Positions 1-64,000 of a stretch of 64,000 bases of DNA are shown here, piece by piece (position 1 is the stretch's first letter; each line of letters opens with the position of its first letter). The translations under genes were made by a program, and so were the position numbers. Location: contig OZ024741.1 of assembly GCA_964016885.1 (NCBI GenBank), positions 173,724,001 through 173,788,000 of the forward strand, in the 5' to 3' direction. This stretch comes from Eledone cirrhosa. Its lineage: Eukaryota. Under the pieces are notes generated by a model, which was not told the origin of the DNA, ran no database searches, and saw only the letters and a list, made by a program, of their open reading frames with translations.

Positions 1-51
1 CTTGTAGAATACTTGTATTTCACATGGCTGCTTGGATCTCATTCTCAAGAT
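1..51 (-). other. possible exon fragment of an unidentified minus-strand host gene
   Basis: On the minus strand a pyrimidine-rich acceptor TTGTTTTCTGTATAACAG precedes position 51, and one frame (ILRMRSKQPCEIQVFYK) is open to the window edge. No homology recognised. Confidence 0.2.
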
Positions 52-249
52 CTGTTATACAGAAAACAAATAATCAATAGTATTAAAGAAACATCAAGTA
101 TGCACACACACTACAAACATGCATCAATATATATATGCATATTCATACATACACATTCATATATTCTTACATACGCACATATATATACACAATATACATA
201 TATCCATACACACACGTCAAACTATATTAACATTGACAACAAACTATGA

Positions 250-1870
250 TTTGTTGGATTATTATTTAATGAATAATGAACACTGACAAATGTAAGAAAG
301 ATAAGTCTACCTCTGAAGTTCGGCCATATTGCCATGCAAGGTGAGAATATTTACTGCGACCCAGTTCAACACCAGGTCTGCAGTAAATGAACATAGTCAA
401 TAGTTCGTCCTCTACAAGTCACAGGTAATGCTCTACATAGCTCCCCTTCAGAAGTGTTAACTGTTATTGGAACCAATAAGGTGTTTTTACCACCCCTTTT
501 AGTGTGTTTAGTTACTTGATTCTTTAGCAACTGTTTATCATTAGGGTTCGGTGTGACTTGCCTAGTACAGCCTCAGGTTTGGTTTGGTTTGGTGGGTGAG
601 TGACTTGAATAGGGCCATCAATGTTGAGATGGGCTGGCTTCAATCCATCTATGGAAACTGTGTCTTGTAGTCCTCCTATCAAGAGCTGAAATGATTAGTT
701 CTCTGGATGAATCACTTTGCATGGCCCATCAATGGGTGACTGAGGGAGGTTTTGCCATGCATCGCAACAAATCAAAATAAACTTTGCTTTATAGATCTTT
801 GGTGTACCGTGTGTTGACATGGGGGTCAAGCGTAACTGGCCCATTTCTCAGCCGTTTAAGATACATTTTAGCATCGGAGTCTAATTTCTTGTTTGGCATG
901 AATTCATCAGGTACAGTAAATGGGGTGTTGTACACCATTTCTGCAGATAAAGTGTTAAGGTCTTTCTTTGGGGCAATGCAGATTCTTAGCCCCACCCATG
1001 ATAGTTGGTTGATTTAGTTGGGTCCATTAAGTCTAATGATGAGGGGCTCTTTCAAGTGGCAGTGAAATTGCTCCATCCAGCTGTTGGCTTGGGGGTGACA
1101 GGTTGTTGTGTGTTTCATATTGATGCCAAAAAGCTGACACGTCATTTGAGTTGAATTGAGGTCTGCTGTCTGACGAGATGCTTTCTGGGACACTGAAATG
1201 GGTGACCCAGTTTGTAACAAAGGCACAGGTGATTTCTAGTGTTTCTGTAATGCTGAACGACATGGCCTCAGGCCAATACATGAAGCAGTCCACCATTATC
1301 CACAGGTATGAGCAACCCAGCAAAGGTGGTAGAGGACCAACGAGGTCAATGTTGATTCTGTATGCTGATGTATTTTAGCTTGTTGGTAGAGGATACAGGT
1401 TTTGGTCTACTGTCCAATTTGCTTGGCCATACCATACCAGACAATTTGGCATGACATCAGGTGATGTGTGCCTCTGGTACCAGGGTAGGAGAGTCTGTGA
1501 ATCATGTCAAAAACTTTATGATTCCAGGTTAATTTAAAGATTGGTCATGGTTTCCCAAAGGAGCGTTGTTCCATTGGAGTCAAAATGTATATCATGCAAG
1601 GAAAGAGAAGTGACAGTAGGCCCAGACATCATCATCTTTTTGTTGAGCTACAGTCATAGCCTCATAGTTGAGACCTTCTTTTATCGAGGCTATGTGGCTG
1701 TCAGAATCAATAGGGGCTTGTGAGAGTGCATCAGCAATGAATGATGAACATTGATAAATGTAAGAAAGATAAGTCTACAGCTGAAGTTTGGCCATATTGC
1801 CATGCAAGCTGGGAATATTTACTGCCACCCAGTTCAATAGCAGGTTCAGAGTAAATGAACACAGTTCAAA
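250..1870 (-). mobile_element. decayed, internally deleted Gypsy LTR retrotransposon (integrase remnant between LTR-like repeats)
   Basis: Integrase-like peptides (VDCFMYWPEA, WVTHFSVPESISSD, HPQANSWMEQFHCHLK, AEMVY) with stops and frameshifts. Direct repeats of ~130 bp lie at ~268-400 and ~1737-1870. On the minus strand a PPT-like CTGAAGGGGAGCTA is followed by TGTAG at 437. Confidence 0.75.
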
Positions 1871-1904
1871 TGTAATTCCTTCCAGCCTAAAGGGACATCG
1901 CCAT

Positions 1905-2460
1905 AATAAAAAGCTGAGGAGTTAAGAAGTTTACTTTACAATTACAGGCTCCCATGACAGTAGGAATTCAAACTCTTCATATTAAATAGCTGAAGGGTTA
2001 AGAAATTCACTTTGCAATTACAAGGTCTCATGACACTAGGAATTTAGCCTCTTCACATTAAAAAACTGAGAGGTTAAGAAGTTCACTTAGAAATTATGAG
2101 GTCTCAGATTTGAACCCACTCTATGGAATCTTGGGCAAGTCTGTTGTTGTTACTCATTTTCCCACAGCTGTATGAAATGAAGCATATTGCTCAAGAACAT
2201 AATGCAGTCTGATCCAGGAATTGAACTCATGACCTTATGACCACAAGTCAAGCACCCTAACACTATGCTATGCATATTGATCCAATCTTTGTGAGTGAAT
2301 TTGGGTAGATGGATTGGCTGTAACTATATCTGAAAGGTCCAACCTTGTCATACACTGTGTCATGTTGATTCTGCCTGAGAATTATGTTAAAGGTACATAT
2401 ATCTGTGAAATACTCTGCCACTTACACTATAATACAAGATCAACTATACCTATAATTTAA
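1905..2460. repeat. cluster of degenerate tRNA-derived SINEs with a triplicated ~76-bp head
   Basis: Three tandem copies of GCTGAGG.GTTAAGAAGTTCACTT..CAATTAC at ~1908-2100, a TTGGGCAAGT core, and a reverse SINE piece with a B-box-like GGAATTGAACTC at ~2170-2270. Confidence 0.55.
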
Positions 2461-2681
2461 CCCTTTAGCATTTACATTACTCCATATTTACTATTTTTTT
2501 TCACCGTAAACTCTTTATTTCACATAATTATCTCACCTAATATCAAATCTATGAGATTTTGATATTATTTATTTTGAGAACAATACCTTAACCTCAATAT
2601 GAGCAGCCAGTTACAGCAGGTTTTGAACAAAAAGAGGTGAGAGAATTCTGGCTGAATACAACTGGTTTAAATGCTAAAGGC
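2461..2681 (+). mobile_element. TTAA-inserting (piggyBac-like) MITE
   Basis: TTAA|CCCTTTAGCATTT...AAATGCTAAAGGC|TTAA. Same family as 4064-4272, 8455-8673 and 28620-28828. Confidence 0.75.
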
Positions 2682-3199
2682 TTAAAGTCCAGCCTCAACA
2701 CACTGTATCATGGTGAATCTCCCTAAGAATCACGTTATGGGTAAATACTCACCCACTTCACAAATTGAACATTTAGCTTATGAAACAACTGAATGTTCAT
2801 CATTGAAATCAACAGAACATCGATCATTAAAAAGCTAAAGTACCATGGGAGTACCAAATAAGAAATGTCTAGCTAACTGAAGGGATTAGCAGAACAGTGA
2901 TTAACCCTTTTCATACCAAACTGTCTCTGGTTCTACAAATTCATTCTTCAACATACACACCTTGAAGTAAAAAAAGTTCACAAGTTCTTAACACTTTCTA
3001 TGACAACCATAGCTTAAAACATTTCAGTATATTGTGTGGTGTATGGAACAGCAATTAGAGCAACAGCATTTTTAGTTCATACCATATAGGTGTGGTATAA
3101 TCATTATGTATCACATACACGAGTGTGTGTCCATGAAACTTCTATACATACAAGGTCCAAACACAAAAGAACCACACTCCCACTGCCTCTGTCTCTCCT

Positions 3200-3900
3200 G
3201 CTCTCCCCATCTCTCACTATAATGAGTAAATGGAGCTCCATGCGCTGGCCTCCCTGCAGCCATGGCTGACAGAATGGAGAAGGCGCTTCCCCAGAGGATG
3301 GTGAGGGAGACATGCTATAAGAGCCATTCCAGTTTGCAAGGCTCACACCTGCAGGTAGCCAAATCTGTGCCAATGGAGGTGGTCCTACAGCCAAAGACAT
3401 TAGAAGTCTCCATAGCCTTCTTTTCAATTGATAAAAGAACACCTGGAATTGTGGTTTCAGAAGTATCACTTGCAACAGGTAGTGAAATTTTAGCTAAGAC
3501 AGGTGAACAAGAAACATTAACCATTGAAGCTTTTAACAGATGATTATCATCCAAATATAAGATTTAATAGGGTTGGATTCAATCCAAAAGAGGAGGCCCT
3601 CATTAGAGAAGTAATTAAACAAACCTAGTAATAGCTGTAGTAGTTGCATTACTAGGTGCTGGGTAATTAGCAAGGAGTTTCAATCTTTCCAGGTCAGGCT
3701 GGAGAGATTTATTTTCTAATTTGTATCCACGGTAACAAATGGATGTATGGTGAAGAAGACATTTTTCATTGATCAATGTAATGTTGATTCTCTCACTAAA
3801 CTGAAATAAACTGAGCCAAATTCCCATCATACTTCTCAATATTTTGCCAATGACAATAACATTGCTTAGATAAGTGTTAATTCATTTCATATTGTTGGTA
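3200..3900 (-). mobile_element. degenerate Gypsy pol remnant
   Basis: ORF 3615-3839 reads NITLINEKC...ICYRGYKLENKSLQPDLERLKLLANYPAPSN, matching the RT thumb / RT-RNase H connection of Gypsy pol. Confidence 0.6.
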
Positions 3901-3914
3901 ATAATAGGGTAGCT

Positions 3915-4340
3915 GATTGGCAAATCGGATGAAATGTATTGCAGTAGTTCATTATGGCATTTTATATTCTGGTTTCAAATCCCACCTAGGTCAATTCTGC
4001 CTTTCTTCCTTTCGGGATTAATAAAATAAAGTGCCAGTCAACTACTGGTGTCAATTTAATTAACCCTTTAGCATTCACATTACTCTATATATACTATTAT
4101 ATTTTGATGGTAAAGGCTTTACCTCACATAATATCTCACATAATATTGAATCTATGAGATTTTGAAAGTATTTATTTTCAGAACAATACCTTAACATCAG
4201 TTTGAACGACCAGTTACAGCCAGTTTCAACAGAAAGAGGTAGAGAATTCTGGCCGGTTTGAACATTAAAGGGTTAACGTTCTCCCCCCCCCCCTTTCCAC
4301 AAAGTTGCTGGCCTTGTGCCCAAATTAGAAACCATTGTTG
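3915..4340 (+). mobile_element. tRNA-derived SINE interrupted by a MITE
   Basis: B-box-like GGTTTCAAATCCC, core GCCTTTC.TCCTTTCGGG.TTAATAAAATAAAGTGCCAGT. The tail GCTGGCCTTGTGCC resumes after the MITE at 4277. Confidence 0.7.
4064..4272 (+). mobile_element. TTAA-inserting (piggyBac-like) MITE nested in a SINE
   Basis: TTAA at 4060-4063 and 4273-4276; TIR CCCTTTAGCATTCA / TGAACATTAAAGGG. Confidence 0.8.
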
Positions 4341-4459
4341 GTAATATACCAACCATCACTCTTTGAAAAGTGTTTACAGCATTAACTACACCAAGAGTGA
4401 CTAGAATACACACCCATACTCTTTGGTATGATTAACCTTTTGATACCAACTTGTGGGAG

Positions 4460-5035
4460 TATTGCCAAGTAGTGTATGTTTGTTTTGTGGACCTCAAAAA
4501 GGCATATGATCATGTTCCACAGGATTTGTTGAGGGAGGTTCTGCATGGGATCAGCATATATCTTCTTGTTGCGTTAAAGCCCTTATATAAATGTCCTTGA
4601 AGTCCCTATATAATTACCTATTTGGATAATTGGTGCAAAGCCGAAACCATTCATTGTGAGTGTCGGACTCTGCCAAGAGTGTGTATTGTTGCTTCTCCTA
4701 TTCATTATCATCATAAACAGGCTGGAAGGGGTATCAAAACTGAAGGATGTAAGATCAGTAAGCCGGAATTTATAGATGACATGGTGCTACTTAATTTGTT
4801 GGAAGTTAATTAACAAGTACTGAGAGGATTTATACTGAAGCAGGTGGAGAAGTTGTCTTGTGGCTATTTTCACAAGTGATAGAGAGCAGGTCGGAGAATT
4901 AACCACAAGAATTGCTGGAGCTGGTGTAATAATGCACTAGCTTCAGCACTTAGTCATCAAAAGAAAAGAGGTAGGTGAAAAGCCAAACTCATTATCTTCA
5001 ATTCACTCTTCATGCTTGCCCTTACCTATGAATTT
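4460..5035 (+). mobile_element. RTE-clade LINE reverse transcriptase remnant
   Basis: FVDLKKAYDHVPQDLLREVL, Q.C.L..LLF, FIDDMVLL and RIAGAG motifs with stops and frameshifts. Confidence 0.7.
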
Positions 5036-5584
5036 TGAGTAATATGGTAACAAAAGGGTTAATGCTATAAACACTTTTCATATTGTGATGGTCTGTATAA
5101 TTACTCACGATGATATCAAAGAAATCCACATCTATCTTGATAATGTTATTGACATTGGTAAAAATATTAAGGGGTACATAGTGTATAAAGAATCACATCC
5201 TCCAATGCTTCCTTCCCTCTTTTAAGATGGTGGAGTGTAAGCTGAGGAAAATGTCGCTCCAGTTTTTAGCCAGTTCAGTAAAAATATTTGAATACATCAC
5301 ATATATGTAGCCAATCTCTTGAACCTTTACAAAGTGCTGAGGAGATAAAGTTAAGAGTGACATGCTCATGCACAGAAATGCTATAAAATAGCTTATAAAA
5401 TAGGGTGAAGACCCTAAGAGTCGTTAAAAGAAGTCGCCATCGGCCGCTACAAGGGATCAAATCTCTAATCTCTAATCTCGCAGATACTGGCTAGGCACTT
5501 TCACAGTTTGTTCCTAAATGTGACATGGCTGGAGTCTTTCAATTACAGGTACAGTACATCTTGTATTATAGTGCAAGTAGTTAT

Positions 5585-5790
5585 GGCAGTGGATTGGTAG
5601 AATCGGTAGAGAATCGGACGCCATGATTTACGGCATAGAGTTGCGGCCCTTTATGTTCTAAGTTCAAATCCTTTCATGCTTAGAGGGGTCGATAAAATAA
5701 AGTACCAGTCACGCACTGGGGTCGATATAATTGACTTTCCCCTCCAAAAAAATTGCTGGCCTTGTGCCTATATATAAGAAACCATTATAG
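5585..5790 (+). mobile_element. tRNA-derived SINE
   Basis: GGCAGTGGATTGGTAGAATCGGTAGAG head, GTTCAAATCC B box, GGGGTCGATAAAATAAAGTACCAGT core, GCTGGCCTTGTGCC tail. Confidence 0.75.
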
Positions 5791-6119
5791 TGTAAGTGGT
5801 TGAGTATGCTCCAGATATGTGTACCCTTAATATCATTTTCAGGTAGAATCAGCAGGACAGTGTGTGACAAGGCTAGACCTTTCAATTACAAGGTAGAGTC
5901 CATCTGAGATTGTAGTGTAACTGGCTGAATATTCCACAGATAACATCTACCTTTAAAGTAATTCTCAAGCAGAAGCAGCATAACAAGGTTGGAGCTTTCA
6001 ATTACAGGTATAGTCCACCCATCTACCCAGTTCCACTCACAAAGCTTGGGTCAATGTGCATAGCTTAGTGGTAGGGTGCTTGACTCATGGTCATAAGGTC
6101 ATGAGTTTGATTTATATAT

Positions 6120-6560
6120 ATTAGGAGATTACATTGGTATGGACATGTGATGCGTATGAAGGATGACAGCTGCATAAAAAGGTGCAGAGCACTAAAAGTC
6201 GGTGGAAACCTTTGAGTGGAGAGACCCAAGAAGACCTGGGATGAGGTGATAAAAGCTGACCTTGTCAAAGCCGAAGCATAGACAGTATCCCCCTCCCCCC
6301 TGTAAAGTGGTTGTGTAGGTGTCACAACAAAAAAGCACCCAGTCTACACTGTAAAGTGTTTGTGTAGGCGCCACAATAAAAAGGTACCCAGTATTCACTG
6401 TAAATGAGGTTGGTGTTAGGAAGGCCATCCAGCTGTAGAAATCAAGCCAAAATCAGTTCTGTATGAGCAAGATATGGTCACCTGACCTGGCATTGCCCAC
6501 AACAGGACAACTCGTCTAACCCATGCTAGCGTGGAAGAATGGACGTAAAACAGTGATGTG
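6120..6560 (+). mobile_element. RTE LINE 3' end and RTE-tail repeat
   Basis: RRLHWYGHVMRMKDDSCIKRCR...RPKKTWDEVIKADL, then a tail ending CCCATGCTAGCGTGGAAGAATGGACGTAAAA. Confidence 0.7.
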
Positions 6561-6854
6561 CTGCTTTCCTTAACCAATAAATAGAGCAACATTATCGATG
6601 AGAAACATTCATTTGGTGTTTTTTTGGCAAGGTTTTCATCTTAGTTTAGTTGTTTCCTGCTTTTACAGTTATGATCTGTATGAATTTCAATTTATAATTT
6701 TCACATTTTGAAACTGAATCTTGCTCTTTTGCTGCACACCTCATTGCGCTGGAGACTCACTGTTTGTGAACAACTAATGTAGAGTCCCTATTGCTAGCTT
6801 GTAGAGAATAGATTGTTGCAAAGTGTGTGCTCTATCAGAGATAACGTATAAGTG

Positions 6855-7250
6855 ATCATCCTCATCATTTTACATCCATTTTCCACACTAGCATAGATTA
6901 GACAGGTTGTCCTGTTGTAGGTAATGCTAGGTCAGGTGACCATATCTTGCTCATACAGAACTGATTTTGTCTTGGTTTCTACAGCTGGATGCCCTTTCTA
7001 ACACCAACCTCATTTACAGTAAGTACTGGGTGCTTTTTGTCATGACACCTACATGACCACTGTACAGTGTGGGCTGGGTGCTTTTTGCTGTGATACCTAC
7101 ATGACCACTTTGCAGTGTGGTCTGGGTGATTTTTGTCATGACACCTGCACGACCACTTTACAGTGTGGTCTGGGTGCTTTTTGTCATGACACCTGCATGA
7201 CCACTATACAGTGTGGGCTGGGTGCTTTTTATCATGGCTCCTACACGAGT
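6855..7250 (-). mobile_element. inverted second copy of the RTE-tail repeat with a 48-bp minisatellite
   Basis: Reverse complement of 6300-6560. A 48-bp unit starts at 7026, 7074, 7122, 7170 and 7218. Confidence 0.75.
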
Positions 7251-7727
7251 GATATCATATAGAAATAATAATCTGAATTAAGAATTCCAAATAAACTGGA
7301 GAGCATGATGAATACTTTTGATCTGCGTTTGTAGTAGGCTGAACATAAACTTATAAATGTATTTCATCGTGCCTTCTAATTCCATGTTGTTGAATAATAT
7401 TATTCATGATAATGTCATAAATATTTTTCTACAGGCGTATCATGTCATTTCTAACTCTATGAATTGTGAAAAAATATTAAATAATAATTTCATCAACATA
7501 ATCATAATCTACACATTCATGAACATATCTCTGTAAACTTCCATTAAAAAATATACATTATTAAGAAAGTAAATAATATGTACTGGCTTTATGAAACTTA
7601 GTCATTTACTGCATACCTCACAATGCTTCAAATTAACTATACTAGTACATAATATATTTTTTGTTCTAGCTCTACACTATTTCATTTGTTGTCTTATACT
7701 TGAATCATGTAACATAAGGTTATTAAA

Positions 7728-7918
7728 ATAATTGTTTCTACTTATGGCACAAGGCCAGCAATTATCTCAGTATATTACTGGTACTTTATTTTATCGATCC
7801 CGTAAGGATGAAAGGCAAAGTTAACTTCGGTGGCATTTGAACACAGACCATAAAGGGCCATAACCCTATGCTGCAAAGCATGGCGTCCGACCCTCTACCG
7901 ACATTGCCAATCCCCCGT
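7728..7918 (-). mobile_element. tRNA-derived SINE
   Basis: GGCACAAGGCCAGCAATT...ACTGGTACTTTATTTTATCGA...GGATGAAAGGCAAAGTTAAC...TTTGAAC; same family as 5585. Confidence 0.8.
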
Positions 7919-8454
7919 CCTTTTGTTTTTTACAGAAATAACGGGGCGATGGTGGTGGTAATGGTTAAAATATCAAAAACTTGAGAATGAGTACTCAAAT
8001 ATCACTTCTCCAATGATACAGGCCCTGACAGTGTGGACGTTGGTAAGAGAGACATGTTGAAATAGTCATTCCAGCCTGCAGGTGACCAACTCCATCCCAA
8101 TAGCTGTGAGTAAAGAAGAGGTGCAGGAACTAAGAACACTGGATGTCTCCACTGCTACAGATTCACCAACAAGAAAGTTATGAAGAAACTAAGTCAGATG
8201 GGGGTGAGGGGGATACCAAACTGGTAGATGTGCCAATTTCACTATAGTGAAAGACAATTGAAATTTAAAAATGTCAAGTAATTTAATCCCAAATGAAAGA
8301 TATGATCTCTCATACAAAACTATTTGATGCCTGAGAGCATGCTTGGTTATTCTACTAACTTGCTATCACCTGCAGCAATACTGCAAGTGTGTTGGCTTAT
8401 CTTAAATATTCTTAGGATTGAGGATATAGGTCTTCTCCCATTTCACTTGTTTAA

Positions 8455-8673
8455 CCCTTTAATGTTCAAACCGGCAAAAACCGGTCAGAATTCTCTACCC
8501 CTTTCTGTTGAAACTGGCTGTAACTGGTCACTCAAACTGATGTTAAGGTATTGTTCTCAAAATAAATACTTTCAAAATCTCATAGATTCGATATTATGAG
8601 AAATATTATGTGAGGTAAAGCCTTTACCATGAAAATATAATAGTATATATAGAGTAATGTGAATGCTAAAGGG
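8455..8673 (-). mobile_element. TTAA-inserting (piggyBac-like) MITE
   Basis: Near-identical reverse complement of 4064-4272, with TTAA on both sides. Confidence 0.8.
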
Positions 8674-8879
8674 TTAAAATATAAATTGTGTTTGTGTGTG
8701 TGCATTCTATTGAAATAAATTTATACAGGTGTTTGTAGATCAACTATAGAATATACTAGCTCTGTGTGGAACTCATATGCAAAGAAAACATTAACAATTT
8801 GGCAATTTGGAAAGAATACAAAGAAAGGTCTTCAACAAAACTGAATTTCACAGCTTACACCCTATGTAGGTTTAGCTGG

Positions 8880-9075
8880 CCTCCTAAGAGGTTAAATCTG
8901 ATAAGAGGTTTATTGGTTATTTTAATGATTAAGGACTCCAGTCCTGCCATGAAAAACAATGTGAAATGGAACATCTTGCTCAAAAACACAATGTGCTGCC
9001 CGGTTCAGGAATCGAACCTATGACCTTGTGATCGTGAGTCAAACACCATAACCACTGAGTCTATGTTCCTTTCAC
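8880..9075 (-). mobile_element. tRNA-derived SINE (second family)
   Basis: Reverse-strand A/B boxes (GGTTCGATTCC) and a TTGAGCAAGATG core. Confidence 0.6.
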
Positions 9076-9524
9076 ACGACATAACAAGATAATGAGTACA
9101 TTAGTGACAAAGTAGAGGAGAAAGGGTTAATGTCTTTAGAAATGTGAAAATCAAACTAAAGACTTTAACAAGATATAGAAAATAGTCAATGGTGTAGCTA
9201 GAGTGTGTGCCACTCAGAGCAGCCCTTGAGTTTGTCACCCCTATAGGCACCCACTTCCAAACAAAAAATACAACATATTGCTCAGTTATTCCCGTTGTGG
9301 GATTTGCCATTGTGCTTAAGCACAGGGGCCCGTTGGCCAGGGAGTGGGGACATCTTCCTGCCTCCCAAATCTTTTACAATGAATCTTTTTACGAGTAAGG
9401 AGCCTCATAACTTAATTAGCACAGAGCCTCATTTGTCCTAAATCTAGCACTGGCTTTCCCTATTAAAATAATATAAATACTGGAAGGGGTTACCATTATA
9501 ATATTACTTTCACACACTCTAAAG

Positions 9525-9818
9525 CAGTCATGGGCAACCTGCGGCCCGCGAAGCTTTCTGAATGGCTCGCCTAAGTCACCTAAGTCAAATCTTTCTGATT
9601 TTTTTACCCTAACTTTTCAGTCGTAATTTATCTTTCTATCATTTTTACGATCAAGGAAAACGTGTACGAATTCTGAAAAACAAATCAAAACAATCTGAGT
9701 TACTGCCCTTTTTTTAATGTGGGCACAAATGTAAATTAGCGCCTGTAATCCCCCCCCCCCCCCGATGTTGAGTCATATCTCATGCGACCCGCTTCTTGAA
9801 AAAGGTTGCCCATGCCTG
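9525..9818. mobile_element. hAT (Charlie-like) MITE
   Basis: TIRs CAGTCATGGGCAACC / GGTTGCCCATGCCTG, a perfect 8-bp TSD CTCTAAAG (9517-9524, 9819-9826), and a GCGGCCCGCG subterminal motif. Confidence 0.85.
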
Positions 9819-10949
9819 CTCTAAAGTATTCTTTGCATACAGACCAAACATACATGAACCTATACAGGCTTATATAACAGACCCAAATGTGCCACCCACA
9901 TAAAAGTGTCATTCGGGATTAAGCAGATACATAATACCATAACGCTAACCAACACACCACAAAGGATGCTGAATGGAGTATTTAGTTGAATAAGTGGTCT
10001 TGTTAGTCTTTTAATTAGTAACATCTTATCTCTCTATATATTTTATGTATATATATATATATAGGCAATCAGTCACACTGACAACACCTAGCCCATAGGC
10101 CACCTCTGAATCAAATATTTTCTATATTTTCACAACTTGTATCCTCTCGGATTGTGTTTACAATTATTCCTTTATTGTGTAACTATTATGCAACATAGAC
10201 CTGATGTTGTCGCCAGGATTCTACTTAACTTGGCCACTGAAATATATATACTGTTTACAACAATAAAACTTTGAAGGAAATTCACCAGTCTGGCCTCATG
10301 TCATTTTACGGCGATATCCAATTTTAGCGGCCTAAATGCCGCTTACTTGCTGTAGTTGCTGCTTACTTCAATGTATGAGGCTATTCCAACAAATTTACAT
10401 TCCCCTTTTTTTAGCCGTTAAAAGAAATATAGATTTATTTATTGTTTTTTTTTTGCGATTTATTTGCCACTGGGGCATAGATTTCTTTATTTGCCCCTTT
10501 TTGTTTGTTTGTTTTTTTTCGATTTATTAGCCTTTTGGGGTCACACACACCCCCGTAGAAAGTGTGCGACCTTTCTGCCAGGGAGCACAGAGAGAGGGGG
10601 TGCTCCCTTCTTCTCTTACCTGTACAAGCCGATATAGAGAGATGGCCCACTTACACGGGCCATTATTGCTACTTTCACCCATCTTTCATGGAATTGGCTG
10701 GGACTGACTGCCTTTTTCTCCACCTTGATCCTTCTTTCGAAGTGGTATCGGAAGAAGAGGACCATTTGTTGGCCGGCGACATATCCCCACAGTTTCCTCG
10801 TTGCAAATGCATCTGGGACATTTCTTTTCCAAGGGGTTTCCGTCCCGGAATCCGTGTCTGTAGAGCGTTTCCCGAATGGGCAGGGCCCCTCGGTATAATA
10901 GTAAGTATTAATGGTTGTAATAAAAATGCAATCAAAATGTAATAAATAC

Positions 10950-11085
10950 CTTCACTGATTTCTTTCCTTATATTATCAACAGAAGTTGGTATGTCACCCA
11001 AAGTTCGCTTTGTATGTTCCCGAATAGCAGTGAATTTTGATAAAACTGTTTCTAATTCCTTCTCCACAGTAAGACAAATATCCAT
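10950..11085 (-). pseudogene. RMND5: captured first coding exon of RMND5 (Gid2, CTLH/GID E3 ligase RING subunit), left-arm copy
   Basis: MDICLTVEKELETVLSKFTAIREHTKRTLGDIPTSVDNIRKEISE aligns by eye, without gaps, to the recalled RMND5A N-terminus MDQCVTVERELEKVLHKF...R.L...EI. It ends at a GAAG|GTATTT donor after 136 nt. Confidence 0.75.
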
Positions 11086-11258
11086 GTGTAGTCCAAAAAG
11101 ATATAAATCTTTAAAAAAATTATAATAATTCTTTATTATTATTTTCTTTTTCTGTAAATAATTATTTTTCTATATATCTCAAACCCTGCCAAACACCACA
11201 TCTGTCCATCTGTAAATTTAAATGACTGTTCTTTCATACTTATCCTCTTCAACTACAC

Positions 11259-11394
11259 ATGGATATTTGTCTTACTGTGGAGAAGGGATTAGAAACAGTT
11301 TTATCAAAATTCACTGCTATTCGGGAACATACAAAGCGAACTTTGGGTGACATACCAACTTCTGTTGATAATATAAGGAAAGAAATCAGTGAAG
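11259..11394 (+). pseudogene. RMND5: captured first coding exon of RMND5, right-arm copy (E10G variant)
   Basis: Inverted duplicate of 10950-11085. ATG at 11259, GT donor at 11395, followed by ~55 nt of AT-rich intron-like sequence. Confidence 0.75.
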
Positions 11395-11448
11395 GTATTT
11401 ATTACATTTTGATTGCATTTTTATTACAACCATTAATACTTACTATTA

Positions 11449-11920
11449 TACCGAGGGGCCCTGCCCATTCGGGAAACGCTCTACAGACACGGATTCCGGG
11501 ACGGAAACCCCTTGGAAAAGAAATGTCCCAGATGCGTTTGCAACGAGGAAACTGTGGGGATATGTCGCCGGCCAACAAATGGTCCTCTTCTTCCGATACC
11601 ACTTCGAAAGAAGGATCAAGGTGGAGAAAAAGGCTCTCAGTCCCAGCCAATTCCATGAAAGATGGGTGAAAGTAGCAATAATGGCCCGTGTAAGTGGGCC
11701 ATCTCTCTATATCGGCTTGTACAGGTAAGAGAAGAAGGGAGCACCCCCTCTCTCTGTGCTCCCTGGCAGAAAGGTCGCACACTTTCTACGGGGGTGTGTG
11801 TGACCCCAAAAGGCTAATAAATCGAAAAAAAAACAAACAAACAAACAAAAAAGGGGCAAATAAAGAAATCTATGCCCCAGTGGCAAATAAATCGCAAAAA
11901 AAAAAAACAATAAATAAATC
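11449..11920 (+). mobile_element. Tx1/L1-clade LINE 3' end (zf-RVT region, C-terminus and A-rich tail) inside the fold-back arm; mirror copy at ~10430-10895
   Basis: Alternative frames read YRGALPIRETLYRHG...KKCPRC..NEETV and FFRYHFERRIKVEKKALSPSQFHERWVKVAIMARV, followed by AATAAA and A-runs. Confidence 0.65.
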
Positions 11921-12078
11921 TATATTTCTTTTAACAGCTAAAAAAAGGGGAATGTAAATTTGTTGGAATAGCCTCATACATTGAAGTAAGCAGCAACCAC
12001 AGCAAGTAAGCGGCATTTAGGCCGCTAAAATTGAATATCGCCCATTTTACTCAATAATCACACACACATATATCATTA

Positions 12079-12969
12079 TCTATAAAAGGCAGATTGTTGT
12101 TGTTGTTGTGTGTGTGTGTGTGTGCATGTTCCATGTTTATACATTTGCACAATTTCAAACCGATTCGACCCAAAGTCTGTAAGAATGTTGTAAATGGTCT
12201 AACTTAAGTCAACGACTATTTATTTTCTTCCAACTCACCTCCAATTACGGAAATAATCGATAAAACTAAATACATGACGCTTAACCCTCTAATACAACCT
12301 GATTTCCTCTCTCTCTACTCTACTTAAAAATCGATAAAACTACATACATGCTGCAACTTTCTCTTATATACGCTTAAACCCCCACCTTACAAACTTCCTT
12401 TAGGAACGCGGAAGAAAGAAGAGAGAAAGAAATGAAGGAGAGAGTGAGAGAGAAAAAAAAAAGAAGTGAGTGAGAGAACATTTGTTTTTGAGTGTGTTAG
12501 GAACGCGGAAGGAGGAGAAACAAAGAAAGAAACTAACAACGAAGAGAACTTATTACATTTCATACCAAACAACAATTATTCAAAAGCAACAGATAAATTT
12601 ATTCAACAACAATAAAAAAAGCGAAAAATCCGTTTATTTACTATACACAATAATATCCTCTATGAGGTCATTAAACCTGCTAGAAACAGCAGCTAACTCT
12701 CCCCCATATCACACCCCTCCCTACTGTCTTAAATTTAGAAAACACACATTAGACAACCACCCCTAATGAATAGACAGGATTTCAAACCGATTCGACCAAA
12801 AGTCGGTAAGAATGTTGTAAATAGTCTAACTTAAGTCAACGACTATTTATTTTTTTCAAACTCACCCCCAACTACATTTTGTGTATAACATATTTAAACG
12901 TTTATTGATTGAAAACAGAAACAACATAGGGATTTTTTGACCCCGAGCAGCGCCGGGCTTTAATGCTAG
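12079..12969 (+). mobile_element. non-autonomous Helitron
   Basis: 5' A|TCTATAAAAG, 3' hairpin CCCG...CGGG (12942-12957) then CTAG|T. Internal duplication ~12152-12245 / 12780-12872. Confidence 0.7.
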
Positions 12970-12979
12970 TATATATATA

Positions 12980-13392
12980 TACGAAATAACATTAAGGCAG
13001 ATGTTATGTTTACACAATTGTATTTATTACATTATACGTATTTCAATAACATGGTGGACAGTTATTAAAAGGTTACATCAGTAACTGTCACCAGTGTTAT
13101 ATCACCAGATGTTAACACAATTATGTGAAGTGGCTATGTTGGTGAGTTGATATATTGCAGGAAAAATAGTTCAACCTGGTGTAGAACCAGCAAATATATG
13201 TTCACTGGACTACTTTACCTGCAACATTTCAACATACCAACATTACCGGTTCACATAATTGTGTTAACATCTGATATCACACTTGTGCCAGTTAATGATC
13301 TAACCCTTACATAATAACTACCCAAGTCATTGAAATACGTATAATGTAATAAATACAATTATGTAAACATAACATGACAATGTTATTTCGTA
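12980..13392. repeat. degenerate ~410-bp palindrome resembling a folded-back PLE pseudo-LTR
   Basis: ACGAAATAACAT...CAATTGTATTTATTACATTATACGTATTTCAA is mirrored by TTGAAATACGTATAATGTAATAAATACAATT...ATGTTATTTCGT. It contains a hammerhead-like CTGATGT...GAAATACGTATA. Confidence 0.6.
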
Positions 13393-13679
13393 CAAAGAAA
13401 CTCTCGCGTTTAATCGCCATCACAATGCTGGAAATATACGACTGTCACGGAGTGCATTTAATTGCTTGAACCGGATTATCTTCGTAACGTAAGCATCCTA
13501 ATAATTAGCAACATATCCATGTGTGTGTGAGTGTATGCATATGTATGTGTATGTATATATGTGTATGCATATATATATATGTATATGCATGTATATATAT
13601 ATATGTGTGTGAGTGTATGCATATATATATATATGTGTGTGTGTGTATGTATATATATATATATGTGTGTGTGTGTATG

Positions 13680-13714
<35 letters not shown>

Positions 13715-14494
13715 CGAGTTCAATCGGAGGTAACCACAGTAAGATACTCAATACATTAGGTGTATACAACAAAATTTAATATAATTACAAAACAAGTCAG
13801 CTTGCCTGGTGATTTCCTTCGAATGAAACAGTTCTAGTCCTGTAGAAGCCATTTTTACATTAAATTTTGATGTGTGTGTGTGTGCACACAAACACACAGT
13901 GTATTAATTACATGGGATGAACTCATAGGTATAATTATCTAGGCTATATTCTTAGCTGTCTGGGCTGCTTTAAGTTTGGTGCCCTAAATTTAAGATTTAC
14001 CAATGTAACAACCAAGCCAGTTGCCAGGCTGTAGTGCTCGGAGTGGGGTACTTCAGAACCTTCTGGGTGGACACACTAATTTGTAGCGTAGTTAGGGGAA
14101 GTAAGGGGTGGAGAATGATATACCTAGGTGATACTTTCGTAAGGGAGTCACTGAGCAATATGTTGTATTTTCAGTGGGGGGCGGAGGAAAACTCAGGCTG
14201 CTCTAGTGTCAAATCCGCAATGATTGTAAGATGGATTTTCGGAATAAGCGTATATCACAGTAAATATTTTTAAATCTGAAGGTGCACTATTGAAAAATAG
14301 GGCGTGAAAAGTAGCACCCAATGGCCGCCCCTCTTCCCCCTTTGGTGACTTTATAGACTATACTTAACACACAAACAAAACCTATATCACTCTACGTATA
14401 AAGTTGACAGCATGCCGTTGTCTAGTGCCTGTTGATACAGATATAATAAATCTATTGTTTCTATCGACAAACTTCCTTATTATACATACACATA

Positions 14495-14570
14495 CAGGCT
14501 GTACCTCAAAAATGTATACACACTTTGATTAGAATGCTGTTGAAGTGTGTATGCATTTTTTTTCGACACC

Positions 14571-14573
<3 letters not shown>
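14495..14573. mobile_element. Tc1/mariner-type 79-bp MITE
   Basis: TA|CAGGCTGT..AAAAATGTATACACACTT ... AAGTGTGTATGCATTTTT..ACACCCTG|TA. Confidence 0.6.
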
Positions 14574-19860
<5,287 letters not shown>

Positions 19861-19864
19861 TAGA

Positions 19865-20190
19865 GGTTATATTTAATTTGTTGGGATACAACAAGCAAAA
19901 TATTTTTATAACTGATATAAAGCACTCAACAAATTATTGGAGTAAATATACAATATATTAACAAATGGAAACTATATTTATAAAACCCTATTTATTTCAT
20001 TATACATATTTCAAGGGCCACCAAGGCAAATTATAGTGCGCTTTCATCAGATAAAATATAATATAGGTTAGTTTTATAAATAAATATTGACATACCCTGA
20101 AAAAATGCAACCTTGGTGGCCCTTGAAATATGTATAATGAAATAAATATGGTTTTATAAATATAGTTTCCATTTGTTAATATATTGTATA
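19865..20190 (-). mobile_element. solo PLE pseudo-LTR (Naiad-like family) with hammerhead motif and fold-back end
   Basis: Homologous to 44581-44740 and the reverse complement of 48110-48355. Minus-strand CTGATGA...GAAATATGTATA at 19993-20058. 20112-20190 is an inverted copy of ~19948-20026. Confidence 0.7.
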
Positions 20191-20399
20191 TATATATAAT
20201 AGTGAAAAAAAAAAGAAGTGGGGAAGGCAGATAACAACGATTATTAAGATTTCAAGTTTGTTTTTACTAAGAACAAAAAAAAACAACAAACCTATTCAAT
20301 AAACAAAAGGAAAGTCGTGCGCGCATGTCTATATGTATGTGTGTGTGTGTCGAAATTTATAGCCAGAATATTTTCCTTAACGAAAGAGAAATTGAATTT

Positions 20400-20776
20400 G
20401 TAGATATCGTTCAACTTACCTTGTTGTGTCAGATCAATACCTACCTCAGTCTGATCACTTTTAACATACTTCCATAACAACCGAAAAGTTATCCGTCCCA
20501 TAATGACTGATTTAATCAGTATCGTCAACTGTTAATTTATAGTCATTCTATCTATAGTTAGACGACAGATTCAGGTGATTAACGAAACATAGTAACTAGA
20601 AGAAGAAGAAAATATGCAGTCGCCAGGTGCAATATTATCAAACAGGTCCAATAAAAAAAATTAGTAACAATAATAATAATAGAAAGCCGCCTTGAGAAGT
20701 TAGAAAAAATATTTTCCAGTGGTGTATATTGTCAAACGATGAGGCGATTGTAGTAACCACTAAAATAGTTTCTAGT

Positions 20777-20811
<35 letters not shown>

Positions 20812-21245
20812 TTTAATAAACATATAAGAATTCCGGCACGGAGAAAAGAAAAGTGCGTGAGAAAGAGCTCTAAAAAGAAACGACGTGGTAAGTGGTTGTC
20901 ATGTTACGCAACTATTGTCGTTTCGGTTGCTATAGCTTGCTGTCCCACGTGACCTGCAGAGCGGGAAATCAATGTCCAGAGTTGATTGAGAGATTAAAAG
21001 TTCGGGATAGACTTCAGTGAAAATGTATTTAAAGAATTCTTTTAAAATCAAACAAAAGAGTTTGTCTATATACACTAGAATTTTTAAAATTCGATTCTGT
21101 TGTTGTTTCACCCAGTTTTTGACTATTCTAAAAAATATGAGATATCAGCTCTGAAGTCTCTTGCGTGAAAGAAGAGAGCAAGTAATGTTTCAAATTATTC
21201 AAAAATTATATTTGTTCATTAGTTGTTTAATTCTAGGTAAGCCTG
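20400..21245. promoter_or_regulatory. putative (bidirectional) promoter / first-exon region
   Basis: Unique CpG-retaining sequence with CCCACGTGAC (E-box/CLEAR), GCGGGAAA (E2F) and GTTGCTATAGC (X-box-like) at ~20925-20970. Outward-facing donors: CAAG|GTAAGT (minus, ~20420) and CTAG|GTAAGC (plus, ~21236). Confidence 0.3.
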
Positions 21246-21884
21246 GTAAACCTGCGAACCTCTACAAACCAAAGCGGGGAGTACAATGAAAAAAGAAAAT
21301 GCCCCCAGACTGGAAGAAATGAGGCAAAATGGCGAGATTTTACATAATTATAACTATTTTCACAAGAGAAGACCTCTCACCCACCCCAAAGTGAGTTGGA
21401 GATCCCCCCGTCGGACGGGGAGAATTAACAGGTCTGAAGCCTGATCAAGCAGAGCTATGATTAAAAGTGTATCAACACTTGTACATCTTTGACTATTGAC
21501 CAATGTAACCTTCATTTTTAAAATGACGGTCTGATTTCTAGCAGTTAGGACTACCCCGTAGACGCTGCCTGCCACGTCAGGCTCGTTTAATGGCTGAGAC
21601 AGCGACCGGTAACTATGTTCAAAATAGGGACGTTAGGCATGTGGCTGTATCGCCAACGAGACTTCTTTCATAATATCGCCCAGACTCCGAGCCTTTACTT
21701 TCATTAGTTAGTCTGAGAAGCAGTACCCACTGCCTTTAAAAGGAGAAAGAGGGACAAATATTGGCGATTAATGCTTGAAGAAAGAGCATTGACCGGAAGA
21801 ATCAACTAGAGAGGTACAGTTTGGTAGGGAGACTACAATTTAGTTCTTACAAAAGTTTGGGGTTATATTGTATTCTTCCAGCCC

Positions 21885-22045
21885 CCTTCATCGAATTGGT
21901 CGGGTCGTCAAAACGTCGAATAGAATGCTTTGCGATATTCGTTCCGGCTCTCTGCACTGTGTTCAAATCTCGCTGAAGTCGACCTTGCCTTTCATTATTT
22001 TGGGGTCGATAAAAATCGTACCAGTCCAGCACTAGGGTCTATTCC
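21885..22045 (+). mobile_element. tRNA-derived SINE
   Basis: GTTCAAATCTCGCTGAAGTCGACCTTGCCTTTCAT...GGGGTCGATAAAA..GTACCAGT. Confidence 0.7.
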
Positions 22046-22539
22046 TCCCCAACTCTTTCTGGAAGAAATTGGTTGCATTTAGACGACCAGGCTCTGTCAA
22101 GTTAAAAATGCCCAAGATACGTTGCATGTCACTACGAAGTTCCTCGGGAGTTACGGGTCCATATACACAATAACACCATAACAACATTAGGAATTTGCTA
22201 ATATTATCTTTATTCTTTGGACAAGTATGGTTCCTAAACTTATTGCGATACATAACCCTTACACGATCCCACCACAACACTAATTTTAATAAGACTTTAA
22301 ATGAAGTAGAATTTCGACCCTAGTGCTTGATTGGTACGATTCATATAAGAAAAAACGAATATGCTACTTTGCCGGTAAAATAGACAAACATGCCTTTTAA
22401 GCTTATTTTACCGGTCCCCGGTAAATATGAATATTGTTAGTGATGGGTTTGGGTTAGAGTTTAAATTTGTGATGAAAATAAATAAACTTCTGTGTTAAAT
22501 CTGTGTATTGTTATTTTTAACATTACCTGCCTTCATAAT

Positions 22540-22795
22540 AATTGTTTCAACTTTTGGCACAAGGCCAGAAATTATCCCAGTGCTTTACTGGTACTTTATG
22601 TTATCGACCCCGTAAGGTTGAAAGGCAAAGTTAACCTCGGCGGGAATAATGGTTTCTGATTTAGGCACAAGGCCAACAATTTTGTGAGAGGGAAAGTCAA
22701 ATAAATCTACCTCAGTGCATTACTTTATCGACCTCGTAAGGACGAAAGGCAAAGCTAACCTCGACATGATTTGAACTCAGACTGCAAAGGGCCAC
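22540..22795 (-). mobile_element. two tandem SINE copies
   Basis: Two GGCACAAGGCC...TTATCGACC.CGTAAGG..GAAAGGCAAAG.TAACCTCG blocks. Confidence 0.75.
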
Positions 22796-23909
22796 ATTTG
22801 TAGCATGATTAACTTCGAAATTGCGTGCAGTAATGAACGTGTAGCGGCCCCTTACGGCTCTGACTCAGCACGTATGGGAGTTGCGTCCCTTTACGACGGT
22901 CGTAACTCAGCACGTATAGGAGTTACGTCTCTTTGCGACGGGCGCGACTCCCATTGGCAGATTCATGTATTAAATGGAGTTGCGTTCCCCTGGGGACTAT
23001 ATATTTGAGGACAATCAAAGCATAAGCCTCTCTCGCATCCTGAACTTCGAAGGGACAAGAACACCTGAGACCTTATCAAGAGATGACTCCTGTCTCACTT
23101 CCTTCGCCCGCAAGAAGAAGAATACCGGCAGCCTAAAGAAATACTTGAACACCTCCAAGAGAAGATTTCTGTTCTTCTCTACACACTCCAGTCTGGGAGT
23201 TGTGACCAACTGAACATCTACATGTGGTAACAATTATTTATATTAATTTATTTGACTTTTGTGAAATAAAACCATGTCACAACACTCACCTGCATTTATT
23301 GTCATTCTTGATAATATATATATATACACTGATACTAATCACCTAAATTGGTGACCTGACGTTTAAAAAAAAAAAAAATGGGAAATGGTACCATGTGTAT
23401 ATAAGAAAAAAGAGAGAGAAAAAAACATTTAATACAGAACAACACACTTGATTCTGATATGGCTGTATTGACCGATCTAAACATATTTCTCTGTAACACT
23501 TAACATCAAACTCTTCATAAGTGCAGAAGGAACACCCAAAGTTATTTACACACAAACAAACAGCAATTGTATGAATGTTTTTTCTTTTTTTTTTCTCCTT
23601 TTCTTTTCTTCTTTTCTCTGGCTAAAAATTTTGAGGATGACAAGATGACGGCTTTCTTCTCCATCAATAGTGTTTTTGGCGCGAAATAGTCCGCCATGTT
23701 GGTTTTAGTTTTAAGTTCCCTGCCTATACCTTATTAATGACATCGCTCGGTTAGTCGCTCCTTTGCATATTGTCTCGGATGCATTCTTTTTCCTGTCCAG
23801 TTGTTTGACAGAGAAAAATAAGCGATTTTGTTTTCCTTTTCTGTTGTGTTGGAGACATTTTTCCAACGGAGACGATTTTTTTGGGGGGCAAATTACCTAC
23901 GGTATACCA

Positions 23910-24716
23910 ATGGCATCTCATTCTGTTCTACCTACGTACACGGACGACGTAAGGCTATGGTTCACCTAACTCGAAGCATTTTTCGAGGCGAACAGAATTG
24001 ACGAAGCACAACAAGGTCCTCTGGTCCTTAGTGCAATTCCGCCGGCACTTATCCCAGCGATTAAGGACCTGGTGTTAGAGACACCCACCGACGAGACGTA
24101 CAAGTCTCTGAAGGCTGAAATACTCAGCCGGACTGTACAGTCTGCAGAAAAAAGATTTAGGGCTCTGGTCCATCTGGAGCATATAGGTGATGGCACCCCA
24201 TCGAACCTCCTAAGGCGAATGAAGGACCTAACGGAGGGGTCGGTAGCGGAAACTGCCATGCTGAAGCAGTTGTTCTTCTCGCGCCTACCGACCAACGTAC
24301 AGGAAATTTTGGCCCCCATTAGGGATACTTGCACGGTGGATCAGCTTGCCGCCTCTGCGAACAAAGTTTTCGAAGTTACGGGTGCTGGAGGCAGCGAAGC
24401 CCTTGCCGCTGTTTCCCAACCAACTCAAGCCACACCTGGCCATGCCATCTGCGCGGCAGCTCCTGTAGACAGCTCAGCTATTATGGCGATGCAGAAGGCC
24501 ATTCAGGAACTCACCCTGGAGCTCCAGAAGATGAAGGCCTGGTGTGGTGCCCGTTCGCGCCCCCGCAGCCGCGGGAGATCGCAATCTTTTAGACGTCGTT
24601 CCAAGTCACCAGGTTCATCTTTATGCTGGTACCATGAGAGATTTCCCGAGAGCGCGAACCACTGCGTGCAACCTTGCTCGTTTCATAAGGCGGGGAACGC
24701 CAAAGAGGTCCGCTGA
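23910..24716 (+). pseudogene. gag: Gypsy gag (premature stop at 23967-23969)
   Basis: MASHSVLPTY..DVRLWFT*LEAFF...YKSLKAEIL...GDGTPSNLLRRM...LFFSRLP...CWYHERF..SANHCVQPCSF. Confidence 0.85.
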
Positions 24717-24749
24717 CGGAGGCAGTTGACCTCAACATAAAGCCACCAA

Positions 24750-27700
24750 ACTGCCATTTCTTCATTAAGGACCTTAGGTCGGGAAGAGGTTTCCTCGTGG
24801 ATACAGGAGCCTCCTGTAGTATTTTGCCGGTCCATTGCCTGAAAGATACCCCCGTAGAGTCATCCGTTACTCTGCATGCCGTTAACCACTCGTCTATCAA
24901 GATGTACGAGCAAATCTCGCTTCCTCTCAAATTCCTAAATCTTCGTAGGGATTTTAAGTAGATTTTTACGGTTGCCGATTTTCCATATCCTACCTTAGGA
25001 GTGGATTTCCTCCACAACTTCTCTTTGACTGTGGACGTCCGTGGCCAACGCCTGGTGGATGACATCACTGGTTTTTCAATTTATTGGCCGGAAAGCCAAT
25101 GCTCGAACTGTCAGCCCCATATTCTTCATCGCTGCCGCTGGAGACGCTTACCATTCGTTGTTAGGTTCTTTCCCGGAGCTCACCGATGGAAATTTTCGAG
25201 TCTCTAAGCCAACACACTCAACTGAACATTTCATTTCCACCACCGGTGCTCCAGTATTTTCGCGTCCACGCCGCTTACCGGCGGACAAATTAAAGGCAGC
25301 ACGGTCCGAGTTCGACCATATGCTGCAGCTGGGCATTATTCGCCCATCTACGAGTCCTTGGGCTTCACCGTTACACATGGTGCCCAAGACTTCCGGCGAC
25401 TGGAGACCCACTGGGGATTATAGAAGGTTAAATGCTATGACCGTCCCAGATAGGTATCCCATTTACATCTCCAGGATTTCTTATCTTCATTGCAGGAGTG
25501 TAAGATTTTCTCAAAACTAGATTTAGTGCGAGCCTACCACCAAATTCCGGTCAGGAAGGAGGATATTCCAAAAACGGCGATTACAACTCCTTTCGGATCC
25601 TTCGAATTTTTGACCATGCCTTTCGGACTCAGGAACGCCGCTAGCACTTTTCAGCGGTTCATAGACGAAATCACTCGTGGTCTGGACTTCGTTTATGCTT
25701 ACATAGACGATATTCTCGTCGCTAGTTCCTCTCCGGAAGAGCATATGCGCCACATGCATCTCTTATTTCGGCGACTTCAGGATTACCGCGTTCGTGTGAA
25801 TCCCGCAAAGTGTGTTTTCGGTTCCACTTCGCTAAATTTTTTAGGCCACCTCATCGACGCCGAAGGTATTAGGCCGCTCCCTCAGCGAATTCAAGCCATA
25901 CAGGATTTACCTCCGCCTACTACACTTCACCAGTCGCGTCACTTCTTAGGCCTAATCAATTTCTATAGGCGTTTCGTTCCTCATTGTGCTAATTTGTTAT
26001 CTTCCCTTACTGACATTTTGAAAAATCGTAACAAGAATGAGGATATTTCCTTGACGCAAGGACAGCTTCAAGACTTCCAGACTACCAAGACAGCACTCGC
26101 TAGTTCATCTTTGCTAGCCCACCCGGTACCAGAGACCAAGCTTTCGCTTTGTGTTGATGCATCTGATACCGCTGTGGGAGCAGTTTTACAGCAGTTCAAC
26201 ACTGGAAACCAACAACCTTTTGCATTTTTCTCGAGGAAGCTGAAACCAGCAGGAACGCGTTACAGCACGTTTGGGCGGGAATTATTAGCCATATATCTGT
26301 CGGTGAAACATTTCTTTCATATTCTTGAGGGGAGAAATTTTACTGTTTTAACCGACCACAAACCTCTGACCTTCGCTTTGAGGGCTAAAGCCGACAGATA
26401 TTCGCCCAGAGAGACAAGGCACCTGGATTACGTTTCGCAATTTACAATGATATCCAGCACATTACTGGCTCGCATAACATAGCTGCAGACGCATTGTCAC
26501 GTTTGCCAATCAGCTCCATCTCGTCATCCCAGGAGATCGACTTAGGTCGTTTAGCTGCAGACTAACCTGCACTCCAATCGTTGGATACTCTTTCTGCCGA
26601 ATTTGCGACTTGCATCTTCAAATATCTGCCCTTGTCTACCACGGACAGGCAAATTCTATGTGATGAATCTACGGATTCACCACGACCACTTGTTCCTGAG
26701 ACTCACCGTCGAATTGTGTTCCTTGCTTTGCACAACATTTCTCACCCAGGAATTTCTGCCACAGTAAAGCTTATAACGGCTAGATTTTTCTGGCCCAATA
26801 TGAGGCGATAAATTACTGTCTGGTGCCGTTCCTGCACACAGTGTCAGAGATCTAAAATCCACAGACACATCCAGACTCCGCTTGGTACTTTCAGTACACC
26901 TGATGCTCGGTTTCAGCACATACACATTGATATCGTTGGACCTTGGCCATTCAGCAGTGGATATTCGTACCTCTTGACCTGTATCGATCATTTTTAGCGA
27001 TGGCCTGAAGCCATCCCCTTACAAGATATAATTGCTGAGACTGTAGCGCGTGTCCCGGTATTAGGGTAGATTACCCGCTTTGGGGTACCAACTACAGTCA
27101 CCACAGACCGTGGTAGACAATTTGAGTCTCATCTTTTCTCTGAGCTCACAAAGATCATTGGCGCTCAACGGATTCGGACCACAGCCTATCATCCTGCTTC
27201 AAACGGAATGGTGGAACGATTCCACCGCCAATTAAAGGCCGCTCTTCGCGCCTATCCAGACTCTCAACGTTGGAGCGAGTACCTTCCTATTGTGTTGTTA
27301 GGAATTCGGTCATCAATAAAGGAGGACATTGGGTTCTCCCCGGCCGAATTACTGTATGGTGCTCTTCTAGCGTTGCCTGGGCAAATGCTTGCCCCGTTGA
27401 TCTTGCTTTCCAGGACCCTGTTTCCTACGTATCTCGTTTGCGCTCCTATTTTCAGGACTTACCGCCCATGAATACTAGGAAACAGAATGTTAAAGCTGCA
27501 GTCCCGAGGGATATTGCCTCGTGGACACATGTATTCGTCAGAAACGATGCGGTTTACTCCACCCCTCACACAACCGTACCCTGGACCCTACCGTGTGTTA
27601 GCACGTACTGACAAACATTTCACTGTAGACATTAAGGGGTCGAGAGAGACAATTTCGGTGGATAGACTAAAAAGGGCATACAATGACGCTCATACACCCG

Positions 27701-27840
27701 AGCCACAAATACCCCAATCTTTCTCTCTTGTGCATACACCTGCTCCTTCTGGCCCACCTTCACCTACATACAAGACCACGATCCGTTCCGGTCGAAGAGT
27801 CCACTGGCCCCAAAAAACTCTGCCAAACTGTTTTCATGTG
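24750..27840 (+). pseudogene. pol: Gypsy pol (PR-RT-RH-IN) with stops and frameshifts
   Basis: [94 protein letters not shown] and PYPGPY motifs. Confidence 0.9.
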
Positions 27841-28619
27841 AACTGGCCACTGGACCCTTATTTTTTTTTCTCTTTATTGTATTACCATGTACCTTTCGTT
27901 ACCATTTCATGCCTGTACCTTCTCGTTACCATTTCATACCTGTGCTGGGAGCCCATGCTTGTGGGTTCGCTACAGTTACCTTCGGGCTTTTCGCCTAGCG
28001 TCTGGAGGAGGGTACTGTAGCGGCCCCTCACGGCTCTGACTCAGCACATATGGGAGTTGCGTCCCTTTACGGCGGTCGTAACTCAGCACGTATAGGAGTT
28101 ACGTCTCTTTGCGACGGGCGCGACTCCCATTCGCAGATTCATGTATTAAATGGAGTTGCGTCCCCCTGTGGACTATATATTTGAGGACAATCAAAGCATA
28201 AGCCTCTCTCGCATCCTGAACTTCGAAGGGACAAGAACATCTGACACCTTGTCAAGAGATGACTCCTATCTTACTTCCTTCGCCCGCAAGAAGAAGAATA
28301 CCGGCAGCCTAAAGAAATACTTGAACACCTCCAAGAGAAGGTTTCTGTTCTTCTCTACACACTCCAGTCTGGGAGTTGTGATCAACTGAACATCTACATG
28401 TGGTAACAATTATTTATATTAATTTATTTGACTTCTGTGAAGTAAAACCATGTCACAACACTCACCTGCATTTATTGTCATTCTATATAATATAATATAT
28501 ATTCACTGATACTAATCTCCTAAAAACGGAAAGGAATACATGTATAGTTGTAGTGTGCCATGTGTGCTAATGTGGTATAATTATTTATATGTGGCAATGT
28601 GTGTAAATGTAGTATTTAA

Positions 28620-28828
28620 GCCTTTAGCATTTAAACCGACCATATCCGACCAGCATTTTCTCACCTCTTTCTGTTCAAACCAGCTGTAACTGGCCACTCA
28701 TACTGATGTTAAGCTATTGATCTCAAAATAAAAAAACATCAAAATCTCATAAATTCAATATTATGTGAGATAAAGCCCTTACTACGAAAATACAATAGTA
28801 AATATAGAATAATGTAAATGATAAAGGG
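28620..28828 (-). mobile_element. TTAA-inserting (piggyBac-like) MITE
   Basis: Family match to 2461-2681, with TTAA flanks. Confidence 0.75.
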
Positions 28829-29599
28829 TTAACTTTACCAGTGTTGCAGTATTTTTTCAGCTCATATCGACACCAAAGGCTGGCTAGCGAAAGTGTGTGT
28901 CTGTGTATGTTATTTCCTTGCAAGGCTGAATGAACGAACTATCTCTCTTAGAGTTGAAAAGCAGATTGTCTTTCCACAAGGGAACTCTTTTTACCTTTCC
29001 CCCGTGTATAATTGGTGCAGTTAGTCCTTCCACCAGAAAGCGTTATCTAAATGTGTGGCTCTGAGGTCGTAGGTCAGTCTTAAGATGGTTGAGTGTGACA
29101 GACTAAGAAAAACATCGTGAGAAAATGTGTCGAGATTTCCCTATACTTCTATCTGAAAACTAATTTTCATTGCCTTATTTGTTATGAAAGTATTACAGGT
29201 GAAGATAAATTCAATCCAACATCCTTGAACGATATTGGAGCACCTTTAGAATATAAATATGCTTAAACGTCGTCTTAGTGTTATCGCCAATTAAATATAG
29301 TAGTTGTTTTTTAGCCCCCTACAAACTTTGATCTAGGGAGTTCTTGTGATCATCTAATCTTTCTTGAGACAATGAATTTAGGAATACATTATTTAATGTG
29401 TCATTCACATTGATACTGTAAGCAATTTCCACACTTCGCATTATATTTCGAACACCTACAATAAAATTGATAGAATTAGCTTTTTGACCATCTTTAAGTC
29501 CTCCAGGACAATGTTTTCGCCATCCTGTCGACCAGAACCACGAGGTGGACGACATATTAGGGCAGGAGTAGGGTGGCTGTCTTCAGGCGAAAGGGTTAA

Positions 29600-30395
29600 T
29601 AATTGTTTCTACTTTTGGCACAAGGCCAGCAATTATCCCAGTGCATTACTGGTACTTTATTTTATCGACCTCGTAAGGATGAAAGGCAAAGTTAACCTCG
29701 ACGGGATTTAAACACAGATCATAAAGGGTCGTAACTCTTTGCTGCAAAGCATGGCGTCCGACCCTTATATTATATCTGTAATGGCACAAGGCCAGCAATT
29801 AATTCCAGTGCATTACTGGTACTTGATTTTATCGACCCTGTAAGTATGAAAGGCAAAGTTAACCTCGGTGGGATTTGAACTCAGAATGGAAAGGGGCGTA
29901 ACTCTATGCGTCAAAGCATGGCGTCCGACCCTCTACTGATACTGCCAACCCACCGGTTAATAATGCTGACACACATACACTCACACACAACTTAGCTGTT
30001 TGTAAAGAAACAACCAGCTTATTCTCATTTGACATCTTATAATAAACAAAAATAAACAGTGAAGGAAAAACGATTAATATAGATCAATAGACATAAATCT
30101 TCACTTCAGAATGGTATATCACATGAACATAGTTAAATGAAAATATGTTCCAAAATAAGCATTACATTTTAAATATAACAAAAACCACAATTATTTTTTA
30201 CCCAACCAAATAATTGTTTCTACTTTAGGCACAAGGCCAGCAATTACCCAGTGCATTACTGGTACTTTATTTTATCGACCCCGTAAGGATGAAAGGCAAA
30301 GTCAACCTCAGCGAGATTTGAACTCAGATCGTAAAGGGACGTAGCTACGCTGGAAAGCATGTCCGACCCTTTACCGATACTGCCAATCCACCGCT
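29600..30395 (-). mobile_element. three tRNA-derived SINE copies (~29600-29765, 29782-29955, 30211-30393)
   Basis: Repeated ACTGGTACTTTATTTTATCGACC.CGTAAGGATGAAAGGCAAAG core and GATTTGAACTC B box. Confidence 0.8.
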
Positions 30396-30544
30396 AATAA
30401 TAGACGTCAATTAGAGATTATGTTCAACCTAGTTGCATCATTACGAATTTTTTGTGCATTGTTTTAGTAGAAGTTTATTAATTTTTATGATTGTGCTCAC
30501 TTTCGTTTTGCCCGTCAGAGGTTGTCATTGTTGAATGATTAAAA

Positions 30545-30975
30545 ATAATATAATCTCCGCGAAATCGGAATGTCAGCAGCCCGTCTGAGGAAGGAGCCCC
30601 GCGAGGTGGTTGGTTGTTGCAGCGGGTGTTGCTGGCCATTGTCTATGGAAATGCCTTTGCTAATTTGTCCGCAGGGTGCAGCTCCAAAACCGCTCCGCCC
30701 TAATCCCAGAGCTCATCACCCCTTCCCCCGCCATTTCTTCTGTAGCCCAAGAGTCTTTGCTTTTTCCTTCCTTTTCCTCTCATTTATGGCATTTATAGTC
30801 CTCTGCTCTACTTTACCATACAGCCAGATCTACCCTTCTTTACCCCTTCCCCTTTTTATCATTACTTAATTTTACTTTTATCTTTCTTTTTCATATTTAT
30901 GTAATCATCAATGATTTTTAAGCCAACTTTGTGAATAAAATAAAGTACTGTTTTTACAGTTGAAAAGAAAAAAGT
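30545..30975 (+). mobile_element. CRE-clade (restriction-like endonuclease) non-LTR retrotransposon 3' fragment
   Basis: LREIG...EPRE, then after a frameshift WLLQRVLLAIVYGNAFANLSAG, the typical CRE C-terminal WLxQRxxLAIxRGNA motif. Followed by AATAAA and an A-rich tail. Confidence 0.6.
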
Positions 30976-31000
30976 ATTATAATATATATACACGTATAAT

Positions 31001-31150
31001 CTCTATATATAAAACTGATGTTGTCTGTGTCCTCATTTTTGCAAAGTCTATACAAATACACATTTCTACCCCGATTGACCTTCAAACTAACATTTATATA
31101 TTCCTTGCGGTCTAAAGATACTAAATGACGCTTTTAGTTTTCAATTTTCT
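31001..31150 (+). mobile_element. Helitron-like 5' end fragment
   Basis: ATCTCTATATATAAAA..GTTGTCTGTGT...ACATTTCTACCCCGATTGAC resembles the 5' end at 12079. Confidence 0.4.
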
Positions 31151-31278
31151 GTTGTTAAAGGGGTGTTAGACGCCGGTTATCCATTTCCGTTGAGCCCTTA
31201 TAATATCTGTATGTCTGGCTGTCTGCATAACGACACTCTGACGAACACGTCATTGTTGACGTATTATCTTCGCTACAT

Positions 31279-38056
<6,778 letters not shown>

Positions 38057-38415
38057 TGGGAGGAGGACGTTATAGTTCACTTGAAGCATCGTGTAATGAG
38101 GTATAAACGTTAGAATATGTGTAACAAGGCCAAGACAATGCAGGTATGAACATAGAAAAAAAGAATGCAATAGTGAAAGATATTGATGTGAATTCGTCTT
38201 TCACCTTGAATTTATTTAAATGTCCTTAATTTTCGAGATAATATCTCTTCTTCAGACGCTCGTTTGAGACCTTTACTTCCCTCCGAAGAAGAGATATTAT
38301 CTCGAAAATTAAGGACATTTAAATAAATTCAAGGTGAAAGACGAATTCACATCAATATCTTTCACTATTGCATTCTTTTTTTCTATGTCCATACCTGCAT
38401 TGTCTTGGCCTTATT
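38057..38415. mobile_element. fold-back non-coding island (PLE pLTR-like) with hammerhead-like core; further copies at 39532-39905 and 56951-57373
   Basis: Inverted arms of ~130-190 bp. Core CCGAAGA-a-GAGAT(att)ATCTC-GAAA. Confidence 0.65.
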
Positions 38416-38615
38416 NNNNNNNNNNNNNNNNNNNNNNNNNNNNNNNNNNNNNNNNNNNNNNNNNNNNNNNNNNNNNNNNNNNNNNNNNNNNNNNNNNNNN
38501 NNNNNNNNNNNNNNNNNNNNNNNNNNNNNNNNNNNNNNNNNNNNNNNNNNNNNNNNNNNNNNNNNNNNNNNNNNNNNNNNNNNNNNNNNNNNNNNNNNNN
38601 NNNNNNNNNNNNNNN
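38416..38615. other. assembly gap (200 N)
   Basis: Run of n. Confidence 1.
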
Positions 38616-39438
38616 AATTTCGGTACATAGAATCCAGTCCTCGCAAGCTGTTCGATCTACCGAATTATTATTATTTTTATATGAGCCGCCAGTGTCCGCG
38701 CATTGCCTGGAGACTTAACTGAGAATAGACTTCCTGATGACGCAATGAATTCTCGACAGTTGGATTACGTAACTGTCTTTATCCCATTGCAGAAACTAAT
38801 TAGTTGGAGTGAAAATTTAAGTAAGAAAAAAATTTTTTTTAAATTTTTTTTAAAAAAAATATTTTCTTATTTTACGTCCTTTATATTATTGTTCTGCATT
38901 CTCCTGCATTGAACCACCTAGGTACTATGACATAACCTGTGTATTTGCTGGCATGGGCGTGCATCTGTGCGCTTATGTTAGTTGATATATTAAATTATCT
39001 ATATTTATCTCCAAATCACTGATTTGTCGAGCAAACTTGTCAAAACCACTTCTAAAAAAATTTTTTTTGGGGTGTTAGTAGGCGTCAGTCATCTTACCAT
39101 CCCATTCCTTCTAACTAGCCTCTGTGTCACGTGATTGATTCTTTAGAATCGGCCATTTGACTTGAAGCAGTGAGAATTTCGGTACATAGAATCCAGTCCT
39201 CGCAAGCTGTTCGATCTACCGAATTATTATTATTTTTATATGAGCCGCCAGTGTCCGCGCATTGCCTGGAGACTTAACTGAGAATAGACTTCCTGATGAC
39301 GCAATGAATTCTCGACAGTTGGATTACGTAACTGTCTTTATCCCATTGCAGAAACTAATTAGTTGGAGTGAAAATTTAAGTAAGAAAAAAATTTTTTTTA
39401 AATTTTTTTTAAAAAAAAATATTTTCTTATTTTACGTC

Positions 39439-39443
<5 letters not shown>
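38616..39443 (+). mobile_element. non-coding tandem element (559-bp period) with degenerate hammerhead motif
   Basis: 38616-38883 recurs at 39175-39443. CTGATGA at 38734 and 39294 is followed by CAGTT...AACTG-TC; the GAAA box is degenerate. Confidence 0.5.
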
Positions 39444-39514
<71 letters not shown>

Positions 39515-39902
39515 ATACATATATATATATATGGGAGGAGGACGTTATAGTTCACTTGAAGCATCGTGTAATGAGGTATAAACGTTAGAATATGTGTAAC
39601 AAGGCCAAGACAATGCAGGTATGAACATAGAAAAAAGAATGCAATAGTGAAAGATATTGATGTGAATTCGTCTTTCACCTTGAATTTATTTAAATGTCCT
39701 TAATTTTCGAGATAATATCTCTTCTTCAGACGCTCGTTTGAGACCTTTACTTCCCTCCGAAGAAGAGATATTATCTCGAAAATTAAGGACATTTAAATAA
39801 ATTCAAGGTGAAAGACGAATTCACATCAATATCTTTCACTATTGCATTCTTTTTTCTATGTCCATACCTGCATTGTCTTGGCCTTATTACACATATTCTA
39901 AC

Positions 39903-39982
<80 letters not shown>

Positions 39983-39993
39983 TTATTCAGGTT

Positions 39994-40059
<66 letters not shown>

Positions 40060-41143
40060 CTAAGGCGGGTAAAATTCCCGAGATCCATGGACGAGTTCGC
40101 TCCAGCGGTCTCTGTCCCTCATTATCGCTGCCATATCCTGCATCTCCAACAGACCAGTGTCTGTCCTTAGGGCATCAACATATTTTAACCTTGGTCTTCC
40201 TCTTCTAGTGTGTCCATGTAGGGGCTCCCAAAGTAGCACTGAGTGCAATGTCAACTCTGGATGTCGGTGAGCATGTCCAGCCAACCTCAGTCTCCTCTGT
40301 GTCACTTTGAGCTGACTTTTGGGATGCTCCCATACAGCTCTGAGTTTTTCATCCTCAGTGTATACTGATTAATGTTCAGAGCCATCCTCAGCATTCTCGT
40401 GTAGCACCCATCCACCACCTGAGTGAGTCTCTTGGTCAGTATCCAAGTCTCAGACCCATACAGCAGCACAGACTCCACTACAGCAATGAAGAGGCGGATT
40501 TTCAGGTCTCTACGAAGGTCCGACTTCCACACCGATCTCAAGCTGTGACACGCCGCCCAGGCCTTGCTCTTCCTCTCAACCACATCATCTTCTGTATTCC
40601 CAATCTTTGCTCCCAAATACAGGAAGTCCTCAACCAATTCCGGCGGCTTCCCGCCTACATTAGTGATCCCCTCTGGCTTCTCAACATTCTCTACCAGATA
40701 TTTTGTTTTAGTCTCATTCATTCTCAGCCCCACACTCATCGACACAGTCTCAACCTCCCGCATCAAATCCTCTGCCTCCTTCACTGTATTTGTCACCAAA
40801 ACTATGTCGTCGGCAAATTCAGCATCCGATACCTTTTTCGCCCCAACTCTCCTGCTCTGAGCCGGTGCTACAGTAAAGCCAGAGTCCTGGTGTTTCTCCA
40901 GTGCAAGGCGCATACAATAGTCCACTACGATGATAAAAAGGTAGGGAGCCAATGTATCTCCCTGGAGCACTCCAGCCAGTATCTCAAAGAACTCTGTCAT
41001 CCCATCAGGTGTAATGACTTGGGCTTTGGTGTTGGTGTAGAGCAGTGATATCAGGTCCACTATCCTGTTGGGGATTCCATAAGCCTGTAAGATCTTCATC
41101 AGGCAGTAACGGTCCACAGAATCAAAGGCCTTCCTGCGGTCAT
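40060..41143 (-). mobile_element. 5'-truncated RTE-clade LINE embedded in (TA)n
   Basis: [59 protein letters not shown]; frameshift at ~40303. Confidence 0.9.
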
Positions 41144-44271
<3,128 letters not shown>

Positions 44272-44382
44272 GTATATATATATATATGCATATGTATATA
44301 TATGTATATATATATATATATATATACATAATATATACATATATATATATACATATATATATATACATATATATATATATGC

Positions 44383-44417
<35 letters not shown>

Positions 44418-44478
44418 CATATATAAAGATATATATATATATATATACATATATAAAGATATATATATATATATATGC

Positions 44479-44511
<33 letters not shown>

Positions 44512-44522
44512 CATATATAAAG

Positions 44523-44580
<58 letters not shown>

Positions 44581-47500
44581 CGATATTAATAAATGGAAAC
44601 TATATTTGTAAAACCATATTTATTTCATTATACATATTTCAGGGATACCAAATTAAATTATGGTATGCCTTCATCAGACAAAATACAATATATAACAGTT
44701 TTACAAATAAGCTTTGACGTACCCTATGAAAATGCAACCAATGTTTTTGGAAGTCATCCAGATAGTGATTTGTTTATATTACTTTAATAAGTCATAGTTT
44801 TAAGGACAATTAGAAAAAGACGGAGAGAAAGAAAAGACGTGGAGAAATATCGGAGAGAGAGAGAAATGCATGGAGGAAAAAAAAAAAAAAAAAAAAAAGA
44901 GATAAGTAAAGACAGGAGGAATGGAAGAAAGAAAAAGGAAGAAATAAGAAAAACAGAGGTAAGTAACAGAGAGATATTAAGTCAACAGACAGATAGAAAA
45001 ACTCAAGAGAGAGAAATGTTATATATAGAGAGAGGGAGATTATGAAAACTTTACGTCATGTCATGTTAAGTTGAGTTAACAATTCATATGAAATGAATAA
45101 TAAAAATATAAATATTAATATTCATGAATGGGACATAGATATATAATATGAGAAATTAAACATTGTTTAATAATGACTATATGTTTAGTTTAAACCTTGA
45201 GATCAATATACCAAAATTTGGGTTTAATCTCCAAAATGTACACATTGCTATAGGAGTCAGTATCTCAGGCAAAGACACACAAATACATATATATCTATAT
45301 ATAAACGCACGTCCTGAAAATAGAAATTATATTTACTCAAGTCAACAATATAGACATATAAAGCGCAGACGATTTCTCTTAATCACTGCTATACATTCCT
45401 TGTGTTATAAAAAGTTCACAGTATATATACACATAAATATATACGATTAACATTCATGACTTCATATATATGATAACCATTCATGCATTTAACATTTTGT
45501 TAAAATTATGCATATCTGCAATCCAAACTGCGTGGTTATGCAACATAACTTTTACCCACACATATACATACACACACACATATACATATACACCTATATA
45601 TGTATAAATAAATATCTGCGTGCGTCATCAGGCATCGCTCATGTATACATACAGACATATATACAATCATAAAAAACCTATAACACTTTTATATGCATGT
45701 TAATACACACATAGACATTTGTATAGAGATAATCAAATATCAATATATTACTAAGGATTATACTTTGGAAATATAATTATACCAATATAAATTTAAAATA
45801 CCAAAGGATTATATTTTGGAAATACAACTATATCAATATAGTCAAAAGGACAAACGAATTCTAGAAATGTCAAAGCATTAAATATCTTTAAAACACTATA
45901 GAGTATCTTAAGTTAAAATAATACGTTTCATATATTTAGTATAGAAAAATTATCCTACTTATATTTCAATCAAGATATTGAAAGGGTAGACTTATGAGAA
46001 TTATAAGAAGCTATCAGAATCAAAGCAAAACTAATAAAAATAAATAAAAATAAAATAAAATAAAAGTTAAATAAATATTATATCAATATAATTTAAAAAT
46101 TTAAAAATCTAAAAATTTAAAAAAATTTAAAAAAAACTTAAAAAAATTTTTAAAATTCAAAAATTTAAAAGAATTATAAAAACCCAAGGATTCTACAGAT
46201 ATCCTTATATTTAGTATAGAAATTTATCCTACGTATATTTTATTTAAGATATTGTAATTATAGACATTTTAAAGTAGTTTATTATATCTATGTTTATATT
46301 TAGGAAGAAAATTTAAAAAGAAAAAGGTGAAGGAATCTAATGATTTATCGACAGGTTTTATATATTAACTAAATTACTTAATTAATTATACTACATTTTA
46401 AATTTATATTTATATTTAAACGTTGAGTTCAATCTATGTCTGCAGCAACTGAATAAATTGTTCCTTAAATTAAGGGAATTTTTGGACTTTAATATAAAGA
46501 ATATTTCTTCAATACAAAGATCACAATTTTCTGAAGAGGAATTAAAAGGAGTAGCTTATGAAATAATATTCCAAGTCATCGAATATTTAACATTATCTCG
46601 TTTTAGGTCCCATAGTTTTAGGTCCCAAGATTTTTTGTTTGGATCTGTGAAAGAATTTTTATGATTATTGAAGCGAAATTTAAATCCAGTCGAGGTAGAA
46701 CCAACATAGTTAAATGAATTTAAATTAGTTTTAACATTACAATTGTACACTACATTTTTAGCTAAGCAGTTGTTATTTAACGGACAGTTAGATTTATTTC
46801 TACAGTTACAGTTATTCAATTGAATATTGCTTGGGTTATTATTGGTATTTTGGTTAGGTTTTAAATTTCTATTATTAATTCTATTAATATTTTGTGCTAA
46901 ATTTTTGGTGGACGAGTAAGTTAATTTTATAGTGTGTCTATTAAAAATTGAGTAATATTTATGTGTTCTAGGGAAGCGTTTGTCAAGAGCTTTAAAGAAT
47001 AGTTTAGCAATAGGGGTTTTAATATTTAGTGAGAAAGGGGGAGCAAACCATAATATGTTTCTAGTTCTATTTCTTTTTCGGCTTTTGGAATTATTGTAAT
47101 GTTTTCTATTATAGTTGCTAAAGTTGTTACCATAATTAAAATTGTTATTATTTTGGTTAGTTTGCTTATTATTATTATTATTATCAATGTATTTAATTTC
47201 ATTTCTATATCCAGCTCTACGTAACGCTTCGTTGTAATACTGCGCTTTTTCATCAAATATATTTTTATTAGATGAAATTCCTGAAATTCTTTCTTGAACA
47301 GAGTTCACTATAGTATTTTTAACAGATCTGGGGTGATTAGAGTTAAAATTAACATAATTCAAGTTCTCATTTAGTTTGTGAAATGGATAATGAAGACATG
47401 TGTTGAGATTTAGTGTTACGTCAAGAAAATTGACTATTTTATGGTTATTCTCTATTTCTACTTTTAGATTATGGTAATTAAAAAATTGTATAATTTGTTT

Positions 47501-48360
47501 TCTTTTCCTATTTAGTTCACAGCTATTATTTTGTATAAGTAAAAGCATGTCATCACGATATAAGCCTCCGGTTACACCTGGTATTTTTCTATGTAGCGAA
47601 TTAATTATAAATAGGCCCACAAGGTCAGTTACCTGAGCTGAGTCTGATGATCCCATAGTTATGTCGAAATTATTATTTCTATCTGCCCTAGTCCAGAGTT
47701 GGTTATTAAATTCTATCAATGTTTTCCTTGCTGATAATATAATGTGCATTTCATTGCTAGTTAGGTATGTATCTTTAAATGCGTAATTTAGTGCCTTATT
47801 CAGTAGATTAGGAGTGATAGATGAATAGTAGTTAGCAATATCCAGCTGAATAAACTTATTATTATAGTTATATTTAATTTCTTTAAACCAATCGATAACC
47901 TCGCTAGTCCCTTTCCATAATTTTAAGTAAGATAAATTAGGTAAGTTTTTAATTTGTTGTATTACCCTGTCTAGAATATTTTTGCTAAGTTTGCCCAGGT
48001 CAGATTTAGATGGTGCAATTAATCTGACTGGTAAATTCTAATTGTCCTTAACACTATGACTTATTAAAGTAATATAAAGAAATCACTATCCGGATGACTT
48101 CCAAAAACAATGGTTGCATTTTAATAGGGTACGTCAAAGCTTATTTGTAAAACTGTTATATATTGTATTTTGTCTGATGAAGGCATACCATAATTTAATT
48201 TGGTATCCCTGAAATATGTATAATGAAATAAATATGGTTTTATAAATATAGTTTCCATTTATTAATATCGTATATCTACTCCAAATACTTGTCGAGTGCT
48301 TTATATCAGTTATAAAAATATTTACTTGTTGTATCCCAACAATTTTAAATAGAACTTTTG
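44581..48360 (-). mobile_element. Penelope-like element, Naiad-like clade, 5'-truncated with inverted pseudo-LTR
   Basis: RT plus GIY-YIG ORF. The pLTR at 44581-44812 is mirrored by the inverted copy at 48040-48360. Hammerheads at 44621-44685(-) and 48166-48230(+). (TA)n on both flanks. Confidence 0.85.
46391..48040 (-). pseudogene. PLE RT-GIY-YIG polyprotein fragment (one TAA at 46556)
   Basis: RLIAPSKSDLGKLSK, IQLDIANYYSSI, FDITMGSSDSAQVTDLVG, LYRDD, FLDV, SNHP, CNCRNKSNCPLNNNC, VVY..YVGST..FKFRFNNH. After the stop it continues CDLCIEE...LNLRNNLFSCCRH. Confidence 0.85.
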
Positions 48361-48373
48361 CATATATATATAC

Positions 48374-48475
<102 letters not shown>

Positions 48476-48648
48476 AAATGTGTGTAATCCTTGGTACAGT
48501 TAGGTATATTAAGACAGGGGGGAAGAAAAAATGGCTTCACTTGTGCTTTCAACAAATTTATTTTCTTCACAAAATCCCCAAAAAATTTTTCTTAAAAAAA
48601 ATTATTTTATAATTATAAAATAATTTTTTTTAAGAAAAATTCTTTATA

Positions 48649-48881
<233 letters not shown>

Positions 48882-48904
48882 TATATTTTATATACATATA
48901 CATA

Positions 48905-48955
<51 letters not shown>

Positions 48956-48968
48956 TATATACATATAC

Positions 48969-49017
<49 letters not shown>

Positions 49018-49058
49018 CATATACATATATATATATACATATATATATATACATATAC

Positions 49059-49091
<33 letters not shown>

Positions 49092-49092
49092 C

Positions 49093-49142
<50 letters not shown>

Positions 49143-49143
<1 letters not shown>

Positions 49144-49515
49144 CAATATATAGTAAGAAACACAGTAAACCGTGTGTCTAAAATTACAAGGGTTGAAAAA
49201 CCACATATGCTTGAAATATTTAACCACTGAGGAAGCCCAGGATTATCTGTTACAAACACACTCAGGGCGAAACAGATTAGGGATAATCTGCCCGAGAGAT
49301 ATAATGGTTATTGAGGGGGTTTGTATTATTATGATAATATATTTTTATTTTCATTTTGTCATTCTGTCTGTTTCTTGGTTAAATATTTCAAGCATATGTG
49401 GTTTTTCAACCCTTGTAATTTTAGACACGGTTTACTGTGTTTCTTATTATATATTGTTAATCGGCTCAGTATTTATTTGTACTTTATACTTAGAGCTTAA
49501 TGGTTACAGGGTTCT
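49143..49515 (+). mobile_element. fold-back island with hammerhead motif in the loop
   Basis: Arms 49143-49226 / 49376-49457. CTGAGGA(49227)-AGCCC..GGGC-GAAA-CAGATTA(ggga)TAATCTG-CC, with the cleavage triplet mutated; helix I TAACCA/TGGTTA. Confidence 0.6.
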
Positions 49516-49524
49516 AATTCATAT

Positions 49525-49642
<118 letters not shown>

Positions 49643-49760
49643 GTATATACATATATATATATTATATATACATATATATATATTATATATACATATATAT
49701 ATATTATATATACATGTATATATATTATATATATATATATATACATATATATATTTATAC

Positions 49761-49828
<68 letters not shown>

Positions 49829-49882
49829 ATATATATATTATATATACATATATATATATTATATATACATGTATATATATTA

Positions 49883-49914
<32 letters not shown>

Positions 49915-49931
49915 CATATATATATATATAC

Positions 49932-50042
<111 letters not shown>

Positions 50043-50053
50043 TATATACATAC

Positions 50054-50210
<157 letters not shown>

Positions 50211-50237
50211 CATATATATATACATATATATATATAT

Positions 50238-51052
50238 ATCATAAAACATGTCTATAGAATCATCAGATAAAATATATACCGTTTCCTCTCCCAATTAGCA
50301 TAATTAACCATATAAAAAATCAATTAGACCAAACTATAAGAATAAAGGCTCCTATGAAGAAATCTCCGACAAATAACCGAAAGCAGCCCCTTCGTGGCGG
50401 TTGCGACGGAGTATTTATCGAATATTTCGACAGCATGTATAAATCGACCCGATATACAGTCAACTAAACAGAATTAGATGTAAAATAAACTAGAAGAAAA
50501 GTGTACATATTTAATTACCTCTACCATGGTTTCGTCCGCATTTTAAGACATCCGATAACACTGGATATCTAGAGCTTCGGATTCTTCAGGAGTTAGCTCA
50601 AATTTAGACAATTAATTTTCCAAAGTATCGCGCCAAGAATACATTCAAAAATGGCTAAGAATCGTGACGTGGCAGCGGTCAAGTTAGAAAGGATGTGATT
50701 AGTTGCTTACGGCTGGTAGGCTTTTTGCTAGAAAGCGCAGCCCAATACAGCCAAAATTGTATCTCAACCTAACGGGAGATTATTACATATAAAGCTTTAC
50801 ATATATATATATATATAAAGTCATAGATATATATGTGTTTTGCAACGGGTCACTTTGTGCCTCAATGAAGAATTAATAAATTAAATAATCAGAGCTATGT
50901 ATCATAAAACATGTCTATAGAATCACCAGATAAAATATATACCGTTTCCTCTCCCAATTAGCATAATTAACCATATAAAAAATCAATTAGACCAAGTTAT
51001 AAGAATAAAGGCTCCTATGAAGAAATATCCGACAAATAACCGAAAGCAGCCC

Positions 51053-51053
<1 letters not shown>
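50238..51053 (-). mobile_element. retrozyme-like non-coding element, 663-bp period
   Basis: 50238-50390 recurs at 50901-51053. Minus-strand hammerhead at 50518-50593: CTGAAGA-ATCCG..CGGAC-GAAA-CCATGG-TA-GAG. Confidence 0.65.
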
Positions 51054-51101
<48 letters not shown>

Positions 51102-51119
51102 CATATATATACATATACA

Positions 51120-51221
<102 letters not shown>

Positions 51222-51285
51222 TATTTATTTATTTATTTGCTTGTTTGTTTATTTTATAACAATATATATATATACATATACATAT

Positions 51286-51315
<30 letters not shown>

Positions 51316-51316
<1 letters not shown>

Positions 51317-52415
51317 CAAGTTAATATAAATTAATATATTTGATAAACACAAATACCAACATATTCGTGTTTGTATTGTAAACGACTAAAGTTAGCTAGA
51401 TAGAAAAAACCTAATTATAATAATACAGTTTGCTTGTCTCGATTTAAAATAATAAATCAATAAAAACAAAGCATATTGGCAAATGGCCGTGGTGCTTGGA
51501 CAAATTTAAATTTCAAAATCAAACCTGTTCCGTAGACATGTTTAAACCTTAAAATCCAAATAAGTTTCGAAAAATGAAAAAGTGAAAGAATACCGCATTT
51601 CTATCTCCTCAAGCACCACGGCCATTTGCCAATATGCTTTGTTTTTATTGATTTATTATTTTAAATCGAGACAGGCAAATTAGTATTTTTCAATCTAGCT
51701 AACTTTAGTCGTTTACAATACAAACACGAATATGTTGGTATTTGTGTTTATCAAATATATTAATTTATATTAACTTGTATTACACGGCTCGGAAATACTT
51801 CTTTCTTTGAGCTATTTCATTGTAACGGACTGCCTGAGGTATGAACTCATTATTAATAGTATCACTGCTCCTTACGTAGAGCTAAATTTAGCCCCATATA
51901 AACGGCTGTTATTTCTAGCAGCACGAGTATGAGGCAGCTAGACACTGGATAACCGTGTGTGAAAAACCACGTGCGTTAAACAGTCTTTTTAAATATTTTG
52001 AAGTGGAACATACCAATTTTTCTGGTGCTTGCTGAGGAGATAGAAATGCGGTATTCTTTCACTTTTTCATTTTTCATTTTTCGAAACTTATTTGGATTTT
52101 AAGGTTTAAACCTGTCTACGGAACAGGTTTGATTTAGAAATTTAAATTTGTCCAAGCACCACGGCCATTTGTCAATATGCTTTGTTTTTATTGGTTTATT
52201 ATTTGAAATCGAGACAGGCAAACTTTATTATTATAATTAGTATTTTTCAATCTAGCTAACTTTAGTCGTTTACAATACAAACACGAATATGTTGGTATTT
52301 GTGTTTATCAAATATATTAATTTATATTAACTTGTATTACACGGGTCGGAAATACTTCTTTCTTTGAGCTATTTCATTGTAAAGGACTGCCTGAGGTTTG
52401 AACTCATTTTTAATA
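51316..52415 (+). mobile_element. retrozyme-like element: inverted arm, 543-nt monomer, partial second copy
   Basis: 51316-51611 is the reverse complement of ~52033-52337. 51610-51860 recurs at 52153-52415. A complete type-I hammerhead lies at 52023-52161. Confidence 0.8.
52023..52161 (+). ncRNA. type-I hammerhead ribozyme (predicted)
   Basis: Perfect 9-bp helix I TGGTGCTTG/CAAGCACCA, CTGAGGA 52032-52038, GAAA 52083-52086, GTC triplet 52150-52152, and an extended helix III with an AAACCTGT/ACAGGTTT hairpin. Confidence 0.75.
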
Positions 52416-52437
52416 GTATATATATATATACATATAC

Positions 52438-52513
<76 letters not shown>

Positions 52514-52584
52514 ATATACATATATATACATATACATATATATATATATACATATATACATATATATATATACATATACATATA

Positions 52585-52637
<53 letters not shown>

Positions 52638-52641
52638 ATAC

Positions 52642-52687
<46 letters not shown>

Positions 52688-52688
<1 letters not shown>

Positions 52689-53340
52689 TTGTTATACTTG
52701 GGGAGGGTCATATTTGTGTAATATTACCAGAATTAATAACAGAACACACTCACTGTTTGGTTGGTTTTCGCTTCTCGCTTCTGTGTCTTTTATATCGGTA
52801 ATTTAACTTACTCGGTCCTCAATGTTGCCATTGACTGACCGACGGTCAAAAATAATACAGATACAATATAGACACAAACACATACATATAGTTTATCATA
52901 AATCTTTCGTTGCACATCTGCAACATCGTCAGTGGTGCTATTATTTCCTCCTGTTGTATTACATGTCTACGCCATTTTTATTCAGTCTGAATAGAGACTG
53001 AATAAAAATGGCGTAGACATGTAATACAACTGGAGGAAACGATAACACCACTGACGATGTTGCAGATGTGCAACGAAAGATTTATGATAAACTATATGTA
53101 TGTGTTTGTGTCTATATTGTATCTGTATTATTTTTGACCGTCGGTCAGTCAATGGCAACATTGAGGACCGAGTAAGTTAAATTACCGATATAAAAGACAC
53201 AGAAGCGAGAAGCGAAAACCAACCAAACAGTGAGTGTGTTCTGTTATTAATTCTGGTAATATTACACAAATATGACCCTCCCCAAGTATAACAATATTTG
53301 TTTCGACACACGATTTCATATAAAAAACCTCGCAAAACTA
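52688..53340. mobile_element. palindromic dimer of the pLTR of the 57.5-59.4 kb PLE family
   Basis: Arms of ~300 bp centred at ~52991. CTGACGA-TGTTGCA..TGCAAC-GAAA in both arms. Confidence 0.8.
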
Positions 53341-53361
53341 ATTCATCGCCGCTATATATAT

Positions 53362-53408
<47 letters not shown>

Positions 53409-53415
<7 letters not shown>

Positions 53416-53716
53416 TTAGAAATTATAAGCTTTCACCGTATTTTAGACTAAAGAAATTTCTAGCCTGATAGTGGGGTTTATAACCCTCGGAGAAATGGAA
53501 AAAGATGAGTGTTGCCGTCCATGGGAGTCGAACCCACATGTTTGGTTATCCATACCAATGGTAGCACATTGGTCTGGATAACCAAAGATGTGGGTTCGAC
53601 TCCCATGTACGGCAACACTTTTTTTTTTATTTCTCCGAGGTTTATAAACCCCACTATCAGGCTAGAAATTTCTTTAGTCTAAAATACGGTGAAAGCTTAT
53701 AATTTCTAATTTCTAA
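53409..53716. repeat. fold-back of a tRNA-derived element
   Basis: Arms of ~150 bp centred at ~53563. Partial tRNA (D remnant, TTGGT-CTGGATA-ACCAA stem-loop, GTGGG-TTCGACT-CCCAT T arm) followed by a T-run. Confidence 0.65.
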
Positions 53717-53775
53717 TTTTCAAACTCGTGCACCGTTTCAAAAACATAATTATGTTTACATTTATAATTTGCTTG

Positions 53776-53835
<60 letters not shown>

Positions 53836-53848
<13 letters not shown>

Positions 53849-53999
53849 GTATTTATATATGTATACATATATATATATGTATATATATATATATGTATAC
53901 ATATATATATATATGTATTTATATATATATATATGTATTTATATATGTATACATATATATATATGTATATATAGTTATATATGTATACATATATATATG

Positions 54000-54030
<31 letters not shown>

Positions 54031-54459
54031 GTATATATATATGTATGTATATATATATATGTATTGGTAAACGGAATAGAAAATGCTGACAAATTGTTCA
54101 CAGTGAAAAATAGTTTAATTAGGAATAAGTGAGAATTAGTAATTGTATTGGTTAGTATTCAGTTTTGGTTTTAAGTTTTACCGGTTGCGCATTTCTAATG
54201 CTTTTCAAAAATAATTTTAAGATAGAGCGTCCGTGATGTTTGCTCTGATCTGATTAGTTTTGGGAATTCTACCTGCTTTTATTTTAAAAAAGTGGCTCCA
54301 GCGGTATTGAAATTGATTTTGCGCCAATTCGTGTTGCAAAATTTCTTGTGGTCAAAACAATTTTGATTGGTCAGTAGAGGTCATGTGAATGTAAAAAATT
54401 GATTTTGCGCCAAATGTAGGTTTGTGTCGGCTGACTGAGAAATGACTCTTTCACAACAA

Positions 54460-54540
<81 letters not shown>

Positions 54541-54733
54541 AAGTGTTCGTTGTTGTGGAAAAGCATTAGAAATGCGCAACCGGTAAAACTTAAAACCAAA
54601 ACTGAATACTAACCAATACAATTACTAATTCTCACTTATTCCTAATTAAACTATTTTTCACTGTGAACAATTTGTCAGCATTTTCTATTCCGTTTACCAA
54701 TACATATATATATATACATATATATGTATATAC

Positions 54734-54768
<35 letters not shown>

Positions 54769-54874
54769 CATATATATATGTATACATATATAAATATATA
54801 TACATATATATATATGTATACATATATAAATACATATATATATATATAAATACATATATATATATATGTATACA

Positions 54875-54909
<35 letters not shown>

Positions 54910-54930
54910 GTATACATATATAAATACATA
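53836..54930. repeat. fold-back of an unclassified repeat including flanking microsatellite; related copy at 61865-62515
   Basis: Arms ~53836-54205 and ~54558-54930; internal (TG)n and (TAG)n. Confidence 0.7.
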
Positions 54931-54954
54931 TATATATATGTATATATATATATG

Positions 54955-54986
<32 letters not shown>

Positions 54987-55029
54987 TGTACATATATATA
55001 TATATATATGTATATGTATATATGTATAC

Positions 55030-55083
<54 letters not shown>

Positions 55084-55104
55084 GTATATGTATATATGTA
55101 TACG

Positions 55105-55143
<39 letters not shown>

Positions 55144-55146
55144 ACG

Positions 55147-55189
<43 letters not shown>

Positions 55190-55248
55190 TTATATATATG
55201 TATATATATATATATATATGTGTATATATATATATATATATGAATATG

Positions 55249-55323
<75 letters not shown>

Positions 55324-55520
55324 GTATATATATATATGTATATATATATGTATATATATATATGTATATATATATGTATATATATATATGTATATATATA
55401 TATATTTATATATATATATGTATATATATATATGTATATATATATATGTATATATATATATGTATATATATATATATTTATATATATATATGTATATATA
55501 TATATGTATATATATATATG

Positions 55521-55583
<63 letters not shown>

Positions 55584-55598
55584 GTATATATATATATG

Positions 55599-55646
<48 letters not shown>

Positions 55647-55682
55647 GATATGTATATATATATATGTATATATATATATATG

Positions 55683-55726
<44 letters not shown>

Positions 55727-55745
55727 AACACACACATATATATAT

Positions 55746-55792
<47 letters not shown>

Positions 55793-55849
55793 CATATATA
55801 TATATACATATATCTATATACATATATATATATACATATATATATATAC

Positions 55850-55882
<33 letters not shown>

Positions 55883-55928
55883 CATATATACATATATATA
55901 TACATATATATATATACATATATATATA

Positions 55929-56062
55929 CATTGAGGACCGAGTAAGTTAGATCGCAGATATAAAAGACAGCGAGAAGCGAAAACCAACCAAACAGTGAGT
56001 GTGTTCTGTTATTAATTCTGGCAATATTACGCAAATATGACCCTCCCCAAATATAACAATAC
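55929..56062 (+). mobile_element. short pLTR 3' fragment of the 57-59 kb PLE family
   Basis: CATTGAGGACCGAGTAAGTTAG...CCCAAATATAACAAT matches 59200-59336. Confidence 0.75.
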
Positions 56063-56074
56063 ATGTATATATAC

Positions 56075-56124
<50 letters not shown>

Positions 56125-56258
56125 GTGTATATATATATATGTATATATATATAAGTATATATATATATGTATATATATATATGTATATATATATATGTAT
56201 ATATATATATGTGTATATATATATATGTATATGTATATATATATATGTACATATATAA

Positions 56259-56292
<34 letters not shown>

Positions 56293-56313
56293 TTATATAT
56301 GTATATATATATG

Positions 56314-56344
<31 letters not shown>

Positions 56345-56430
56345 TTATATATGTATATATATATATATGTATATATGTATATTATATATATATGTACATA
56401 TATATATATATATGCATATATATATATTTA

Positions 56431-56461
<31 letters not shown>

Positions 56462-56479
56462 TTATATATATATATATTC

Positions 56480-56512
<33 letters not shown>

Positions 56513-56520
56513 TATATATA

Positions 56521-56658
<138 letters not shown>

Positions 56659-56694
56659 GATATATATATATATATATTCATATATATATATATA

Positions 56695-56758
<64 letters not shown>

Positions 56759-56836
56759 TATATATATATATATATATATATTCATATATATATATATTCA
56801 TATATATATTCATATATATATATATATATATATATA

Positions 56837-56890
<54 letters not shown>

Positions 56891-57373
56891 TACATATATA
56901 TATTCATATATATATATATATATATATATTCATATATATATATACATATATGGGGGAGGTTATAGTTCACTTGAAGCATTGTGTAATGAGGTATAAACGT
57001 TAGAATATGTGTAATAAGGCCAAGACAATGCAGATATGGACATAGAAAAAAGAATGCAATAGTGAGAGATATTGATGAGAATTCGTCTTTCACCTTGAAT
57101 TTATTTAAATGTCCTTAATTTTCGAGATAATATCTCTTCTTCGGAGGGAAGTAAAAGTCTCAGACCAGCGTCTAAATTTCCAAATTTGGAAATTTAGACG
57201 CTGGTCTGAGATTTTTACTTCCCTCCGAAGAAGAGATATTATCTCGAAAATTAAGGACATTTAAATAAATTCAAGGTGAAAGACGAATTCTCATCAATAT
57301 CTCTCACTATTGCATTCTTTTTTCTATGTCCATATCTGCATTGTCTTGGCCTTATTACATATATTCTAACGTT

Positions 57374-57461
<88 letters not shown>

Positions 57462-57473
57462 TATATATATATA

Positions 57474-59387
57474 TTGTTATACTTGGGGAGGGTCATATTT
57501 GTGTAATATTGCCAGAATTAATAACAGAACACACTCACTGTTTGGTTGATTCTCGCTTTTCGCTTCTGTGTCTTTTATATCGGTAACCTAATTTACTCGG
57601 CCCTCAATGTTGCCATTGGTATGGTGGGAAAGGAGACTTAAAGACCTCCTTAATGAGAGCTCTATAGACCTCATCATGTACTCTCGTTATGTAGACGATA
57701 TCAATATAGTTATAAGAACACCCCCACTAGAGAGCACTAACAAGTTTGATTTAGAACGTAGCACAATGGAAAGCATCCAGCAGATAGCTAATTCCATACA
57801 CCAGAGTATAACTGTAACTATCGGCTTCCCTTCCAAACACCCTAACAATAGACTACCTGTATTAGACACAGAACTCTGGATTAATACTATAGACGAGAGA
57901 GCCCAAATTCTCCACTCACACTATGCTAAACCCATGGCCTCCAAATACCTGATACTCAAAAACTCAGCAATTTCCAGTAGTGCTAAGTTTAATATTCTGA
58001 TCGCAGATTTGGTACGAGTGATGAAGAATGTGTCCCGCATGTGCGACCCAGCAGAAATGGAAAGACACATCCAACACTTCATCAACCGCATGCAGTTCTC
58101 TGGCTACAACCAAAGAGACAGAGTCAGAGTATACGAAGGAGCCATGGAGAAGTATAAGACCCTCATAGAACTGGACATGAAAGGAATTTGCCCGTTATAC
58201 AGGAGCAAATCATGGAATAGCATAGATAGGGCTAGACATAATATAGGGAAAGCCACCTCATGGTACGACAACCAGAGATATCAGAGTGTCATGTTTGTGG
58301 ACGCTACCCCTGGAGGGAAATTAGCTAACCAGTGTAGAAAGGCCCTGAGAAAGACCCACTTAAAAATTAAGGTGGTAGAAAAGCCAGGAACCACCATAAA
58401 ATCCCTGATCAGCAAAATCTACCCTTTTAAGAAAACCCACTGTAACAATAGGAAATGTATCATATGTAAGATAAATCCCCGGATAAACTGTAAAACTAGA
58501 AACGTAATCTATAGCATAAGATGTACAGAGGGTACTTGCAGAAACATGACAACAACATACATAGGAGAGACAGCTCGTAGCATAGGTGAAAGGATAGACC
58601 AACACTGAAGGGAACTAAAAGGACGAAAAAATTGGTCAGTACTATACGAACATGCCAGACAACAACATGACGGTAATATAGACAACATAGAAATTAGAAT
58701 AATATCTAAACATAGAAATGACCCAGCAGATAGGCAAATGAGAGAGGCCAGTGAAATAGAACTTAGAAGACCAAGACTAAACAGAAAGAATGAATGGAAT
58801 AACAACAACACCCAAACAAACAAACAACACTGACCTAAGAGAAGTATAAATAAGTAAATAAAATAAAATAAATAAATAAATAAATACATACACAAGCACA
58901 TAAACACACACTAGTCACCCAATCATGAACACACATCACACATCAAACAAAACACTATACACACACGCAAACGCATGCGCAAAGAAGACAAAATAAAATA
59001 AACAAACAGGCAAATAAATAAATAAATATATAGACAGACTGAATAAAAATGGCGTAGACATACAATACAACAGGAGGAAATAATAGCACCACTGACGATG
59101 TTGCAGATGTGCAACGAAAGATTTATGATAAACTATATATATGTGTTTGTGTCCATATTGTATCTGTATTATTTTTGACCGTCGGTCAGTCAATGGCAAC
59201 ATTGAGGACCGAGTAAATTAGATTACCGATATAAAAGACACAGAAGCGAAAAGCGAAAACCAACCAAACAGTGAGTGTGTTCTGTTATTAATTCTGGCAA
59301 TATTACACAAATATGACCGTCCCCAAGTATAACAATATATGTTTCGACACACGATTTCATATAAAAAACCTCGCAAAACACACACAT

Positions 59388-59388
<1 letters not shown>
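57474..59388 (+). mobile_element. Penelope-like element (GIY-YIG type with Cys-rich linker, Neptune/Nematis-like, clade unresolved) with inverted 5' pLTR
   Basis: 57474-57617 is the reverse complement of ~59190-59336 fused to a truncated RT. Hammerhead-like core at 59092-59135. (TA)n flanks. Confidence 0.85.
57607..58833 (+). pseudogene. PLE RT C-terminal half plus GIY-YIG endonuclease (in-frame TGA at 58606)
   Basis: RYVDDI, LPVLD, KPMAS, FINRMQFSGY, CNNRKCIIC, VIYSIRC...YIGETARSIGERIDQH*...LYEHARQQH...RQMREASEI..RPRLNRKNEW. Confidence 0.85.
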
Positions 59389-59432
<44 letters not shown>

Positions 59433-59436
59433 GTAC

Positions 59437-59587
<151 letters not shown>

Positions 59588-59588
59588 C

Positions 59589-59814
<226 letters not shown>

Positions 59815-59919
59815 TGATATATATATATATGTATATATATATACATATGCATATGGTTGGACAATACATGTTCCCCTAAGCGTTTTGTGCGTGTAGGGAT
59901 ATATATACTTTATTATTAT

Positions 59920-60100
59920 TTGGCAGTATCGGTAAAGGGTCGGACGACATGCTTTGACGCATAGAGTTACGGCCCTTTCCATTCTGAGTTTAAATCCCGC
60001 CGAAGTCAACTTTGCCTTTCATCCTTACGGGGTCGATAAAATAAAGTACCAGTAATACACTGGTTAATTACTGGCCCTGTGCCAAATGTAGAAACAATTA
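59920..60100 (+). mobile_element. tRNA-derived SINE
   Basis: TTGGCAGTATCGGTAAAG...GAGTTTAAATCCCGCCGAAGTCAACTTTGCCTTTCATCC...GTCGATAAAATAAAGTACCAGT. Confidence 0.8.
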
Positions 60101-60313
60101 TTATTCTCCTCTTGGTCGAGAAAAAAATTTGGTCGTTCTGACTGCTGCTAGTTATAGTGGTAGTTGACTGACCTCCCTGCCTTTGCTTCTATAATTACAC
60201 ACGGCACTTGAAGGAATTGCTCCCACATCATTTATTCTCATCTCGGGAACAATTTTGAATAGCGCCAGTTCGTAATTTGAACTCGGGAATTTATATTCTC
60301 CGAGTGAAAAGAT

Positions 60314-60396
60314 CCTTCTGACGAGAGTTTATCTTGCAATGGATGCCGTAAGGACTGTCCGTTTATTTTTGAAACTCGAGACCGTTTCGGTAAAGG
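60314..60396 (+). ncRNA. type-I hammerhead ribozyme motif with a GAAA>GAGA substitution
   Basis: CCTT-CTGACGA-GAGTTT...AAACTC-GAGA-CCG(ttt)CGG-TA-AAGG; all three helices can form. Confidence 0.6.
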
Positions 60397-60465
60397 TAAC
60401 CATAGTGAGTAAAGTTAATTTTTAAAAATTTAATTTTTAAACTTTTTCTTATTTGCTAAACCTTC

Positions 60466-60582
<117 letters not shown>

Positions 60583-60651
60583 GTATATATATATGTATAT
60601 ATATATGTATATATATATGTATATATATATGTATATATATATATGTATATA

Positions 60652-60746
<95 letters not shown>

Positions 60747-60764
60747 GTGTATATATATATATAA

Positions 60765-60828
<64 letters not shown>

Positions 60829-60841
60829 ATATATCTATATA

Positions 60842-60890
<49 letters not shown>

Positions 60891-60983
60891 GTGTATATAT
60901 ATGTATATATATATATATATGTGTATATATATGTATATATATATATATGTGTATATATATGTATATATATATATATGTGTATA

Positions 60984-61140
<157 letters not shown>

Positions 61141-61156
61141 ATATATATATATATAT

Positions 61157-61865
61157 ATTGTTATACTTGGGGAGGGTCATATTTGCGTAATATTGCCAGA
61201 ATTAATAACAGAACACACTCACTGTTTGGTTGGTTTTCGCTTCTCGCTGTCTTTTATATCTGCGATCTAACTTACTCGGTCCTCAATGTTGCCATTGACT
61301 GACTGACGGTCAAAAATAATACAGATACAATATAGACACAAACACATATATATAGTTTACATAATTTACATAAATCTTTCGTTGCACATCTGCAACATCG
61401 TCAGTGGTGTTATATTCTTTGTTCCTCCTGTTGTGTTGTATGTCTACGCCATTTGTTATTCAGTCTGTCTATATATTTATTTATTTATTTGCTTGTTTGT
61501 TTATTTTATTTTATTTTGTCTTCTTTGCGCATGCGTTTGCGTGTGTGTATAGTGTTATGTGTGCTGTGTGACTAGTGTGTATAGTGTTGTGTCTGCTGGG
61601 TGACTAGTGTGTGTTTATGTGCTTGTTGTTATTGTGCTTGTGTATGTAATTATTTATCTTATTTTATTTTATTTTATTTACTTATTTATACTTCTCTTAG
61701 GTCAGTGTTGTTTGTTTGGGTGTTGTTGTTGTTCCACTCATTCTTTATGTTTTGCTTTGGTCTTCTAATTTCTATTTCACTGGCCTCTCTGATTTGCCTA
61801 TCTGCTGGGTCATTCCTATGTTTAGATATTATTCTAATTTCTATGTTGTCTATATTACCGTCATT
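61157..61865 (-). mobile_element. 3' fragment (GIY-YIG tail plus pLTR) of the 57-59 kb PLE family
   Basis: DGNIDNIEIRIISKHRNDPADRQIREASEIEIRRP matches 58670-58800. Confidence 0.85.
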
Positions 61866-61929
61866 TGACACACATCGCTGCTGGCCATTGTCGCAGCATC
61901 GAACACCTTACTACTACTACTACTACACA

Positions 61930-62022
<93 letters not shown>

Positions 62023-62626
62023 ACACACACACACACATATTTGTTGTGAAAGAGTCATTTCTCAATCTTGGCGCAAAACCAATTTTTTATCCACATGACC
62101 TCTACCGACCAATCAAAATTGTTTTGACCAAGAATTTTTGCTGGAGCCACTTTTTTAACATAAAAACAGTCTTGGCGCAAAATCAACTTTTTACATTCAC
62201 ATGACCTCTACCGACCAATCAAAATTATATTGACCACAAGCATTTTTGCAACACAAAAATAACGCTGGAGCCACTTTTTTAACATAAAAACAGGTAGAAT
62301 TCCCAAAACTAATCAGATCAGAGCAAACAGCACGGACACTCTATCTCAAAATTATTTTTGAAAAGCATTTAGAAATGCGCAACCGGTAAAAACTTAAAAA
62401 CTTAAAACCACAACTGAATACTAACCCATACAATCACTAATACTCTTTTATTCCTAATTAAACCATTTTTCAACTGTGAACAATTTGTCAGCATTTTCTA
62501 TTCCGTTTACCAATATATACATATATATATACATATATATATATATATACATATATATACATATATATATACATATATATATATATACATATATATACAT
62601 ATATATATACATATATATATATATAC

Positions 62627-62825
<199 letters not shown>

Positions 62826-62843
62826 TACATATATATATATATA

Positions 62844-62874
<31 letters not shown>

Positions 62875-62877
<3 letters not shown>

Positions 62878-63968
62878 TTAAGATAAGCAGAACAAGTAAA
62901 ATTCAATCAATTTTTCAAAATACATTAAAAAATATAATATAAATATTTACCTCTTCTAGTGGCCCTTACTGATCAGTTTCGCTTTGTAAAACCTCATAAA
63001 TCCGATGGATTCATGATGGAAAACCAAAGCTCATCAGAGAAGCATTTTCCCATCCTAGGGCTAAACGTCCCAGGAACGACAAAATATACAACCTCCTGCC
63101 AGCTAATAAAGGTCTGAAAGGTCGTAAAAGTGACCCGTATGTAAACTGGACCGAAGTAAAAGCGGGAAAATCAAAGACTTGCTGTCTACAATTACTACTA
63201 AAGAAATAGCAGCCTAGTAAAGCAACAGATTTGTTCTCAACGGACGGAGAAAAAGGTATAAGTTAATATGTCCAGTAAACTGATCAGTAAGGGCCACTAG
63301 AAGAGGTAAATATTTATATTATATTTTTTAATGTATTTTGAAAAATTGATTGAATTTTACTTGTTCTGCTTATCTTAATATTAAAGTTCTGGTGTATCAA
63401 ATTAACACCATTGAACAACCCTGAATCATAGACAACCTATGTATTTCTAGGGGTACCTAGTATCCCTGGACATATTAACTTATACCTTTTTCTCCGTCCG
63501 TTGAGAACAAATCTGTTGCTTTACTAGGCTGCTATTTCTTTAGTAGTAATTGTAGACAGCAAGTCTTTGATTTTCCCGCTTTTACTTCGGTCCAGTTTAC
63601 ATACGGGTCACTTTTACGACCTTTCAGACCTTTATTAGCTGGCAGGAGGTTGTATATTTTGTCGTTCCTGGGACGTTTAGCCCTAGGATGGGAAAATGCT
63701 TCTCTGATGAGCTTTGGTTTTCCATCATGAATCCATCGGATTTATGAGGTTTTACAAAGCGAAACTGATCAGTAAGGGCCACTAGAAGAGGTAAATATTT
63801 ATATTATATTTTTTAATGTATTTTGAAAAATTGATTGAATTTTACTTGTTCTGCTTATCTTAATATTAAAGTTCTGGTGTATCAAATTAACACCATTGAA
63901 CAACCCTGAATCATAGACAACCTATGTATTTCTAGGGGTACCTAGTATCCCTGGACATATTAACTTAT
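62875..63968 (+). mobile_element. retrozyme-like element: inverted arm plus tandem with 485-bp period
   Basis: 62875-63275 is the reverse complement of ~63466-63867. 63277-63484 recurs at 63762-63969. Hammerhead CTGATGA(63704)-GCTTTG..CAAAGC-GAAA(63761)-CTGATCAG-TA-AGGG. Confidence 0.8.
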
Positions 63969-64000
63969 ATATATATATATATATAATACATATATATATA

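Follow-up and report, generated by a model that had tools for sequence, protein, structure and literature searches.

How does the first coding exon of a host gene come to lie twice, in mirror image, within a single mobile element? The question is posed by a palindromic fold-back element of 1733 bp at 10310-12042 of the window (the whole 64,000-nt stretch of Eledone cirrhosa DNA that was analysed; GenBank assembly GCA_964016885.1, contig OZ024741.1, positions 173,724,001 to 173,788,000). The element derives by deletion from a Merlin DNA transposon, and is palindromic and non-autonomous. The explanation that we favour as a whole, with a confidence slightly better than even, is that its ancestor carried a cassette of RMND5 and LINE sequence, likely LINE-delivered and functionless as protein. 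The rest of the window is repeat-rich. LTR-retrotransposon-like frames with frameshifts (matches to DUF7041, RVT_1 and RNase H) lie at 23970-28020, and pieces of non-LTR and Penelope-like reverse transcriptase frames lie between very long (AT)n arrays at 33590-35900, 40302-41100, 46556-48037 and 57592-58608; three such pieces scanned against Pfam at 1e-3 gave no match. The (AT)n arrays, of 2-5 kb, occupy 14574-19641, 31309-33504, 35986-38057 and 41145-44580, and an N gap is present near 38400-38600.

The element starts with GGCGATAT and ends with ATATCGCC; GGCGATAT is terminal at both ends, here and in most family copies. An exact 8-bp target-site duplication (TSD), CATTTTAC, flanks it at 10302-10309 and 12043-12050, and occurs once more in the 64-kb window, at 6866. 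The left and right arms are 97.6% identical with gaps counted, and differ by both substitutions and indels. The fold junction was placed exactly at 11092/11093, where sequence 7 nt upstream of one exon joins Merlin sequence upstream of the other exon with a 3-nt microhomology (AGT). The true arms are thus 10310-11092 and about 11252-12042 (about 783 and 791 bp), separated by a loop of 159 nt. The features are as follows.

10302..10309, + strand: left target-site duplication CATTTTAC (from the window sequence)
10310..12042, no strand: whole non-autonomous fold-back Merlin derivative, 1733 bp (from the window and family copies)
10310..10436, + strand: left Merlin terminal and subterminal sequence with GG end, common to transposase-coding copies
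10437..10532, - strand: A-rich stretch of repeated LINE 3'-terminus units, left arm
10533..10895, - strand: LINE ORF2 tail and 3' UTR, left arm, mirror of the right
10902..10949, - strand: first 48 nt of RMND5 intron 1, left arm
10950..11085, - strand: RMND5 first coding exon, left arm
11093..11104, + strand: remnant of Merlin sequence downstream of the transposase gene, beside the fold/deletion junction
11105..11258, + strand: RMND5 sequence upstream of the ATG (5' UTR), most of the loop
11259..11394, + strand: RMND5 first coding exon, right arm; 136 nt, 45 codons plus a phase-1 donor
11395..11442, + strand: first 48 nt of RMND5 intron 1, right arm (85 nt in older copies)
11449..11811, + strand: LINE ORF2 tail and 3' UTR with internal deletions, right arm
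11812..11915, + strand: A-rich stretch of repeated LINE 3'-terminus units (GTGGCAAATAAA), right arm
11916..12042, - strand: right Merlin terminal and subterminal sequence
12043..12050, + strand: right target-site duplication CATTTTAC (from the window sequence)

This structure agrees with the initial annotation, made from the window alone, in its 1733-bp unit of inverted arms with GG ends and an exact 8-bp TSD, and in its 136-nt ATG-to-GT exon in each arm (11259-11394 on the + strand, 11085-10950 on the - strand). The intron piece that it placed beside the exon is present at a length of 48 nt, and not the ~55 nt given there; the origin of the loop in the RMND5 5' UTR is an addition.

The RMND5 origin of the exon, proposed from its peptide, is borne out by the parent gene. 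The 45-aa peptide has human RMND5A, residues 1-42, as its best PDB match, which is weak alone (E = 0.036). Pfam gave no match for the 45-aa peptides or for the 92-aa LINE tail, a word-based protein search gave nine candidates and none at E<=0.01, and a full HMMER search returned 65 matches without names. The host gene was located in the same genome through its CTLH exons, and 200 kb around it were read. Three of its exons match RMND5A (E = 5e-4, 1e-12 and 1e-15), and window 11105-11442 aligns to G000:C5:79536166-79536519 at 88.7% over 354 nt. On the host side this interval takes in 170 nt before the ATG, then the coding exon of 136 nt, then 48 nt of intron 1; the parental locus that the initial annotation proposed to search for therefore exists. 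In sequencing run X4, a 1435-nt contig with six host-type letters reads into exon 2 exactly behind an AG acceptor, so the host gene is spliced as predicted. None of the listed runs holding element sequence is recorded as RNA, and this crossing of exon 1 into exon 2 is our reason for taking X4 as probably RNA-derived. X4 also contains the 5' UTR in host-type form, over its last 56 nt at least; together, the host alignment and the spliced contig identify the loop between the arms as RMND5 5' UTR. The host piece of the cassette begins about 110 nt downstream of a CCGGAAGT motif, which we take to be a promoter element, and it includes neither promoter-side nor downstream intron sequence.

To assign the element to a superfamily, PF12762 was used as query (447 candidates, 150 scored, 30 loci fetched), and two of the 30 loci carried the terminus of the element at 92-98% together with its cargo. 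A DNA search with that transposase recovered 14 long copies at 91-100%, plus a sister family at about 70% whose loci have no match to the arms of the element. Peptides from two family loci score 56.7 bits (L070) and 46.3 bits (L093) against DDE_Tnp_IS1595 (cut-off 27), and IDES, HTD and IEG blocks are visible in the transposase; PF12760 (Zn_Tnp_IS1595) reaches 17.8 bits, below its cut-off of 25.4. The cargo sits downstream of the transposase in transposase-coding copies with the same ends, and sequence behind the transposase runs on into the RMND5 piece in all 20 of its genome matches. The window copy itself has no transposase. The autonomous partner that had been proposed is found in the sense that transposase-coding copies share these ends; none of the 15 family loci read has a full-length frame, the longest being 286 aa, and a sister-family locus (L109) has a frame of 321 aa. 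Beside another sister-family Merlin, at about 50-1110 of locus L108, an intronless 351-aa frame on the opposite strand or adjoining it is a possible retrocopy; it resembles what is presumably a Brix-domain ribosome biogenesis protein.

MULEs have TSDs of 9 bp or more. A MULE or Pack-MULE was accordingly rejected on the 8-bp TSD and the cognate IS1595-type transposase, which settles the earlier choice of Merlin or MULE in favor of Merlin. Terminal GG, a TSD of 8 or 9 bp and a DDE_Tnp_IS1595 transposase are the reported Merlin features (PMC8101967, as far as its available text goes), and the family is Merlin by all three. Its arms, about 790 bp here and about 1.9 kb in locus L082, differ from the TIRs of 24-462 bp in that survey, a reported range and not a diagnostic one (PMC8101967). 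They exceed it because they are secondary fold-backs; one-sided copies keep short inverted ends.

Whole-genome pattern counts, in which one mismatch was allowed and backwards controls gave zero, show that the element belongs to a large family. A subterminal 25-mer has 539 matches, corresponding to about 270 elements; an exon 26-mer has 113, one of them the host; the fold junction of the window type has 42; and the sequence behind the transposase has 20. The exon lies at about 70 loci (~71 by hand count among the first 100 matches listed of the 113). A search with the terminus gave 566 candidates and one with the centre 115, of which 40 each were scored. Among 74 distinct elements with both ends inside the loci fetched, 64 have an 8-bp TSD (52 exact, 12 with one mismatch), one fits 9 bp and nine have no TSD. 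The 52 exact TSDs are 51 different sequences. Other copies of the terminus with different TSDs, which had been suggested as a check, are thus plentiful, and the distinct TSDs support transposition of the whole unit as one piece. The exon is present in 38 of the 74 elements and lost in 36. In three loci (L229, L230 and L105), family members are nested in each other, each with its own 8-bp TSD.

Whether this is a gene-capturing family, as had been suggested, was addressed through other cargo. Forty regions were fetched and 28 paired elements scored, and three of these hold foreign DNA, all of it nested repeats, so that the label is overstated. The three are a Penelope-like palindrome, a Helitron-like piece and a short repeat with direct repeats, the first two names being our assumption from translated motifs. 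At L230:2848-4827, a nested insertion of 1.94 kb has a palindromic structure of its own, with 899-bp arms (98%) that each contain a GIY-YIG-like frame, and we take it to be Penelope-like; the loop of a window-type copy at L249:1117-4074 is interrupted by a nested insertion of 2.96 kb, presumably Helitron-like, in which a helicase-like frame was seen. A second, independent capture is present in a family copy at L086:2145-4478 (G000:C1:87438144-87440477), which has an 8-bp TSD around the element. Its cargo of 1311 bp matches one locus, G000:C2:88292673-88293982 on a different chromosome, at 99.3% identity; the left joint has a 3-nt microhomology, and the donor locus lies 13 kb from a truncated family copy. 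Judged by its sequence, this cargo was captured at the DNA level and is non-coding as far as seen.

The second part of the cassette is a LINE, which we assume to be Tx1-type from its ORF2 likeness. One standalone relative (L153) scores 96.5 bits for RVT_1, and 27 bits for zf-RVT, just below the cut-off of 27.5. The LINE tail named in the initial annotation stands, at 76-82% identity between the arms and standalone relatives; the closest relatives, among 40 scored of 2635 candidates, match the LINE piece at 85-87% over 308 nt, and the LINE piece is somewhat more diverged from its relatives than the exon from the host. Some relatives lie in head-to-tail runs spaced at about 5.6-5.7 kb (G000:C1:393841203-393852376, C2:103449798-103466818 and C2:50657344-50668865) and terminate in GTCT or ATCT microsatellite tails. 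In older copies of the Merlin family (L097, L098 and L102), the cassette is longer: 391 host nt, 85 nt of them intron, are followed from the very next base by the LINE in the same sense, with about 5 nt of microhomology at the joint. The LINE part is 5'-truncated and extends to the 3' terminus of the standalone relatives. The arms in the window derive from this longer cassette by deletions.

The capture itself happened once, in a transposase-coding ancestor before the fold-back, and not in the window element. How the cassette reached that ancestor is the least settled part of our explanation, and we rate its arrival through RNA at even chances. In this first step, a LINE would have inserted just downstream of the Merlin transposase gene with about 390 nt of unspliced RMND5 RNA at its 5' side, acquired by a template switch or by read-through from an intronic LINE since lost. 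RNA delivery is favored because the two parts have the same sense, the LINE has a complete 3' end, the host piece is confined to the likely transcript, and the LINE is not followed by any further host intron in the element. A capture at the DNA level, initially proposed from the retained donor and intron, does not follow from these two features: both fit unspliced RNA equally well. In older copies the LINE is 5'-truncated, 3'-complete and in the same sense, and intron 1 of the host lacks it in this assembly. Capture through RNA is therefore at least as likely. Several observations are neutral or adverse. The microhomology at the joint would suit a switch between RNA templates as well as one between DNA templates. 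None of the 20 matches to the sequence behind the transposase is a cargo-free ancestor against which a TSD around the cassette could be demonstrated; the candidate, ATAAATCT, is AT-rich and weak and overlaps sequence resembling the LINE end, and a search of the family did not turn up the ancestor's original 5' end. Against the RNA route stand the greater divergence of the LINE, which could be older than the exon, and the cargo of L086, by which the Merlin family can copy host DNA in directly. The human mRNA/LINE-1 chimeras described elsewhere also differ, with joints mostly at exon junctions, as far as that account is available, and here in mid-intron (10.1101/2025.02.02.635956).

Some of these points also speak for the strongest alternative, which we consider possible at clearly less than even chances. 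An ordinary LINE insertion into Merlin would have been followed by a template switch during repair that copied the 5' region of RMND5 and replaced the 5' part of the LINE. The complete LINE 3' end would then need no chimeric RNA, the microhomology at the RMND5/LINE joint and the more diverged LINE would be accommodated, and L086 would supply a DNA-level capture within the same family; gap filling and fork switching have been proposed for animal Pack-TIRs (PMC8277862, in the text available). The LINE-only intermediate that such a course implies is, however, absent among the 20 matches, and the same-sense order and the transcript-confined host piece would both be coincidences. The route of the initial annotation, in which an RMND5 allele with a LINE in intron 1 was taken as one block of DNA, we judge improbable. 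It accounts for the retained donor and intron, and a 5'-truncated LINE with microhomology at its 5' joint has the look of an intronic insertion. On the other side, the check that had been suggested, whether the LINE lies in intron 1 of the parent, came out negative: intron 1 in the present assembly has no LINE at the position of the cassette, and the 200 kb around the host gene hold one distant LINE relative, about 90 kb upstream (43% at the amino acid level). Such a capture would also have had to stop exactly at the LINE 3' end.

After arrival, by whichever route, the course of the favored Merlin explanation is firmer. The second step, an inverted duplication of the cargo-bearing end, we consider quite probable. 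It would yield a pair of transposase genes placed head to head, with a cassette and a terminus behind each. It is read from locus L082, a full palindrome of 3828 bp (97.4%) that has its two transposase genes in this arrangement and is flanked by an 8-bp TSD. A 3.8-kb palindrome of this type is likely the precursor type, and the other forms, one-sided ones included, may be read as deletions of such a mirror. The third step, internal deletions that produced shorter forms including the 1.7-kb window form, is shown by shared junctions; the fourth, movement of the units as wholes, presumably with Merlin transposase in trans, by the distinct 8-bp TSDs. For these last two steps and the Merlin identity, taken jointly, we are close to certain. 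Very long inverted arms and variable internal deletions also mark the foldback elements (Drosophila FB, Galileo and Tetris; nematode Tm1). Those elements belong to other superfamilies and have arms of internal repeats, and the family described here differs in the host exon in its arms. Mirror formation seems common among Merlins in this genome, since three sister-family loci (L106, L109 and L112, at about 70% transposase DNA identity) are partial fold-backs with inverted copies of 200-490 bp, without RMND5. Four of five inverted Merlin match pairs fetched belong to other families; these pairs (L081, L083, L084 and L085), with transposases 1-2 kb apart, are possible full palindromes.

The arms appear to have been kept alike since. 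Twelve complete window-type elements from 29 loci were compared, 17 being dropped as truncated, interrupted or edge-cut. The mean distance between the arms of one element is 1.8%, versus 2.0-2.6% between elements, and no fixed left-right difference was found among the 12. Of 24 variants carried by exactly two arms, 10 occur in both arms of one element (4.3% expected, p = 3e-8), and two of these 10 belong to the window copy. Six transposase-bearing palindromes carry four to five nested deletions (129, 33, 95, 32 and 136 alignment columns), each in both arms. Polishing of the assembly could inflate point variants common to two arms, and not easily deletions shared across elements. The shared private variants and the nested deletions thus show, as a fifth step, that the arms are repeatedly copied onto each other, by a mechanism that we infer, and this copying keeps the mirror close.

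The exon as it stands looks like neutral baggage. Relative to the host, the right arm has seven amino-acid changes and the left arm six, with no silent change in either. Across 39 distinct exon sequences, 12 variants are silent, 37 replace an amino acid and 4 introduce a stop, which matches the share of silent sites (29 of 135, 21%), so that the exon evolves neutrally and is not kept as protein. A coding function was rejected on this spectrum and the stops. A function at the RNA level is very unlikely; on this reading, hairpin RNA made from the palindromes would regulate the host RMND5 in trans, and the mirrored exon would be retained for that reason. A transcript reading through the whole element is predicted to form a stem of about 785 bp, with 1600 of 1733 bases paired; 29 of 182 right-arm 21-mers match the host exactly, 13 of them wholly within the exon; and element-type contigs covering exon, intron-LINE joint and loop are present in X4, the same presumed RNA run that holds spliced host RMND5. 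These contigs, however, give neither strand nor level, and introns of host genes or DNA carry-over could be their source. The neutral divergence of the exon, its loss in 36 of 74 elements and its 113 matches against 539 for the terminus all stand against its being kept. We give as little credence to the most far-reaching version, in which a retrotransposon would have passed a fragment of host pre-mRNA to a DNA transposon that was mirrored and spread as dozens of self-repairing hairpins, with RMND5-matched dsRNA or small RNA tuning a conserved E3 ligase in trans.

That the palindrome is an artefact of assembly is a negligible possibility: no single contig in four sequencing runs spans the element, and at its left junction the run contigs reach just 27 nt inward, but chance or a one-off error is dismissed because 42 genome matches carry the same fold junction, copies have distinct 8-bp TSDs, the arms differ by substitutions and indels, and the loop consists of host 5' UTR, running on from one arm in precisely the way seen in transposase-coding copies. 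No empty-site allele was found, there being no joint across the element among those listed in four runs of one study.

The family works like a multicopy Pack-TIR: it holds host sequence with an identifiable parent, in several copies of the same chimeric structure with distinct TSDs. As to the level of capture, the joints of the RMND5 cassette fit RNA or DNA, and the L086 cargo points to DNA. Animal Pack-TIRs such as Pack-hAT-N8_XT and fly Ssk-FB4 likewise carry 5' sequence of a host gene with an identifiable parent in a TIR element with distinct TSDs; in the available text of that survey, captures by animal DNA transposons are mostly single copies, with few families of 3-4 copies, versus about 70 loci here (PMC8277862). 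Here, unlike in those elements, the cargo lies in a transposase-coding lineage, is joined to a LINE tail and recurs in mirror image in the two arms. Ssk-FB4 further differs in making a selected protein, the RMND5 exon being neutral (PMC8277862, same portion). In that portion, "Merlin" is absent from the list of 370 animal Pack-TIRs, appearing only as a column head in another table, and the row for the sea hare reads zero (PMC8277862). Plant Pack-MULEs, including the tandem-TIR PM-ZIBP, resemble the present family in that a gene fragment is amplified by a long-TIR element, and differ in superfamily and in holding the fragment between the TIRs instead of in both arms (PMC3310237, from the part available). 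The mRNA/LINE-1 chimeras have a gene's first exon in sense 5' of a LINE, and the parent gene lacks the LINE in 15 of 17; they consist mostly of spliced exons with near full-length LINE-1 and proven TSDs (10.1101/2025.02.02.635956, in the text available). The cassette shares with them cellular sequence 5' of a 3'-complete, 5'-truncated LINE in the same sense, and differs in its unspliced sequence, in its short LINE tail and in having landed in, and been amplified by, a DNA transposon. An abundance of Merlin is noted for Octopus bimaculoides (PMC8101967), and two studies that report Merlin in octopuses mention no cargo in the parts available (PMC8101967, PMC13282606); in the first, "captur" occurs once, in the reference list. 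The suggestion that the family is undescribed agrees with the literature searched, which yielded no description of a Merlin Pack-type element or of this family; an entry in Repbase or Dfam, outside that scope, is possible.

One capture has thus been carried by a whole Merlin family to about 70 loci, which makes it a well-traceable case of gene capture in an animal. Because a single genome still preserves the parent gene, LINE relatives, long-cargo copies, the full palindrome and deletion derivatives, the order of events is readable and testable. The family also provides a naturally occurring series in which copying between the arms of long palindromes can be measured. Mirrored as it is, the cargo could readily form a hairpin matching a conserved gene, through which silencing of a parent by captured fragments becomes testable in animals. 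A relay from retrotransposon to DNA transposon may be a route by which gene fragments spread.

Follow-up and report, generated by a model that had tools for sequence, protein, structure and literature searches.

A probable foldback DNA transposon carrying the first coding exon of RMND5 in both arms of a long hairpin in Eledone cirrhosa

A long hairpin within the window, as we call the whole 64,000-nucleotide stretch of Eledone cirrhosa DNA analysed here, contains coding sequence of RMND5, a subunit of the CTLH/GID ubiquitin ligase. An earlier note on this DNA proposed that the hairpin could regulate RMND5 through RNAi or ADAR. The question is whether the locus is a regulator of RMND5 or a mobile element that has picked up a piece of the gene. 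We consider it probably a foldback, recently mobile, non-autonomous DNA transposon with host cargo (a Pack-TIR), for which selfish spread is a better account than control of RMND5.

Alignment bore out an inverted repeat of about 780 bp at the ends originally noted. The local alignment of 10310-11103 with 12042-11241 was identical at 783 of 794 positions with 3 indels; mismatches occupied 4 of its innermost 11 nt, where the two sides are not homologous, and the true arms therefore end at 11092 and 11252. Between these arms (10310-11092 and 11252-12042), 776 of 783 positions are identical, the remainder being 7 substitutions (0.9% divergence) in addition to 3 indels that total 8 nt and all lie within T-rich tracts. 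The loop, 11093-11251, spans 159 nt. When 10560-11790 (1231 nt) was folded as RNA, a single continuous stem was predicted at -1071 kcal/mol, a value that stands without shuffles at such a length; this agrees with the proposal that read-through RNA would form a near-perfect stem. The hairpin element had no further match within the 64-kb window. Its framework is as follows.

10302..10309, plus strand: left target-site duplication, 8 bp, an exact match to 12043-12050
10310..11092, minus strand: left arm, 783 bp, apparently a derived inverted copy of the right arm; its inner junction (11092 to 11240 joint) is not the host 5' UTR one
10310..10528, no strand: left outer terminal inverted repeat, starting GG, with degenerate A-rich subterminal repeats; inner limit approximate
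11093..11251, plus strand: loop, captured RMND5 upstream/5' UTR sequence, with a TATA-like hexamer at 11102
11252..12042, plus strand: right arm, 791 bp, joined to the loop in the same way as in the gene itself and apparently the original half
11816..12042, no strand: right outer terminal inverted repeat, ending CC
12043..12050, plus strand: right target-site duplication, 8 bp

The RMND5 sequence is present once in each arm, where it makes up only 136 of about 780 bp.

10950..11085, minus strand: RMND5 first coding exon, left copy, with its ATG at 11085 and its donor after 10950
11259..11394, plus strand: RMND5 first coding exon, right copy, 45 codons plus 1 nt with a phase-1 donor; matched by phmmer and by profile
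11395..11448, plus strand: intron-like sequence after the donor, first 54 nt; a host-type DNA contig of run X4 (record 14) follows it for 8 nt

The signals described for the exon were all found: each arm has an ATG (11259 on the plus strand, 11085 on the minus strand), the same donor (after 11394 and after 10950, respectively) and an open 136-aa ORF, the chimeric ORF at 11259-11669 beginning with the right exon copy. A phmmer search of 1.84 billion representative proteins returned 30 matches at E <= 0.001, the best being P0002 (84% identical, E 1.2e-15), and the left exon copy shares 39 of 45 residues (87%) with P0002. The homologues that we inspected stop resembling the ORF after the same codon, as expected with a conserved phase-1 intron. 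With a profile built from 14 sequences, 25 proteins were recovered among 8000 scored candidates, the named ones being mostly RMND5 or RMD5, and the same profile matched human RMND5A in the PDB (8pjn_b, residues 1-45, E 1.3e-6). The 45-aa exon alone gave nothing in a word-indexed search (4 candidates) and a best PDB E of 0.38; it was the profile searches that settled the RMND5 identity and, together with phmmer, upheld the claim of RMND5 coding sequence within the hairpin. Searching the 64-kb window for further RMND5 exons by tblastn with the 25 proteins matched only the exon's two copies (next E 0.19).

Beyond the intron-like segment, each arm contains a second piece of cargo.

10529..10895, minus strand: LINE-like 3' end, left copy, the mirror of 11449-11815
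11449..11815, plus strand: LINE-like 3' end, right copy, 5'-truncated and internally deleted, with a CxxC/zinc-finger-like piece, a C-terminal piece in another frame, a stop at 11728 and a 3' UTR

In contigs from public sequencing runs, diverged relatives align from 10529 or 10533 and leave at 10895. In the loose ends listed for three of four runs, high-depth relatives carry the frame further upstream from the 5' end of the piece, and in the fourth they do so at 10889; this continuation was read by eye in the loose-end sequence common to very deep relatives. We take the CxxC and C-terminal motifs to be typical of L1/Tx1 ORF2 ends. The Tx1 label given earlier thus draws on motif reading and on the contig continuation; database searches with the LINE pieces gave no significant Tx1 match, and atlas scores of 0.75-0.78 serve as leads only. 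The piece is best called LINE-like, with putative Tx1 membership, and the first A-tract of 11816..12042 may be either its poly(A) or a subterminal repeat.

The outer ends of the hairpin are those of a transposon. The direct repeat flanking it is exact over 8 bp, none of the other lengths between 4 and 13 gives a match, and local composition puts the chance at about 3e-5; the element ends in GG...CC, and degenerate A-rich repeats lie within the outer 220 bp. The hallmarks of a Pack-TIR are all present, namely terminal inverted repeats with a target-site duplication, host-gene cargo with a parental copy elsewhere, and no transposase of its own. For the latter, three long right-arm ORFs matched no Pfam family, and the anatomy leaves no room for such a gene. 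No partner element was found either, the terminal pattern having 0 matches in metagenome contigs. A Pfam scan for host genes in the flanks, covering 109 flanking ORFs (of 165 filtered), gave 3 weak matches, all below cut-off, and the two Rfam matches were far below gathering score and outside the element. Membership of hAT was rejected because what we take to be the usual hAT terminal start is absent from the ends.

Two superfamilies fit these ends. MULEs have terminal inverted repeats over 100 bp and 8-10 bp target-site duplications, and include the gene-carrying Pack-MULEs (accessible text of PMC5499845); the present element has both features, with an 8-bp duplication. Merlin elements have terminal repeats of 24-462 bp, a terminal GG and duplications of 8-9 bp (PMC8101967, in the portion available), and here too the GG, the 8 bp and the outer repeat of about 220 bp agree; unlike Merlin as described there, the element contains no DDE_Tnp_IS1595 transposase and its whole arms, at about 790 bp, exceed the range. 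Octopus vulgaris has 18 Merlin and 55 Mutator families (supplement of PMC13282606). From its ends, the element would be Mutator- or Merlin-like, with a slight preference on our part for Mutator, a group in which the capture of cargo and foldback ends are on record.

To ask whether this is one locus or one of many, we compared contigs over 9830-11240, that is, one arm, the loop and the left flank. Of 13 runs listed, 8, from five studies, contained part of the stretch, and four were compared: X1 and X5 (organism A, one study), X4 (organism B) and X6 (organism C). Outside the comparison were X7 and X8 (shares 0.06 and 0.05), X9 and X10 (0.00), and X11-X13, which are raw reads. X1 is possibly the sample behind the window. 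In X5, three contigs whose long flanks differ from one another part from the element at precisely 10310, and a fourth does so at 10305; they are candidates for further cargo-bearing copies. The left flank of the element is formed by an older repeat, and five of its seven listed X1 and X6 contigs stop at 10308-10309 (records 2, 5, 6, 25 and 27). In X1, two arm contigs reach depths of 712 and 799, and the joint of exon and loop 610; the flank contig (2 differences in 363 nt) has 3.5 and five single-locus contigs have 6.6-10.4, giving element to single-locus ratios of 70-110. The element has a depth of 250 in X6, where six single-locus contigs have 11-26, a ratio of about 15. Contig depth does not equal copy number, and contigs drop rare variants; nor did we take as copy number the bin depths that add up to 10,000-20,000 in the outer repeat, since overlapping short contigs inflate them. 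As a rough estimate, copy number appears to be in the tens. On the strength of the target duplication, the GG...CC ends, the differing flanks at the same end and the high contig depths, the element appears to be a multi-copy family, a judgement made from contig flanks and depth with one target duplication read. These same observations (8-bp duplication, varied flanks, depth) argue against a one-off regulatory locus, and the comparison of carriers with non-carriers that had been suggested is unsuited to a family with many copies per genome.

Chimeric long reads can produce long near-perfect inverted repeats, and a hairpin such as this might in principle be an assembly foldback or the true RMND5 first exon with a local inverted duplication. 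We regard this explanation as extremely improbable. The arms differ at 7 sites and 3 indels, a target duplication stands at both ends, X4 and X5 each contain a separate, differing host-type exon, and the window has no other RMND5 exon in its 64 kb. A contig from an independent study (X4, record 16) contains the closed loop with both inner junctions over 219 nt with 0 differences, and this excludes an artefact of assembly.

We then asked how a transposon came to contain its cargo twice. One host-type contig of X5 (record 23, depth 45) covers 11124-11232 with 8 differences and 16 gap letters, and has the right inner junction in common with the element; the element-type loop contig of the same run (record 24, depth 23) has 0 differences.

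11124..11251, plus strand: part of the loop matched by the host-type X5 contig

As gene and element have this junction in common, the loop would be 5' UTR of RMND5, and the loop followed by the right arm would keep the natural order. In X6, a single 247-nt contig (record 32) extends continuously from the exon across the right inner junction to the loop, with an exon to loop depth ratio of 1.08. In organism C the cargo thus appears to be mainly present once per element, that is, unfolded; a minor hairpin form may exist there as well, contigs dropping rare variants. At 11172 organism C has the host letter and the window another. X1 shows a break in the arm contig at 11092 and an exon to loop depth ratio of 1.3-1.55, the pattern expected when folded copies are mixed with unfolded ones. 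Inverted duplication of one half is the probable origin of the hairpin, judging by contigs that show the unfolded form between exon and loop.

These observations suggest a sequence of events. A terminal-repeat element would first have gained, in one orientation, the RMND5 5' UTR, the first coding exon and 54 nt of intron beside a truncated LINE 3' end, and the unfolded form would then have multiplied, as the organism C contigs indicate. In one derivative, the left half may have been replaced during repair synthesis by a reversed copy of about 790 bp from the right half; the cargo would then lie within both arms, with 159 nt of 5' UTR left as the loop. The target duplication and the multiple flanks suggest that the family was moved by transposase supplied in trans.

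A variant of the first step, compatible with the transposon explanation, is that a LINE reverse transcriptase switched from LINE RNA to RMND5 pre-mRNA and that the chimera landed in a terminal-repeat element. The host RNA 5' part, the LINE 3' end and the A-tract do lie on one strand, and both template-switch chimeras and the targeting of Tx1D by Tx1 have been described before (PMC4494074, in the text available). No duplication flanking the chimera was found, however, though the left side may be lost; the TATA-like hexamer of the loop would sit upstream of the transcript; a LINE in the host intron, captured together with the exon as DNA, gives the same order; and the LINE piece is only putatively Tx1. 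We consider this origin possible but less likely than not. DNA joining and reverse-transcriptase switching both have precedents in the accessible part of that paper.

In organism B, the X4 contigs contain the element exon and loop with 0 differences at a depth of 2.9-3.4, and the organism's own RMND5 exon contig has a similar depth, 4.5. That host exon has 13 differences from the element in 146 sites, as against 6 in 129 for the host gene of organism A. Such close identity of the element next to a more divergent host gene is suggestive of transfer or introgression, although we would put this below even odds and by a clear distance. Contamination with 1-2% of organism A DNA would give the same picture. 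The zero depth of X4 over 10310-10405 was not counted as evidence.

Is the element expressed? In X5 (88 million letters), a 1435-nt host-type contig with 6 differences in 129 exon sites leaves the element sequence exactly at the donor; we therefore read X5, whose record does not label it as such, as RNA and infer that this contig is spliced RMND5 mRNA. That no RNA run was among those listed as containing the stretch was given no weight in either direction. Element-type contigs of the same run have depths of 31.5 over the exon (host-type, 99.5) and 23 over the loop or 5' UTR (host-type, 45), so that the element type reaches between a third and half of the host-type figure across exon and 5' UTR. 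DNA carry-over of a multi-copy element could also give such depths. Transcription of particular copies is favoured, because X5 shows single-locus flank junctions and two differences (10716 and 10740) that are absent from the listed letters of X1. By bin arithmetic, about 110-250 depth x nt are left for 11093-11123 in X5, fewer than expected from the loop depth of the element; most element RNA might then start inside the loop and not form a hairpin, although a hole in contigs proves nothing.

The captured donor had been suggested as able to splice into downstream exons, and here the X5 contigs hint at a minor splice to foreign sequence. The break in one exon contig of the element type (record 22, 0 differences) falls precisely at 10950, where two unlike long loose ends leave (agreement 0.53). 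Since one of these is the host-type 1435-nt contig, the simplest reading of the second is the element donor spliced at low level to foreign sequence, as the break suggests. Bin arithmetic gives the donor splice a depth of about 2-11 against 24-30 unspliced. It could be argued from this that the family delivers upstream sequence, an ATG and a phase-1 donor to many loci in either orientation and that some resulting chimeras are retained by selection. The foreign splice hinted at in X5 speaks for this, as does a T-rich AG site that the fold junction sets up 23 nt ahead of the ATG of the left arm, and at least 30% of animal Pack-TIRs are transcribed as chimeras according to the available text of PMC8277862. 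Against such exon shuffling stand the low splice depth, the absence of both 136-aa ORFs (0 of 2) among about 15 billion recorded proteins, which is a weak test, and non-synonymous changes in the exon. Record 21 of X5 has 6 differences from the element exon; all four of those shown are non-synonymous, one of them giving a proline, and the host letters at these four sites give the residues of P0002. Because every visible host-element difference changes an amino acid in the element, the captured exon appears to be decaying, drifting without protein constraint. ORFs open in both arms would be compatible with drift at 0.9% divergence, and with selection as well. We judge retention of chimeras by selection improbable as the explanation of the family, and keep to a selfishly spreading transposon.

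That reading leaves room for RNA editing. Squid ADAR editing is widespread in repeats and, outside the nervous system, directed at them (accessible text of PMC9068888), and cis editing of read-through hairpins is likely in principle. The ADAR proposal of the earlier note is helped by this precedent and by the predicted stem, and no editing signal stood out in the contigs. Element-type X5 contigs showed 0 differences in 129, 0 in 109, 3 in 133 and 3 in 250 positions, with no hyper-editing among contigs that lose rare variants and have no matched DNA. The edit-like share of transitions was 26/39 in X5 against 26/54 in X1, 38/78 in X6 and 10/14 in X4 (p 0.09, 0.08 and 1.0), and the T>C share was higher in X5 than in X1 and X6 (p 0.057 and 0.045, uncorrected) but not than in X4 (p 1.0). 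The T>C excess of X5 could be editing.

RNAi, the other half of the proposal, found no support. Mollusca have no DICER2, no siRNA-type Argonaute and no endo-siRNA signature in the accessible text of PMC11114477 and PMC12479628; the survey in the latter included Octopus bimaculoides and reports somatic piRNAs in molluscs. DICER1 and a miRNA Argonaute might still handle some dsRNA (PMC11114477, PMC12479628, in the parts available), and PMC11114477 leaves open, where accessible, the processing of dsRNA by the miRNA machinery. As two studies find no dedicated endo-siRNA pathway in molluscs, RNAi of RMND5 by the hairpin is unlikely. A fully paired hairpin should, moreover, hide its antisense strand from RMND5 mRNA, so unfolded copies read backwards would make the better trans-acting antisense.

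Regulation of RMND5 by the element is possible in another form, in which hairpin RNA cut by DICER1 and loaded on a miRNA Argonaute, or piRNAs from the element, would silence RMND5 mRNA (and the LINE). The near-perfect predicted stem is suited to this, as are the element-type depths in X5, an element exon about 95% identical to the host exon with some matching 21-nt windows, the somatic piRNAs of molluscs and the miRNA-pathway processing left open above. It has to contend with the missing DICER2, siAGO and endo-siRNA signature, with the absence of any sign of selection on the hairpin, and with X5 itself, whose deepest exon contig is host-type and spliced, the host gene being expressed beside element RNA. 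We consider silencing in trans unlikely. A joint reading, in which a mobile hairpin at tens of loci is transcribed, dampens or edits RMND5 through ADAR, piRNA or DICER1, seeds its ATG-plus-donor exon and has possibly crossed species, seems to us just as doubtful. For the selfish transposon that we prefer, selected control of RMND5 would not be required: copies could be transcribed by read-through or from the captured upstream sequence, their hairpin RNA would be an incidental cis substrate of ADAR, and the captured donor might occasionally be spliced to whatever sits downstream.

We found no description of this element in the literature; it may sit unnamed in a repeat library, and most subscription journals lay outside the scope of the search. 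RMND5 is absent from the main text and supplement of the Octopus vulgaris repeat paper (PMC13282606; the repeat library itself was outside scope), and the supplements of PMC9115989, four supplementary files apart, contained no description of the element. The words hairpin, octopus and mollus- are likewise absent from the main text of the animal Pack-TIR survey of Tan et al. 2021 (PMC8277862).

The family matters for two reasons. In practice, with nearly identical copies of the RMND5 exon in the tens, the mapping of reads and the calling of variants and of RNA editing at this gene would be distorted. The contigs also suggest that both stages of its history survive, unfolded in one organism and foldback in others, which lends itself as a natural test of the origin and spread of inverted host-gene duplicates, and of the fate of self-matching long dsRNA in an animal with very active ADAR and no dedicated siRNA pathway.

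Among known systems with a hairpin, the Drosophila hairpin RNA loci that yield endo-siRNAs (PMC10317233, in the text available) likewise have a long inverted repeat with target-gene sequence, but they need a dedicated siRNA pathway, seemingly absent in molluscs, and are loci, not mobile elements. The LINE-like cargo, as a LINE 3' end within a non-autonomous DNA transposon and with a host-RNA-like 5' part, recalls the insertion of Xenopus Tx1L in Tx1D and template-switch chimeras of the U6-L1 type (accessible part of PMC4494074); Tx1D is piggyBac-type, unlike the present element, and the clade of the LINE piece here is putative.

The likeness to plant Pack-MULEs and MULEs (PMC3310237 and PMC5499845, as far as available) is closer: long terminal inverted repeats, 8-10 bp duplications, captured gene fragments, and derivatives with rearranged ends that outnumber their ancestor. 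The extra repeats of plant MULEs are duplicated terminal sequence in the accessible text of PMC3310237, whereas here cargo is mirrored into both arms.

The closest animal counterparts are in the Pack-TIR survey, whose available text reports 4 multicopy cases among 370, in addition to Ssk-FB4 of Drosophila melanogaster; FB4 has terminal repeats of about 700 bp with target duplications of 9-10 bp, and the case is made there for its being a MULE (PMC8277862). Like Ssk-FB4 and the multicopy Pack-TIRs, the present element is non-autonomous, has a long target duplication, captured the 5' end of a host gene, has apparently moved again and is probably transcribed, those elements often being transcribed as chimeras (PMC8277862, same portion). 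They contain the host gene once between the repeats, in 3-4 copies, whereas here the exon lies in both arms, apparently in tens of copies on a rough estimate; a decaying exon and a LINE-like end in the cargo also set the present element apart from the multicopy cases described there. Multi-copy gene-carrying DNA transposons are common in plants, against five cases in 100 animal genomes and fly populations, with few copies each (PMC8277862, accessible text), and the present family is apparently far more numerous than those animal cases. What appears to be new here is a foldback variant of the multi-copy Pack-TIRs, with a host exon mirrored into both arms.

The fold junction of the foldback transposon (the element, 10310-12042) gives rise to a T-rich, acceptor-like AG on the minus strand, within 11086-11125 and 23 nt upstream of the left-arm ATG at 11085. 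On the plus strand, the loop (11093-11251) holds a single AG, at 11099. Because the fold junction supplies an acceptor-like AG before the left-arm ATG, the left exon could be used as a minus-strand cassette exon.

The stretch from 20400 to 21000 is CpG-rich and carries strong consensus donors that point outward, at 20420 (-) and 20887 (+), features consistent with a possible bidirectional promoter. Should a minus-strand unit starting in this stretch extend far enough to the left, the element would be intronic in it. A Pfam scan of 109 flanking ORFs found no downstream exon.

Contig alignments identified an older dispersed repeat at 10070-10309 as the host site into which the element inserted; relatives of this repeat in the contigs are ~80-90% alike and end at the target duplication of the element. 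Self-alignment of the two arms revealed two neighbouring mismatched bases at 10708-10709, and the contigs of all four public sequencing runs compared carry the right-arm letter at position 10708. The mismatch may therefore reflect a separate change in each arm, or else an assembly blemish. In run X6, from organism C, the contigs contain a 12-nt deletion variant at 10839, within the LINE-like piece, and the 125 bp of their terminal repeat (10310-10434) show 17 differences from that of the window, plus 6 gap letters, in contrast to a loop with 99% identity to the window. This pairing of divergent ends with a near-identical loop suggests that cargo may have been transferred between related ends.

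Other features of the window are as follows.

800-3900: older remnant (Pfam integrase match rve, E 1.1e-5, below cut-off)
9525-9818: MITE of 294 bp with short terminal repeats, flanked on each side by an exact 8-bp target duplication
12152-12248 and 12779-12875: direct repeat of 97 bp, 93% identity, spacing ~630 bp
12980-13392: second, older palindrome of ~410 bp, 77% self-complementary, 0.9 kb from the element; probably a decayed MITE
14.5-19.7 kb and 31-63 kb: AT/AC microsatellite in large share
22900-28500: broken Gypsy-type LTR element (Pfam matches to DUF7041, RVT_1 and RNase H)
38416-38615: assembly gap of 200 N

The ends of the MITE at 9525-9818 have what we take to be a hAT/Buster-like look.
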